This document shows positions 1 to 64,000 of a stretch of DNA of 64,000 nucleotides, piece after piece. The stretch is from Octopus sinensis (taxonomy: Eukaryota): the NCBI RefSeq assembly GCF_006345805.1, contig NC_042997.1, positions 107,322,001 to 107,386,000 of the forward strand, written 5' to 3'. The notes under the pieces are model-generated. The model was not told the DNA's origin. It was given only the letters and a program-made list of their open reading frames with translations, and did no database searches. The translations under genes were made by a program, and so were the position numbers. Every line of letters starts with the position of its first letter. Within the stretch, counting starts at the first letter, position 1.

Positions 1-1231
1 TGCATTTGAAATACCCAAGATATTTTGAGTCAAACATCAATTTTAGGTGTTACCAAGTTTTTGGCTACATAAAGCTGCATAACTTTTTTCAATCTAATAT
101 CTTTTAATGGGGTTTTCCCCAAAAGCTTCTACTCAAGTTCTTTTAAAAATATATAATTAAAGCATAATTTGATTTTCAAATAACTAAGAAATTATGAATT
201 AAAGTAAATATCAGACATTACTCTCACATTTTTGGCCCTACACTTTCTATTATAACTTTTTTTCTACTGAACCAAATTTCTATTATTTTATGTGAAAATG
301 TAGCTTACCAATGGTCCATTGTAGTGCAAAAAAAATGAATTAAGATTGAGTTAAAACTGAATTTTGGTAAAGTGTCAAATTGGCCACAAGTGAGCAAAAG
401 CTGATCTTAAGAATATTATTCACACACTACCATGTGAATGATATCTATGCGTGTGTGATATGTGTGAATGATATAGGTGTGCGTGTGTGTGTGTCTGTGT
501 GTGTAAAATGTAAAACTCAACTGTAATCTGGAGCAAATTGATGTATGAGAAGAAATTGTTATTCGTAAAGAATATACATTGAATATTCAAATTTATTTGT
601 GGCAATTAATTCTACAAATATCTCAATGATTAATATAGTCTACTTGTTACGAAAAAGTAATGAATTCATAATTATTACAAGATCCATTCAGGTAAAAGGA
701 CTTCTCAGAAAATAGTGAGGTGTTGATTTGGGAAAAGTCCAACAAAATCAGCATCTGAACGAAATTCCTAGACAGCATTGCTGAAAATAAAGAAAAGGTA
801 GCAAATGTATGCAATATTATTGAAAGTAACTACCACTCTGATATAAATTTTCTCAGTCTACTCAACAAGAGCAGAAGCAGGTTGAAGGCTTCAAGATCTA
901 TCAAACTGTAAAACAAAAGCTTTTGATGAAAAAAGGCAGAAAACTGGCTTCAAGTCAACACGAGAGATTCTCTCCGTCACTTGTGTTCTCCTTGCTTCCT
1001 TCAGTCCTGGAAATGTAAGGTTCTGTGCTCTCGGGTGAGTGTGAAAGGAAGTCAATGTAGTGATTCCCCTGTGAGAAACTATAATTTGTCATAAAAACCT
1101 GCATGTGATACTAAATAAATAAAAAGCCCTCTGTGTGTGTGTGTGTGTGTGTGTATTCCATGCTGTAAGGTGTTTAGTGTATATAACACATTATATATAT
1201 CCATTAAGTGGTTGATATTGAGTAGACTCAG

Positions 1232-1861
1232 TCAGCTCTGTTTGAATATATACAACATATAGACAGTAACTTGAATGCTTATGAGCAGTCCACAGGCCCA
1301 GTAAGTTGGATAAGCAAAGACATTCTGTTTCAATCTGGTGAATATATAATGTCCAATGGTAGCAATTATATGATGTTTCAAGGCAACAGATAAATGCTGT
1401 CTGAGACCAGCACATAAGTGAGGTATTGTGTAAGGAAACAGAAGGTGTCTGATGCTGGTAAATGCATGAGATATCACAGAAGTAAATGTAAGATGTCCTG
1501 TGCTAGCAAATATATGAGGTTTCACGGCAGGTACTATATGCAGTTGGTTAACAGGAAATATATGATATCTCATGGCACACAATAACTGATCTCTTGTAAC
1601 AATAACGATGTGATGTTTTGTAACAACAAGTATATGATGTTTCAGCACAGAAAATATGCTATCTTTGATGTAACCAAATATATAATGTCTTGTGCCATCT
1701 AATACATAATGTTTGTTCATTTCTGCTAATATAAAATGCCTCATGCAAGCAAATACATGCCGTTTGTTGATGCCAGCTAATAATATAGAATGTGTTTTGC
1801 CAGCAATTGCCCAATGACTTCTCCTGACAAAAACAATGATGTCATACAGCAGCAAATACAT
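1232..1861 (-). CDS. Putative 209-aa ORF built from about 19 degenerate 8-aa (24-nt) His-rich repeats; unknown product
   Basis: Peptide parses as KHYVLDGT/RHYIFGYI/KDSIFSVL/KHHILVVT/KHHIVIVT/RDQLLCAM/RYHIFPVN...; no stop in 630 nt of AT-rich DNA; could alternatively be an old minisatellite. Confidence 0.35.
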   Translation of the reverse strand: MYLLLYDIIVFVRRSHWAIAGKTHSILLAGINKRHVFACMRHFILAEMNKHYVLDGTRHYIFGYIKDSIFSVLKHHILVVTKHHIVIVTRDQLLCAMRYHIFPVNQLHIVPAVKPHIFASTGHLTFTSVISHAFTSIRHLLFPYTIPHLCAGLRQHLSVALKHHIIATIGHYIFTRLKQNVFAYPTYWACGLLISIQVTVYMLYIFKQS

Positions 1862-1985
1862 GTGATGTCATATTGTAGAGATTTACTTTGTGTTTTATAG
1901 ATTAGCATTTAGAGATGCCTTCTCCCCACACTTCTTCATTGCAGAACATACTGTTTGGAAACGGAAGATATTCAAATATGTGAAA

Positions 1986-2525
1986 CTAGCTCAAAGGCCA
2001 CTCTTTACGGCAGTTTTAAGCTAGTATAAAGCTTTTAAGCAACTGACCCCGAATGGGAAGATCTGCAAACAGATCTCTGGCTTGTTTTGGAGAATTTCTT
2101 GCAATTGCTTCCGTCAGAGTCATATCCCAAAGACAATCATATTCATTGCAAAAATATCATGTAAAAAAAAAAAAAAAAAAATTCACCAAAAACAATCGCA
2201 GTAATGAAAACATAGGAATCCAAAATTTCTGGATTCAGCCTGGAATCTTTTTAATTTACTCATGGATATAGCTTTAGATTATAAAAATTGTTATCATAAA
2301 AAAAATTTGCTGCAAAAAGTCACGTTAAAAATTCGCCAAAAATAATCACAGAAATGAAAATTTGGGAATCCCAAACTTCAGGATTGGGGGGTCTGGATTT
2401 GGCCCGGAATTATTTTAATTTACTCACAGAGTCAGCCTGATTTCAAAATGGTATATGTTGGGCTACAGCCTCTAGGAGTAAAGTTGAAAAAGTGTGACAC
2501 ACTGACATTCACGTTTATTGCATGA
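1986..2525 (-). mobile_element. Possible non-autonomous Helitron-like element
   Basis: ACTAG at the left end (CTAG 3' end on minus strand), internal direct repeats (2200-2270 vs 2350-2430), right-end motif GTGTGACACACTGACA recurring near 6240; terminal hairpin decayed. Confidence 0.3.
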
Positions 2526-2542
2526 TATTAAGGCGATGAGCT

Positions 2543-5500
2543 ATACTCACTAAGAGAGAGAATTCGCCGGAGAAACCTGATATCCGAACTAAAGATGAGG
2601 AAACAAATGGGAGAGAAGGGTTTACGAATCCAAGATGGACAGATAATCAAGTCCTACCTCTGATCCCATGCTGTAGTGCTGACAGGGAAAGTGATGTGAG
2701 GGCAAATCGAAGTGAAGTTATACCCCCGTCAACGATGCTATCTCTGATACCCCTTATTCTGCTTGTTCCCCAACTCCCGCCCCTCAGACTTCACAGCTTA
2801 GCATCGTCTACACCAACTCATGCTCCTTATTCCCAAAGTTCAGTGAACTATTTACACTGGCCATACGTGACTCCCCTGATGTGATAGCTATCACCGAGAC
2901 TTGGCTGACTCCAGCAGTAAAGGACTCAGAAATCCACCTGCAGGGCTACGTCCTTTTCAGATGTGACAGAGGAAAAAGGCGAGGTGGAGGTGTTGCTGTG
3001 TATGTTAAGTCTGAGCACAAACCGTCCAGCGGTATTCTACCCACTAATGCTCAGCCTACAACAAAATTCGATGCCGTCTATTGCAAGCTGGGCCTATCTG
3101 AGTTTTGCCTGCCCGTGTTGGCTGTCTACAGGCCGCCTCTTGCCGACCCCCAGGACGATGCTCATTTACTCGAAGCGATAAGATTCGTTTCAGCTTCGCA
3201 TGACTGTTTGGTACTAGGAGACTTCAACGCTCCCACGATCGATTGGCCCGCATCGATTTGTACAACATCTTCCTGGTTCGGCCAGGCCCTTCTTGACGTG
3301 GCTGAAGATTGTTTTCTATCGCAACATGTTGAATATCCGACAAGGCATCGGTCTGGGCAGCAGCCATCTATGCTAGATCTGGTATTCTCCCGCTATCCAA
3401 GATCAGTGTCAGACGTATCTGTGTGCGCCCCTCTTGCCAAGAGTGATCATGCGGTCCTGAAGTTTATCATGCACACAACTTTTTCTACGCCCACGACTAC
3501 TTCGCTGCCACGTAGAGTCTTCTCTGCAATTAATCTTGAAATTCTAACCGAGGCTTCAGCGCTTCTGGACTGGCGATCCCTGATGACGTTGTCCACAGTT
3601 GACGAGCTATGGTCATCCCTCAAAGCACATGTAATCTGTTTGACTGACCAGGCAGTTCCCGTTGGGCTTCCCAAGAGGAAGAAACACAAGCCCTGGGTGA
3701 CGAAGAGGATTAAACGAGAACGTCGACTCAGAGATATTGCTTGGGCTGAATTCAAAAATCTGGATTCAACTGCAGCTTTTGAGGTGTACAAAACTCAACA
3801 AGACCGAGCCGTGAAAATCGAAAAGAAAGAACGCTTCAGTTATGAATACAAAATCGCGGCAAATGCCAGTAGCAATCCAAAAACCTTCTTTGCCCATGTC
3901 CAGCGGAATTCCCGCTTGAACAACCAGATTGCAACGTTGGTAGACTCAACAGGCGTATCGATTGAGGACCCTTATCAATAGAGTCAATTATTTGCCGAGG
4001 CTTTTTCAACTATTTTCAAACAAGATGATGGTCGTGAACCCCCTCCATTTGATAGATTGGTACCTCCAATGCTTCGATTGGTCATCACGTGGGACAAAGT
4101 CAAACGTGTTATTCAAGGCCTCGATGACAACAAGGGTCAAGGCTCTGACGGCATACACCCACGGGTTATCAAAGCATTGGCTCCGGTCATCTGCGAGCCC
4201 TTAACACGACTATTCAGTATGTCATTGGCGACGGGTGTTATACCTGCAGACTGGAGAACAGCGATAATCTGCCCAATTTTCAAGAAAGGGAGCCGCAAAG
4301 ACCCGCTTAACTACCGACCGGTTTCCCTTACATCAATAATCAGCAAGATGTTCGAAACCATCCTTAAGAAAAGTATGATGCTCCACCTCCTAAACACAGC
4401 CTCTATCTCTGATTCCCAACATGGCTTCGTGCCGAAGAGATCATGCTTGACCAACTTACTAGTAATGGAAGAATTGGTGGCACGCATCCTTGATGATAGT
4501 GATGCTGTTGACATCGTTTTACTGGACTTTGCCAAAGCTTTTGACTCGGTAAACCACCGCCTATTACTTGTCAAGCTTCAAGCATATAGTTTCCATCCGG
4601 ATATTGTACGATGGGTTGGTGCCTTCCTCTCAGATCGCTCCTTCCAAGTCCAAGTTAATGGTTCGCGGTCCGACGTCTCCAGTGCGAGCAGTGGCGTGCC
4701 TCAAGGTTCAGTGCTTGGGCCCTTGTTGTTCTTAGTCTTCATAAATGACTTGCCTGACGACCTCACGCAACACACCCTTCTATTTGCCGACGATATCAAA
4801 CTGGTCGCTCCTCGCGGTAATATAGAGGATCTTCGTCGATGCCTCCACCAAATTTGGAAGTGGTCTAACGATTGGGACCTGTGTCTGAACGTGTCAAAGT
4901 GCTGTCATCTGCCTGTCGGCTCTACTCCTGCAACTCAACTTGATTTCGAGCCGGGTCGTCTGCTGCTGGAGAGGACCGATCAGGTAAAGGACCTAGGTAT
5001 CTTGGTGGATTCCTCCTTTTCGCCTTCGGCCCAGTGCGTCCATGCTGCCAACAAAGCACGCGGAATTCTGTTCTTGATTCGACGGTCATTCGGAATGCTC
5101 ACAGCAGCCATATTCCTACCACTCTATGTCACGCTGGTGAGACCCATATTGGAGTATGGGATTCAAGCCTCTTCTCCTTATCTCCTCAAAGACATACAGC
5201 ATCTCGAAAGAGTCCAGAAGCTGGCTACCCGCATGGTTCATAGTCTCAAAAATTTGTCCTACGAAGAAAGGCTGAGGACGCTCGACCTTTATTCTCTTGA
5301 AAAACGCCGCCGCCATAGTGATCTCATTCTCACCCACAACATCATAAGCGGAAAGTGTAACCTCTCGAAAGAGCTGTTCTTCACTCCTGCTCCAGAGCGT
5401 CGGCTGCGGGGTCATTCCGAAAAGCTCTACCTGCGACGATTTCATCTCAATCGAAGGAGAGGAGCTTTCTCCGTCCGGGTTGCGGATCCGTGGAACAAGC

Positions 5501-5650
5501 TGCCAGACGAGATGGTGAAGATGCTGACGACCTGGACCTCAAGTGGCCTGAACTCTTTACATGAACACCACCCTGTACTTAACTCCATGTCCCCCTACAT
5601 GGCCTTGCTATTTGCTTTTGAGCCAAATTAACTAACTAACTAACTAACTA
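2543..5650 (+). mobile_element. 5'-truncated CR1-type non-LTR retrotransposon (LINE)
   Basis: ORF1 C-terminus (2544-2663, ERIRRRNLISELKMRKQMGEKGLRIQDGQII), APE endonuclease plus RT ORF2, short 3' UTR ending in (TAAC)n, no TSD. Confidence 0.93.
2797..5631 (+). pseudogene. LINE ORF2: apurinic endonuclease plus reverse transcriptase, one in-frame TAG at 3979-3981
   Basis: APE motifs YTN, ITETWL, GGGVAVYV, GDFNAP, LDLVF, SDH; RT motifs YRPVSLTS, QHGF, LDFAKAFDSV, GVPQGSVLGP, LFADD, KDLGI; ORFs 2881-3981 and 4057-5631 are in the same frame. Confidence 0.92.
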
Positions 5651-6379
5651 ATTGTTAGCATGCCAGGCAAAATGCTTAGAGGTATTTTGAGTTCAAATTC
5701 TGTCAAGGTACCTTTGTTTTTCATCCTTTCAGGGTCACTAAAATTAGTACCAGTCAATGTAATCGACAATCCCTTCCCCCAAAACTTGAGGCCTTGTGCT
5801 TCCAATAGAAAAGATTTATTAAAGTTGAAAAACTGTGACATACTGACATATTTATTATATTAGATATGTTTAATTTGGGGGGAAACTTTATTCCAATTAA
5901 AGTGTATTTTGTGTGTGTGTAAAGCAAAAATAAAACAAAAATGAAAGTGTTCAGTATGTTGGCCACAGGAATTTCTGTCAAAGAGACATGGTTAAATAAA
6001 GTTGTAAATCATCTCTCTCTCTCTCTTATTATTACTCCCACTGCTACCACCAACATTACTACTTTTAATAAAACATCATAACTCTCCCTAAATTTCTTTC
6101 TGTCTCTTTCTCTCCCCCCTCTTTTTCTTTCTCTTGGTATCTGTCTTTACCACCCCCTCACCATCTCTATGCCTACTATTACTCTCACCTCATCATAAGA
6201 AATAGAAGTGGCACTGAATAGTGAGAGAGGGGGTCAAAGTGTGACACACTGACACACAGAAATTAGTTTTTACATTCATCATATTAGATGATAGTAATAT
6301 TACAGAAAAAGGATTTTGCTGTTGTATGAACCAGGTTAAATAGTTATTTAGAAGCTGCCTGACAGTTTCGGTAAGATTT

Positions 6380-6527
6380 AAGAAAATGTTATCCACTAAA
6401 TTTGCCATTCCAGACACAACGAACAAAAGGTGATGGCCGTTTCAGTAAAAACTAAGAAAATGTTATCCACTAAATTTGCCATTCCAGACACAACAAACAA
6501 AAGGTGATGGCCGTTTCAGTAAAAACT
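6380..6527. repeat. Tandem duplication, 2 x 74 bp
   Basis: AAGAAAATGTTATCCACTAAATTTGCC...TTTCAGTAAAAACT repeated with one mismatch. Confidence 0.9.
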
Positions 6528-6840
6528 TCAAATAAAAAACATTCTTAACATCACTTTCTTCATATTCTTTTCTTCAACGTCAACAATGTATACACTAACT
6601 CTTTAAATATCACATTCTGCTGCTATATAATATATACAACCAGTTACAAAACAGATAATGAAAATATGTTCCCAGATTGAAAGCTACCAACTAGTTTAAT
6701 GCTTGTAACATAACAGACCCAACTGGAGTAGAACAGACACTCAAAATATAGTTGTCTTGTATAATATTTAATTTAAATGTATTATATGAAAATTCTAGGT
6801 TTTATAAATTTAATTTTATTTTGATGAATATAATCTTACT

Positions 6841-7085
6841 TCATCATCATCATCGTTTAACGTCTGCTTTCCATGCTGGCATGGGTGGACGATTTGACTG
6901 AAGGCTGGCGAACCAGATGGCTGCACCAGGCTCCAATCTTGATCTGGCAGAGTTTCTACAGCTGGATACCCTTCCTAATGCCAACCACTCAGAGTGTAGT
7001 GGGTGCTTTTTACGTGCCACCAGCACAGGGGCCAGTCTGGCAGTACTGGCAACGACCTTGCTCGAATCTTTTTACACATGCCACC
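6841..7085 (-). mobile_element. RTE LINE 3' UTR/tail fragment
   Basis: Reverse complement of the CCCATGCCAGCATGGAAAGCAGACGTTAAAC(GAT)n tail shared by many copies in the window. Confidence 0.85.
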
Positions 7086-7144
7086 TCAGCAAAGGATTGA
7101 GGTTATTGAAAATTAGTGTTAAAATCAGTATAATAAATATTAAC

Positions 7145-7705
7145 AGTGTAACCAGCCCACTTATGAGTTCCCCTCATTCATTGGACAATAAACTTTGCTT
7201 GTGAAGGCCTGTTGAGGCAAGTGGAATCAAAATCGCTGACGTGGCCGATGACATTACTGCCTGATTGGCACTCATACCAGTGGAACATTAAAAGCACCAT
7301 CCGAGCATGGTAATTGCCAGGGCCGCTGATTGGCTCCTGTGCCAGTGGCACATAAAAAGCACTATTTGAGCATGGTTGTTGCCAGCATTGCCTTAATGGC
7401 ACATGAAAAACAATATTTGAGCATGGTCATTGCCAGTGCCGCCGGACTGGCTCCTGTACAGGTAGCATGTAAAAAACACCTTTTGAGCATGATTGTTGTC
7501 AGAACTGCCTGACTAGCCCTCATGCTGGTGGCACGTAAAAGCACCCACTACACTCTTGGATTGGTTGGCATTAGGAAGGGCATCCAGCTGTAGAAACTTT
7601 GCCAAATCAGATTGAGCCTGGTGCAGCCATCTGGCTCACCAGTCCTCAGTCAAACTGCCCAACCCATGCCAGCATGGAAAGCGGACGTTAAATGACGACG
7701 ATGAA
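7145..7705 (+). mobile_element. RTE LINE 3' UTR with about five ~66-bp subrepeats
   Basis: Same 3' UTR that follows RTE ORF2 at 39110-39632 and 62940-63504. Confidence 0.85.
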
Positions 7706-7959
7706 GTAAATATTAATGAAATGGCTTCAGTTCTGCAGAGTTTTTTGAAAATCCATAGAATAATAAAATTTTGCAGAAATAGGATTTCAAAGGTGCAGAT
7801 TATAATTATATAACTGATATTCAGAAAATTTTGTTTTTTACTCATTAAGGAAAGAAGTCTATATCTTCTTAACCTTTCAGTAATTGGTTAATGATCATTG
7901 AACAGCATAAAAAAACCATGACAATATCCTAATTAACATGAGTCATCAACATGAAACTG

Positions 7960-9910
7960 GAAGATAGATTATTTGTTTGAAAACAGTCTTCTCAACAACC
8001 CCTATGTTAGAGACATAGTTGCTGTTATATCTCATGAACTCGACTTTGAGAACAACAGTAAAGTTGAGAAGAAAACCACACTTGAAATGCATTTTGTTTG
8101 GTATTTATCACATTCCCATGACAAGACCTTTACCGAAAGTGAAGTGAAATCAAATGTTATTTATTAAAGAAATAAAAATTACAACATAGCAACCAAAGTA
8201 AGTTAACCAACCATCAAAGATTCATAGAGTGCAAGTCTTTAGAGAAATTAAGACATACTCTTTGTCTCCAAGTTAGGACAAGCATAATATAGCCTTTGGA
8301 AAATGGTAAAACTGCATCCATCTGTTTGGTGCCCTGTCATAAAATCTTTGAAAGTTCTTCAGAAGATAATAAAAGCAATGAAATTACAACCCTACCAAAA
8401 GGATGTAACAATACTTCAAGAGTATCTATCAGGTCATTAAGAATGGAATGTGTCCAATTTAGAACTGAAAGTTTATTTTACTTTATCTCAACAAAAAGCA
8501 ATGCAGTTAATCAAAGTATGCACCTAAATTATCAACACATTTTTGTCATTTTATCGGAAGTTTATTTATGCCAGCAGTGAAGAATTCTGGAGAGCAAGAG
8601 GTGATGAAATCATAAAAGGTTGTTTTTGCATCTTCTTCAGATTTGAAGTTTTTTCCTCGCAAAAACTTGTCTAATGCCTGGAAAGCAGGATAGTCAGTTG
8701 GTGCAAGGTCTGGTGAATATGATAGATGACAGAGTGCTTCCAAGTTCAGTTCCTGTAACATGAGTAATGTTCTTTGTGCATTGTGTGGTCAAGCATTGTC
8801 ATGCAAGAGAATTGGCCTGTCTCTGTTGACCAATCTTGGTTGTTTAATTGCAAGTTCATTCATCATTTCATCCAATTGGTTGATGCATACATCCACTGTA
8901 ATTGACTTACCAGGTCCCATGAAGCTGTAGTGGATGATACCAGCACTGGACCACCAAACAGACACCATTAGCTTTTCTTGGTGAATATTCTTTTGGGGAT
9001 TGTGTTTTGGTACTTTATCTTTATCCAGCCACCATGCAGAACACTTGCTATTGTTGAAAAGAATCCATTTTTCATCACACATAATATGATGCAAAAATGG
9101 TTCACTTTTATGCCGTGATAGCAAAGAGCAGCAAGTTTGAAGACGATGTGTCATGTGATGCTTATTCAGTTCATTTGGTACCTACCAGCTTCTTTACCTT
9201 GCCAATATGTTTCAGATGGTCCAATACAGTTAGGATTGAAACATCAAACCCTGCTGCTAACTCACACAGAGTTTGAGATGTATCCGCTTCCACTACAGTT
9301 TCCAGCTCATCATTATCCACCTTGGTCTCGAGTCTACCAAAGGGCTGATTTTCAAGAGTAAAGTCACCAGACTGGAACTTCTCAAACCAACAATGTACAG
9401 CGCTCTCATTTACCACACCTTCACCAGACACCTGCCTCGTTGATCTTTCAAGCTGTCTGGGATGCATTGGTTCCATGATGGAACTCATATTCATAAACAA
9501 CACAAATTTTTTATCTATCCATGGGTTTACAAAACTTGACTAACAAGAGCAAACTCAGAATATAATCAGACACCACGAATTGCATTTCAAAAAGTGGATG
9601 ATGTAATTTCTTCAATGTTGTAAAGCAAAGAATTAATGACTGTAAAACTTGGTGCATAAGAAAATCAGACATTTCATTCTTAATGACCTGATATTTATGA
9701 AGAGAGTGATATGGATGTGAAACTGGAAACAGCAATGGATGATACGATGACAAAATTGTAAAGCATCAAACTACAAGATCAAAAAATAGAAGCAAAAACC
9801 TATTCTGAAGACTACTGCTTTTCCCAAACTAGGAGAAACTATTCAGTTTAAACTCACAAATGATGAGGATTCAGACTGGAAGAGTTTAAAGGTAAGAAGC
9901 AGTTAGCTGT
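7960..9910 (+). pseudogene. Possible very decayed Ty1/Copia integrase C-terminal remnant, interrupted by the mariner
   Basis: Fragments such as PKLGETIQFKLTNDEDSDWKSLKV and KLGQ...LVPCH loosely resemble GalEa-type Copia pol; many stops. Confidence 0.25.
8429..9691 (-). mobile_element. Full-length defective mariner (DD34D) transposon, 1263 bp
   Basis: TIRs TCAGGTCATTAAGAATG flanked by TA on both sides; transposase pieces WFEKFQSGDFTLE, CDEKWI, LLHDNA, YSPDLAPTDY in three broken ORFs. Confidence 0.93.
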
Positions 9911-11559
9911 GGGGTCATCCGATCACAACACTACTGCAGACACTTAACAGGAAGCAACAGGCTTCACCTGACTGTATAAAAATGAAACCATGGGGCGGCA
10001 GGGCAGGATTCACTTTGGTAAGCAATGAGAAGATTTTAGTGTAAACTTGTTTATAAGTTCAATTCCACTTTTAGAGATAAAGCAACAAACCCGTCCATCT
10101 TAGCAATTCAACAGGCAACAAGACATTACTAACTACGACCCTTCAGCAACAACGTACTAATAAATCAAGCTTTATACCCGTTATATGATGCAAGGAGTCA
10201 CAGTCAACAATTTTATATCAGAACCTCCAATTCTAAACTAAAGCTGGAAGATTCAACAAATTTTAACTACAGAATAATAACTCTTGTAAGATGCTTTTCA
10301 TTTCACAACTCACCGTCTCTCTCTTTCAGTAGCAACCGATTCCTCTTGTGCCCAGTATTTCTCCAAGTACTGTGCTTGTTATACATGCATCCTGATGTTG
10401 CACATCCACTGGAGAATACTAGCTTCATTCCTCTCTGCATTCAGAGTCCATATCTCTCACTACTATGAAGTATAGCCATTTGTCAAAATTATATTGTCTT
10501 GCCTTGCACATCATTCAAGAACATAGCTTGAAGTGTATACTGTTCCACTAATTTATAATGGCCATTGAAGTAGCATTAACCATATTTCTGCTCACTGCTA
10601 AACACAATGCTGGATTCATATTTAATTCCAAGAATGATTTTTTATTTTGAAAATGTATTTAAAATGTGTTTTGAACTTAATTTAAATATTTCTATTAAAA
10701 ATCTTGTCACCCTCTAAACACAGAACACCCCTACTCCTGCACTCCCTTAAACTGTGAGCTCAGAACACCCATAAGCAGGAGCTATTTCTTAGGTTATTAA
10801 CCACTACTTTAGACCATTACTAACAGGAGGCAGGAATGGAAATTAACTTGAAATATGAATATAATCAACTTATAGACATCACTTGCCAAAAACTTAACTT
10901 TACTCCATAGTGCTTGCTAAAATATTTCAAACTATTGATCAAAGATTCATAAACTTTAATTTTAATTTGTAACACTGACAAAATGAATTTCTCTCTTTTC
11001 TCAATGACAATTATGGCTTCCATAGAACTAATGGACACCTGCTTTCTTACAGTAACCTTTCACCTTAGAGAAATTCTGTAAAAGGAATGTTATAATCCTA
11101 GGCATAAAAACTTTCAGCTTGAATAGTTCAAACAATGTCTTCAACTACAAGCAAAATTAAAAGGCTATTTCCTAATCGTCTTTTAATTTTGCTCATACCT
11201 AAAGATGTCATGTTCTTGCTTTCAAAATTAGTTTTAATTTAGCTCATAACAGCTTCTATTTTTTCTCGTAGCTTGAGACATCATGCTTCCTTTTGGCCAT
11301 TCATATGAACAAGTCCACCAAGCCAACTATGTGCTCTTTACTAAGGATTACCCATCTATTCACTCATTCAGCTATGTGCCGATAAGTTTGCTTTTTGCAC
11401 TTCTTTGCTTAATTTTCCGCTTCTTCATTTAATTCTACCCTGATGACACTAAGTAATGCATCTTAATTTAATTTACTCTAACCTTAACTCAGTCTACTTA
11501 AACCATTATTTATTGCTGGTCCCTTCTCTCCCCTTTTCTTACTGCTATGACCCCAATGT

Positions 11560-11955
11560 CTACCTTTCCCATTCTATCGCAACTCTGATTGGTTGGTATT
11601 GGTGAAATTTGTCTCTTGCTCTATCACACACCAATATGCAACCCAACCAATCGCAGCCTTCAAATAAGATCACATGTGACAGCCTGTTCTCAACTCAGTC
11701 TTGAGCCTACAACTCCTTATAAAAACCCAGCTTCTCCTCATCTCGATGTCCTTTGGTTCCAGACCTTTTTAAAGTCTAGCCACTGACCACACACAACACA
11801 GCTAGTTCCAGCAACAACACAACAACAGCCACGTTGAGACTCACCAACTTTGTCCAGCAGCATTTGGTAACCTCTATCTCTGTCGCCACCATCGTCCTAA
11901 CGTCAACATCTCTCTAAGTACACAACTCAACAAGCAACTCACCCGGGTTACAACA
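11560..11955 (+). mobile_element. Possible solo LTR
   Basis: CCAAT boxes, TATAAAA near 11718, ends GGTTACAACA; 5' boundary and TSD not identified. Confidence 0.25.
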
Positions 11956-13680
11956 CTGCACTGTTTGTGAATTAATTCATCATAGATCAACAGCTGCACC
12001 TTTTATGTGTCCATAGTTTGCCCTGGGTACATCGTATAGAGTCTATGTCTTTTCTAAATATCAAGCAGGGCCATCTACATAAAGGGATTTGTGTTTTGTC
12101 CACTTTCCTACTTACTAAGACTTTGGTTTTTGCTAAATTAACTCTAAGGCCCTTTGATTCTAGACCTTGCTTACACACCTGAAATTTCTTCTCAAGTTCT
12201 GGTCATGTTCAGTTAGAAGAACAAGGTCATTGGCACAGAGGAGCTCCCAGGAGTAACCCAACTTAAATTCCTCTATTATTGCCGGGAAGACTCCTTCGTG
12301 TACAACCTGATTAACTTTACGGGTGACTAGACCATAACCTACACCACCAAATATTTTAAGCATCTCAGCAGTGATTCCTGATAGGCTGGGGGCTTTCCCT
12401 TTCTTCATATCCTTCATGGCTTTGACTACCATGCTACTATTTATTCAGATTGCTGGTCCCTCTGTTGGATTCATATTAGGCAAACGTTCCTTCTGCTATG
12501 AGTTCTTTACATTTAGTAGCCTTCAATAGTGGCACTTTCAAGTCACTAACTGCAAGTGAACCATCATCCATGCGAACGCACTTCATTCCCACAACATCAC
12601 ATTTTTCCCTGGCACACTGTCTTGCAAACCGAAACACTTCAAGCTGTTGGTCCTCATGTTGCAGAACATTGGCAAACTTTTCCCTTTCTGCTTCATCCCT
12701 GACTAAGTATATGAGTTTCCTCATGTCCCTTCCAGCTGCCCTGACATAGCTCCTTGCTACCACCACCCTTCCAGTCCTTGCAAGCTCGTTTCTTTGCTCT
12801 AATTGTTCCACCACCATATCACTCTAGGTCTAATTGGGACTTTACACCAACCATAAATTTGGTCTGTAGCTCTCAGTAAGCTGTTTCGTAGGAACTTCCA
12901 GTTATCCTCTATATTGCAAATCTGTAACTTCTACTCACCAAATGCTTCAGTTAGGAAGTCTCTAAATCTCTGATTATTCAAAGGATCCTTAAGATTCCAG
13001 ATCCTTCTTTTCCAAACTGGCTTGCTTCTTGGAATCCTTTGTGCCTGCAGTTTGAAGTCACTAATGAGTAACCTATGCTGAGAGGTATATCATTCACCAG
13101 CAAAGGACTTTGCATTTATGAGCAACTGTAGTTGATCTGGCCAGCATGGTCACCTGATTTATAGGTTTTCAAGTGACTGGCTGGTTTACTGAAGTTGGTA
13201 TTGCATATCATTAGGTCATTTGCATCACAGAACTCCTGCAGCCTTGTTCCCTCCTTATTTTGGGAACCCATGGCCCCCATGCACTCCATGGAAGACACCT
13301 GGGTGCTACTGAACATGTTCATTGAAATTAGCAGCCATGAAGATCAGGTCACTGTCGTTTCTCTTCAAAGTGATCTGCAAAAGTGCCTTTTTGTTTATTT
13401 GGCAGGCTCAGTTGTGGTGCATGGGCAGAGATGATTGTTTCTGTGCTATTCTGCAAAACTAGTCTAAGATTAAGTACCCCATCACCTTACTTACCCATTT
13501 CTCTGCTAGAAGTATGCCAGTGCCTCCTGTCCCGTTACACTTGCCCTCCCAGAAGAGTTTATACCTATGTCTTTTGCCTGTGGGGAACCTGGTTGAAGCT
13601 CACTTTCATTGAGTTCTTGGAGGCAACACACATCAATGTCTCCTTTCAAGCATCTCAACAATCTCACCAGACCTACATTT
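11956..13680 (-). mobile_element. Decayed, internally deleted RTE LINE (endonuclease plus RT)
   Basis: ORF pieces EGTRLQEFCDANDLMICNTNF, KMKKGKAPSLSGITAEMLK, WELLCANDLVL, GLRVNLAKTKVL. Confidence 0.88.
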
Positions 13681-13699
13681 CAGTAATGAGAAAGACTGA

Positions 13700-14180
13700 A
13701 ACAGTTAAAACTCTTCTCCCTAGAATGAAGGTAGGAAAGATATGCAATGATATACATCTGGAAAATCCTGGAAGGTCTTGTACCAAACTTTGGCATTGAA
13801 AATTACACAAAGAACAGAATGGGGTGCCATTGCATAGTGCCAAAGATCCCAGCATCACCATCAAAACACAGGACCAAATACTGCAACAGCTTGGGTTTCA
13901 AGAGTCCACAGCTCTTCTGTATCCTTCCAAAATGCCTGAGAGACCTGTATGGTATGGATGTCTTCAAAACAAAACTGGATCTCCTCCAGTGAAAGCTTCC
14001 AGATGAGCCAACCCCATGGCAGGAAGCACAGATAAGGACAGTAGCATCAATCTCCCTCATCCACCAAATTCCACGTATCAGACGTGGTTTCAAATAATGG
14101 TGTAGCACAGCCAACGGTGGGGCCCCAGCATGACTGCAGCTTTAAAGCTGAAACACTTTAAAGAATTGAAGAATTATAAG
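13700..14180 (+). mobile_element. 3' fragment of a second CR1/Jockey-group LINE
   Basis: YIWKILEGLVPNFGI...NSLGFKSPQLFCILPKCLRDL...FKTKLD is a typical ORF2 C-terminus, followed by a short 3' UTR. Confidence 0.8.
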
Positions 14181-16378
14181 GCTGACTTCTGGAATAAGAT
14201 TATCTCCTTACCCAATGAAAGCATTCAACTAACAAAGAAACAACAGTATTTTGGTGATGGGGTCCTGTCATAAATTGTGAATTTACCAAGAACAATATGG
14301 GTAGTGAGATACAATATATCCTGAAGGTCACATTACTGACTATGCTAGAACAAACACATCAAAGCACACTTGAAAGTTAATGGAGTGATTTTACAAGTTT
14401 GAATGATTACTTCCAAGTGAGAGATTGGTTCAAGCTGTGTACAATTTTGTTACTCTCAATCAACAAAATTCTCTAAACTTATTTTATGAACCACAGGTAC
14501 GATTGAGGTAGGCTGAAGCGGAGTAACTTTAAGTGTTTTATCCAGGAATTCAACAGTTGAAGATATTTTGATATAAGTGATATAAAGAAGTGCTATTTCA
14601 GACATTAACAGTTCAAAAGTCTAAGTAAATGCTTTCTTCATGAAATTCAGTAAGGTGTGTGTTAACAGAAACTGGTAAACAACTGGTTCGGAAACTGAAA
14701 AACAAATCTTGCTTAATAGCAGCAATGTTATGTACCTTTAGGCCAAATATGTTATTTTCTTATCAAGCTGGCTGTAAGTAGATATTAAGCCAGACTTTAC
14801 ATTTGGGTGATTATTGTTAAGAAGAGCATCCAACTGTAACAAAATACTTGATTCAATAATTCAGATAATAATTTATGCTCAGAAAGATCTTAATTATGTT
14901 ACAGGAAACATTAAAAAATACTAGAACATAATTAGAGATTCTAGTTTAGAAGACAAATTACAAAAACCATTTCTATTTGGTGCATTTTTTATTGGTTTCA
15001 AATTTTAATACAATGTCGGTAATTTTGGAGAAGGGGGCAAATTGATTACATCAACCCCAACAACAACAACAACTACATCATCATCAGTGTTACACATTCT
15101 GGCCACAATAAGTAATGTGGTACTGGACATAGCTGTTCAATGTTGGCATCTGTTATTTCAGTCCAACTTGGCAGGGATCTAATTAATCAACAAAAATTTT
15201 ATTATCAGCACTGTGTCATCATTGAAGATTTGTCTCAAGAGCTTCATCAGATGGCCATCACTCATGAGTGTTTTCAGTTGGGGCAACTTATCCTCAGACC
15301 AGAGATCTGGCCAGACTCCACTAAAAGTACCAGGATGGTGAAGTGGGTGATGGAGTCAATCCATTTCATTGTTGTTAACTAATCTCCATAGGCCTAATCT
15401 TACCTGCAGCTTGTGGGGGTAAACACAGTTTGGTTTTCTCCCTTACCCAGCAGGAAGAGAAAGTAATCTAATCATTGTAACACCTCCGAGAACAATATGG
15501 TTGAAGATCAAGTTGAATATCAATGTTTGAAAGACAGACATTGATAAGGAACGCCAGAAGATGGATAGCAAGATGAAAGATGGACATTGATAAGAGGGTT
15601 GATGTAATGCCAAAATGAGGAAAAGACGTTTTGGCAGTATTTGGAGTGTGAAAAGTGTGGCTGAAGTGTGCAACTTGCTATTTCAAAGGAACAGAGGCCA
15701 TTGAAGGAGTGGTAGAATAAGCAGAGAGAGAGAAGACAAGTTGTATTGTATTGGTGAAGGAGTCTTCCCCACTTAGTTTGTGAATCTTCCATCAAACTGC
15801 AAACAGGAACCAGACAGCAGAGACACCAAAACCGAAATGCTTAAGGATCAATGTAGTAATGGTTAATGCTTATTGCTGTCTTGGTGGCTCTATAACCCAT
15901 AAAACACAAGACAAATTAGTTTTTAAATAGCTATTACTCAAGAACTTGAGTAATTCCTGCTTTGATGAGCTACCAGAGTGGGGGGGGATTTAAACCATTA
16001 TTACAAAGAGATACAACAACAAATAGCATGTTACTGACCAAATTCTGTTTTGAAGAATGGAAAATAATGTTTACAAACTTGACTTTTACCAACGGAAGAT
16101 TCAGTTTAAAGAAATCTAAATCTAATAGTTTGGGACATCACATACTTTGTGATAGTCTTGCTTATTGTCTGAGATTAGCTTTATTTGCTATAAACTTTGG
16201 TTGAATTAATGCGATTAAGAGATTAGCTAATGTCAGATTAAATATTTGAAATCGATTGTTAACTGGGAAGCCAATGGCTGCTGTTACAGTCACACCCTTT
16301 AAAAGAAAAAATTATCTAACTTGCAAAAAGTTGCAATAAAAACATAACATAATCGTGAAACATTAAAACAGAAACAAA

Positions 16379-18448
16379 TAGGGTGCAAGAGGCATTTGAG
16401 GGCATATTTGATAATTTAATATAACAACTCTAATCTAGCAAGAACAGAATGTATTCTAATAAAAGCGTGTGCACATGATCTCAATAAACTTTCATATAAA
16501 ACTGTTTTATGAATCCACCTTCACCTTGAATCATTGCTTCAATGCAGGACCAGAATTATTGACATTCGGCACTGAATGATCTTTATTCATTTCAGAAATC
16601 ACCCAGACAATGGCAACCTTCAGTGAAGCTATTGTTTTGTGAGAAAGTCAATTAATCTCCCTTTCGAAAATGTTCCAAATGTTTCATGGGAATTTAAGCT
16701 GATGAGCTTGGAGCCCATAAGTTGAGTGTTACATGATCGTTAAGATTGTCTGACATTAATTCTTGGATTATTTCATCCGACCAATGCTAAACAACTGTCT
16801 GCAGTACTGCAACATATCCATCAGCATTAATTCTAAGACCCTGGAAAATGCAAAGTAGCATGATGGTTTTCATTGCTCACCACTCTTAAAACCATCACAA
16901 TTGCTGGAAATTTAGTGTGTGTCACTCTAGGGACATCTCAAGGATCTACACATAACCATATGTTATTTCTCCTCTTACACTTATGGTCTTAGGCAAAGTT
17001 TTTCTCATCAAAGAAGAAACAGAGCATGCCATGCTTGTGAGAGTTTTTAATTTACTAAATAACTGCTTAGCACAGATCAAACAGTTTCCATGTGTCTTTG
17101 CAGACATGAATTGGCCTCTACTCAGTACATACAACTTGCATCAACTATCTTCATGCAGCACAGTTCTCCAACACATGAAGTTCTTTGGTACTTGCCCTCA
17201 TTGATTTTCCAGGATCATCATCAATAATGTTTTGAACCTGTTGGGTGAATTACAGTCTTTACGAGGTCTGATCAATAAGTATCCAGACTGTTGCCATAGT
17301 AACAAAGCTAAAGCATGCAGAGTAAAGCCGCTCGACACAGATTGATCTTGAACTCTGCTGTGCATGCCCACTAAGTTTTAACATTCTAGCTCACTTCTGC
17401 TGTTTACAGCAGTGCTTGGAAGGAACATGAGTAGCGTGTGATTGTTGTATTGATCCTAACAGAGAAAGTTGTCATGGTGATACCTGCTCAGAGATCTATG
17501 CAAAGTTGCAGAAAGTGTATGGAGAGGGGTGTATGAGCCACACACAAGTGTATGAGTGGTTCAGACATTTCCAAAAGGGCAAAAAAAAAAAGTTGATATT
17601 AACGAACATTCTGGGAGACCTTCACCCAGCAAAACTGAGTAAAACATCACAGACGTGCATGCATCTGTGAGGAGAAATTGTTGAATCAGCATCCGTGAGT
17701 TATCAGAGGGTGTGCAGATTAGTTACAGTTCAGTTTAGTCCATTAACACAGAAGATTTGGGTACGAGACGTGTGTCCACTAAGTTTGTGCCAAAACTGTT
17801 TTCGGCTGGCCAAACAGACACTCAGGTTTCAGTTGCACAAAATCTTGATTGTATCGAGAACAATGAAAACTTTATGAAAACTTTGCATAGGCCTCTGAGT
17901 AGGTATCACCAAACTTTTGGCAAAATTTGATGCAGATCCTCTGCTCAGCTTCTGTCACAGTCAATGCAACAATCACATGCTACACACCTTCCTTCCAAGT
18001 ACTGCTGTAAATAGCAGAAGTGAGCTAGAATGTTAAAACTTAGTGCACATACACAGCAGAGTTTAAGGTCAATCTGTGCCTAGCAGCTTCACTCTCCATG
18101 CTTTAGCTTCGTTACTATAGCAACAGTCCAGATACTTATTGATCAGACTACATATAGTATCGCAACATCTAGAATGCTTTCTGTTTTTGACATAGTTGAA
18201 AGATTCCCATCAGAGGAAGCTCATACCTATGATTTTGTATACAAAGGATCTTGTAATATTTAGAAAGTTGGCAATTTCTAAACAGCCATGTTTTGCACAT
18301 ATCGCAACAATGATTGCCATATATTTTCATTCCTTGTGTTAGCATTTTATTTACCGAGGGGAATCTGAAGGAAATAGAAACCTTTTAATTGGTTTGAAGA
18401 GGGTAATATATTGATAATTCAGTGTCCTCAAATGGTCCTTGCACCCCA
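16379..18448 (-). mobile_element. Decayed maT (DD37D)-like Tc1/mariner element
   Basis: Imperfect TIRs GGGTGCAAG..CATTTGAGG; minus-strand remnants HTKFPAIVMVLRVVSNE, QGLRINADGYVAVLQTVV, LWAPSS. Confidence 0.7.
17262..18152 (+). mobile_element. Mariner-derived non-autonomous element with ~200-bp TIRs, nested in the maT element
   Basis: TA-flanked; CGAGGTCTGATCAATAAGTATCC arm is inverted at 17960-18152; internal HTH remnant (LQKVYGEGCMSHTQVYEWFRHFQKG). Confidence 0.85.
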
Positions 18449-19191
18449 TATAACTTTTAAGTGATATTAGCTATCCACATTTGCTAATCATAATATTTAA
18501 ATGATTCCTTGATAGACTTAATTACTTATCTTACACTTAATCAGTAATTACAAACCATTCCGTAGACTGCTTACAATAACATTATTTACAATAAATATAT
18601 TAGCAATTAATTCAACTGTTTTTTTTTTTAAATCTAATTCTACTATATATATTTAATTTTATTAACAGCCCTTTACATTCTGAGTTCAAACCCTACCAAG
18701 ATCAATTTCAGCTTTCATCCTCCCTGGGTTGACTAAATAAACAGCAGTCAAGTACTGAGTCAATGGCACCTATTTAGTCTCTTGCCTCAGAATTATTGTA
18801 CTTGCATGTCAATTAGAAACCAAATGACTTTTTGTTGTTCATTGGTATCATCATCATCATCATCTAAATCATCTAATGTCCATTTTCTATGCTGGCATGG
18901 GTTGAATGGTTTGACAGAGGCAAGAGTAAATATATATCACCTTCATTGTGTTAATGTCCAATTTTTCATACTTGCATAGGTTGGACAGAATTTATCGAGG
19001 GAAATTTTCTACAGCTGGATGTCATTTCCGTCGGCAACCCTCACCCATTTCCAAGCAAGGTAATATTTCCCTCCATGGCCATGGAAGACTGGGAATGAAA
19101 GGCATCACTAGCCTGACATTGACATTTACAACTCTCATACAATGTCAAGACAAATGGACACACAAGAAAACACACAAGCAAAACTGTAGAG

Positions 19192-19806
19192 CAATGCTTT
19201 CTAAAGTGGGTGGCACTGCCCCGCCCCCTTGGAAGCATTGAAGAAAAGTGGAGTGATAATGGGGTGTAAAAAAAAATGAGTTAATTAGGTTTAAGTTTTA
19301 TTTGTGAGATACAATTGTTTTGAATTTGCTGCAGAAAGTGATTTCTGTTTGTGGTGGTAGTGATGAGGGGGGGGGGGCACTAGGAATGTGGCCTGGGTGC
19401 CAAGAGGGTAGCAGCCTGAAAAAGTTTGGGAACCACTGCTGGGTGCCAAGAGGGTAGCAGCTTGAAAAAGTTTGGGTACCACTGCTGGGTGCCAAGAGGG
19501 TAGCAGCCTGGAAAAGTTTGGGAACCGCTGCTGGGTGCCAAGAGGGTAGCAGCCTGAAAAAGTTTGGGTATCACTGCTGGGTGCCAAGAGGGTAGCAGTC
19601 TGAAAAAGTTTGGGTACCACTGCTGGGTGCCAAGAGGGTAGCAGCTTGAAAAAGTTTGGGAACCACTGCTAAGTGCCAAGAGGGTAGCAGCCTGAAAAAG
19701 TTTGGGAACCACTGTTGGGTGCCAAGAGGGTAGCAGCCTGAAAAAGTTTGGGAACCACTGCTGGGTGCCAAGAGGGTAGCAGCCTGAAAAAGTTTGGGAA
19801 CCACTG
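19192..19806 (+). mobile_element. hAT (Charlie-like) MITE with amplified right end
   Basis: Left TIR CAATGCTTTCTAAAGT, right TIR AGTTTGGGAACCACTG, 8-bp TSD CTGTAGAG/CTGTAGGG. Confidence 0.8.
19393..19806. repeat. Minisatellite, 9 x 46 bp
   Basis: Unit CTGGGTGCCAAGAGGGTAGCAGCCTGAAAAAGTTTGGGAACCACTG, head-to-tail, no spacers. Confidence 0.97.
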
Positions 19807-21229
19807 CTGTAGGGTTTATAAGTTCACTATGCATCTCGTGTAATTCTGAGTTCAGTGCTGCTGCGAGGTATTTTGGGCAACTATCTTCTGCTGCACCCCT
19901 AAAGCTTAGCGGGTAGATTTGGTAGACAGACACTCATAGAAGCCCATGGTGTATACATACATGCACATGTGTGAGCACGTGCATAGGTGTGGCTGTGTGC
20001 ATAAGTCCATATTCTCTCTGTCTTCACATGCCTCACTAGTTGTAAACAATGGTTTTGATTTCCTGTAGACAGTGCTGTTTGCTTCCAGTCCAGTGAGAAA
20101 AATATCGGAGCCTCTTCTCATGTTGCATGATCCATGTAAGCAAAAAGCTCAAAAGTATCATTCATACAATGTCATTTGCTTCCAGTGACCCAAATAACCA
20201 TGTTCGAGCTGCTTGTTCAATAAGCAGGGTGATTATAACTGCTAAGAAACAGGCAAGGATTAGGATCCAAGAAGAGTATCTGGTCATAGGAAATTCTACC
20301 CTAACATACTCTTGTCTGATCCATGCAAGCAGATTTATATATACCTTTTGTGTACACTTCTGGCTCTCTTTTCCAGCTTTCCATTACTCAACCTTATATC
20401 TTTATTACAAGACACCTGGGCTTGTTTTCCCAACACACTAGCATCTCAACTCTTGGCACAGAACCATTACCCCTCCACCTCTCAAACACTACCCTACCTC
20501 ATGTAGTCAAGAACGCTTTTCTTCTTTATTCCCACCCCCATTTTTTTCTTCTTGTTCCTTTCTTTTCTTGTAAATCACTTGCACCCAGTACACACTGTTG
20601 AGTGGTTGGCATTAAGAAGAACATCCAGCTATAGAAGCCAAACCAAAGCTAACTTTGTGGAGCTTGACACAGCCTTATGGTTCAATAGATCTTGCCAGAC
20701 TACTAAACCCATGCCAGCAAAATGATGATGGTAATGATATATATATATACATATAGGTTGCCATTATCTGGGTGATATTGGAAATATACATCTGGTTTTT
20801 TTCGACACTAAACTTCTAGCAATCTAATAGGTAGCTAACTCCAGTCTATCTCTTGCACATATACATTTAGATACTTGACACTTCAAGGAAGCTCAACATA
20901 AAAATGCAATAAGACATATTTTGTATACTTAGGATCACCTTGAAAATCAAGAACCAAAATGACCAATATCAACATCTCATGGCTTTTCATTTTAAAAAAG
21001 TCAAGACAGTAATAGAAAACTGCAGGAAGATATGCTCTGTGTACAGGGAGGATTCTGTTACAGGACATGTGTGCCAGAATTGGTTTCCAAGATTTTGATT
21101 GGGAAATTTTGTGGTCCTTGCTCTGGTTAGCCAACCAAGATTAATAGTGAGAAAATGACACCAATGCCCATTATACATCCAAGATGATTGTAGTCATTCT
21201 CAAAAAATACAAATTGAGTGTTGCAAACT

Positions 21230-21720
21230 ATTTGCATCAAATCCATCGGCAGGTTCAGTGTTTGGATCCTGCATTAATTGACTGAGACTGACATTTTTCC
21301 ATCAGTGATTCATTGCAGGAATGTGAAGAAAACAATCCTTTTTTGAAGAGAATGGTGACAAGGGGTAAAAAATGTATTGTCTATAACTATGTGAAGTGAA
21401 AACAATCAGGAGCGAAATGCAGAGAACCATCACAAACAACTTCCAATACAGGACTTCACCTAAAAAAAGATTATGCTTTCAATTTGGAAGGAAGTCATCT
21501 TTTACAGACTTCTTCCCATGGACAGAATCATTTTGGATGTCTACTGTGACCAGCTAGACAAATTAAATGTAGCAATCCACCAGAACCCAACACTTGCTTA
21601 TTGTAAGGGCATTGTCTTTCATCATCACAATGTCAGACTCCTTTACAGATGCAGCAGTAGTTACTAAAGTTTGACTGAATTTTGCTACACCATTCATATG
21701 TACCCTATCTTCAATAAATC
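21230..21720 (+). mobile_element. Mariner transposase fragment
   Basis: FLKRMVT..K.IVYN, GLHLKK, MLSIW, YCDQLDKLN, KGIVFHHHNVR. Confidence 0.8.
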
Positions 21721-21729
21721 TTTGATTAA

Positions 21730-22230
21730 AATCTCATACTCTACAACGCCAAACGAGATCTATAATTGCCTCTTCCAATAAGTGCAAACTAAGCTGGCTT
21801 ACTGTAGACCCTATTGTCCTTACTGTTTACCGTTACTGCACATCTGCCACATACAAAGACTACTTTCTCTGTTAAACTACCTGTGATCCAATGCATCCAC
21901 AGCTTGCATCAAATGGAATTCCTTCCAACAACTTTCCTACATATTGATCAGAGCCATTTATCTGATGGGAAGAGAGTCTTAACTTTCTTGCTAACAACAA
22001 TTTTGGCCTTTGCTATATTAACTTTAAGGCCTTTTAATTCCAGATTTTGTTCCTATAGAGATTTCTAATTCTACAGATCCTGCCATAAGAGCAATAGTAG
22101 TTCCCATGGGCAACCAATCTTAAATTCTTCTGTTATGGTCTGATGGACTATGATGAATAAGAAAGAACTATGAACTAAGCCCTAGCAAACTCCTACTTGT
22201 ACACTAAACTCACCACTGTACTCATGGCTA
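21730..22230 (-). mobile_element. RTE LINE RT fragment
   Basis: Reverse complement matches the RT/Cys-rich region of the adjacent plus-strand copy. Confidence 0.7.
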
Positions 22231-22289
22231 CATCCTTGTGTGTGTGTGTGTGTGTGTGCACACTAAAGGCAGAGTCTTCTGTACTGTAA

Positions 22290-24130
22290 GTATTCTGACC
22301 CATCAGGAATCACGGCTGAGATGCTTAAAATATCTGGCAGAGTAGGATATAGCCTAGCTACCCATATAGTTATTTGGTTTGTCCACGAGGGAGTCATACC
22401 CAATGATTGGTGTAGCAGCCAACTGCTACAAAAGCAAAGGTGATGCCTTAGACAGAAATAATTAGAGGTGTCAAATTGCTGGACCAGGTGACAAAATTCA
22501 CAAAAAAAAGGTCATAGCTCAATATATTAAGAAGATAGTGTAGATGAGATGCAGTTCGGATTTGTGCCAGGCTGGAGCATGAGTGATGCTATATTCCTGG
22601 TTGGGCAACAACAGGAGAAATATTTAGTCAAAAATAAACCTCTGTACCTGGCTTTTGTCAACATAGAGAAAGCCTTTGACAGAGTCATCCTGCTCCCTTA
22701 TTTGGTGAGCAATGTGGAAGATAGGGATAGTTGAGTGGTTAATGAGAGTGGTACAGGCCATGTCCAGGGATGCTGCCAGTAAGGTGAAGGTTGGCAACAA
22801 GTATAGCAATGAATCCAGTGTACAGCTAGGAATCCACCAAGGTTCAGTTCTCAGCCCCCTCCTGTTTACCCTAGACCTCCGGGCCTTAACAGAGGAATTC
22901 AAGACCAACTATCCCTAGAAGCTACTCTTTGCTGATGACCTCGTTGTTATAGCTGAATCACTACCTGACTTAGAGAAGAAATTTCAGGTGTGGAAACAAG
23001 GTCTAGAATCTAAGGTTCTTAGGGCTAATTTAGCAAAAACCAAAGTCCTGGTCAGTAGGAAAACTGACAACTCACAAGTCCCTTCAGAGAGATGGCCCTG
23101 CTCAATATGTAAGAAGAGTGTTGGGAGAAACTTCACACATTGTACTGAGTGCAAGCTTTGAACACAAAAGATGCAGCGATATCAAAGGAAAGTTATAGTC
23201 TATGTGTGTGGCAAATGTGCAGGTATCACAAGCATACCGGCAGCTGATGGCTCGCAGACCAGCACCGGTCCATGAACCTCTACTTTGATCTAGGAGACCA
23301 AGTTACCAGTTGGGGAGGGAGTTCTGAAAGCGTAGTTGCTAGGATAAGAACAGGCTGGGCAAAGTTTAGAAAGTGTCTGCATTTCTTGGTAACTAAGGGC
23401 CTGTCCCTCAGAGTAAAAGGCAGATTGCATGATGCCTGTGTACATACATCTATGTTACATGGCAGTGAAACATGAGAATTGACTACAGAGGATTTGTGAA
23501 GGCTTGAAAGAAATGAAGCTAGCATGCTCTGCTGGATGGGCAATGTCAGTGTGCATGCACAACAGAGTGGAAATGATTTAAGAGGAAAATTGGGTACAAG
23601 AGGCATCGGATGCTGTGGGCAAGAGAGAAGACTGTGCTGGTTTGGTCATGTGATGCATATGGACGAGGACAGCTGCATAAAGAAGTGCCGAGCTCTAATT
23701 GACAAGGATATCTGTGGAAGAGACAGACCCAGGAAAATGTAGGACAAAGTGGTGAGAAAGGATCTTTGGGTGCTGGGCCTCACTGAAGAAAGGATGAGGG
23801 ACTGGGAGATGTGGTGATTTGCTGTACTTGAGAAGACATGTCAAGCTAAGTAGAATCCCTGTCTTCCACATATACAGGCTGGCCCTTTCAGGTGCCGGCG
23901 CCACTTGAAAAGCACCCATGCCGATGCTATGCAAATGCACCCTTGCTGATGTTGTGTAAACACACCCGTGCCAGTGAGACATAAAATGTACCCAACACAC
24001 TGTTAAGTGGTTGGCACTAAGAAGGACATCCAGCTATAGGAACCATGCCACAACAGACAGCTCACCCCATGCCAAACCATCCAACTTCATGCTAGGATGG
24101 AGACTGAATATTAAACAATGATGATGATGA
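22290..24130 (+). mobile_element. 5'-truncated decayed RTE LINE with 3' UTR and (GAT)n tail
   Basis: MQFGFVPG, AFVNIEKAFDRV, GIHQGSVLSPLLF, LLFADD, MLHGSET, WFGHVMHM, GRDRPRK. Confidence 0.9.
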
Positions 24131-24599
24131 TGTATCATTCTTCCCAGCTCCCCAATTTTGGAGGCCCAAGAATCATGGGCATTACCCATCCCTCCTGACA
24201 AAAGCTTTTTTTTTTACCGTTTACAAATAAAATAAAATGACTAATATGAGGAGTCACAAAACCGTCTCCTACAAGAAATTGATTCAGTATCTTGTATCAT
24301 AAAAGAGAAAAAGAAACTAAAAATGAAATGGTTCGGTGGCTGAGTTTGTTGTCTCCAGGCAACAGACTGTAATTGACCTACACTGACCTGATTGATGAGA
24401 AACCTTAGCAGAGCCTATTAGTTACCAACTCACAGAAACTGGTATCGGTTCTAATCAGATGTTGGTTTATCATCTGCCCCAGAAGTTAGAAATAATGACC
24501 TTCTTCAACTTCAACTTTGCTGGTCAAAAAAGTATATATTGCTATAAATTATGCCCTCATTTAATGTCGAGATTTGGTTTCAAAAAGATATTGAGATAA

Positions 24600-24890
24600 A
24601 TGAATTGTGTCCACACACTTTGTAAACAGAACGAATAGTAGATTCATCAAAACCAAACTCCTGAACCACAGCACCAAAACTTCCACCATCATATATTTCC
24701 TTAGTCATCTTCACCTTCTCCTGTGCAGAACATTCTTGCCTGAGATGTTTGTTAGGATCATGCACCTTCATATTGTTTCTCTTCACTGGTCTCATGTTGA
24801 TGGGTATGAGTACATAAAGCCATATAAAAAAAATACTGCAGTCATATAAACACAAGCTACAGTCAGTGCATGCTGAGCGTTGTGGGTGGT
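24600..24890 (-). mobile_element. Tigger/pogo transposase N-terminal (CENP-B-type HTH) fragment
   Basis: EKVKM...GGSFGAVVQEFGFDESTIRSVYK. Confidence 0.6.
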
Positions 24891-26087
24891 CACTGAGGTG
24901 TGTCCAAGCAGTCCAAGCAGAATCTTCAACTGATCGCTAATCTATGTTATCACATATCAATCCATGATAAGAGGTAGCATTATAGGCCCCCTGGGCAAAT
25001 CGATACACTGGGCCCTATAGTATTTACTTACTGACAGCAAGCCACAGCAAACATAGTTCAGAATAGGGCCCCTGGGCAACTGCTTAGTGTGTTTATGCCT
25101 TAAGATGGCACTGTATGATAAGCGTAACATGGTTCACAATTAAGTGTACCGTGTTACCCTGGCACAGATGAACGAATCCATGATGGATGAAGCTATCAGA
25201 CTTGCAGTTCTTGCTCTTACATCTTGCTGTGCCATACAAGTATAGTATAGGTCTATCTGCAAGAAATAGCAGCAGAATATCCCTCAAATCCCAAGCATCT
25301 TAAAAAGAGAAGTATGCACTGGGTAATATGGTCCTAGTTATATTAGTCTGCAAAAATATGATGAGGTGGTCACTGCTGGACCACTTTTGATTGTAGTTTG
25401 CTGAATGAAGACTGACTTGGAGCTAAATAGCAACATGTGACGTTGTTTGACAAACCCAATATTTTCAGGTTGTGTATAATTACTTCTTACCAAGCTTATT
25501 GCTGCTATATATAGGAACCTACCATCACTGACTCAGACACCACCATCACCACCTCTGCTCCCCAATATCCTCTCTTCACACAACCAGAGTAATTCTAGTG
25601 TCTAACATCACTCAGTGCCTTTCATACATTCTGTCTTCACTTCAACATTTCCCATCCAATGAACTGTCTCAACAGACTTCAAATCACTGCAGATTATTTT
25701 AACACTTTTGAATTTCACTTCATAGAAACTTTCTTATGGAAAGACAAAGTTTGCTACTTACAGACAGCAGAACCTACCTTACCACTTCCTTCAAGCATGA
25801 ATCACCATACTTATCTCTAGTAATACAGACACTGTTCACTGTGTTATTTGTGGCAGAACTATTTGCTTCTGGTTGTGAGGTATCAAGGATCTTCAATTTT
25901 AGCCAGATTATGCTATTAGCCACTCTAGTGCACATGAACTTTTGCTTGCCAGTCAATACCAAAGAACTTATTATTAATTTTTGGGACACACAGTAAGCTC
26001 AAGAACAAGAGTTTTCTGACACGAGCTACTAACTAAACTTTACTTTTAGCTAATATTCAGCTTTATATCCCTTAACTGTTCAATGTA

Positions 26088-26455
26088 TAGGTGCAGGAGT
26101 GGGTGTGTGGTTAGTAGCTTGCTTACCAACCACATGGTTCCAGGTTCAGTCCTATTTGATGACACCATGGACAAGTGTCTTCTACTATAGCCTCAGGCCA
26201 ACCAGAGCCTTGAGTTGGTAGATGGAAACTGAAAGAAGCCTGTTGTGTATGTGTGTGTGTGTCCCACCCAACATCGCTTGACAACCAATGCTGGTGTGTT
26301 TACGTCCCTGTAACTTAGCTGTTCGTCAAAAAGAGACCAATAGAATAAGTACGAGGCTTACAAAGAATAAGTCCTGGAATCAATTTGCTCGACTAATGGC
26401 AGTGCTCCAGGATGGCCACAGTAAAATGATTGAAACAAATAAAAGGGCAAAAGAA
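26088..26455 (+). mobile_element. tRNA-head CORE-type SINE
   Basis: A box TGGGTGTGTGG, B box GGTTCAGTCC, internal (TG)n, tail GTGCTCCAG..TGGCCACAG..TGAAACA; paralogs at 28920 and 47147. Confidence 0.88.
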
Positions 26456-26504
26456 TAACTAAAAATTTAAGTGGTCAAGTACAAAACCATATGCCATTCT
26501 TATT

Positions 26505-26607
26505 TAATAAGACACACCATAAAGTCTGACCATGTCTTATTTCATAATAAGACACACCATAAAGTCTGACCATGTCTTATTTCATAATAAGACACACCAT
26601 AAAGTCT
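26505..26607. repeat. Tandem repeat, about 2.6 x 40 bp
   Basis: TAATAAGACACACCATAAAGTCTGACCATGTCTTATTTCA. Confidence 0.9.
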
Positions 26608-28919
26608 TAACAAGTCTTAATTCAAATTCGACACTAGCTTTATAATTATTATTATTTTTTTTTTTTTCACTCAGCCTGTAATTGCTATCAATGTTCCTTC
26701 TATTTCCCACGCCAGTGTATTCAGTTTCGTTATACAAGATATAAAGCAAACAGAAAGGAAGAGGCTGTCTACAATCACTTTGCTGAATGAATAGTAGTAA
26801 CCAATGAAGTAGTGACAATAGTTTCAGCCTGAAGTAGAGGTCAGAAGCTTATTTAATCCCTGTTGAGGAATAAAAGTAAATAGATGCAGGTGTGGTGTGA
26901 TTAATATTTCATTTGAAGTTTTGCAATTCAATACTTGAGGGGAAAAAACATTCCTGAAAAGATACTGCTCTAAAGAAGATTAATTCAGCATTGTATCTGA
27001 GAGGGTATAGGAATGTGAGGTAGTGAGGAGGTAAGTCATTAATTAGGGTATTGAAATAAAAGACACGAAAGCGTGGGGTTGGGGGTGGGGGCACTGGATT
27101 TGTTACATTGGTAAAATCAAAATGTCAAGCAGGGTGTTGCGCAAAGTTAAGTATTTTTTGTCGATAATCATCAATGAAATCATCTTTTATAAGAAATTAG
27201 GATTCTTATAAAAGAGTGCTCACTATACAATTAAATATTTAGCTCACGTTTTTACGTCCACTTTTTTCATGCTTGCATGGGTTAGACAAATACATTATCG
27301 AGGCAGTGTTTTACAACTGGATACTCTTCCTGTCATTAAACCTTACCTGTTTTTCAAGTAGGGGAGATCTTATTCCACACAGCTTTGAAAGCACAAAGTG
27401 GATGCAAACACACATATACAATGATCTTTTCAGATTTCGTGAGATTGAACAAATTTCTTAAGCACACGGACACCCCCCCACCCCAACACACATTTGGTGA
27501 TGCAAACAGGAAAATAGAATTCAAAACAATTATATTTATGTTTCTTTTTAAATCAGCAGAAGTTACAGAGGGCCAACAGTTTCATGCATTGGCACTTATC
27601 AAACTGGTTTCAAATGATGGGGGTTTGCATTCATATCTTTAAATTTTCTTTATCTGTTGATTATTGAATGGCGTAATTGGTAAACCATTTGAAACATATG
27701 CATTATCCACATGACATTGTTTTTATAACATGTTTCAAAACAATTCATGGAAATACCTTATAACCAGTATATAAATGCAAGCCCCATGATTTGGAACCAG
27801 TTTGAGAAGTGCCAATAAACAGAACTGTCGGCCCTTAAATCACTGTATCCTCTGCCAATTAATAAAGAAAAACACACACATACACATTAAAATCTATTGA
27901 TATAAATTTGACATGGGCGATTCTTCCTTGTCTTGGGATTCACGGTCAAATGGATGGGTGGAATTGTGTGAAAAATTACACAGATGTGTAGAATGATCCA
28001 GTGGTGATGCTGGGCTATGTTTTTCATAGCTCCCTTGGTTACCAAGATAATCTACTATAATAATACTCATGTTTATGAATGAGAAAGGAAGGGATGATGT
28101 CATACTTAGTAGTGGGATGATGAAAATTGTACGATGAAAAAATAAATCAAACAGCGTTTCAACTGTGCGAATATATGTGTGTGTATGTAAAAGAGGGAGT
28201 ATGTGAATGTGTGTGCATGTGCACACAATGGAAGTGGGAAGGTTCATCTTTGTTTGCTTAGTATTTGGGTTTATTTTTTTGATTTGGTTGAATCTTGCTT
28301 GTTTTTTCTTTTGTTGGTCAGATATTTTTAGCGTTTTGACAGAAAAAAAGTCATTCTAAAATTGTTTTTTAATGTAAGCATGTTCAAACAAGTTGAATAC
28401 TTCCACTGAGCAGGTTTTACAGCCATATGTGGCAATCAATCGGTATTAGTAGACGACGTCATTCACTTTTCTTTTCAGCCTAGCCTCTATGTCAAGAGGG
28501 AACATTGTGTAGGTGAATGTCGTCTAGATTGCCTGCATATTTAAAATATGTTTTCTCTGGGAAAACTACTCCAGAGGAGACACTATATGGCCTCCACTTT
28601 GTTTGCGTCGGGGGATGGCCTGTTTGTAACCCATGACTTGCTCATATCGATCTCATAGTAGATTGCAAGGATTCTCAGAACTCGATAACAAAATGGAACT
28701 AACAAATTGGAAGTTAGGTCAGTGAAGAGCAAGAATCTTAAACAATTTGACTACAAGCAACCAATATCATGCTGCTTGAACAAAAACTTGTATAAGTGGA
28801 CAGCTTTAAATACTTTAGATCCATATGGCAGCTCTGTAAAAAAGATAAGATTTGGCCTGACCTGGCGACATGACGAAGCTGATTGGAAAAAGCAGTTCTA
28901 TCAGTTTTCCAATAAAGCT

Positions 28920-29260
28920 CAGGCGCAGGAGTTGCTGTGTGGTAAGTAGCTTGCTTACCAACCGCATGGTTCTGGGATTTGGTAGACGGAAACTGAAAGA
29001 ATCCCGTCGTATATATATATGTATATATATGTGTGTGTGTGTGTGTATGTTTGTGTCTGTGTTTGTCCCCCCAATATCGCTTGACAACCGATGCTGGTGT
29101 GTTTACGTTCCCTGTAACTTAGCGGTTCGGCAAAAAGAGACCGACAGAATAAGTACCAGGCTTACAAAGAATAAGTCCTTGGGTCGATTTGCTCGACTAA
29201 AGGCGGTGCTCCAGCAAGGCCGCAGTCAAATGATTGAAACAAGTAAAAGAGTTAAGAGAG
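28920..29260 (+). mobile_element. tRNA-head CORE-type SINE, internally deleted
   Basis: Same family as 26088 and 47147; lacks the B box/core segment. Confidence 0.88.
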
Positions 29261-30270
29261 TACAAGTCTCTGGTAACGTTTTTCTTTTGGCGGGGTGTGT
29301 GTGATTATTGACCGTCTTATCGAAGATTAACTGTTTAGGATTGTCATCACACTGGGAGTGGAAGAGAGTTCTACGGAGACTGCAGAATGACCCTTAAAGA
29401 AAACACAAAACCATGATATTTACTTTAATTTCATGAAATATAAAGCGAATTTGAACAGCTCCTCCATCATGCCCCATGTATTAATAAATCGTTTCATTCG
29501 TGAATTTCTTTTTATAATAAAACAAACCTTGAAAGTTTTAGTAACAATCAGGAAGTTGTTTTTCCTACCTTCATAGTCACAGACATTTAGCCCAGTTCGA
29601 ACCAACCTATGAGCAAAGGTAGTTCAGAGGTGACCATCCCGCCTTTTAAGAAGTGTCAGTAGGTTGTGATATGCGAGAGAGATTTATAAACAATGAAATG
29701 TTATGCATTAAAATAAAGTAACACGTGGGAGGTGGAAATACTATCAAATAGGTCAATCTGATTAGTTATTCTATGAAGATTTTCATAATCCATGAAACTT
29801 CAATATATTAACAGAACATTTTCTAAATGTTCACCAGACAACTATATTAAAAACAAAAATAAAAAGGCAACAGGTGCCTTCAATCAGGTCAGGATTAATT
29901 AAATTGAAGAATGGTTCGGGAATGTTTAACAAGTTTCCTTTTGATCAAACTTTTGTTTTTAGATTCTATCTTGTCCTCAAACTTTACAACAACCAACCTG
30001 TGTTGTAAATTCTTTTTAACTACAAAAATAACCACCAACACCATAAGCTTTCAAATATTGCAGGTAAATATTGATATGTGGGGGAATTAGCTGCAAAAGC
30101 TAGGATAGAAATAATTAAAATTAAATTCAACTAAGATGGCTCAATTTTGACAAATTTTATCTCGCTATTGGGTTTCAGTCATAATAATATCTACTGTTAG
30201 GTGTAATTAAGTTTATGAATTTGTGTAGCAAGATTTGTGATGTGAAACCATGTGCTGAAACAGATATTGG

Positions 30271-30332
30271 TATATTTCGGGATAGTCATTTGTTGAAGGG
30301 ATGGGCAAAAAAAGTAACCGTCCCGAAATATA
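30271..30332. mobile_element. Minimal TA-flanked MITE (58 bp between the TA dinucleotides)
   Basis: TA-TATTTCGGGATAGTCATTT...AAAGTAACCGTCCCGAAATA-TA; same termini as the 37885-38527 element. Confidence 0.7.
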
Positions 30333-30695
30333 AAACTATAACGTTTGTATGTTGTAGTAACTTGATAAGATGCCGCAATTATAATTAAATTAGTGGTTGT
30401 ACAAATAAGGAAAAGATGAATCAACTATTCTAAATTCAAGTCTATACCAATATTCTCCCTTCTTTTAATCTGTATCAGTTTAGGTTTAAATAAAATTGGA
30501 AGGAGTTAAATCGTCACTCGAGCAGCTAAAAATAGTGGCCAAATTTCTCTCAAATTACATGAAGGACAAATTGGATAAAATATTCTGAGATGAAATGTTT
30601 GAAAATTATGGTCAGAGCGGACCAGCTGACACGGAGTTAAACAAAGATCCAACAGCAGTTTACCTTTAAGGTGAAGAAAATTGTTAAATACTTAC

Positions 30696-31094
30696 TTCAT
30701 CGAGGTTTTTATCCAAATGTAAATATCTTGTAACAGATGTATCCGATTGTTCAGCAAGTGACTCGGCATCAGCATTTCCTTGTTCCAGGATGTTGGCAAA
30801 ATTATCGACAAACCAAACCCAATGGTTTTTCCCTTCGATTCTCATCACTCCCGAAGTTTTATTGAGGCGTAAAGTGACCCCACTAACTGGCTTCAACTTG
30901 ATAAGGTCTCCTTTCTCTCGATATGTCTCCTGTGGGTAGAATACTTTCAGAACATTCATCCACCACTTTATGATATCTTTGTAGGTTGAAGTCACAACCA
31001 CATATTTACCCTTGTCGAAAAAATCCAATTCGTGGACTGTCGGTTGCGACCATATAGAAGCAAGTATCGTTCGTCTTTCCTTCTTTGAAGACAT
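30696..31094 (-). CDS. First coding exon (133 codons) of an unidentified host gene
   Basis: Non-repetitive, globular-looking ORF MSSKKERRTILASIWSQP...LDE; pyrimidine tract plus CAG acceptor 5 nt before ATG (AG at 31101-31100); phase-0 donor GAA/GTAAGT at 30695; candidate upstream donor AAG/GTAACC at 31366. Confidence 0.8.
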
Positions 31095-31482
31095 AGCACC
31101 TGTTTGGGACCGAGAAAAATCACAATAAAATCTTCTGATTCTGTTATTGAATTAGAAAGTAGTAACAATTTCAAACGAATCGATAGAAACGGATTGGGAT
31201 TATAAGGAAAGATTTTCACGGGACGGAGGAAGTAGCAGTGTTCGTCTAATAAAACTATGGACTGACAATGGAACCGATTCAACCTAATGTAATCAACACG
31301 AAAGTTAAAGCCATAGCATTCAACGAAGTCGAGTAAAACTTTACTTCTCGGTTGGCGGGAGGTTACCTTCTTCAAAACTTTTTAAAAAGCTTTCGTCTCA
31401 GCTGTCATTACCTTCCACACCTGAACATATGTCTGTCAGTCCACCAATGATATTCGTAGCTGCAACAGGTCACCCACCTTAC

Positions 31483-31505
31483 TCTCTCTCTCTCTCTCTC
31501 TCTCT
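31483..31505. repeat. (CT)n microsatellite near the putative promoter
   Basis: Direct reading. Confidence 0.9.
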
Positions 31506-32392
31506 TTACAACTCCAGAAACTCAATCAATAAAAGCAAATATTCTTTTCGAAATCATAGCTTCTTACTTTAACCGAATCAATATACATAAAGTTCGATAC
31601 TTATTTAAAGCATAATAATGATTATTATTATTATTATTATTCATAATTAATATTATAATTAATTCTGTGAACCCTAGTAGCAGCAACAGTAAAAGGGGGA
31701 CGTCTGTTGATGAAAGGTTTCCATAGAATGTGGATTAAAACGTTTGTACACACGCACGAGCGCACACACGCACCTGACCTGGCCTAAAATTGTGTCACAA
31801 CTTAATTACTAAGTCTACCTCTGTCTACGAGTAAAACTCGTGAAGCTGCATTCGACTTTCACCTACTTTAATCGATAGACACCACGATGGAAAGGTTATT
31901 TCAATCGAGGGAACCTGAATAAATATGTTACTAATTGTGAAGTCACAGATTTATCGCTCAAACTGTAACCGTCCCAACATTATCTCTAACACTTGTTGTG
32001 TTCCCTTTTAAGAACAAACGTAATTTAAGGTAGGTTTTGTTGCTATTTCTAGCAGTTGAACTACCATATAAAGATTTCTTTGTTGAACACACAGGCATTG
32101 TGAGTTAACTTTGTGAGACTAAACTCGTTAACTTCTTCTTCTACTGCGCTGGACATTTCACAACAGTAAAAAGCCGTATACCTCGCTATAATCAGCGTTC
32201 CTTTATTCTTTATTCTTATACCGTGGAAATTAGAAACAACGTTTTTCAGTTTGTACATTTAAAATTTTCCGATTTTTATTACCTTCCCAACATCTCGGAA
32301 AGCTATGAGCATTCCCTTCCTCGTCATATTAGCTAACACACACACACATATTTACATATATATTAATTACTGTAGAGGCATTGTTATGCTAC

Positions 32393-32810
32393 TGTAACGT
32401 GAAAGGATCTATCATCGAAGCACTGGCAGGGTGTCGAGATCCTTTCTAGTCACATACAATAATTCTTGTAGAAAACAAACAGACGAAACTCAGGTTAAAG
32501 GTGAACAGACAACTTGGTTTATTGATTCATGGTTGTACGTTGTCTGATGGGGGAATAGACAGCCTCTGAGATACTGCTGGTGTTGGTCGTTGAGGTTGGT
32601 TGAAGTTGGTTGAAGTTGGTGTGTGGCTGTCAGAGCCAGGAAAACCGTGACCGATCGCAGTGCTGTCTTGAGCCGAAGAGAGAGATTTGAGGTTCGCGGG
32701 CTCGAGAGATGTTTTCCCGCACATGCGCATGGGGAAGACTTCCGGTGGCCACCCGGAAGTAGTCCCATTCTGCGCATGCGCGCCGAACCCTACACTGTAG
32801 CATCACTACA
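32393..32810 (-). repeat. 3' LTR (418 bp)
   Basis: Matches 37023-37438 except for two 1-bp homopolymer indels seen by eye. Confidence 0.97.
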
Positions 32811-32934
32811 GGGCTCCCCTCCGAGTGCGAAGTACGGCAACCAGAATATTGTGGTGGTGCTGCAGAAAACAGAAGGCTTGCCGATCCCCCAGAAGACTTG
32901 GTACATACTATTATACAATAAGAAACATTTTAAA

Positions 32935-35900
32935 GTTAAATGTAAATTGTTTTTGAAAGTTTCTTGGGCCAATGCACTGTTCTGCCCGATTTTGTAACAT
33001 ACGGTGTGCTCGGGGCACCCGTTGACGGCGAGGGTGGTGTTGTAGGAGCCGGTGAAGGTGTTTGTGCAGGTGAAGGCGTTTGTGCAGGTGAAGGCGTTTG
33101 TGCAGGTGAAAGTGTTGTTAAAGGTGCATAGGTGGGTGTGTCAAGGTTGTCATCAAAAGATGAAGACGTCTCAAAATGTGCCTTTTTAAACGGTCCACGG
33201 AAACGGTCTCCGAACGACCATTTATCTCAATCGTGAAAACCTTTGGTGTGCGAGAAAGCACACGAAAAGGTCCTTTATAGGGAGAAACAAGTGGGCCCTT
33301 CACAGAATCGTCCCGAACAAAAACATGCGACCAGGTGTTCATATCCGGTGGAAGATGGGACGGTGGAGATTGCTTTCTGGGAAGCATGGGCGGAAGGTTT
33401 GAAAAATATTCCCGCAGTCTGGTGACATAGGTCGCCGGATCATGGGGCGGGGAAGTGTCTGGCACCAACATCGTACCGGGCAATGCCAGTGTGGTACCAT
33501 ACAGCAGCTCTGCAGCAGAAAACCCCAGGTCTGCCTTGACAGCAGTCCGACAGCCGAGAAGCACAATGGGCAGAAATTCGATCCAGGACTGTGGGTCCGA
33601 AGAGGCACGAAGAGCGGCCTTGAGCTGTCTATGGAACCGCTCAACCAATCCATTAGACGCTGGATGGTAGCTTGTGGTGTGGATATGGTGCATACCCAAA
33701 ATTCGCGACAATTCGCGAAATAGCGAGGCCTCAAACTGCCGTCCACGATCAGTTGTCAATCGGGACGGGACTCCGAAGCGAGAAATCCAGTTTGAAACGA
33801 AAGCTCGCGCAACAGTCTCAGCAGAAATGTCTGCTATCGGAATGGCTTCTGGCCAGCGGGAGAAACGATCGACACAAGTTAATAGATAAGAAAACCCGCG
33901 ACTCACAGGCCATGGTCCAACCAGATCGATGTGGACATGGCGAAAACGGGCCTCCGTGGGGGAAATTGTCCAAGCGGGCCACGAACGTGCCGTTGAATCT
34001 TGGATCGTTGACACTTGGAGCAGGTGCGTGTCCAACAAGTAATTGTGCGACGCATATTCGGCCAGAAAAACCGAGCAGTGATTAATTTGAGGGTGGCAGC
34101 GATGCCAGGATGTGATAAGAAGTGCAGTGCTTCAAACACTGAGCGTTGATGGGTCTCAGGCACCAGTGGCCTGGGAGATCCAGTTGAAGTGTCACAAAGA
34201 ATGGTGCCTTCGGCTGACGGAAGCGGAAGGTAGGAAAACTGGCAACAGGAGAACTTGGGAGAAGTTAAATCTAACGACGACGCAAAGGTGGCTGCTCCTG
34301 CGATATGGCAGCTAAGTCGATAGCAGCAGGAGACGAAAGGGCGCAAACTGGAAGGCGAGAGAGAGCGTCAGCAGGAACGTTCTCTTTTCCAGGTATGTGT
34401 CGAATGTTGCTAGTAAATTGAGAGATAAAATCCAGGTGCCGAAAAGCACGGGGTGAGAGTTTGTCCGTTTTTGAAAACAGGGCAATGTAAGGGGCTTGTG
34501 ATCCGTATAGATCACAAAATCTCGCCCTTCAAGTTGATGCTGGAAATGACGAACCGATAGGTAGATCGCTAGGAGCTCACGATCAAAGGTGCTGTATCGT
34601 CGTTCAGCTGGTTGCAGTTGACGGGAAAAGAAGGCTAGAGGTCGAACATGGTCATCCACTGTGTGTTGTAACACAGCGCCAATCGCAGTGTCCGATGCGT
34701 CCACAGCCAAAGAGAGAGAAGCACCAGGAACTGGATGTGCAAGCAAAGAAACAGAAGCCAGTTCCTTCTTAATGGACTCAAAGGCTGTCACTGCCTCAAC
34801 AGAGAGGGTGACTTGACTGTCCTTTCTAGGAGAGTCCTTTAACAGCCTGGTGAGAGGTAGCAGCTTATCTGCACAACCGGGAATGAAGCGTCGGTAGAAA
34901 TTGACCATCCCTAGATAATGCCTGAGCTGGCGCAAGGAAGTGGGGGGTGCGATGCGTTGAATGGCATCGACTTTTGACGAGAGGGGGCTGATTCCAGTCG
35001 AATCAATATGATGCCCTAGAAAATCTAGGGAAGAGCGTCCGAAAACACACTTGTCGGGGTTTATGCGTATGCTATACGCGCGAAGACGCTGGAAGAGTTG
35101 AGAAAGGTGCCGGAGATGATTTTCTCGTGTGTCGCTCGCAATGAGTATGTCATCGACATAGGCAAACACAAAATCAAGACCGCGAACAACCTCATCAATG
35201 AAACGCTGGAAGGTGCTAGTAGCATTCCGCAAACCGAAACTCATGTACAAAAACTCAAAACACCCAAACGGGGTAGTGATTGCAGTTTTTGGAACGTCGG
35301 CTGGGTTGACCGGTATTTGGTGGTAAGCGCGTATCAGATCGACCTTCGAAAAAATGGTACAACCATGGAGATTTGCTGTAAAGTCCCGGAGATTTCTAAT
35401 CGGATAGCGATCGACTATTGTGACGGCATTGAGGCGTCGATAGTCTCCAACCGGGCGAAAATCAGACTCGCCCTTTCGCGCCAAATGAAGGGGAGATGCC
35501 CATGGGCTGGTGGAGGGGCGTATAAGGCCAAGTTGAAGCATGTGCTCAAACTCGGCTCTGGCCGTTTTAAGCCGGTCTGGCGCTAGGCGCCGGGGGCGTG
35601 AGAATACAGGTGGCCCATTGGTGGTGATGAAATGGAGGGTCGAGTGGGTAGGATTTTCCGGTTTTAAAGGCAATGTCCACTAGCTCCGGAAATGAAACCA
35701 AAAGAGAGTGAAAAGGGTCTCCAGAGGTGGCAACAAAGAATGTCGGGCTAAGGACCGCAGTGGTGGACTCCCAGTCGGTGTAGAGAGCGACGTCGTGCTA
35801 TCAAGAAGCCTCCGACGCCTGACATCCACCAATAGGTTAAACCTATTCAGGAAATCAGCGCCGAGAATAGGATGTGGGATGTCAGCGATGACGAAAACCC

Positions 35901-36165
35901 ATCGAAAGTCTCGGCGAAGGTTGAGGTTGAGGCGCAGCGAAATCTGACCGTAAGTGGTTATGGGAGACGAGTCAATAGCATGCAAGACAATCGAAGAGCG
36001 CTTCGGCTTGTCTGCAGCCAGACGAAGGGGCCAGATGCTGCAACAGGAACCGGTGTCTACCATGAAGAATGTCTTCGACACCAGATCTTTTACATAGAAT
36101 GCACGATGTTTGGGAAACGAGATGGAAGAAGGTGACGTGCTCACCTCCTCCGGATTTAGTTTTCC
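32935..36165 (-). pseudogene. pol: Gypsy pol (protease, RT, RNase H, integrase) with several 1-nt frameshifts
   Basis: MVDTGS protease; GDYRRLN, SFGLRNA, YVDDILI RT; VDASD, DRELLAI, YTDHKPL RNase H; HPG...[28 protein letters not shown] integrase; C-terminal 18-bp (SPAQTP) repeats and TKSGR motif. Confidence 0.93.
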
Positions 36166-36640
36166 GAGGGCTTGAAAGTGCACGGCTGGGTACACCGATC
36201 TGCCCTTTTGGTAGAGCGACTACGACTGCGTTGTCGGCGCTCGATCGCACGGGATAGATCGTCGATTCGCCGCGTGAGCGCATCAATCCGCTCGGCTAGT
36301 GAAATTTGCGCAGGGCCCCCTATACATGCACAGAGGCCTCGCGATGGAGATGGATTCGGAAATTCCAGTATTCCATCGGCCATCGTGGCAATCTGAATAT
36401 TGCTCTTTCCCCCGAACGTGTGTTGCGGCGGAGGATTTCTGCTTTCACAGACGCGTATGTGGCATCCGGGTGGGGACTTATTATTAGATCCCTGATCGAT
36501 GCGGCGAGTCGGGGATGTAAGCCGGAATATAGCAGGTGCAACTGCTGCTGTGAAGAAATGGCATGTGCAACAAAATACCACTCCACTTGGGCAAACCACA
36601 GGCCCATATCCCCCGTAAATGAAGGCAAACCTGAAGCCAT
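36156..36640 (-). pseudogene. gag: Gypsy gag, apparently internally deleted and frameshifted
   Basis: LPSFTGDMGLWFAQVEWYF N-terminus, MADGILE, RSRSRS, CTQPCTF..SEN stop; shorter than typical gag of this type. Confidence 0.8.
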
Positions 36641-37022
36641 GCCTTTGTCGGAAGGAATCTGTGAGAAGGGGGCAGAAGTATGGTCTAGAAGTGGAGAGAG
36701 AACACGTGGAACCGAGAAGGCAATTCAAAATTGTGTTTGTGTGTGCACCTCGTGGGTAGCAAAAAAAGGAATAGGTGTGTACAAGGAAAACAAAATACAG
36801 AAAAGGAAAAAAAAATGAAGTGTGTGTGTTTTCTTTTTCTTTGTTTTTTTTTTTTTTTTTTTGTACTGTGTGCGATGAATAAGGCTATTTTACCCACCTC
36901 GCCGTGCTGAAAAGGAGAAAATAGGAAATAAATGTGAATTTCCGCGCTCTTCGGCCCCAAAAAAAACCTGTTCGCTGTGTCTTTTTCTATCCTGTTCTTT
37001 TTCTCAACTAGGGGTCACCAAT

Positions 37023-37438
37023 TGTAACGTGAAGGATCTATCATCGAAGCACTGGCAGGGTGTCGAGATCCTTCTAGTCACATACAATAATTCTTGTAGA
37101 AAACAAACAGACGAAACTCAGGTTAAAGGTGAACAGACAACTTGGTTTATTGATTCATGGTTGTACGTTGTCTGATGGGGGAATAGACAGCCTCTGAGAT
37201 ACTGCTGGTGTTGGTCGTTGAGGTTGGTTGAAGTTGGTTGAAGTTGGTGTGTGGCTGTCAGAGCCAGGAAAACCGTGACCGATCGCAGTGCTGTCTTGAG
37301 CCGAAGAGAGAGATTTGAGGTTCGCGGGCTCGAGAGATGTTTTCCCGCACATGCGCATGGGGAAGACTTCCGGTGGCCACCCGGAAGTAGTCCCATTCTG
37401 CGCATGCGCGCCGAACCCTACACTGTAGCATCACTACA
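37023..37438 (-). repeat. 5' LTR (416 bp)
   Basis: Direct repeat of 32393-32810, adjacent to the PBS. Confidence 0.97.
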
Positions 37439-37526
37439 CTACCATAGTATACTTCCAAGGATATTAAAGGTTTCAAAAGTTAATACTGAGCCTCTGTGTG
37501 TGTGTGTAATATATATATATATTTGT

Positions 37527-37887
37527 ATTCGAGCTTTGGTGTTGGAGAAGACTTTTACGGACTCCATAGACAGCGAGGCTCACCGATGGAGAAGTTCTTA
37601 AGCAGATCAGGCCGAAAATGTCGCCAGAAGCTAGGATCACCAAGCATAGATTGGCATATTTCGGTCATGTTATGCGGAGAAAATCCCTGGAGAAGGACAT
37701 CATGCTCGGAATGGTCAGTGGCAAGGGAGGAAGAGGCTGACCAAGAACCCGCTGGCTTGACACCATCAAGAGGGATACCGGAAAGGACATGGCCAATCTG
37801 AAAGAAGTGGCCCAGGATAGAACTGACTGGAGGACACTGATCCAACGAGTAACCGAGAGTCAACTTCGACTGAGTGGATAGATAGAT
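37527..37887 (+). mobile_element. RTE (BovB-like) LINE 3' fragment
   Basis: FELWCWRRLLR...LAYFGHVMRRKSLEKDIMLG...RWLDTIK...VTESQLRL, (GATA)n tail. Confidence 0.85.
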
Positions 37888-38527
37888 TTCGGGACGGTCA
37901 TTTTTTATTTATTTTGCCAAATAAACATGTTTGTTCCTTCTCGAGCCACGCCTGGCTCATAGGGCCGGTTTCCTTGGTGTATAGGTTCCTCACCTGGACG
38001 GGACGCCGGTCCGTCGCAGGTGAGCTGCAAGATGCAGGAGGAAAGAGCGAGAGAAAGTTGTAGCGAAAGAGTCAGCAGAAATTCGCCATTTCCTCCCGAT
38101 CATGCTGCCATCTTGCTCATAAGCACGCACATCGCCCGGTCTGAGATTCGAACCCGCGATCCCTCGACCGCGAGTCCGCTGCTCTAACCACTAAGCCATG
38201 TGCCTCCACTGCCAAATAAAAACTATATATTCGTTCTTCACTTTTATTACTGTTCTTATTCTAATTCGTGTCCCTTGTCCGGAAATCTTTCGTCACACAT
38301 CTGTGACCTCCTCAGCGACATTTTCTGTTTTCGTATGTGCTCTTCGTACGAAGAACAGAATGGAATAAGTAGACGGAAAGTGTCGCTGAGGGTGTTACAG
38401 GTGTGTGACGAAAGATTTCCGGACACGGGACATGAGTTAATATAGGAACAGTAATTAACGAGTGAAGAACGAATATATAGTGCATGTGTGTATTTGGCGG
38501 AAAAAGAAAATGACCGTCCCGAAATAG
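37885..38527. mobile_element. Palindromic MITE interrupted by a SINE
   Basis: TIR ATTTCGGGACGGTCATTTT; internal arms 38224-38320 and 38377-38480 are imperfect reverse complements. Confidence 0.8.
37926..38209 (-). mobile_element. tRNA-derived SINE with 11-bp TSD
   Basis: Minus-strand head TGGCTTAGTGGTTAGAGC...GGTTCGAATC; TSD TGCCAAATAAA at 37915 and 38210. Confidence 0.85.
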
Positions 38528-39631
38528 AAGTCCTAATAAGTAGGAGGGCAGGCAAACCACAAATCCCTTCAGGTAAATGGCCCTGCTCGATCTGTAGAAA
38601 GGGCGTAGGTAGAAACTCTATAAGATGTACCCAGTGTAAGCTATGGACACATAAGAGGTGCAGCAATATCAAAGGAAGGCTAACTAGGAAGATAGTTTTT
38701 GTAAGTAGCAGATGCTCAAGAGCAATAAACACTGAAACTGTGCAGAGAACAACTTCCGCCACATTCCAGGGAATGAAGCCAGCATGATTCAGTGGATGTG
38801 TAATGCCAGTGTGCATACTCGACAGAGTGGAAGTACCTTGAGAGAAAAGTTGGGCCTAAGAAGCATCAAATGTGGTGAGCAAGAGAGATGACTGCGCTGG
38901 TATGGTCGTGTGGCAAGAATGGATGAGGATAGCTGTGTGAAAAAGTACCACACCCTAGCGATTGAGGGAACCTGTGGAAGAGGTAGACCCAGGAAGACCT
39001 GGGATGAAGTGGTGAAGTACGACCTTCGAACTTTAGGCCTCACCAAGGAAATGACTAGTGACCGAGACTTTTGGAAATATGCTGTGCTTGAGAAGACCCG
39101 GCAAGCCAAATGAGACCATAACCTCGTGGCCTATGCCAGAAGCGTAACCAGCCCACTTATGCGTACCTTTTCCTTCTTTGGACACTAAACTCTGCTTGCG
39201 AAGACCTATTGAGGCAAGTGAAATCAAAATCAAACTGAATGACTGGCATCCGTGCTAGCGAGGTGCAAAGAGCACCATACAAGTGTGATCGTTGACAGAG
39301 CGGCTAACCAGCTTCCGTGTCAGTGGCACATATGGGTACCATTCGAGCATGATCGTTACCAGCATCGCCTTACTGGCACCTGTGCTGGTGGCATATGTAA
39401 AAAGATTCAAGCAAGGTCGCTGCCAGTACCGCCTGACTGGCCCCCGTGCTGGTGGTACGTAAAAAGCACCCACTACACTCTTGGAGTGGTTGGCTTTAGG
39501 AAGGGAATCCAGCTGTAGAAACTCTGCCAGATCAAGATTGGAGCCTGGTGGAGCCATCTGGTTCGCCAACCCTCAGTCAAAATCGTCCAACCCATGCTAG
39601 CATGGAAAGCGGACGTTAAACGATGATGATG

Positions 39632-39632
<1 letters not shown>
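38528..39632 (+). mobile_element. RTE LINE 3' portion (Cys-rich insert, C-terminus, 3' UTR, (GAT)n)
   Basis: WPCSICRKGVGRNSIRCTQCKLWTHKRC; GRGRPRKTWDEVV; followed by (TA)n at 39639-39695. Confidence 0.9.
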
Positions 39633-39700
<68 letters not shown>

Positions 39701-39879
39701 TCCATACATATCCCTACATATATTTTTTATGTATATAGAGAGACATCTGCATATAACTGTGTGAATATATAAAAATATGGGTATAAAAGAGTACATGATC
39801 ATATGTAGCTTTGATTACCCTGTTTAGTTGGTGTTTCCATGTGCATTGTTGGGATAGTAATTCTATCAGCTTTAATATT

Positions 39880-40215
39880 ATTTTTGGTGTGTATTTATGG
39901 ATAAAATATTCTTCTTTGGCTTTGTGAAAATGTTTGCTTTCTGTTCATATTATAAAAGAAAGGGAATATTAAAAATTTTTTTTTGCCTCATTTTTCAAAA
40001 TGTTCACAAGTTGTGTCTCTAACACAGGGATCATGGATTTGTTATTTATGCACCCTTATTCTTTCATATAATCCAATACTTGTTTCCCCAATGTAGTATT
40101 CTTTGCATTTGGGCCATGAGGCACAGTAAATCAAGATTCCGGATTTGCAATTCATATTTGCATTGGTTTTTAAAATGTTTTTCTTTTTCGCATGTTCCAC
40201 AATGAGGGTCTTTTT
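39880..40215 (-). pseudogene. Penelope-like element GIY-YIG endonuclease remnant
   Basis: NCKSGILIYCASWPKCKEYYIGETSIGLYERIRVHK, continuing after a stop to EHF...FLIFPFY. Confidence 0.8.
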
Positions 40216-40812
40216 GTCACTTGTTGTAAATCTTGTTTTTCCATTTGGCAGGCCTGGTTGCTGGCACATAGGCAGAGATGATTGTTGTTGTTCCACTCTG
40301 CAAAACTAGTCTAAGCTTAAGTACCCTATCAGATACACTGCCTACTTCAGTCACCTTACTGACCCATTTCTCTGCTAGAAGTATACCCACAACTCCTACC
40401 CCATCGTTATTGCCCTCCCAGAAAAATTTACACCTATGCTTTTTGCCTAGGAGGAACCTGGATGAAGCATACATATATACAGGCACACACATATATGCAT
40501 ACACATACATATATATGTATGTATGTGTATCAATGTAATAAAGGAAAAAAGGATTAAAATCCGGGTGCATACTTTTTAAGCATTCCATAGGGCCAACCTT
40601 GGCTAACTAGATAAGTTGTCCAGTGAATGTCATTGTAATCCCTGTCAGTTGCAAAAATATACAATTGTCTGTCCAATTTGTAAAGCCAAAGTTCAAACAC
40701 TAAATAAATTTCATATAAGGCCAAAGATTGGAAAAGGAAAACAGAAAGAATGGAGAATTATACATTCTTTAATTTGCTTCCATACATTTTGGATAGTATA
40801 GTCATTTTTCAT

Positions 40813-41075
40813 TCAAACAATATGCCCTACCCCCCATCTACACTGAATTCTCATCAGCATGCTTTGGATACTGGAGATATCACATTTTTCTAAGATTTTG
40901 GCGTTGGATATTTTATCTTGCCATTTTATGGTGCATATGTTGTGCGAACAGCACATGGGGAAAGTTTCAAGTTTCTTTATGTGTCTGTAGTAGGAAGTCC
41001 ATGTTTCTGCCCCATTCAAATGTGTGCTCAAAATACAAGATTTGTATACACTTAGTAAGTAGTAAGGCAAACACA
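40813..41075 (-). mobile_element. RTE (BovB-like) RT C-terminal fragment
   Basis: VYKSCILST.L.GAETWT...IKWQDKISN..IL...RWGVGHIV. Confidence 0.8.
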
Positions 41076-41339
41076 TCACAAACCCCTTCAGGTAGATGGC
41101 CTTGCTTGATCTGAAGAAAAGGTGTTGGTAGAAACTCCATAAGATGTACCCATTATAAGCTATGGATGCATAAGAGGTGCTGCAACATCAAAGGAAGGTT
41201 AACTGGGAAGATAGCTTTTGTGTGCAACAGATGCACAGGGGGCAATAAATACCGCAGATGCTCAGAAAACTGTTTCAAAGTAGACTAAACTTTTCATATG
41301 CTACCAAACAGATAACAACACCCTACATGAGTGAAGACC

Positions 41340-41996
41340 TTCTTTAGCCTGGGGTGCCAGTGTTTCTCCTTTTCCTACCCACTGTCTTTTGCACTTGACA
41401 TTTTCCTATAGAACTCATTTCTCATCACTAGTCTCTATTCGACCTGAAAAAGGTTCATTTGTGAGATGTGACAGCAAAGAAGAGCTCACATTCAGTCTCT
41501 GCACACGATTAGACTTGGAAAGTTTGTGAGGAAACCATTGATCCAATTTGTTGACTTTTCCAATGGCACTCAGATATCAATGAATCGTTGACTGACCAAA
41601 TCCAAGCTTCTCTGCGAGTTCCTCAACAATTAAAATGGGATTTTGTTCCACCAGGGTTTGCAGGATGTCCTTTCAGGACAAGGCTCATCTTCTAGGCTTT
41701 AGTTTTCAGCTCAGAATTTCTGGAACCACCATTGACATTGGCTTATGCTTATTGTCCAATATTCCTTGTATTTTCTGGCAAAATATGCTCCTTTGTCACT
41801 TCCATTATAGCTTTGAAAAAAAAAAAAAACTGTTAAAAATCGAACTGGACTCTTTAAAACTTGCACTAAGAATAAGGGCAAGGTAAAATTACTACCTGCT
41901 TTTAAAGCAAATTGATGCAGGTAGTTTATTCCATCCCCGCCAACTTTTAGTTCATGTAAATGAAAAAACCGCAATATTTATGGGATGACCCAATAC
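41340..41996 (-). mobile_element. Mariner 5' half (TIR plus decayed transposase)
   Basis: TA-TTGGGTCATCCCATAAATATTGCGG terminus; remnants CQWWFQKF, VEELAEKLGFG.STIH, LDQWFPHKL. Confidence 0.75.
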
Positions 41997-42533
41997 TTGG
42001 CTTCCCTACTTAAATTAGATATTTTAGGAGCATTGCTATCTCAGAAGGTAAGGAGTGGGGATTTTAAAAAAGAATAAAATGTTGGAAAATCATATTTCTT
42101 ATGATTGTATCTACATTTTTCTATATGTTGGACTATATTGTCCTTAATTTTATATAACAATAGAGGTGGATGGTCTGAGAGAAATTTAGCTGTTGTTCTA
42201 ACATGTTAAGCAACCACACTGAGGCCTCCTTCATCTCATCTGCTGATTGCTGGTTAGCATAAATCCATGCACGTACAAAATGAACAGTGGAATATAAAAT
42301 CCTCTGGAAGGTTTGTGTTGAGCAGGTGTGGGTAGTACAAAACCAGGAGGGAAAGGTGGAATATTAAATAAATTTGAAATTAAAAAATTTAACCTCCATA
42401 TTTTTAAACACGGAATTTATTTATCTATTGACAAAATCGTAATGTCTGTTGTTGAAAGGAATCCCCGAAAATGTTTTTGAAAAAAAAAAAAATCTTGTGT
42501 GATGCAACTGTGACACACCCACTGAAATTATAA

Positions 42534-43314
42534 TCTTCTTCTCTATATATAAAAGGCAGTTTGTCTGTCTGTGTGTCTGTCAGGTTGTACCCTTACCCTG
42601 ACCACGGCTTTCAACCGATTCTGATGAAACTTGACACACACATAGCCCAATGTCATAATTCAAAACTAACGCAGAGAAAATTTTGAAAAGTTCCTCCAGT
42701 TCTGAAAAAAATAGATAAATTCGACATGGGGTCGAGAATCTAAGCTTATCATATGCAACACATTTTCCGTTGTAGTTTTCGCAACTTGTAATCGATTTTC
42801 ACCAAACTCATGGTGAAGCTTAATGTTACCCTAAGGAACTTAATTCTGACGTTAGTTTTCCATGCAATACCTTACCATCAGAAAAAATCGATAAAATCAG
42901 TCCATTTTGGGAAATCGCATTCAAATTCAAGATGACATATTTTCGACAATATCTTTAACAAATTGGCAGGAATTTTTTTTGAAATTCACAGCGAGCATCA
43001 TGTCTGCTCCAAGGAGCTATATGGCCCTTTTGATTCCAATAGGATACGTTATTACTGGAAAAAATCGGTTAATTACATCATATGTGGCACACATAGCAAA
43101 CCGATTTTTCTGCGATATTTTTTGAAAGTTCACATAGATGTTCCCTACTTCTTCATGCATGCAAGGGAACGGTGCCTTGAATGCCTTAATGCCTTTTAGG
43201 CTTCATTTTACAAAATAACAATTCAATGAGTACAAAAAAGGGTAAAAAGGTAAAGGGCATTGCTTATCGACAAAGTTTCTTACATACCCGGGCAACGCCG
43301 GGCTATGCTGCTAG
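42534..43314 (+). mobile_element. Non-autonomous Helitron
   Basis: Inserted between A and T; 5' TC..TCTATATATAAAA plus (GTCT)n; 3' hairpin CCCGGGCAACGCCGGG 8 nt before terminal CTAG. Confidence 0.88.
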
Positions 43315-44717
43315 TTACTGATATTAATTTTCTCTTATTTATTTATGAGATCATTTAGCTACTGATAAAAATTACACCTTGACCTACAGCTCCTCAAAAG
43401 TAGCCCTGCTGTTAAAATGAACCTTTGAACTTTAGCCTAAAACTCTTTACATGAAAAATCCACTTTGATATATAGGTCCTATATTATAGGGTAATGATCA
43501 AAGGTGTTCCAGGTATGACCTCACTGTCTGCTTTTTCAGTACAGTATATCTAAAACTGCAATATCTAACAGGTTCTCTCTTTTTGTAGAATGGTAGTATG
43601 ATATGAAAGACATTTGGCACCTATTTCTAGTAGTCAACTGAATGAGGCCAACCCTCGTTAGCCTAATACGATGTGCTGGTGTGGTATAGTCTAGTCTTGT
43701 GTGGTTGAATGCAGAGTATAGTATGGTCTGTTGTGGTATGATGTAGTGTGGTATGGTATAATAAGGCCTGGCGTTGTTTATAGTGTAACCTTCTGTGGTT
43801 TAAGGCCTTAGAAAATCCATGTTCTAACGCTTGAGCAACTTAAAAACGTGTAATTCACAATTCTCTTATATTCAAATATGGTTAATTCAACAAGGAAAAC
43901 CATATTTTTCTATTTTTTGTTTTGTAAACATTTAACTTTGAAGTTAAAGTTTATTAGACACTTCTTGAGGATTACTCTGGTAATTTGTTATTTGAACAGT
44001 GTATATCACGAAATTAAAGCGGTTTAAAAAACCCTTAGAGGCGGTATGCTGTATTCAAAGATTGAACCTGTAATCTGCATTCAAGAGTTGTCTCTCTTGA
44101 CTACATTTATTGTTAGGCCTCTCTCTGTACATCATCGTCATTTGATGTCTGTTTTCCATGCTGGCATGGGTAGAACGGATTGACAGGAGCTTAAGCTCCA
44201 ATTGTCTGTTTTGGCATAGTTTCTACGGCTGGATGCTCTTCCTAACACCAAATGTGTTGGGTGCTTTTACGTGACATGGGTACGATTGCTTTTTACATTG
44301 TGCTGGTACGGCAGGAGCGCTTTTGTTAATTTTTTTGAACCATCATTGTCAAATTATAAGAAATCAGTTTTACGTAGTTCCCCTCATCACATAAAGAGGC
44401 CAGGTTGAAAAAATGGGTGAATAACGTTATCTACTAATACTGAAAGATAGCCATAAAATTCTTGGCAACACAAAATATTTTTCAATATAAAATATTAGTT
44501 TATATCATAAAAATGTTCTCAGCAAATTCATCTTTGGGCTAAAATATTGACTTTATAACTTATTATTTTTAGCCTAAAGATATTTTGTTGTATATTCAAA
44601 TGTAAATATTAAAACTTATCCATCGAGGACTATGGAAAGATAAACGTTTACATGTGGTGCACCCGAGCACTGTATACAATCATTATTATTATTATCATCA
44701 TCATAATTAGTCATTTT

Positions 44718-45947
44718 TTTTTTACTACCCACAAGGGAACAAACAAGGGTGATCTTTCGTTTGTAGTAGCACGTTTCCGTCGATGATTTCCGTAAAAAAC
44801 TTTAATTTTTACATATGGCCTTGCGGGAACATTTGAAGTAATGAGAGCGAAAGAGACTAAGAGGAAGCGATTTTATGACGAGGGAATTTCTTTTGAAGTT
44901 ATCAAAGCATTGATGTACATGTGTGTGTGTGTGTTTGATGGGGTGTGGGAGACAGACAGTATGTTGTGTAAGTGAAGTGCTTCTGTTAGTGTGTGTGAAG
45001 AGACAGAGAGAGTAATGCGTGAAAGAGAGAGATAACTGAAATTTTTTACTCGGTGTATGTGTATATGTATGTATGCATGTATGTGTATGTGTGTATGTAT
45101 GTATGGCCGATTCAGTGTAAGTTTTTACTCGGTGTATGTGTATATGTATGTCTGAATGTATGTGTGTGTGTATGTATGTATGTATGGCCGATTCAGTGTA
45201 CACTGAATCGACCACACATACACCGAGTAAAAAATTACACTGAATCAGCCATACATACACACACACACACATACATAGATACATACACACACACATACAT
45301 AGATACATACACACACACACATACATGCATACATACATATACACATACACCGAGTAAAAAATTTCAGTTATCTCTCTCTTTCACACATTACTCTCTCTGT
45401 CTCTTCACACACACTAACAGAAGCACTTCACTTACACAACATACTGTCTGTCTCCCACACCCCATCAAACACACACACATGTACATCAATGCTTTGATAA
45501 CTTCAAAAGAAATTCCCTCGTCATAAAATCGCTTCCTCTTAGTCTCTTTCGCTCTCATTACTTCAAATGTTCCCGCAAGGCCATATGTAAAAAAATAAAA
45601 GTTTTTTACGGAAATCGACGGAAACGTGCTACTACAAACGAAAGATCGCCCAAACAAGGTCAGACAAAGGGATTAAGTCAAGTACATCGGTTAAACTAAA
45701 GCGTTAAACCCAGTAAAAAGAAAACAAAAAAAAAATTGTGTAATAGGCGTATAACAACTTCCTCTAAACGAATATGAAAAAAAATGCGCGCACGTGAAAG
45801 GGGAGTAACTAGTACTTAATTTATCGACCCCGAAAGGATGAAAGGTAAAGTCGACCTCGGCGGAATTTGAACTCAGAACGTAACGGCAGACGAAATACAG
45901 CTACGCCTTTCGCCCCGTGCGCTAACGTTTCTGCCAGCTCGCCACCT
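44718..45947 (-). mobile_element. tRNA-derived SINE (15-bp TSD) interrupted by the foldback element and a ~115-bp insert
   Basis: TSD ATAATTAGTCATTTT at 44703 and 45948; minus-strand head GGTGGCGAGCTGGCAGAAACGTTAGC...GAGTTCAAATTCC; central CCTTTCATCCTTTCGGGGTCGATAAA domain. Confidence 0.88.
44748..45650. mobile_element. 903-bp foldback (fully palindromic) element, Merlin-like termini
   Basis: Arms are near-perfect reverse complements meeting at CGATTCAGTGT/ACACTGAATCG; ends GGTGA/GGCGA; 8-bp TSD CAAACAAG. Confidence 0.9.
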
Positions 45948-45979
45948 ATAATTAGTCATTTTAGAGGTAATTAACTGCA

Positions 45980-46030
45980 GAGCCGCAACCGGAAGCGGAA
46001 CTGAAGGAAGTGTTATAAAAGCCACGTGGT
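45980..46030 (+). promoter_or_regulatory. Candidate Pol II promoter
   Basis: ETS-type CCGGAAGCGGAA and AGGAAGT, TATAAAA and E-box CACGTG clustered at the start of a TE-free, CpG-retaining kilobase; donor-like GTAAGT at 46230. Confidence 0.4.
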
Positions 46031-46782
46031 GTTTGTCCCTTTGTTTATTTGGAAGTTTGGGGTTTATTTATTTCTGTCTTGGCTTTTATTATCTTCGTTA
46101 AGTTTCTCACCGAAAAGGAAGTATTTAAATGAGTGCAGCAAAACACATTCCACTCTAAACAATCTGTGTTATTCTCTGTCATCGCAGAACGTCACTAATC
46201 ACATCGGATTCCATTGTTTTACATGTCTTGTAAGTTTATTTACCTCAGATAATTTTATGTAAAAAAAATGAACAGACACAAAAGACTGTTATAAAATATA
46301 TATTTTGTTTATATTTATTTAATGTAATGTTCTCCTTGTGTGTTAATGAATCTGATTACAATCTCATCCTTTTATTTTTAGCTTAACCAAAAATGACGAT
46401 AATAAATGTTAAACATTCAATGAAAGCCGTTGACTGTTTATACATGTGGCTACTACTTAACAAGAGTGGTCCCGGTGCGCGCATGTTTGTATTTCTAGGC
46501 TGAATACATATTAAAGAAAATTAAATAATATTTTTCGAACAAAGTAAATAAAACGCAAACTAAATAATTTTTAAACTAAGTAAATAAATTTTTGGCGATG
46601 CTTCGGTATATGTACACACGTGACTTTGTTTACATTTCTGAAGATAACAGAAAGTTTTACATAATCTGAAATGTCATTAGTTGAACTATTTGTCCTCTTG
46701 TATTCCTGGTTGTATCGGAGCTTTTCAGTGACATTAGACCTCCCCCTCAACATACGCCCTTAAATTAAATACATCCATCTGT

Positions 46783-46848
46783 GCCTGACGGCCACGGTCG
46801 TGGCCTGTCGCGCCTTATGTGTTAAGGCATTCCCGAAAGAATTCAGGC
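46783..46848. ncRNA. Candidate structured RNA element (four-way junction), family unknown
   Basis: Closing stem GCCTGA/TCAGGC encloses GGCCAC/GTGGCC, GCCTTA/TAAGGC and ATTC/GAAT hairpins. Confidence 0.35.
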
Positions 46849-47146
46849 TGTTGGTTCCTGTAAACATTAAATGACAACAAATGAAATAACCAAGAAAACG
46901 TTCATTTTGTCTTGAATCCCGTTTATTGAACTTAAAATGTTAAACAGAATTTATAAAAATATCCTGCGACGACATTCAGCCGGCTTAAAAGCAGTGATAC
47001 ATCAGAGGATGACTGCAATTTGGTGTCCCACCTTACTTTGTTTCCGCATAACTTTCTAAAAATTTTACACTTTCTTTATGAAAAATTTGCTGAGAGATGT
47101 TGATAAAATTATTGTCATGAGATAAATAATTTACGAAGTATTACGC

Positions 47147-47432
47147 TCAGGAGTAGCTGTGTGGTAAGTAGCTTGCTCATCAACCCCATGGTTCCAGGTT
47201 CAGTCCCACTGTGTGACACCTTGGGCAAGTTTCTTCTACTATAAACTCGAGCCGACCAAAGCCTTGTGAATGGATTTGGTAGACGGAAACTGAAAGAAGC
47301 CCGTTGTATATATAATTTTTTTTTTTTGCATATTTGTAATCTCAGACATCTATCTATAACGTAGGAATCCGAAAAAAATTTTTACAGATGTATTTTTCAA
47401 GGAGAGGTGCGTAACTGCATTAGCCCTTTAGT

Positions 47433-47488
<56 letters not shown>

Positions 47489-47720
47489 ATGAGCTTTAGC
47501 CCTATATATATATGTGTGTGTGTCTGTCTGTTTGTCCCCCCCCCATCATCGCTTGACAACCGATGTTTGTGTATTTACATTCCCATGACTTAGCGGTTCG
47601 GCAAAATAGACCAATAGAATAAGTTACTAGGCTTACAAATAAGTTCTGGGGTTGACGTGTTTGACTAAAGGCGGTACTCCAGCATGGCTGCAGTCAAATG
47701 ACTGAAACAAATAAAAGAAT
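47147..47720 (+). mobile_element. tRNA-head CORE-type SINE with internal insertion and (TA)n
   Basis: Same family as 26088; CCTTGGGCAAGT core, conserved tail. Confidence 0.85.
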
Positions 47721-47759
47721 AATAAATAGTTATAACTAATATATTGAACCTAATGCAGT

Positions 47760-49700
47760 TCATAAACTTGTTCTCGTCTTAGAGTACCCTTCACCCTACA
47801 TTTGTCCCCTGTTCTTTGGAGCTGAACTGTTTGGCCTCACTAAGCCCAATCATGACCTCCGCCTCATAGCAGTTGGTTGTACTCTGCGACGGCCCACAGC
47901 AAAAGTGTGTCTGTCCTCAGTTTCTAACTGCCTGTCCGCTGAATTTTCCCCTATTCAACTAAGCTAGGTTGTGAGGCTGCTGCTCATGATACTAGGGCCT
48001 TCACCAACTTACCCTTTGAGTCCCCAAAGGTCATTCTCAAACTAGACCTTAGGAATACCTTCAATTCCATCAGTCGGGACGTCACCCTAGAGTGCAGTAA
48101 GGGAGAACGCCCTACAGTTTTATCACTTGACCCTCCTACCTCTCCTTAAGTGATCACCTCATCGCATCTGCCTCTGGGGTCCAACTGGGTGACTCACTTG
48201 AACCTGCCCTATTTGCACTGGGTATTGATGATGTTACCAAGATGGGAGCTAACCTAGACTTAAATGTCTGGTATCTTGATGATGCTTGTTGGTGGTGGTG
48301 GTGGTGGGGGGGTCCTGAGCAGGCCCTCACAACTGTCAGGACAATGATCAAGGAACTAGATTGTAGGGACCTTAGCATCAAGAGTTCCAAATGTGAGCTC
48401 TAGCTCCTCAATCATCCAGCTTCACAAGAGCAGACTGTAAATCTGTTTACAGATTCCTTCCTCTCTATTGCCGTTGAAGCCCCAGTTGCCAACTGATCCA
48501 AAATGGCTAACCTTGAACAACTTTTAAAAAATCTTGAGGTAATCAAGACCCACCAAGTTTTTTTTTATACTTAAGAATTACTTGTTGATCCATAAGTTAT
48601 TGTATTTTCTCAGAGTTAGTCCCTCTTATTGATTCTTGTCATCTCTCCAATGCTTTCATGACCTAATCTTCAGGAAACTTGAATGCTTGGTCACCATCAG
48701 ACTCTCCCCAGAGTCCCACGACCAAGGTGCTTTGCCCAAATGGTTTGGAAGTCTAGGTCTGTGCAACTGCTCCTCTGTCTCTTCCCTGTTTTCTTTCCTT
48801 CATCCATACTTGCTCCCTTTTAATAGACAACATTTTCTCCTCTCCAACAAGGAGAGGGATGAAGCTCAGCTACAGTGGAGAGAGCTGGGTTTGTCAGTTC
48901 CTGCTACAGTTGAGGATTGATGGGACAATCTGCGTTCAGGTGCTACTTTGAACTCCTCGATCTGTCTGATAGATTTTCAAGATGTTGCCTACTTTCTTCT
49001 AGTGCAAAATTCTTGGGGTCTGGATTGATGCCCTGCTTGTGGCCAACTTTGGAGCTCTACTCAGTCTTGATGAGCTCTGTATCTCTATCACACTCAGAGT
49101 GGGAGCTGATGTCTGTAGGGAACGGAGATGTCACTGTGGTAGGTCCCTTAATCCCACAGGTTTTCACAGTCTATCTTGCTGCCTAAATGCTGGTTGCTAA
49201 ACTTTATCATTAAGTGGTCCCTGGCTCAGATTAATATTATCTCAGTTCTGGATCTGGCAGGATTATCCAGAAGTGATGGAAAGAGACCAGATGGTCTTAT
49301 CATCTCTGGGTAAAAGGTAGGTATCTCATCTGAGATGCCATGGTCTGTGACTCTTGCTCCCTCCCACTTCCTGGATACTGCAAGAAGTGAGAGAGTCACT
49401 GCTTCCATAGCTGAATGGAACAAAACCCTGAAGTATTGGGACCTGGCAGTGAACTATCCCTTCCAACTTGTGGAGTTTTAAGATGTTTGGAGGGATTGGG
49501 TCACTAACAGTGAAGTTCTTGTCATCACCAGCAGCTTGCCTTACTGAGGTCTCAGGTGATGTCTGCAAGGGTGCTTGGCTTTTCCGTCTTAGCCTCGCCA
49601 TTGCTCATGGTAATGCCACGTGCATGCTCGCTTGCTTCGGTAGGTTCCATTGAATCTTGTGGTGTGTGACTGATTGAAGCACTTCGTGCTGCTTTGATGT
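47760..49700 (+). mobile_element. Decayed CRE-clade non-LTR retrotransposon (RT plus restriction-like endonuclease)
   Basis: SASGVQLGDSLEPALFALGID, LNVWYLDDA, GLSRSDGKRPDGL, RLSLAIAHGNA. Confidence 0.8.
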
Positions 49701-50359
49701 TTTTTCTTTCTTTTCTCTTTTTTCTCATTCTCTTGCTTTGTTTTTTCTTTATCTTTCTTTTTGTATTTTATAGTTGATAGCTTCTGTTACCTAGGTGACC
49801 AAGTCAGTAGCAGGGGAGAATGCTCTGAGAGCATAGCTGCTAGAATCAAAATATCCTGGACAAAGTTCAGGGAGCTCCTACCTCTGCTGGTAACAAAGGG
49901 CCTCTTGTTCAGAGTGAATGGTAGACTGTATGATACATGTGTGCGAACAACCATGCTACACGGCAGTGAAACATGGGCTGTGGTTGCTGAGGACATGTGT
50001 AGGCTTGTCAGTCCTCAGTCAAACCATCCAACCCATGCCAGCATGAAAAGCAGATGTTACATGATAAAGATAGTGATGATGATGCTGTATCATATACTAT
50101 GTAATAAAATTTTACCAATTGCAATAAACAGCTTTCATACTCTGAAAAAAAGGAATAATGTTATATTCTAATTAGATAATTAATAATCAAAACAAAATAT
50201 ATATTGAATAATTTTATGTAATTGAAGGCATACAATATATCTCTTTAACTGCCACTGGTTAAGGGGTACTATGACTTATACAATGCTGTTCTATATTTTT
50301 GAGATTAGGAATTCTGTACATTATTTACATTGGACAGATAAGTGTCCCTATCTTTGTTT

Positions 50360-50407
50360 TACCACAACGTTTTGGCTGATTTACTCTCCAGCCTTCATCA
50401 GGTGGTA
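50360..50407 (-). ncRNA. Minimal type-I hammerhead ribozyme motif (G12A, probably inactive)
   Basis: TACCAC-CTGATGA-A-GGCTG-loop-CAGCC-AAAAC-GTT-GTGGTA: stems I and II perfect, palindromic ACGT stem III. Confidence 0.65.
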
Positions 50408-50600
50408 GAATATGGCAAATGGTATTAAGGAAAGATACAAAAATATTAGGTTTATAAGCCCTGAAATTCATTTAGTGTTATGGTTAAGAGCATGGGCTAC
50501 TAACCACAAGATTGTGTGTTCAATTCCAGGCAGTGCCTTGAATAAGTAATAATAACATCATCAAAAAAATACCCAGGGTTGGGTTCAAAATCCTAGCAGG

Positions 50601-50646
50601 ACGCCTGATGAAGGCTGGAGAGTAAATCAGCCAAAATGTTGTGGTA
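50601..50646 (+). ncRNA. Second, more degenerate hammerhead motif
   Basis: CTGATGA at 50605-50611, stem II GGCTG/CAGCC, AAAAT in place of GAAAC, then GTT-GTGG. Confidence 0.55.
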
Positions 50647-51179
50647 ATAACAAACAAGATGAGGACTCATATCCGTCCGATGTGAATAATGTAATGACTT
50701 ATACAAGTTGTAACACCGTTACTCTGTAAATACATCGGAGTTTATTTCTGGTAGGATTTGGCACTTAAAGTTGGTTGTTGATCTGTTTGGTGTAGTGGAG
50801 ATGTGTTGTGGCAACTATATACTTTTATACACAATATTAGAATGTAGACAATAGTTCCTCAAGGGACTATTGATTATTTTTTGAAGTTGTATGTCTTCTT
50901 ATCTCAAGTTATGTGCCGTTGCACTATTTGTTGCTTCTGCATATTATTAGTCCTATCATTAATGCTATCAATACCACCACCACCATCATTATTAATATTG
51001 TTGTTATTAAAGCTGCTGTAGAAGCTGTCAGTATTATAGTTGTGATAGTGATGATTGTTGCTTGCTATATTATCCATATTATTCAGGGTGAGTGTAGCAA
51101 TATCAGTAGGGGTCAGTTGACCATGTTTGCTATTGTAGCCCCAATAAATAACATTACTGTGGTAGCTGACAGTTACTTC

Positions 51180-54100
51180 AGACTATCATCATCTGTTGTC
51201 CATGCTGGTATGGCATGGCTTGGATGCTTTGACCAGAGCTGGAAAGCTGCACCAGGTTCCAGTCTGATCTGGCATGGATTTTACAGCTGGATGCCCTTCC
51301 TAATGCCAACCACTTTACAAAGTGCGCTGGATGCTTTTATGTGGCACTGGCACATAGGACTCTTGCAGGCCAATCCTCTTCACTGGGCACCAGGTGGGGC
51401 AGGGGCAGCCTCAACATTTCTCCTGTGTTGTATGAATCTTCTTAAGTACAGTCAGGTGCCAAGCATCTTGCTCCTTAAGGTTCAGCATCTGAGGTCATCT
51501 TTCAATACTTTGTCCCATGTCTTCCTGAGTCTCCCACTTTCACGTGTTCCATCTAATTTCAGAGATCAGCACTTCTGTATGGAGCTGTTGGCATCCATCT
51601 GCATCACATGACCAAGCCGGTGCCATCATCTCTCTTGCACATTGCATCTAATTCCTCTTATGCCTAACTTCTCTCTCAATACACTTTCACTCTGTTGACC
51701 ATGTACACTTACATTACTCATTCAGCTGAACATGCTAACTACATTCCACTCCTACCTTTGCATGTCCACTGCATTCAGGGCCCGTGTCCCATTACCATGT
51801 AGAATTGTTGTCTGTGTATATGCATCATATAATCTTCCTTTCATTGGAGAGAGAAACCACTAAAGGTAACAGCTCTCTGAATTTCCTCCATCCTATTCTT
51901 ATTTTAACTATCACACTCTCCATGCATCCTCCCCCAACTACTAATTTGGTCCCCTGGATCACAGAAATTATCTACAACCTCTAATGAGCCACCAGGGCAT
52001 TTGAGGAATCATGAGCGACAGAGCATGTCTTGAGAGAAAAACAGGGCATAAGAGGCATCAGATGTGGTGTGCAAGAAAGATGAATGTGCTGGTATGGTCA
52101 TGTAATGCGTACGGATGAGGACAGCTGTGTAAAGAAGTGCCGATCTGTAACTGTGGATGGAACCTGTCGAAGAGGTAGACCCAGGAAAACATGAGATGAG
52201 GCGGTGAAGGATGATCTTTGAATGTTGGGCCTCACAGAGGTGATGACTAGTGACTGAGACCTTTAGTGAGATGCCATACTTGAGAAGAGTCCTCAAGCAG
52301 AGTGAAGTCGTAGTGATGGCCATTGCTGGTGTCATGTAAACGGCATCCATGAAATTGTAATCGTGGCCATTGCCGGCCGCATGATCTTCAAATGTTGGAC
52401 CTCATGGAGGTGAAGGACAAAGTGGTGAAATATGATCTTCAAATACTGGGCCTCATGGAGGCAGTGACAAGTGACTGAGACCTTAGCAATATGACTCATG
52501 AAGTCAAGTGAGTCATGGCCATTACCAGTGGGACATAAAAAGCACCCATTACACTCTCAGAGTGGTTACTGTTAGAAAGGGCATCCAGCCGTAGAAATCA
52601 TGCCAAATCAAACTGGAACCTGTTGCAGCTCTTCAGCTTACCAGTTCCAGTCCAAGTGTCTAACCCATACTGGCATAAAAAGCGGACGTTAAGTGATGAT
52701 GATGATGATGATGAATTTCCTGAGTCTCTAGAGTTTTTATGGATCCTGTGCATCTTCCACATGCAAACATTAATGTGTACACCACCTGGAGTTCCTGCCT
52801 ACACCTTTCCTACAAATTGAACAAGGCTACCTACCTGAAGGGGTAGGGTCCTGCCTGTTTTCTTGCTTTCTAAGACCTTGGTCTTTACTAAATTAACCTT
52901 AAGCCCTTTGATTCTAGGTTTAGCTTCCACACCTGGAATTTTTCTTCTAACTCTTGATATGGAAACTGCAATGATGGGGAGATGGTCACCATACAGTAGT
53001 TCCCACGGGCTGCCAGTCTTCAGTTCCTCTGCTATTATCTGGAGGACAATGATGAAGAGGAGATCAACTAGCTGAGTACATCTCTTGCAGTTGCCAGACT
53101 ATGAAATAGCGTCAGTCATGCTTCTTCCCTGGACGAAGCCAAACTGCATTTTGTCTTGCCTAATTCGGCTCCTAATTAATTGGGCTATAATTGTCTCTGT
53201 AATTTTCATCACCTGAGTTTGATGTCTCTATAATTGCTTCTACCTAAAGCATCACCCTTACCCTTGTAGCAGCTAACAATAATGCTGCTATGCAAGTCAC
53301 TGGGGGGGGGGGGGGTATGCCTGCCTCAATAACCTAATTAATTATGCAGGTGACTAGCCTGTATCCTACCTTACTGGATATTTTGAGCATCTCAGCTGTG
53401 ATTCCGGGTGGACCAGGGGCTTTCTTGGTTTTCATGTCTTTAAATTGCCTTATCTACCATACTGCTGTCCACTAGGATAGCTGGTCCCTCTGTTGGGTTC
53501 ACATGTGGGAGACTTCCTTTTATCCCATTCATGTGTCGGTGGCACATAAAAAACACCATCCGAGCGTGGCCGTCTGCCAGCCTCGTCTGGCACCTGTGTT
53601 GGTGGCAGATAAAATCACCCACTACACTCTCGGAGTGGTTGGCGTTAGGAAGGGCATCCAGCTGTAGAAACACTGCCAGATCTGACTGGCCTGGTGCAGC
53701 CTTCGGGCTTGCCAGACCCCAGTTGAACCGTCCAACCCATGCTAGCATGGAAAGCGGACGTTAAACGATGATGATGATGATGATGATTCTCTACAATCAA
53801 CAGTCTTGCATAGTAACATTTCCATGCCTCTTTCTTGTCCACATCCCTAAGTGCAAACATACCATTATCCATCCGCACACACTTCTCTCTCCCACAATAT
53901 CTCAATTCTCACTGACACACTGTAGGACTTTGGCAAACCTCTTCTTTTCTGCTTCTATCCTAGCTAGATAAACCTGATGTCTAGCTTCTCTTTTAGCGTT
54001 TGGATATGATTCTTTGCTAACCCCCCCTCTCCATTCTTTCCGGACCTATCTATTCTCTTTTATGGACTGGTCTTATAATAATAATAATAATTATTATTAT

Positions 54101-54660
54101 TATGGATACCTACATTATTATTATTATTATTATTGCCATTAATGATATACTGTTGGATGTGTACAATTGCTATTATTACTATTATGCTTGCTATTGTCAC
54201 TAATAGTAGTATGACCAACAGTATTGGTGCTATTAATGTTATTAGTTTACATTCTTTATGTTGTTTTCATTTTTATCACTTTTAAGGTTTTGTTCCTATA
54301 AATATTCAGCAACCAATTGTGGTCGTTGCCAGCCTATCCTGGCACCTGCGCTGGTGGCACCTAAAAAGCACCATCCGTACGTGGTTGATGCCAGTGCTGC
54401 CTTGACTGGCTTCCGTGCTGGTGGCACATAAAAAGTACCAACCGATCGTGGCCGTTGCCAGCGTGCCATGGCACCTGTGCCGGTGGCATGTAAAATGCAC
54501 CCACTACACTCACGGAGTGGTTGGCATTAGGAAGGGCATCCAGCTGTAGAAACACTGCCAGATCTGACTGGAGCCTGGTGCAGCCTCCTGGCTTCCCAGA
54601 CCCTGGTTGAACCGTCCAACCCATGCCAGAATGGAAAACAAACGTTAAACGATGATGATA
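51180..54660. mobile_element. Cluster of decayed RTE LINE fragments in both orientations (about 51180-52000 -, 52010-52715 +, 52740-54070 - with nested 53530-53786 +, 54310-54660 +)
   Basis: Each matches RT, C-terminal or 3' UTR/(GAT)n segments of the family at 59590-63504. Confidence 0.85.
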
Positions 54661-55139
54661 ACAAGTAATTTTTTTTACCGCATTTGAAGCAATTGGATTT
54701 ATAGTTGACTGGGGGTAATGTTGCTAGACAAGTGAGAAATAGGAACAGACCCATGCACTTCAGTATCTGAAGTTTCAATATATGAACATGTAGTCATGCT
54801 GTCAGCACTAGGTTTTTTACACAATAATATAGTAACTGGATGCGAGTATTGTTTTATTGTGATAAAATAGCCCTCAGAGGAAATTGCTTTCCATTATTAA
54901 TTTGACTCTATCAAGAGACATCTTGTTCTACTTCAGCAAATTAGATGTGAAAAAAGCGAATTAAAGAGTGAAATTAAAATATTATGAGGAATAATTAGTC
55001 TGTCATTATGTATCTTTAGATAATGATGAAGCCATTGGTTATAAAGATTTAGATCAAATGTAACTATGAATTAATCCCTATTAGATTTGAAGGAAGAGAT
55101 TACGTATTGATTTCTATAATCTATAAGTCCCATCAAGAT

Positions 55140-56990
55140 TGAGGGTGATGTGGTTGAATGATGCTGTAGACAAGGCCATTAGGGCAAAGACACAGGTCTG
55201 GAAGGACAGGAAGTGTGGGGATAGCAGGGAATTGTGTCAGATAGCCAGAAAGGAAGCTAGGGGGCAGGTGTATTTAACCAGGGAAGTAGTAGAAAAGAAG
55301 TTTGCCAGTGTTCTGTGACACGATGACCAGACACTTATAGTGTTTTGGATTGCAAGACAATGTGTGAGAGAAAATCATGTCAAAGGAGAGAGAAGTATGT
55401 CTGCATGGATGATGATGTCACTTGCATTTAATGATTCTGCAAAGAAAGAGGCTTGGAAATGCTATTATGAAAGGCTGCTAAATGAGGAGAATAAATGGGA
55501 AGAGAGTCTGCCCAACGTTAACCCAACTGAGGGACCAGCTATCCGAATTGACAGCAGCTTAATAAATAAAGCAATTAGGAATATGAAGATAGGGAAAGCC
55601 CCCAGCCCATCAGGAATCACATTTGGGATCTTAAAATATTTGGCAGTGTAGGTTTTGGTTTAGTCACCTGTATAGTTAACCAGGTGGTACACAAAGGAGT
55701 CTTACCTAATGACTGGTGTAGCAGCACCATAATCAACTGCTACAAAGGTAATGTCTTAGATAGAAATAATTACAGAGGTATCAAATTGTTGGATCAGGTG
55801 ATGAAAGTCATGGAGATGGTCATAGCCCAACTAATTATGGAGAGAGTCAGTCTAGATGAATTGCAGTTTGGGTTTGTGCCAGGGAGAAGCACCACTGATG
55901 CTATATTTCTGGTAAGGCAGCTGCAGAAGTACCTAGCCAAAGATAAGCCTCTGTACTTGACTTTTGTTGACATGGAGAAAGCCTTTGACAGAGTCCCTGC
56001 TCCATTATCTGGTGGTCAGTGCAGAAACTAGGGATAGATGAGTGGTTGGTGAGAGCTGTACAAGCCTTGTATGGAGATGCTGTCAGTAAGGCGAAGGTTG
56101 ACAATGAGTATGGCAAAGAATTCTGGGTAGAGGTAGGGGTTCACTAAGGTTCAGTCCTCAGTTCCTTCTTGTTCAGCATAGTTCTCAAGGCAATATCAGT
56201 AATTTAAGACAAGGCTGTCCCTGGGAGCTCCTCTATGCTGATGACCTTGTTCTTCTAGTTGAATCAGTACCAGAACTACAGAAGAAGTTTCAGGTGTGGG
56301 AGCAAGGCCTAGAATCGAAGGGTGTTAGATTTAACCTAGCTAAAATCAAAGTGTCAGTAAGCAGGAAAGCAAACACAAATCTCCTCAGATAGATGGTCCT
56401 GCTTGATCTGGAGGAAAGGCATAGGTAGAAATTCCATAAGATGTACCCTGTGTAAGCTATGGACACATAAAAGGTGCAGCAATATCAGAAGAAGGTTAAT
56501 AGTGAAAGTAGTTTTTGTGTGTGGAAGGTGCACAGGTACATAAGAAACATCAGATGTAATGTGCAAGAGAAACAACTGTGCTAGTATGGTCATGTGTTAT
56601 GTATGGATGAGTACAGCTGTGTGAAGAAGTGTCTCCCCCTAACAGTGGAGGAGGTAGACCCAGGAAAACCTGGGATGAAGTGGTGAAGCATGACCATTGA
56701 ATGTTGGTCCTCACAGAGGCAATGACAAGCAACCAAGACCTTTGGAGATATGCAGTGCTTGAGAAGAGCCATCAAGCCAAGTGAGATCATAGTTGTGGCT
56801 GTTGTCAGTGGCATGTAAAAGCACTTATTACACTCTCAGAGTGGTTGGCATTAGGAAGTGCATCCAACCATAGAAATCATGCCAAATCAGATTGGAGTCT
56901 GGTGCAGCCCCTCAGCTTAGCTGCTCTGGTCAAACCATCCAACCCATGCCAGTATGGACAAAAGACACTAAATGATTATGATGATAATAT
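55140..56990 (+). mobile_element. 5'-truncated decayed RTE LINE
   Basis: NYRGIKLLDQVMKV, QFGFVPGRSTTDAIF, FVDMEKAFDRVP, LLYADD, 3' UTR and tail. Confidence 0.9.
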
Positions 56991-57528
56991 ATATTGATTT
57001 CTAACATTGGTACAAGGCCATATTTTGGAGAATGGTGTAGTGAATTAATCTGGCCTGGTACTTAACCTTTACATTAATGACAACCCTTGTAAAATGAAAG
57101 ATAAAGTTGGTTTTGGGGAAATTTAAACTCACCAACTGAAAGGATTTCAACCCGAATAAAACAATCCACAAACCCAAGACACACTCTATCCAGTAGACAT
57201 CCAATAAAATTAAAACAACCCCCACAACATGTACTGTATAGGTCAGATATCCAACAGAAGAACACAACTCGCATTACACACACAACACACAATACACATA
57301 CTAATACCAGAAAAGACTCAAGCTAAAGCCCCTAACAAAACAAACTGATGCAATATAATACCAAGAAGAGTTTGTTACTCCTTGCAACAATGGGAAAAAG
57401 AAAAAAGAATACACATGCTACACACACCTCAGCAACATAGGGGTGTGGCAGGTGATACAGTAGAAATTTACCTGAAGCTATTGAATAGCAAATAACAACA
57501 ACAACAACAACAATAATAATAATAATAA

Positions 57529-58068
57529 AAATCCAAGCTGTAAATACATGGGTGATAGCTTTTCTTTGGTGTCAGACTGGCAAAAGAAAGAACTATAAGC
57601 ATGGAAGATAGAGAAAATATTGATAGTGCTCTGAGCATTCTATCCAAGAGTGACACTGATAGGTTGTACTTGTCCCAAAAAAAGGATGGGAGAGGTTTGA
57701 TCAGTTGCTAGGATTGTATTGAAGCAGAGTAAAACAACTTAGGGTGCTTTGTAAAAAACCATTGCTTAAGACATGTGAAGAAGTCTGGCATCTTCAGAAG
57801 TGATAATTGTATAAAGAAAGAAAAATTTAAAGAGGAAAAGGACACAAAAAAGAAATAGCATGGAAAGCAACAAAAAAAGGTACAAGGAGTTTGCAAGAGG
57901 TATGAATGCCAAGAGAGAGACAGAAGAGGAGTGATGTGAAGATAGAGACAAGCATTTATATGTGTGGCACAAGAACAAGCATTAAGGGCCAACTATGTGA
58001 AGTGTAGAATTAATTACACAATAGAGACCGACAGATGCAGAATGTGTGGTGAGAGGGGTGAAATCATA
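57529..58068 (+). mobile_element. Dong/R4-clade non-LTR element, 5' piece
   Basis: YPRVT/SDTDRLYLSQKKDGRGLISC, AQEQALRANYVK...DRCRMCGERGE; abuts a (CAA)n(TAA)n tract. Confidence 0.75.
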
Positions 58069-58074
58069 TAAACC

Positions 58075-59230
58075 CAGGCCTGTTCCCCATTTTTTTTTTA
58101 GAAGGGGGTAGCCACAGCAAGACACACACCAGCCATTCCATTTATTTCCCAGCTCAAAAGGGCAAGCCCCATTCTATGCTTGGGTCAAGGCATAGAATGC
58201 ATCCCCCAATATCAGCAGCAGGGCTCAACAGCATACTAGTTTACCCCTGCCACATCATGTCGGTTCCGTACCCCTTTGAGCAACATCAATTTCACTCGTC
58301 CCTTCACATGCTTCAAGCTTTCCTATCATTTATAAACTCTCTTGCCTTTCTGACTCCAACACCTCTGACCACCAAAGCTTTCCTCACTTCATCCATCCAC
58401 ACAAACTGAGGTCTGCCTCTAGTTCTGCTGCCTACCACTACAGCCTTCATCACCCTCCTTACCATCCACTCCTCATCCATTCTCTTCATGTGGCCAAACC
58501 ACCTCAACATTTGTCTATCCAATTTGGTTGTTAGTTTTTCTTTCATTTCTGCTCATCTTCGCACCTCCTCATTCCTCATCCTGTCCATCCATGTTGCACC
58601 AACCATAGCCCCCAGACATCTCATCTGAAACATATCTAGTTGCTTTCTTTCTGCCTCTTGCAGCCTCCATGTCCCTGCACCATATAACATTGTCAGCACA
58701 ATCACACTCTCATACACCTTTTTCGTTTTCATACTCAACCTTTTATCTCTCAGCATACCTTTCACAACTCCAAGTATCTTATTCCCCTACCTCCTCAGCC
58801 AACCCCACTGTCCATCACGTGATCCCAGATACTTAAAAACACTCACCTCCTCTAACAACTCACCATTTATACTCACATCCATTCTACCAGCCATTCCGTC
58901 TCTCAAACATCTCATCTTAACTACATTCACTTCCAGTTTCCTCCTCTCACACACTCTTCCAAATTCTACCACCAGTCTCCTCAGTTGCTCTTCCAAATCT
59001 GCCACCAGTGCTGTATTATCAGCAAACAACAACTGACTCACCTGCCATTTCTCTCCATTTTCTCCCACCATTTGGGCTCCCCTACCAACGGTTCTAGCAT
59101 TTACCTCTCTCACCACACCATCCATATATAAATTAAACAGCCACGGAGATATCACTTAACTCCGTATTAACCCCACCTTCACATCAAACCACTCACTTCA
59201 CCACTCATCCTAACACACGCCCTACTTTCT
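58075..59230 (-). mobile_element. RTE LINE 3' portion of a distinct family
   Basis: ISPWLFNLYMDGVVREVNAR...QLLFADNTALVAD...FKYLGS, MLYGAGTW, LRWFGHMKRM, RTRGRP; lacks the Cys-rich insert. Confidence 0.9.
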
Positions 59231-59589
59231 GAGTATGACTATAAACTACATCTGGTAGTGGGACCTTGGGGCCCTGATTTCAGGGTTTGGGGAGGGTGGA
59301 ACCACCTCTTAGTCACTATTGTTCCCAGGTCTGCTCTGGCCTGGAGTGGTAGTACTTGTAAGGGTCCCAGCTATGGGTTAACTTGCAAACCCCACTACAA
59401 CTGAGGTGGGAGGGGGGTCAGTAGAATGCAGTTGCTGTATTCCCTGTGTGGTGTAAGAGGCGTCTAAAAGGGGCAGGAGTGAGGGGACTGGAAAGCCTCT
59501 CCTAGTAAATCTATATTCCTAAAAAGGCAGCAAGAGGGGTGAAATGATATGATATATTGTTAGTAAATGCCTGAAATTGGCAAAACACA

Positions 59590-62432
59590 AATACAAAGGG
59601 AGCACTGATGGGGTTGGGGGCATGGGGATACTTCTTGTGGAGAAATGGGTTGATAAGGTAATCAAGATAGTCAGAGTATGCGACAGAATACTTAAGATTA
59701 GATTAGTGCTTAATCATGGGTTAGCAACCATTATCTCAGCCAGGGCTACCTGATGGACAGAAAGACTGATTTTATGACACCCTCTTGCAGACTACCTCGC
59801 TGATGAATGACAGGGACCTTCTCTTTGTGGCTGGTGACTTCAATGGACATGTTGGACGACATGCAGGGGGCTTCCATGGCGTACATGGAGGCTATGGCTA
59901 TGGTTCCTGCAACGAGGAAGGAACCAGGCTGTTGGAGTTCTGCAAATGATCTTATGGTTTGCAATATTAACTTCAGGAAACCTGCCAGTCACTTAGTCAC
60001 CTACCAATCAGGCTGACATACTTGCCAAATTGACTACATCCTTGCCAGAAAAAGGGAAAGATGGCTGCTTATAAATGCCCAAACCTTCCCAGGCAAAGAA
60101 TGTACCCCACAACATAGACGTATTACTCGAAGTCTTTGATGAAATAGAAGGGGATATAGCTTCACACAATATAGAAGACAAATGGAGGTTTCTATGAGAC
60201 AACATGTTGAAGGCCACTGACCAGATCTGTGGATGGTGCAAAGTCCCCTCTCGACCCAAAATAACGTGGTGGTGGAACAATGTTGTTGACAGCACCATTA
60301 GAGAAAAGAAACAGGCTTGGAAGGAATGGAAGAACGGTGGTAGCAGGGAATTGTAACAGACTGCCTGAAGGGAAGATAGGAGACAGGTTATTTAGCCAGA
60401 GAGGAAGCACATAAGAAAAAATTTGCTAATCTTCTGCGCTGTGAAGACCAAAGATTTGAGGTATTTCGTGTTGCAAGACAGTGTGTGAGAGAGAATTGTG
60501 ACATTGTAGGAGAGAAATGTGTCTGCATGGATGATGGCTCTCTTGCACTAAACGAGGCTGCAAAGACAGAGGTTTGGAGATGCCAATATGAAAGGTTGCT
60601 CAATAAAGAGAATGAATGGGAGAAAGAGAGTCTGCTGAATGTCGACCCAACAGAGGGACCAGTTATCCGAATTGACAGTACCTTGGTAGATAAAGCAATT
60701 AAGAGTATGAAGACAGGGAAAGCCCCTGGCCAATCAGGAATCACTGCAGAGATGCTCAAAATATCGGGCAATGTTGGCTATAGTCTAGTCAACCAGGTGA
60801 TACATGAAGGGGTCATACCCAATGTCTGGTGTAGCAGCACCATAGGCAACTGCTACAAAGGTAAGGGTGACGCTTTAGATAGAAATAATTACAGAGGTAT
60901 CAAGTTGTTGGATGAGGTAATGAAGGTCATGGAGAGGATCATAGCTCAGCTAATTAGGGAGAGAGTTAGTTTAGATGAGATACAGTTTAGGTTCGTGCCA
61001 GGGAAAAGCACCACCAATACTATATTTCTGGTAAGGCAGTTTCAGGAGAAATACCTAGCCAAAGATAAACCTCTGTACCTGGCTTTCGTTGACATAGAGA
61101 AAACCTTTGACAGGGTCCCCCGATTCCTTATCTGGTGGTCAATGAGGAAACTAGGGATAGATGAGTGGTTAGTGTGAGCCATGTACAGGGATGCTGTTAG
61201 TAAGGTGAGGGTTGGCAACGAGTACGCTGAAGAATTCCGGGTAGAAGTAGGGATCTACCAGGGTTCAATCCTCAGCCCCCTCCTATTTATAATAGTACTC
61301 CAGGCAATAACAGAGGAATTCAAGACAGGATGCCCCTGGGAGCTTCTCTATGCTGATGACCTTGCTCTAATTGCTTAGTCACTATCAGAACTCAAGGAGA
61401 AGTTTCAGGTGTGGAAACAAGGATTAGAATCGAAGGGCCTTAGAGTCAACCTAGCTAAAACCAAAGTCCTAATAAGTAAGAAGGCAGACAAACCACAAAT
61501 CCCTTCAGGTAGATGGCCCTGTTCGATCTTTTGATAAGGTGTTGGTAGAAACTCTATAAAATATACCCAGTTTAAGCTATGGACACATAAGAGATGCAGC
61601 AATATCAGAGGAAGGCTATCTGGGAAGATAGTTTTGTATGTGGCAGATGCTCAGGAGCAATAAACGCTGAAAATGTGCAGAGAACAACTATGCCACATTC
61701 CTGGGAGAAAAACTAGAAGTAGTTGATAGCTTCCATTACCTTGGTGACCAAGTTGGTAGCAGGGGTGGGTGCTCTGAAAGTGTAACTGTTAGAATAAGAA
61801 TTGCTTGGGCAAAGTTCAGAGAGCTGCTACCTCTGCTGGTGACAAAGGGCATCTCGCTCAGAGTAAAAAGTAGACTGTATGACGCATGTGTACGAACATC
61901 CATGCTCCATACTTGACAGTGTAAGTACCTTGAGAGGAAAGTTGAACCTAAGAAGCATCAGATGTGTGCAAGAGTGACAACTGCGTTGGTATGGTCATGC
62001 AGCAAGAATGGATGAGGATAGCTGTGTGAAAAAGTGTCACACCCTAACAGTTGAGGGAACCTGTAGACGAGGTAGACTCAGCAGGCAGAACAAGCGTGAT
62101 TGTTACCAGCGTTGCCTTACTGGCAATTGTGTCAGTGGCATGTGAAAGACAACATTCGAGCAAAGTTGTTGCCAGTGCCGCTGGACTGGCTCCTGTGCAG
62201 GTGGCATGTAAAAACACCTTTTGAGCGTGGCTGTTGCCAATACTGCCTGACACGCCCTCGTGCCGGTGGCATGTATAAAGCATGTGGTTGGCATTAGGAA
62301 GGGCATCCAGCTGTAGAAACTCTGCCAGATCAGATAGGAGCATGGTGCAGGCATCTGGCTCACCAGTCCTCAGTCAAACTGTCCAGCCCATGCCAGCATG
62401 GAAAGCAGACGTTAAACAATGATGATGATGAT
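59590..62432 (+). mobile_element. Long decayed RTE LINE (endonuclease, RT with PHD-like insert, 3' UTR, (GAT)n)
   Basis: VAGDFNGHVG, QIDYIL, 230-aa RT ORF 60485-61177, QGSILSPLLF, LLYADD; stops and deletions. Confidence 0.93.
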
Positions 62433-62435
62433 AGG

Positions 62436-63504
62436 AGAATAAGAATAGCCTGGACAAAATTTAGAGAGCTCTTACTTTTGCTTGTGACAAAGGGCCTCTC
62501 GCTCAGAGTAAAAGGTAGACTGTATGATGCATGTGTATGAACAGCCATGCTACATGGCAATGAAACATCAGCCTTGACTGCTGTGGACATGCGTAAGCTC
62601 GCAAGGAATGAAGCCAGTATGCTCTGATGAATGTGTAATGCCAGTGTGCATACTCGACAGAATGTTAGTGCCTTGAGAGAAAAGTTGGACCTAAGAAGCA
62701 TCAGATACGGTGTGCAAGAGAGACGACTGTGCTGGTATGGTCATGTGACGAGAATGGATGAGAATAGCTGTGAGAAAAAGTGCCACACCCTAGTGGTTGA
62801 GGGAACCTGTGGAAGAGGAAGACCTGGGATGAAGTGGTGAAGCATGACCTTTGAACATTAGGTCTCACCGAGGCAATGACTAGTGACTGAGACCTTTGGA
62901 AATATGCTGTGCGTGAGATGACCTGGCAAGCTAAGTGAGTTCATAACCTCGTGGCCTATGCCAGGAGTGTAACCAGCCCACTTATGCGTACCTTTCCTTC
63001 ATTGGACACTAAATTCTGCTTGCAAAGACCTGTTGAGGCAAGTGAAGTCGAAATCAAATTCGATGACTGGTATCCATGCTAGTGGAGCACTAAGAAAACC
63101 ATTCGAGCATGACTGTTGCCAGAGCAACAAACTGGCTTCCGTGCCGGTGGCACGTAAAAAGCACCATTTGAGCATGATCGTTACCTGCACTTGTGCAGGT
63201 GGCACGTGAAAAAACATTCGAGCGAGGTCGTTGCCAGTGCCACTGGACTGGCTCCTGTGCAGGTGGCACATAAAAAGCACCATTTGAGCGTGGTTGTGGC
63301 CAGTACTGCCTGACTGGCCCTCGTGCCAGTGGCACGTAAAAGCACCCACTACACTTTTGGAGTGGTTGGTGTTAGGAAGGGCATCCAGCTGTAGAAACTT
63401 TGCCAGATCAGATTGGGGCCAGGTGCAGCCATCTGGTTTGCCAGACCTCAGTCAAATCGTCCAACCCATGCTAGCATGGAAAGCAGAAGTTAAATGATGA
63501 TGAT
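62436..63504 (+). mobile_element. Second RTE 3' portion in tandem
   Basis: Restarts at RIRIAWTKFRELL, full 3' UTR with subrepeats, (GAT)n. Confidence 0.9.
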
Positions 63505-63507
63505 AGG

Positions 63508-63990
63508 ATAATATGGCAAGAACGATCCATTTGTAGCTCTGTAGAAATCCTGGCCTACAAAGAGCAAAGATGTGGTATGCCTAAACTCCAGAAGAAGTTA
63601 CGGAGAATTAAGATTTCAAAATCCTGTGAGATGCAATGATTCAGTGTGACCATCAGATTAAACATTGGAAACCTGACATTGTTGTGGTGGACATAAGAGA
63701 AAATGCTTCCACGATAATCGATGTAGTATGTCTTGTGAACAACAGAATCAAAGAGAAAGAAGAAGTAAAAAATGAACAACTTTGATGACTTGAAGTGGGG
63801 AATATGGAAGTTGTGGGCAATGAAGAGAGTGGAGGTGATACTAGTAGTGATTGGCATGCTTGGAAGTATCAGCATTCAACTACCAATATGGCTGAAAAAG
63901 ATTGGTACAAATGTAAAGATAGAACACCTATGAAAATCATCATTGCTTGGAACTGCAAGAGTTCTCTGCAGGGTTCTTGAAGCATGATCA
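63508..63990 (+). mobile_element. Dong/R4-clade element, 3' piece (restriction-like endonuclease)
   Basis: DNMARTIH, IQCDHQIKHWKPDIVVVD, RIKEKEE, VILVVIGMLGSIS. Confidence 0.8.
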
Positions 63991-64000
63991 GTAAACAAGT

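Follow-up and report, generated by a model that had tools for sequence, protein, structure and literature searches.

Related elements

Statements on the papers cited here by PMC or bioRxiv number apply to the portions of their text that were available. Penelope-like elements (PLEs) of the Penelope/Poseidon type, among them PAc of Anolis and Penelope of D. virilis, encode reverse transcriptase (RT) together with a GIY-YIG endonuclease at the C terminus in a single ORF. Their copies are built with partial-tandem pseudo-LTRs, an inverted 5'-truncated arm and a 30-40 nt tail on one end; a hammerhead overlaps the ORF start and the 3' ends fall into two classes (PMC8557442, PMC11167929). Helix III of the PLE hammerheads is palindromic, and an additional base follows A9 (PMC4209133). 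In vitro, reverse transcription of the Poseidon element PAc starts at two sites inside the ORF, and its hammerhead cleavage requires protein and is dispensable for insertion (PMC11167929). The internal promoter of D. virilis Penelope is LINE-like and includes a DPE; the element also has an intron (PMC2377424). The hammerheads, the inverted pseudo-LTRs and the non-autonomous repeats derived from PLEs are therefore known features (PMC4209133, PMC8557442, PMC7761336, bioRxiv 10.64898/2026.07.22.740005).

Three further kinds of element come close in part. In the schistosome Sm-alpha and Sj-alpha repeats, a tRNA-related, apparently Pol III-transcribed unit is followed by a hammerhead; these repeats are non-coding, and no autonomous partner is named in the available text (PMC6765202, PMC2770079). 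Helenus, Cassandra and Ajax (TRIMp3) carry a small-RNA-derived Pol III promoter in the terminal repeat, tRNA-like in Helenus, and are non-autonomous LTR elements of up to 1.3 kb whose autonomous partners, according to the author, must use Pol II (PMC10886601). Animal non-LTR retrozymes are short hammerhead-bearing repeats related to PLE pseudo-LTRs (bioRxiv 10.64898/2026.07.22.740005; PMC7761336); they form tandem arrays, and the word tRNA is absent from the available text of the preprint.

The window analyzed here is a 64,000-nt stretch of the Octopus sinensis genome (contig NC_042997.1, positions 107,322,001 to 107,386,000). It contains an insertion that belongs to a PLE with the ORF, pseudo-LTR, tail, hammerhead and 3'-end features listed above for Penelope/Poseidon PLEs. 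Unlike in those elements, the promoter position is filled by a tRNA-derived A/B-box segment, the head, and the in-frame ATG lies 34 nt upstream of the hammerhead core rather than within stem II. The order of tRNA-related segment and hammerhead recalls Sm-alpha, and the position in a terminal repeat recalls Helenus and its kin; unlike in Sm-alpha, the octopus module is the terminal repeat of a coding element. Unlike the tandem retrozymes, the octopus short copies carry a minimal hammerhead and lie scattered or in inverted pairs. The initial annotation had inferred a family that bridges SINEs and retrozymes, a place already taken by Sm-alpha (PMC6765202, PMC2770079). A tRNA head joined to a hammerhead is thus known, and no report of one in the pseudo-LTR of an autonomous PLE was found in the literature consulted, although repeat databases and supplements may hold the family. 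In their available text, the octopus (PMC13282606) and squid (PMC6962438) annotations give many Penelope elements and unclassified SINE families without detail on a tRNA head.

Structure of the insertion

The insertion is bounded by exact 13-bp direct repeats, as first annotated (Table 1); one of 20,000 random window pairs gave such a match by chance. The inverted copy described as a tail of ~90 bp is real (50317-50402 versus 50604-50693, 87% over 90 nt), but the true arm is 119 nt long because it includes a tail extension. The two ends of the insertion represent one 3'-end class each, and the tail is on one side only, which is the arrangement drawn for PLEs in PMC8557442.

Table 1. Features of the insertion at window positions 50271-50706
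Feature	Position	Strand	Remarks
Left target-site duplication, 13 bp	50271..50283	+	Exact repeat
Inverted 5'-truncated pseudo-LTR arm	50284..50402	-	By alignment; hammerhead (G12A at 50373), ORF N-terminal codons, ~33-nt tail extension (50284-50316)
Final 17 codons and TAA stop of PLE GIY-YIG endonuclease ORF	50404..50457	+	Matches locus L027 and the family ORF end
Post-stop spacer	50458..50468	+	A 21-nt deletion here took the near-palindrome and the first head bases
tRNA-derived head	50469..50538	+	Decayed A box 50473-50483, intact B box 50518-50526
(AAT)n linker	50539..50571	+	Family ATG just 3' of the linker is deleted in this copy
Minimal type-I hammerhead, predicted	50599..50646	+	Inside the ORF in the family
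Hammerhead parts		+	Core 50605-50611; stem II 50613-50617/50628-50632; G12A 50633; predicted cut after 50640
ORF N-terminal coding stretch	50647..50693	+	Its end falls in the shorter of the family's two 3'-end classes (ATG+~123)
Right target-site duplication, 13 bp	50694..50706	+	Exact repeat

The forward arm is truncated at its 5' side within the end of the endonuclease ORF. Since endonuclease codons and their stop, unnoticed in the initial annotation, lie between the inverted arm and the head, the insertion is a 5'-truncated PLE and not a SINE. A SINE would start at its head with no coding sequence of the partner upstream; the window copy begins in the endonuclease ORF, and only short copies elsewhere have that form. 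Nor does it resemble a non-LTR retrozyme, a tandem of non-coding hammerhead repeats, being a head-to-head pair with coding sequence. The A box/B box head of the initial annotation is indeed tRNA-like and keeps its B box, but in this copy the A box has two mismatches and the first bases are deleted. The head has lost its 5' edge and its A-box consensus, and the ATG and the catalytic G12 are gone too, so the copy is dead, as had been supposed. What remains is almost certainly an ordinary dead fragment of a PLE, carrying an inverted pseudo-LTR and flanked by the 13-bp target duplication.

The autonomous parent element

A genome of 2.72 Gb in 13,516 contigs was searched with the endonuclease piece, which gave 2,576 first-look candidates. 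Of 30 loci anchored in the endonuclease, 26 continue straight into the head and the other four into later parts of the repeat; in a second set, found with a foreign homologue, the count was again 26 of 30. A column majority over 189 fragments yields a 2,652-nt (2.65 kb) unit with a single RT and GIY-YIG frame of 835 codons. The unit runs from the endonuclease stop through a 30-nt spacer, the head, the (AAT)n linker and the ATG to the in-frame hammerhead and then the RT and GIY-YIG ORF. The Pfam RVT_1 model scored above its cut-off on a natural fragment of a long copy. The C-terminal domain scored 0.97 in comparison with GIY-YIG look-alikes, and all ten top family matches agree; a Pfam search of the endonuclease fragment did not call GIY-YIG, and a search of solved structures with it gave no match.

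Loci anchored in the ORF N-terminus supply the other side of the unit. The natural tandem junction of stop, head, linker, ATG and ORF is present in 4/30, and the head runs into the ORF in 6/30; copies L251 and L256 start at the head and continue into the ORF. The head is thus the 5' untranslated part of an autonomous element, and the hammerhead lies inside its coding frame. Length variants in the hammerhead-bearing N-terminus (L239, L242 and L256 near 1330-1500, oriented), namely a 6-nt indel between subfamilies and a 9-nt repeat, keep the reading frame, which supports the upstream ATG.

The single ORF with RT followed by C-terminal GIY-YIG, the partial-tandem pseudo-LTR, the inverted truncated 5' copy and the tail on one end are those of EN+ PLEs, and the ORF frame reads as Penelope/Poseidon by the clade definition of PMC8557442. 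Judged from these data, the parent is an autonomous Penelope/Poseidon-type retroelement that is abundant in the genome. The link to Penelope proposed at the outset was well founded, and the autonomous PLE that was expected to share the tail is this 2.65-kb unit, which carries head and hammerhead as well. The proposed non-coding SINE family apart from the PLE does not hold, given the endonuclease sequence in the window copy and the place of the head in the autonomous element. When sister families lacking the head were sought, all of the loci returned (30/30) belonged to the studied family. Among the homologues P0001-P0035, the relatives P0001-P0007 are 62-75% identical. The same insertion with its flanks recurs at several places (L235-L238; L423, L424, L427, L428), representing segmental duplication or redundant contigs.

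The tRNA-derived head

A profile of host tRNAs matches the window at 50487-50536 (E=0.0045 over the window) and, on the majority unit, the head only (E=7e-6). Compared with an incomplete sample of 33 distinct host tRNA sequences of nine anticodon types, taken from 46 loci, the majority head scores best against tRNA-Arg(TCT), above all 1000 dinucleotide shuffles; assignment to Arg-TCT is tentative, as Cys and Ala score close. It has a perfect A box at position 8 and a perfect B box at 53, and its 5' acceptor bases do not pair with its 3' end. ARAGORN found no genes in the window or in 60 family loci, and Rfam called no tRNA or hammerhead in the window and neither head nor hammerhead in the family. 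The tRNA profile did not match seven distant metagenome relatives or the majorities of two control PLEs.

A 13-mer from the head occurs 8,258 times in the genome, as compared to 17 for a control. Two subfamilies are distinguished by differences at five of the 73 positions in the head. Three of these lie inside the boxes (tRNA positions 9, 15 and 57), all on degenerate purine positions, and one of the three is at a CpG. By sequence comparison, then, a tRNA-derived segment is shown to occupy what would be the promoter position of an autonomous PLE.

The hammerhead

The core CTGATGA, the 5-bp stem II and the A at G12 (50373 and 50633) were confirmed in both arms, and the minimal type-I fold with palindromic stem III that was recognized initially agrees with PLE hammerheads (PMC4209133). 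In the family the core is intact, with 65 and 1551 exact genome matches for the two subfamily motifs. A minimal descriptor finds one predicted hammerhead in the family-majority unit and none in 1000 shuffles; an additional base follows A9, and helix III is palindromic, as in PLE hammerheads. Folded as a single strand, one natural copy formed stems I and II without reaching the catalytic fold; cofolding did not produce the helix-III dimer.

Stem I of the minus copy, initially described as a perfect 6-bp helix, is no family feature; it borrows bases from the place where the inversion meets endonuclease sequence. G12A, the sole change common to both window arms, had been read as a sign that both came from one template. 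Among 62 copies unselected on the core, the CpG context survives in 32 and A replaces G12 in 13, so CpG decay leaves the shared change saying little about a common template, and it was rejected as proof of one.

Copy ends and short copies

Copy 5' ends were mapped in 140 arms picked by an intact hammerhead alone (50 of the 65 and 90 of the 1,551 matches, a few rows being the same insertion). For the 59 arms that reach head position +20, the stop rate elsewhere predicts 5.3 ends between -20 and +20, whereas 43 were observed; the other 16 run on, two of them probably through alignment overrun. In a second sample, 60 of the 8,258 head matches with four rows from one duplicated locus, 45 stop at the edge, 12 beyond and three inside, with none between -18 and -61. 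About three quarters of head-reaching copies (43/59; 45/57 in the second sample) therefore end at the head 5' edge, with a sharp limit ~7 nt upstream of the head. If structure were the block, RT should halt 3' of the tRNA fold, which makes this edge most likely the 5' end of the RNA, ~14 nt before the A box.

The 3' ends fall at ATG+~123-129 and ATG+~151-160, two classes that parallel the two start sites of PAc (PMC11167929). Pieces reaching >100 nt into the ORF make up 15/73 and 38/188 in the two subfamilies, counted in a pooled, non-random set. The expectation that head and tail would be linked in other copies was borne out, with a hammerhead or tail within 800 nt of 48 of the 60 second-sample heads.

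Most head-bearing copies are short (45/60), and some have target duplications of their own: 5/17 show repeats of >=8 nt, two of them microsatellite-like, against a null of 4.8%. Such copies would suit an independent non-coding SINE lineage in which a tRNA head and a PLE tail are mobilized in trans. That lineage is nevertheless very improbable: the window copy contradicts it by its endonuclease sequence, the head, which in a separate lineage would be missing from the autonomous partner, is carried by it, no foreign tail was seen behind the head among the 60 sampled matches, and the occurrence of long and short forms in both subfamilies argues against a separate SINE. Of the traits of a SINE, a head with A and B boxes is present in the family majority, the window copy having the B box only.

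Absence of T runs

Along the 2,652 nt of the majority sense strand, T never occurs four or more times in succession. Synonymous shuffling of the ORF predicts 2.9 such runs (P=0.033), a third-base model 4.7 (P=0.002). A separate set of 30 copies likewise had none over 1,882 nt. Windows with five T in six nt number zero where 6.0 are expected; a control PLE has 25. In natural open frames the density is 0.69 T4 per kb in the family versus 3.56 and 5.06 in controls.

Three control retroelements were compared. The first (L265-L294, e.g. L060:2366-3097) is a young second PLE family whose copies are 97-99% identical; its frame spans >=781 codons, it has a cysteine-rich linker, and under the criteria of PMC8557442 it is Neptune-like. 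The other PLE control (L318-L347; L092:5700-6200, minus strand) is an older third family found beside a near-full copy of the studied element. The last (L183, L184, L438-L467) is a very young LINE, 99% identical and (AAT)n-flanked, which from its motifs we take to be Dong/R4-like. The two PLE families have 9 and 15 runs of four or more T, and the LINE has four against 6.1 expected, its last ~1.5 kb being T4-free; T-run poverty is therefore not unique to the studied element. Its majority also lacks runs of four G (base shuffle, P=0.03; codon shuffle, P=0.27). The depletion signal is real but moderate.

Transcription

The head is probably used as a Pol III promoter in some form, as its boxes, their position and the copy ends suggest, and such use would explain the thousands of SINE-like short copies. 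Among the listed records that contain the element, none is entered as RNA. Three raw RNA runs, picked by species label and from an organism not shown to be that of the window, have equal depth on both strands and so tell nothing of an own transcript; no pile of read starts was listed at the predicted hammerhead cut. Loose read ends at head -7 (404, 333 and 331 reads) mostly continue as an inverted head and thus mirror the structure of copies in the genome.

Alternatively, the head could be a captured tRNA piece without a Pol III role, the 5'-end peak marking either the place where Pol II starts or a hot spot for junctions. Consistent with this, a near-palindrome spans head -7..+5, many junctions fold back there and could be attracted by it, 27/43 peak copies have an inverted partner, many being head-to-head or with short fold-backs, the loose RNA ends continue as the inverted head, and PLE pseudo-LTRs are known to contain the start site (PMC2377424, PMC8557442). 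The alternative is unlikely, more so than the Pol II-mRNA alternative considered below, because the peak remains in copies without an inverted partner (edge stop versus run-on, 16 vs 8 and 17 vs 9), the boxes stay consensus in both subfamilies, and the T4 deficit would require a separate cause.

As for what the promoter makes, the somewhat favored reading is an autonomous PLE with a tRNA-derived Pol III promoter in its pseudo-LTR, the same RNA being internally primed into short copies. Its stronger form, in which the whole 2.65-kb coding RNA is made by Pol III, the ORF is purged of terminators and the SINE-like progeny come from that transcript, is tentative and less probable than its negation. 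Translation of an 835-codon ORF from an uncapped Pol III RNA is unexplained and counts against the reading in either form, as do the LINE-like promoter of D. virilis Penelope, the near-palindrome that could attract junctions, the CpG at one of the box substitutions, the lack of G4 runs, the T4-free stretch of the unrelated LINE, and a head whose acceptor ends do not pair and which neither Rfam nor ARAGORN calls. Translation would pose no problem if Pol III made short RNAs only and the full-length mRNA came from Pol II, by host read-through or a separate promoter; the element would then be an ordinary PLE with a built-in SINE-like by-product. The 5'-end peak and box conservation fit this equally well, and the unrelated LINE also has its 1.5 kb T4-free stretch. 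This division of labor is nonetheless unlikely, since T-run depletion spans the whole ORF, far from the head, as the 5-T-in-6 windows show, and L251 and L256 start at the head and enter the ORF.

Under the Pol III reading, the A/B-box segment directly upstream of the start codon would be the internal promoter of the element. The RNA would start ~14 nt before the A box and be read through the T4-free sense strand into the next pseudo-LTR. The PLE protein would nick AT-rich DNA, and reverse transcription would start in the first ~125 or ~155 nt of the ORF. If priming fell in the first pseudo-LTR of the RNA, SINE-like copies of ~280 nt would result, bounded by the 5' end of the RNA; if it fell in the downstream pseudo-LTR, longer copies into the endonuclease would arise, the window copy among them; and priming on both target strands would give the head-to-head inverted arm. 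The hammerhead, acting as a dimer, would cut multimeric RNA.

Implications and neighboring repeats

Because an autonomous retrotransposon has to be translated, the general view is that it depends on Pol II (or Pol I read-through), a Pol III promoter being the mark of its parasites. A tRNA promoter before the ATG and a terminator-free ORF would break this division, combining a LINE-class element with its SINE as a single unit, and would raise the question of how an uncapped, hammerhead-containing RNA is translated. It would also offer a simple route from PLE pseudo-LTRs to tRNA-plus-hammerhead repeats such as Sm-alpha. In annotation, the head-bearing arms, at least 8,258 in this genome, could easily be filed as SINEs or tRNA pseudogenes.

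Other repeats lie in the same window. The head of a different tRNA-derived repeat at 38136-38201 (minus strand) matches the host tRNA profile at E=4.8e-9 and is probably an ordinary SINE. Many dispersed copies of another abundant repeat, some as inverted pairs, are found at 6820-7720, 38767-39633, 51192-54668 and 62093-63504. A 418-bp direct repeat with 99.5% identity (32393-32810 and 37023-37438), its copies 4.6 kb apart, looks like a recent LTR pair.
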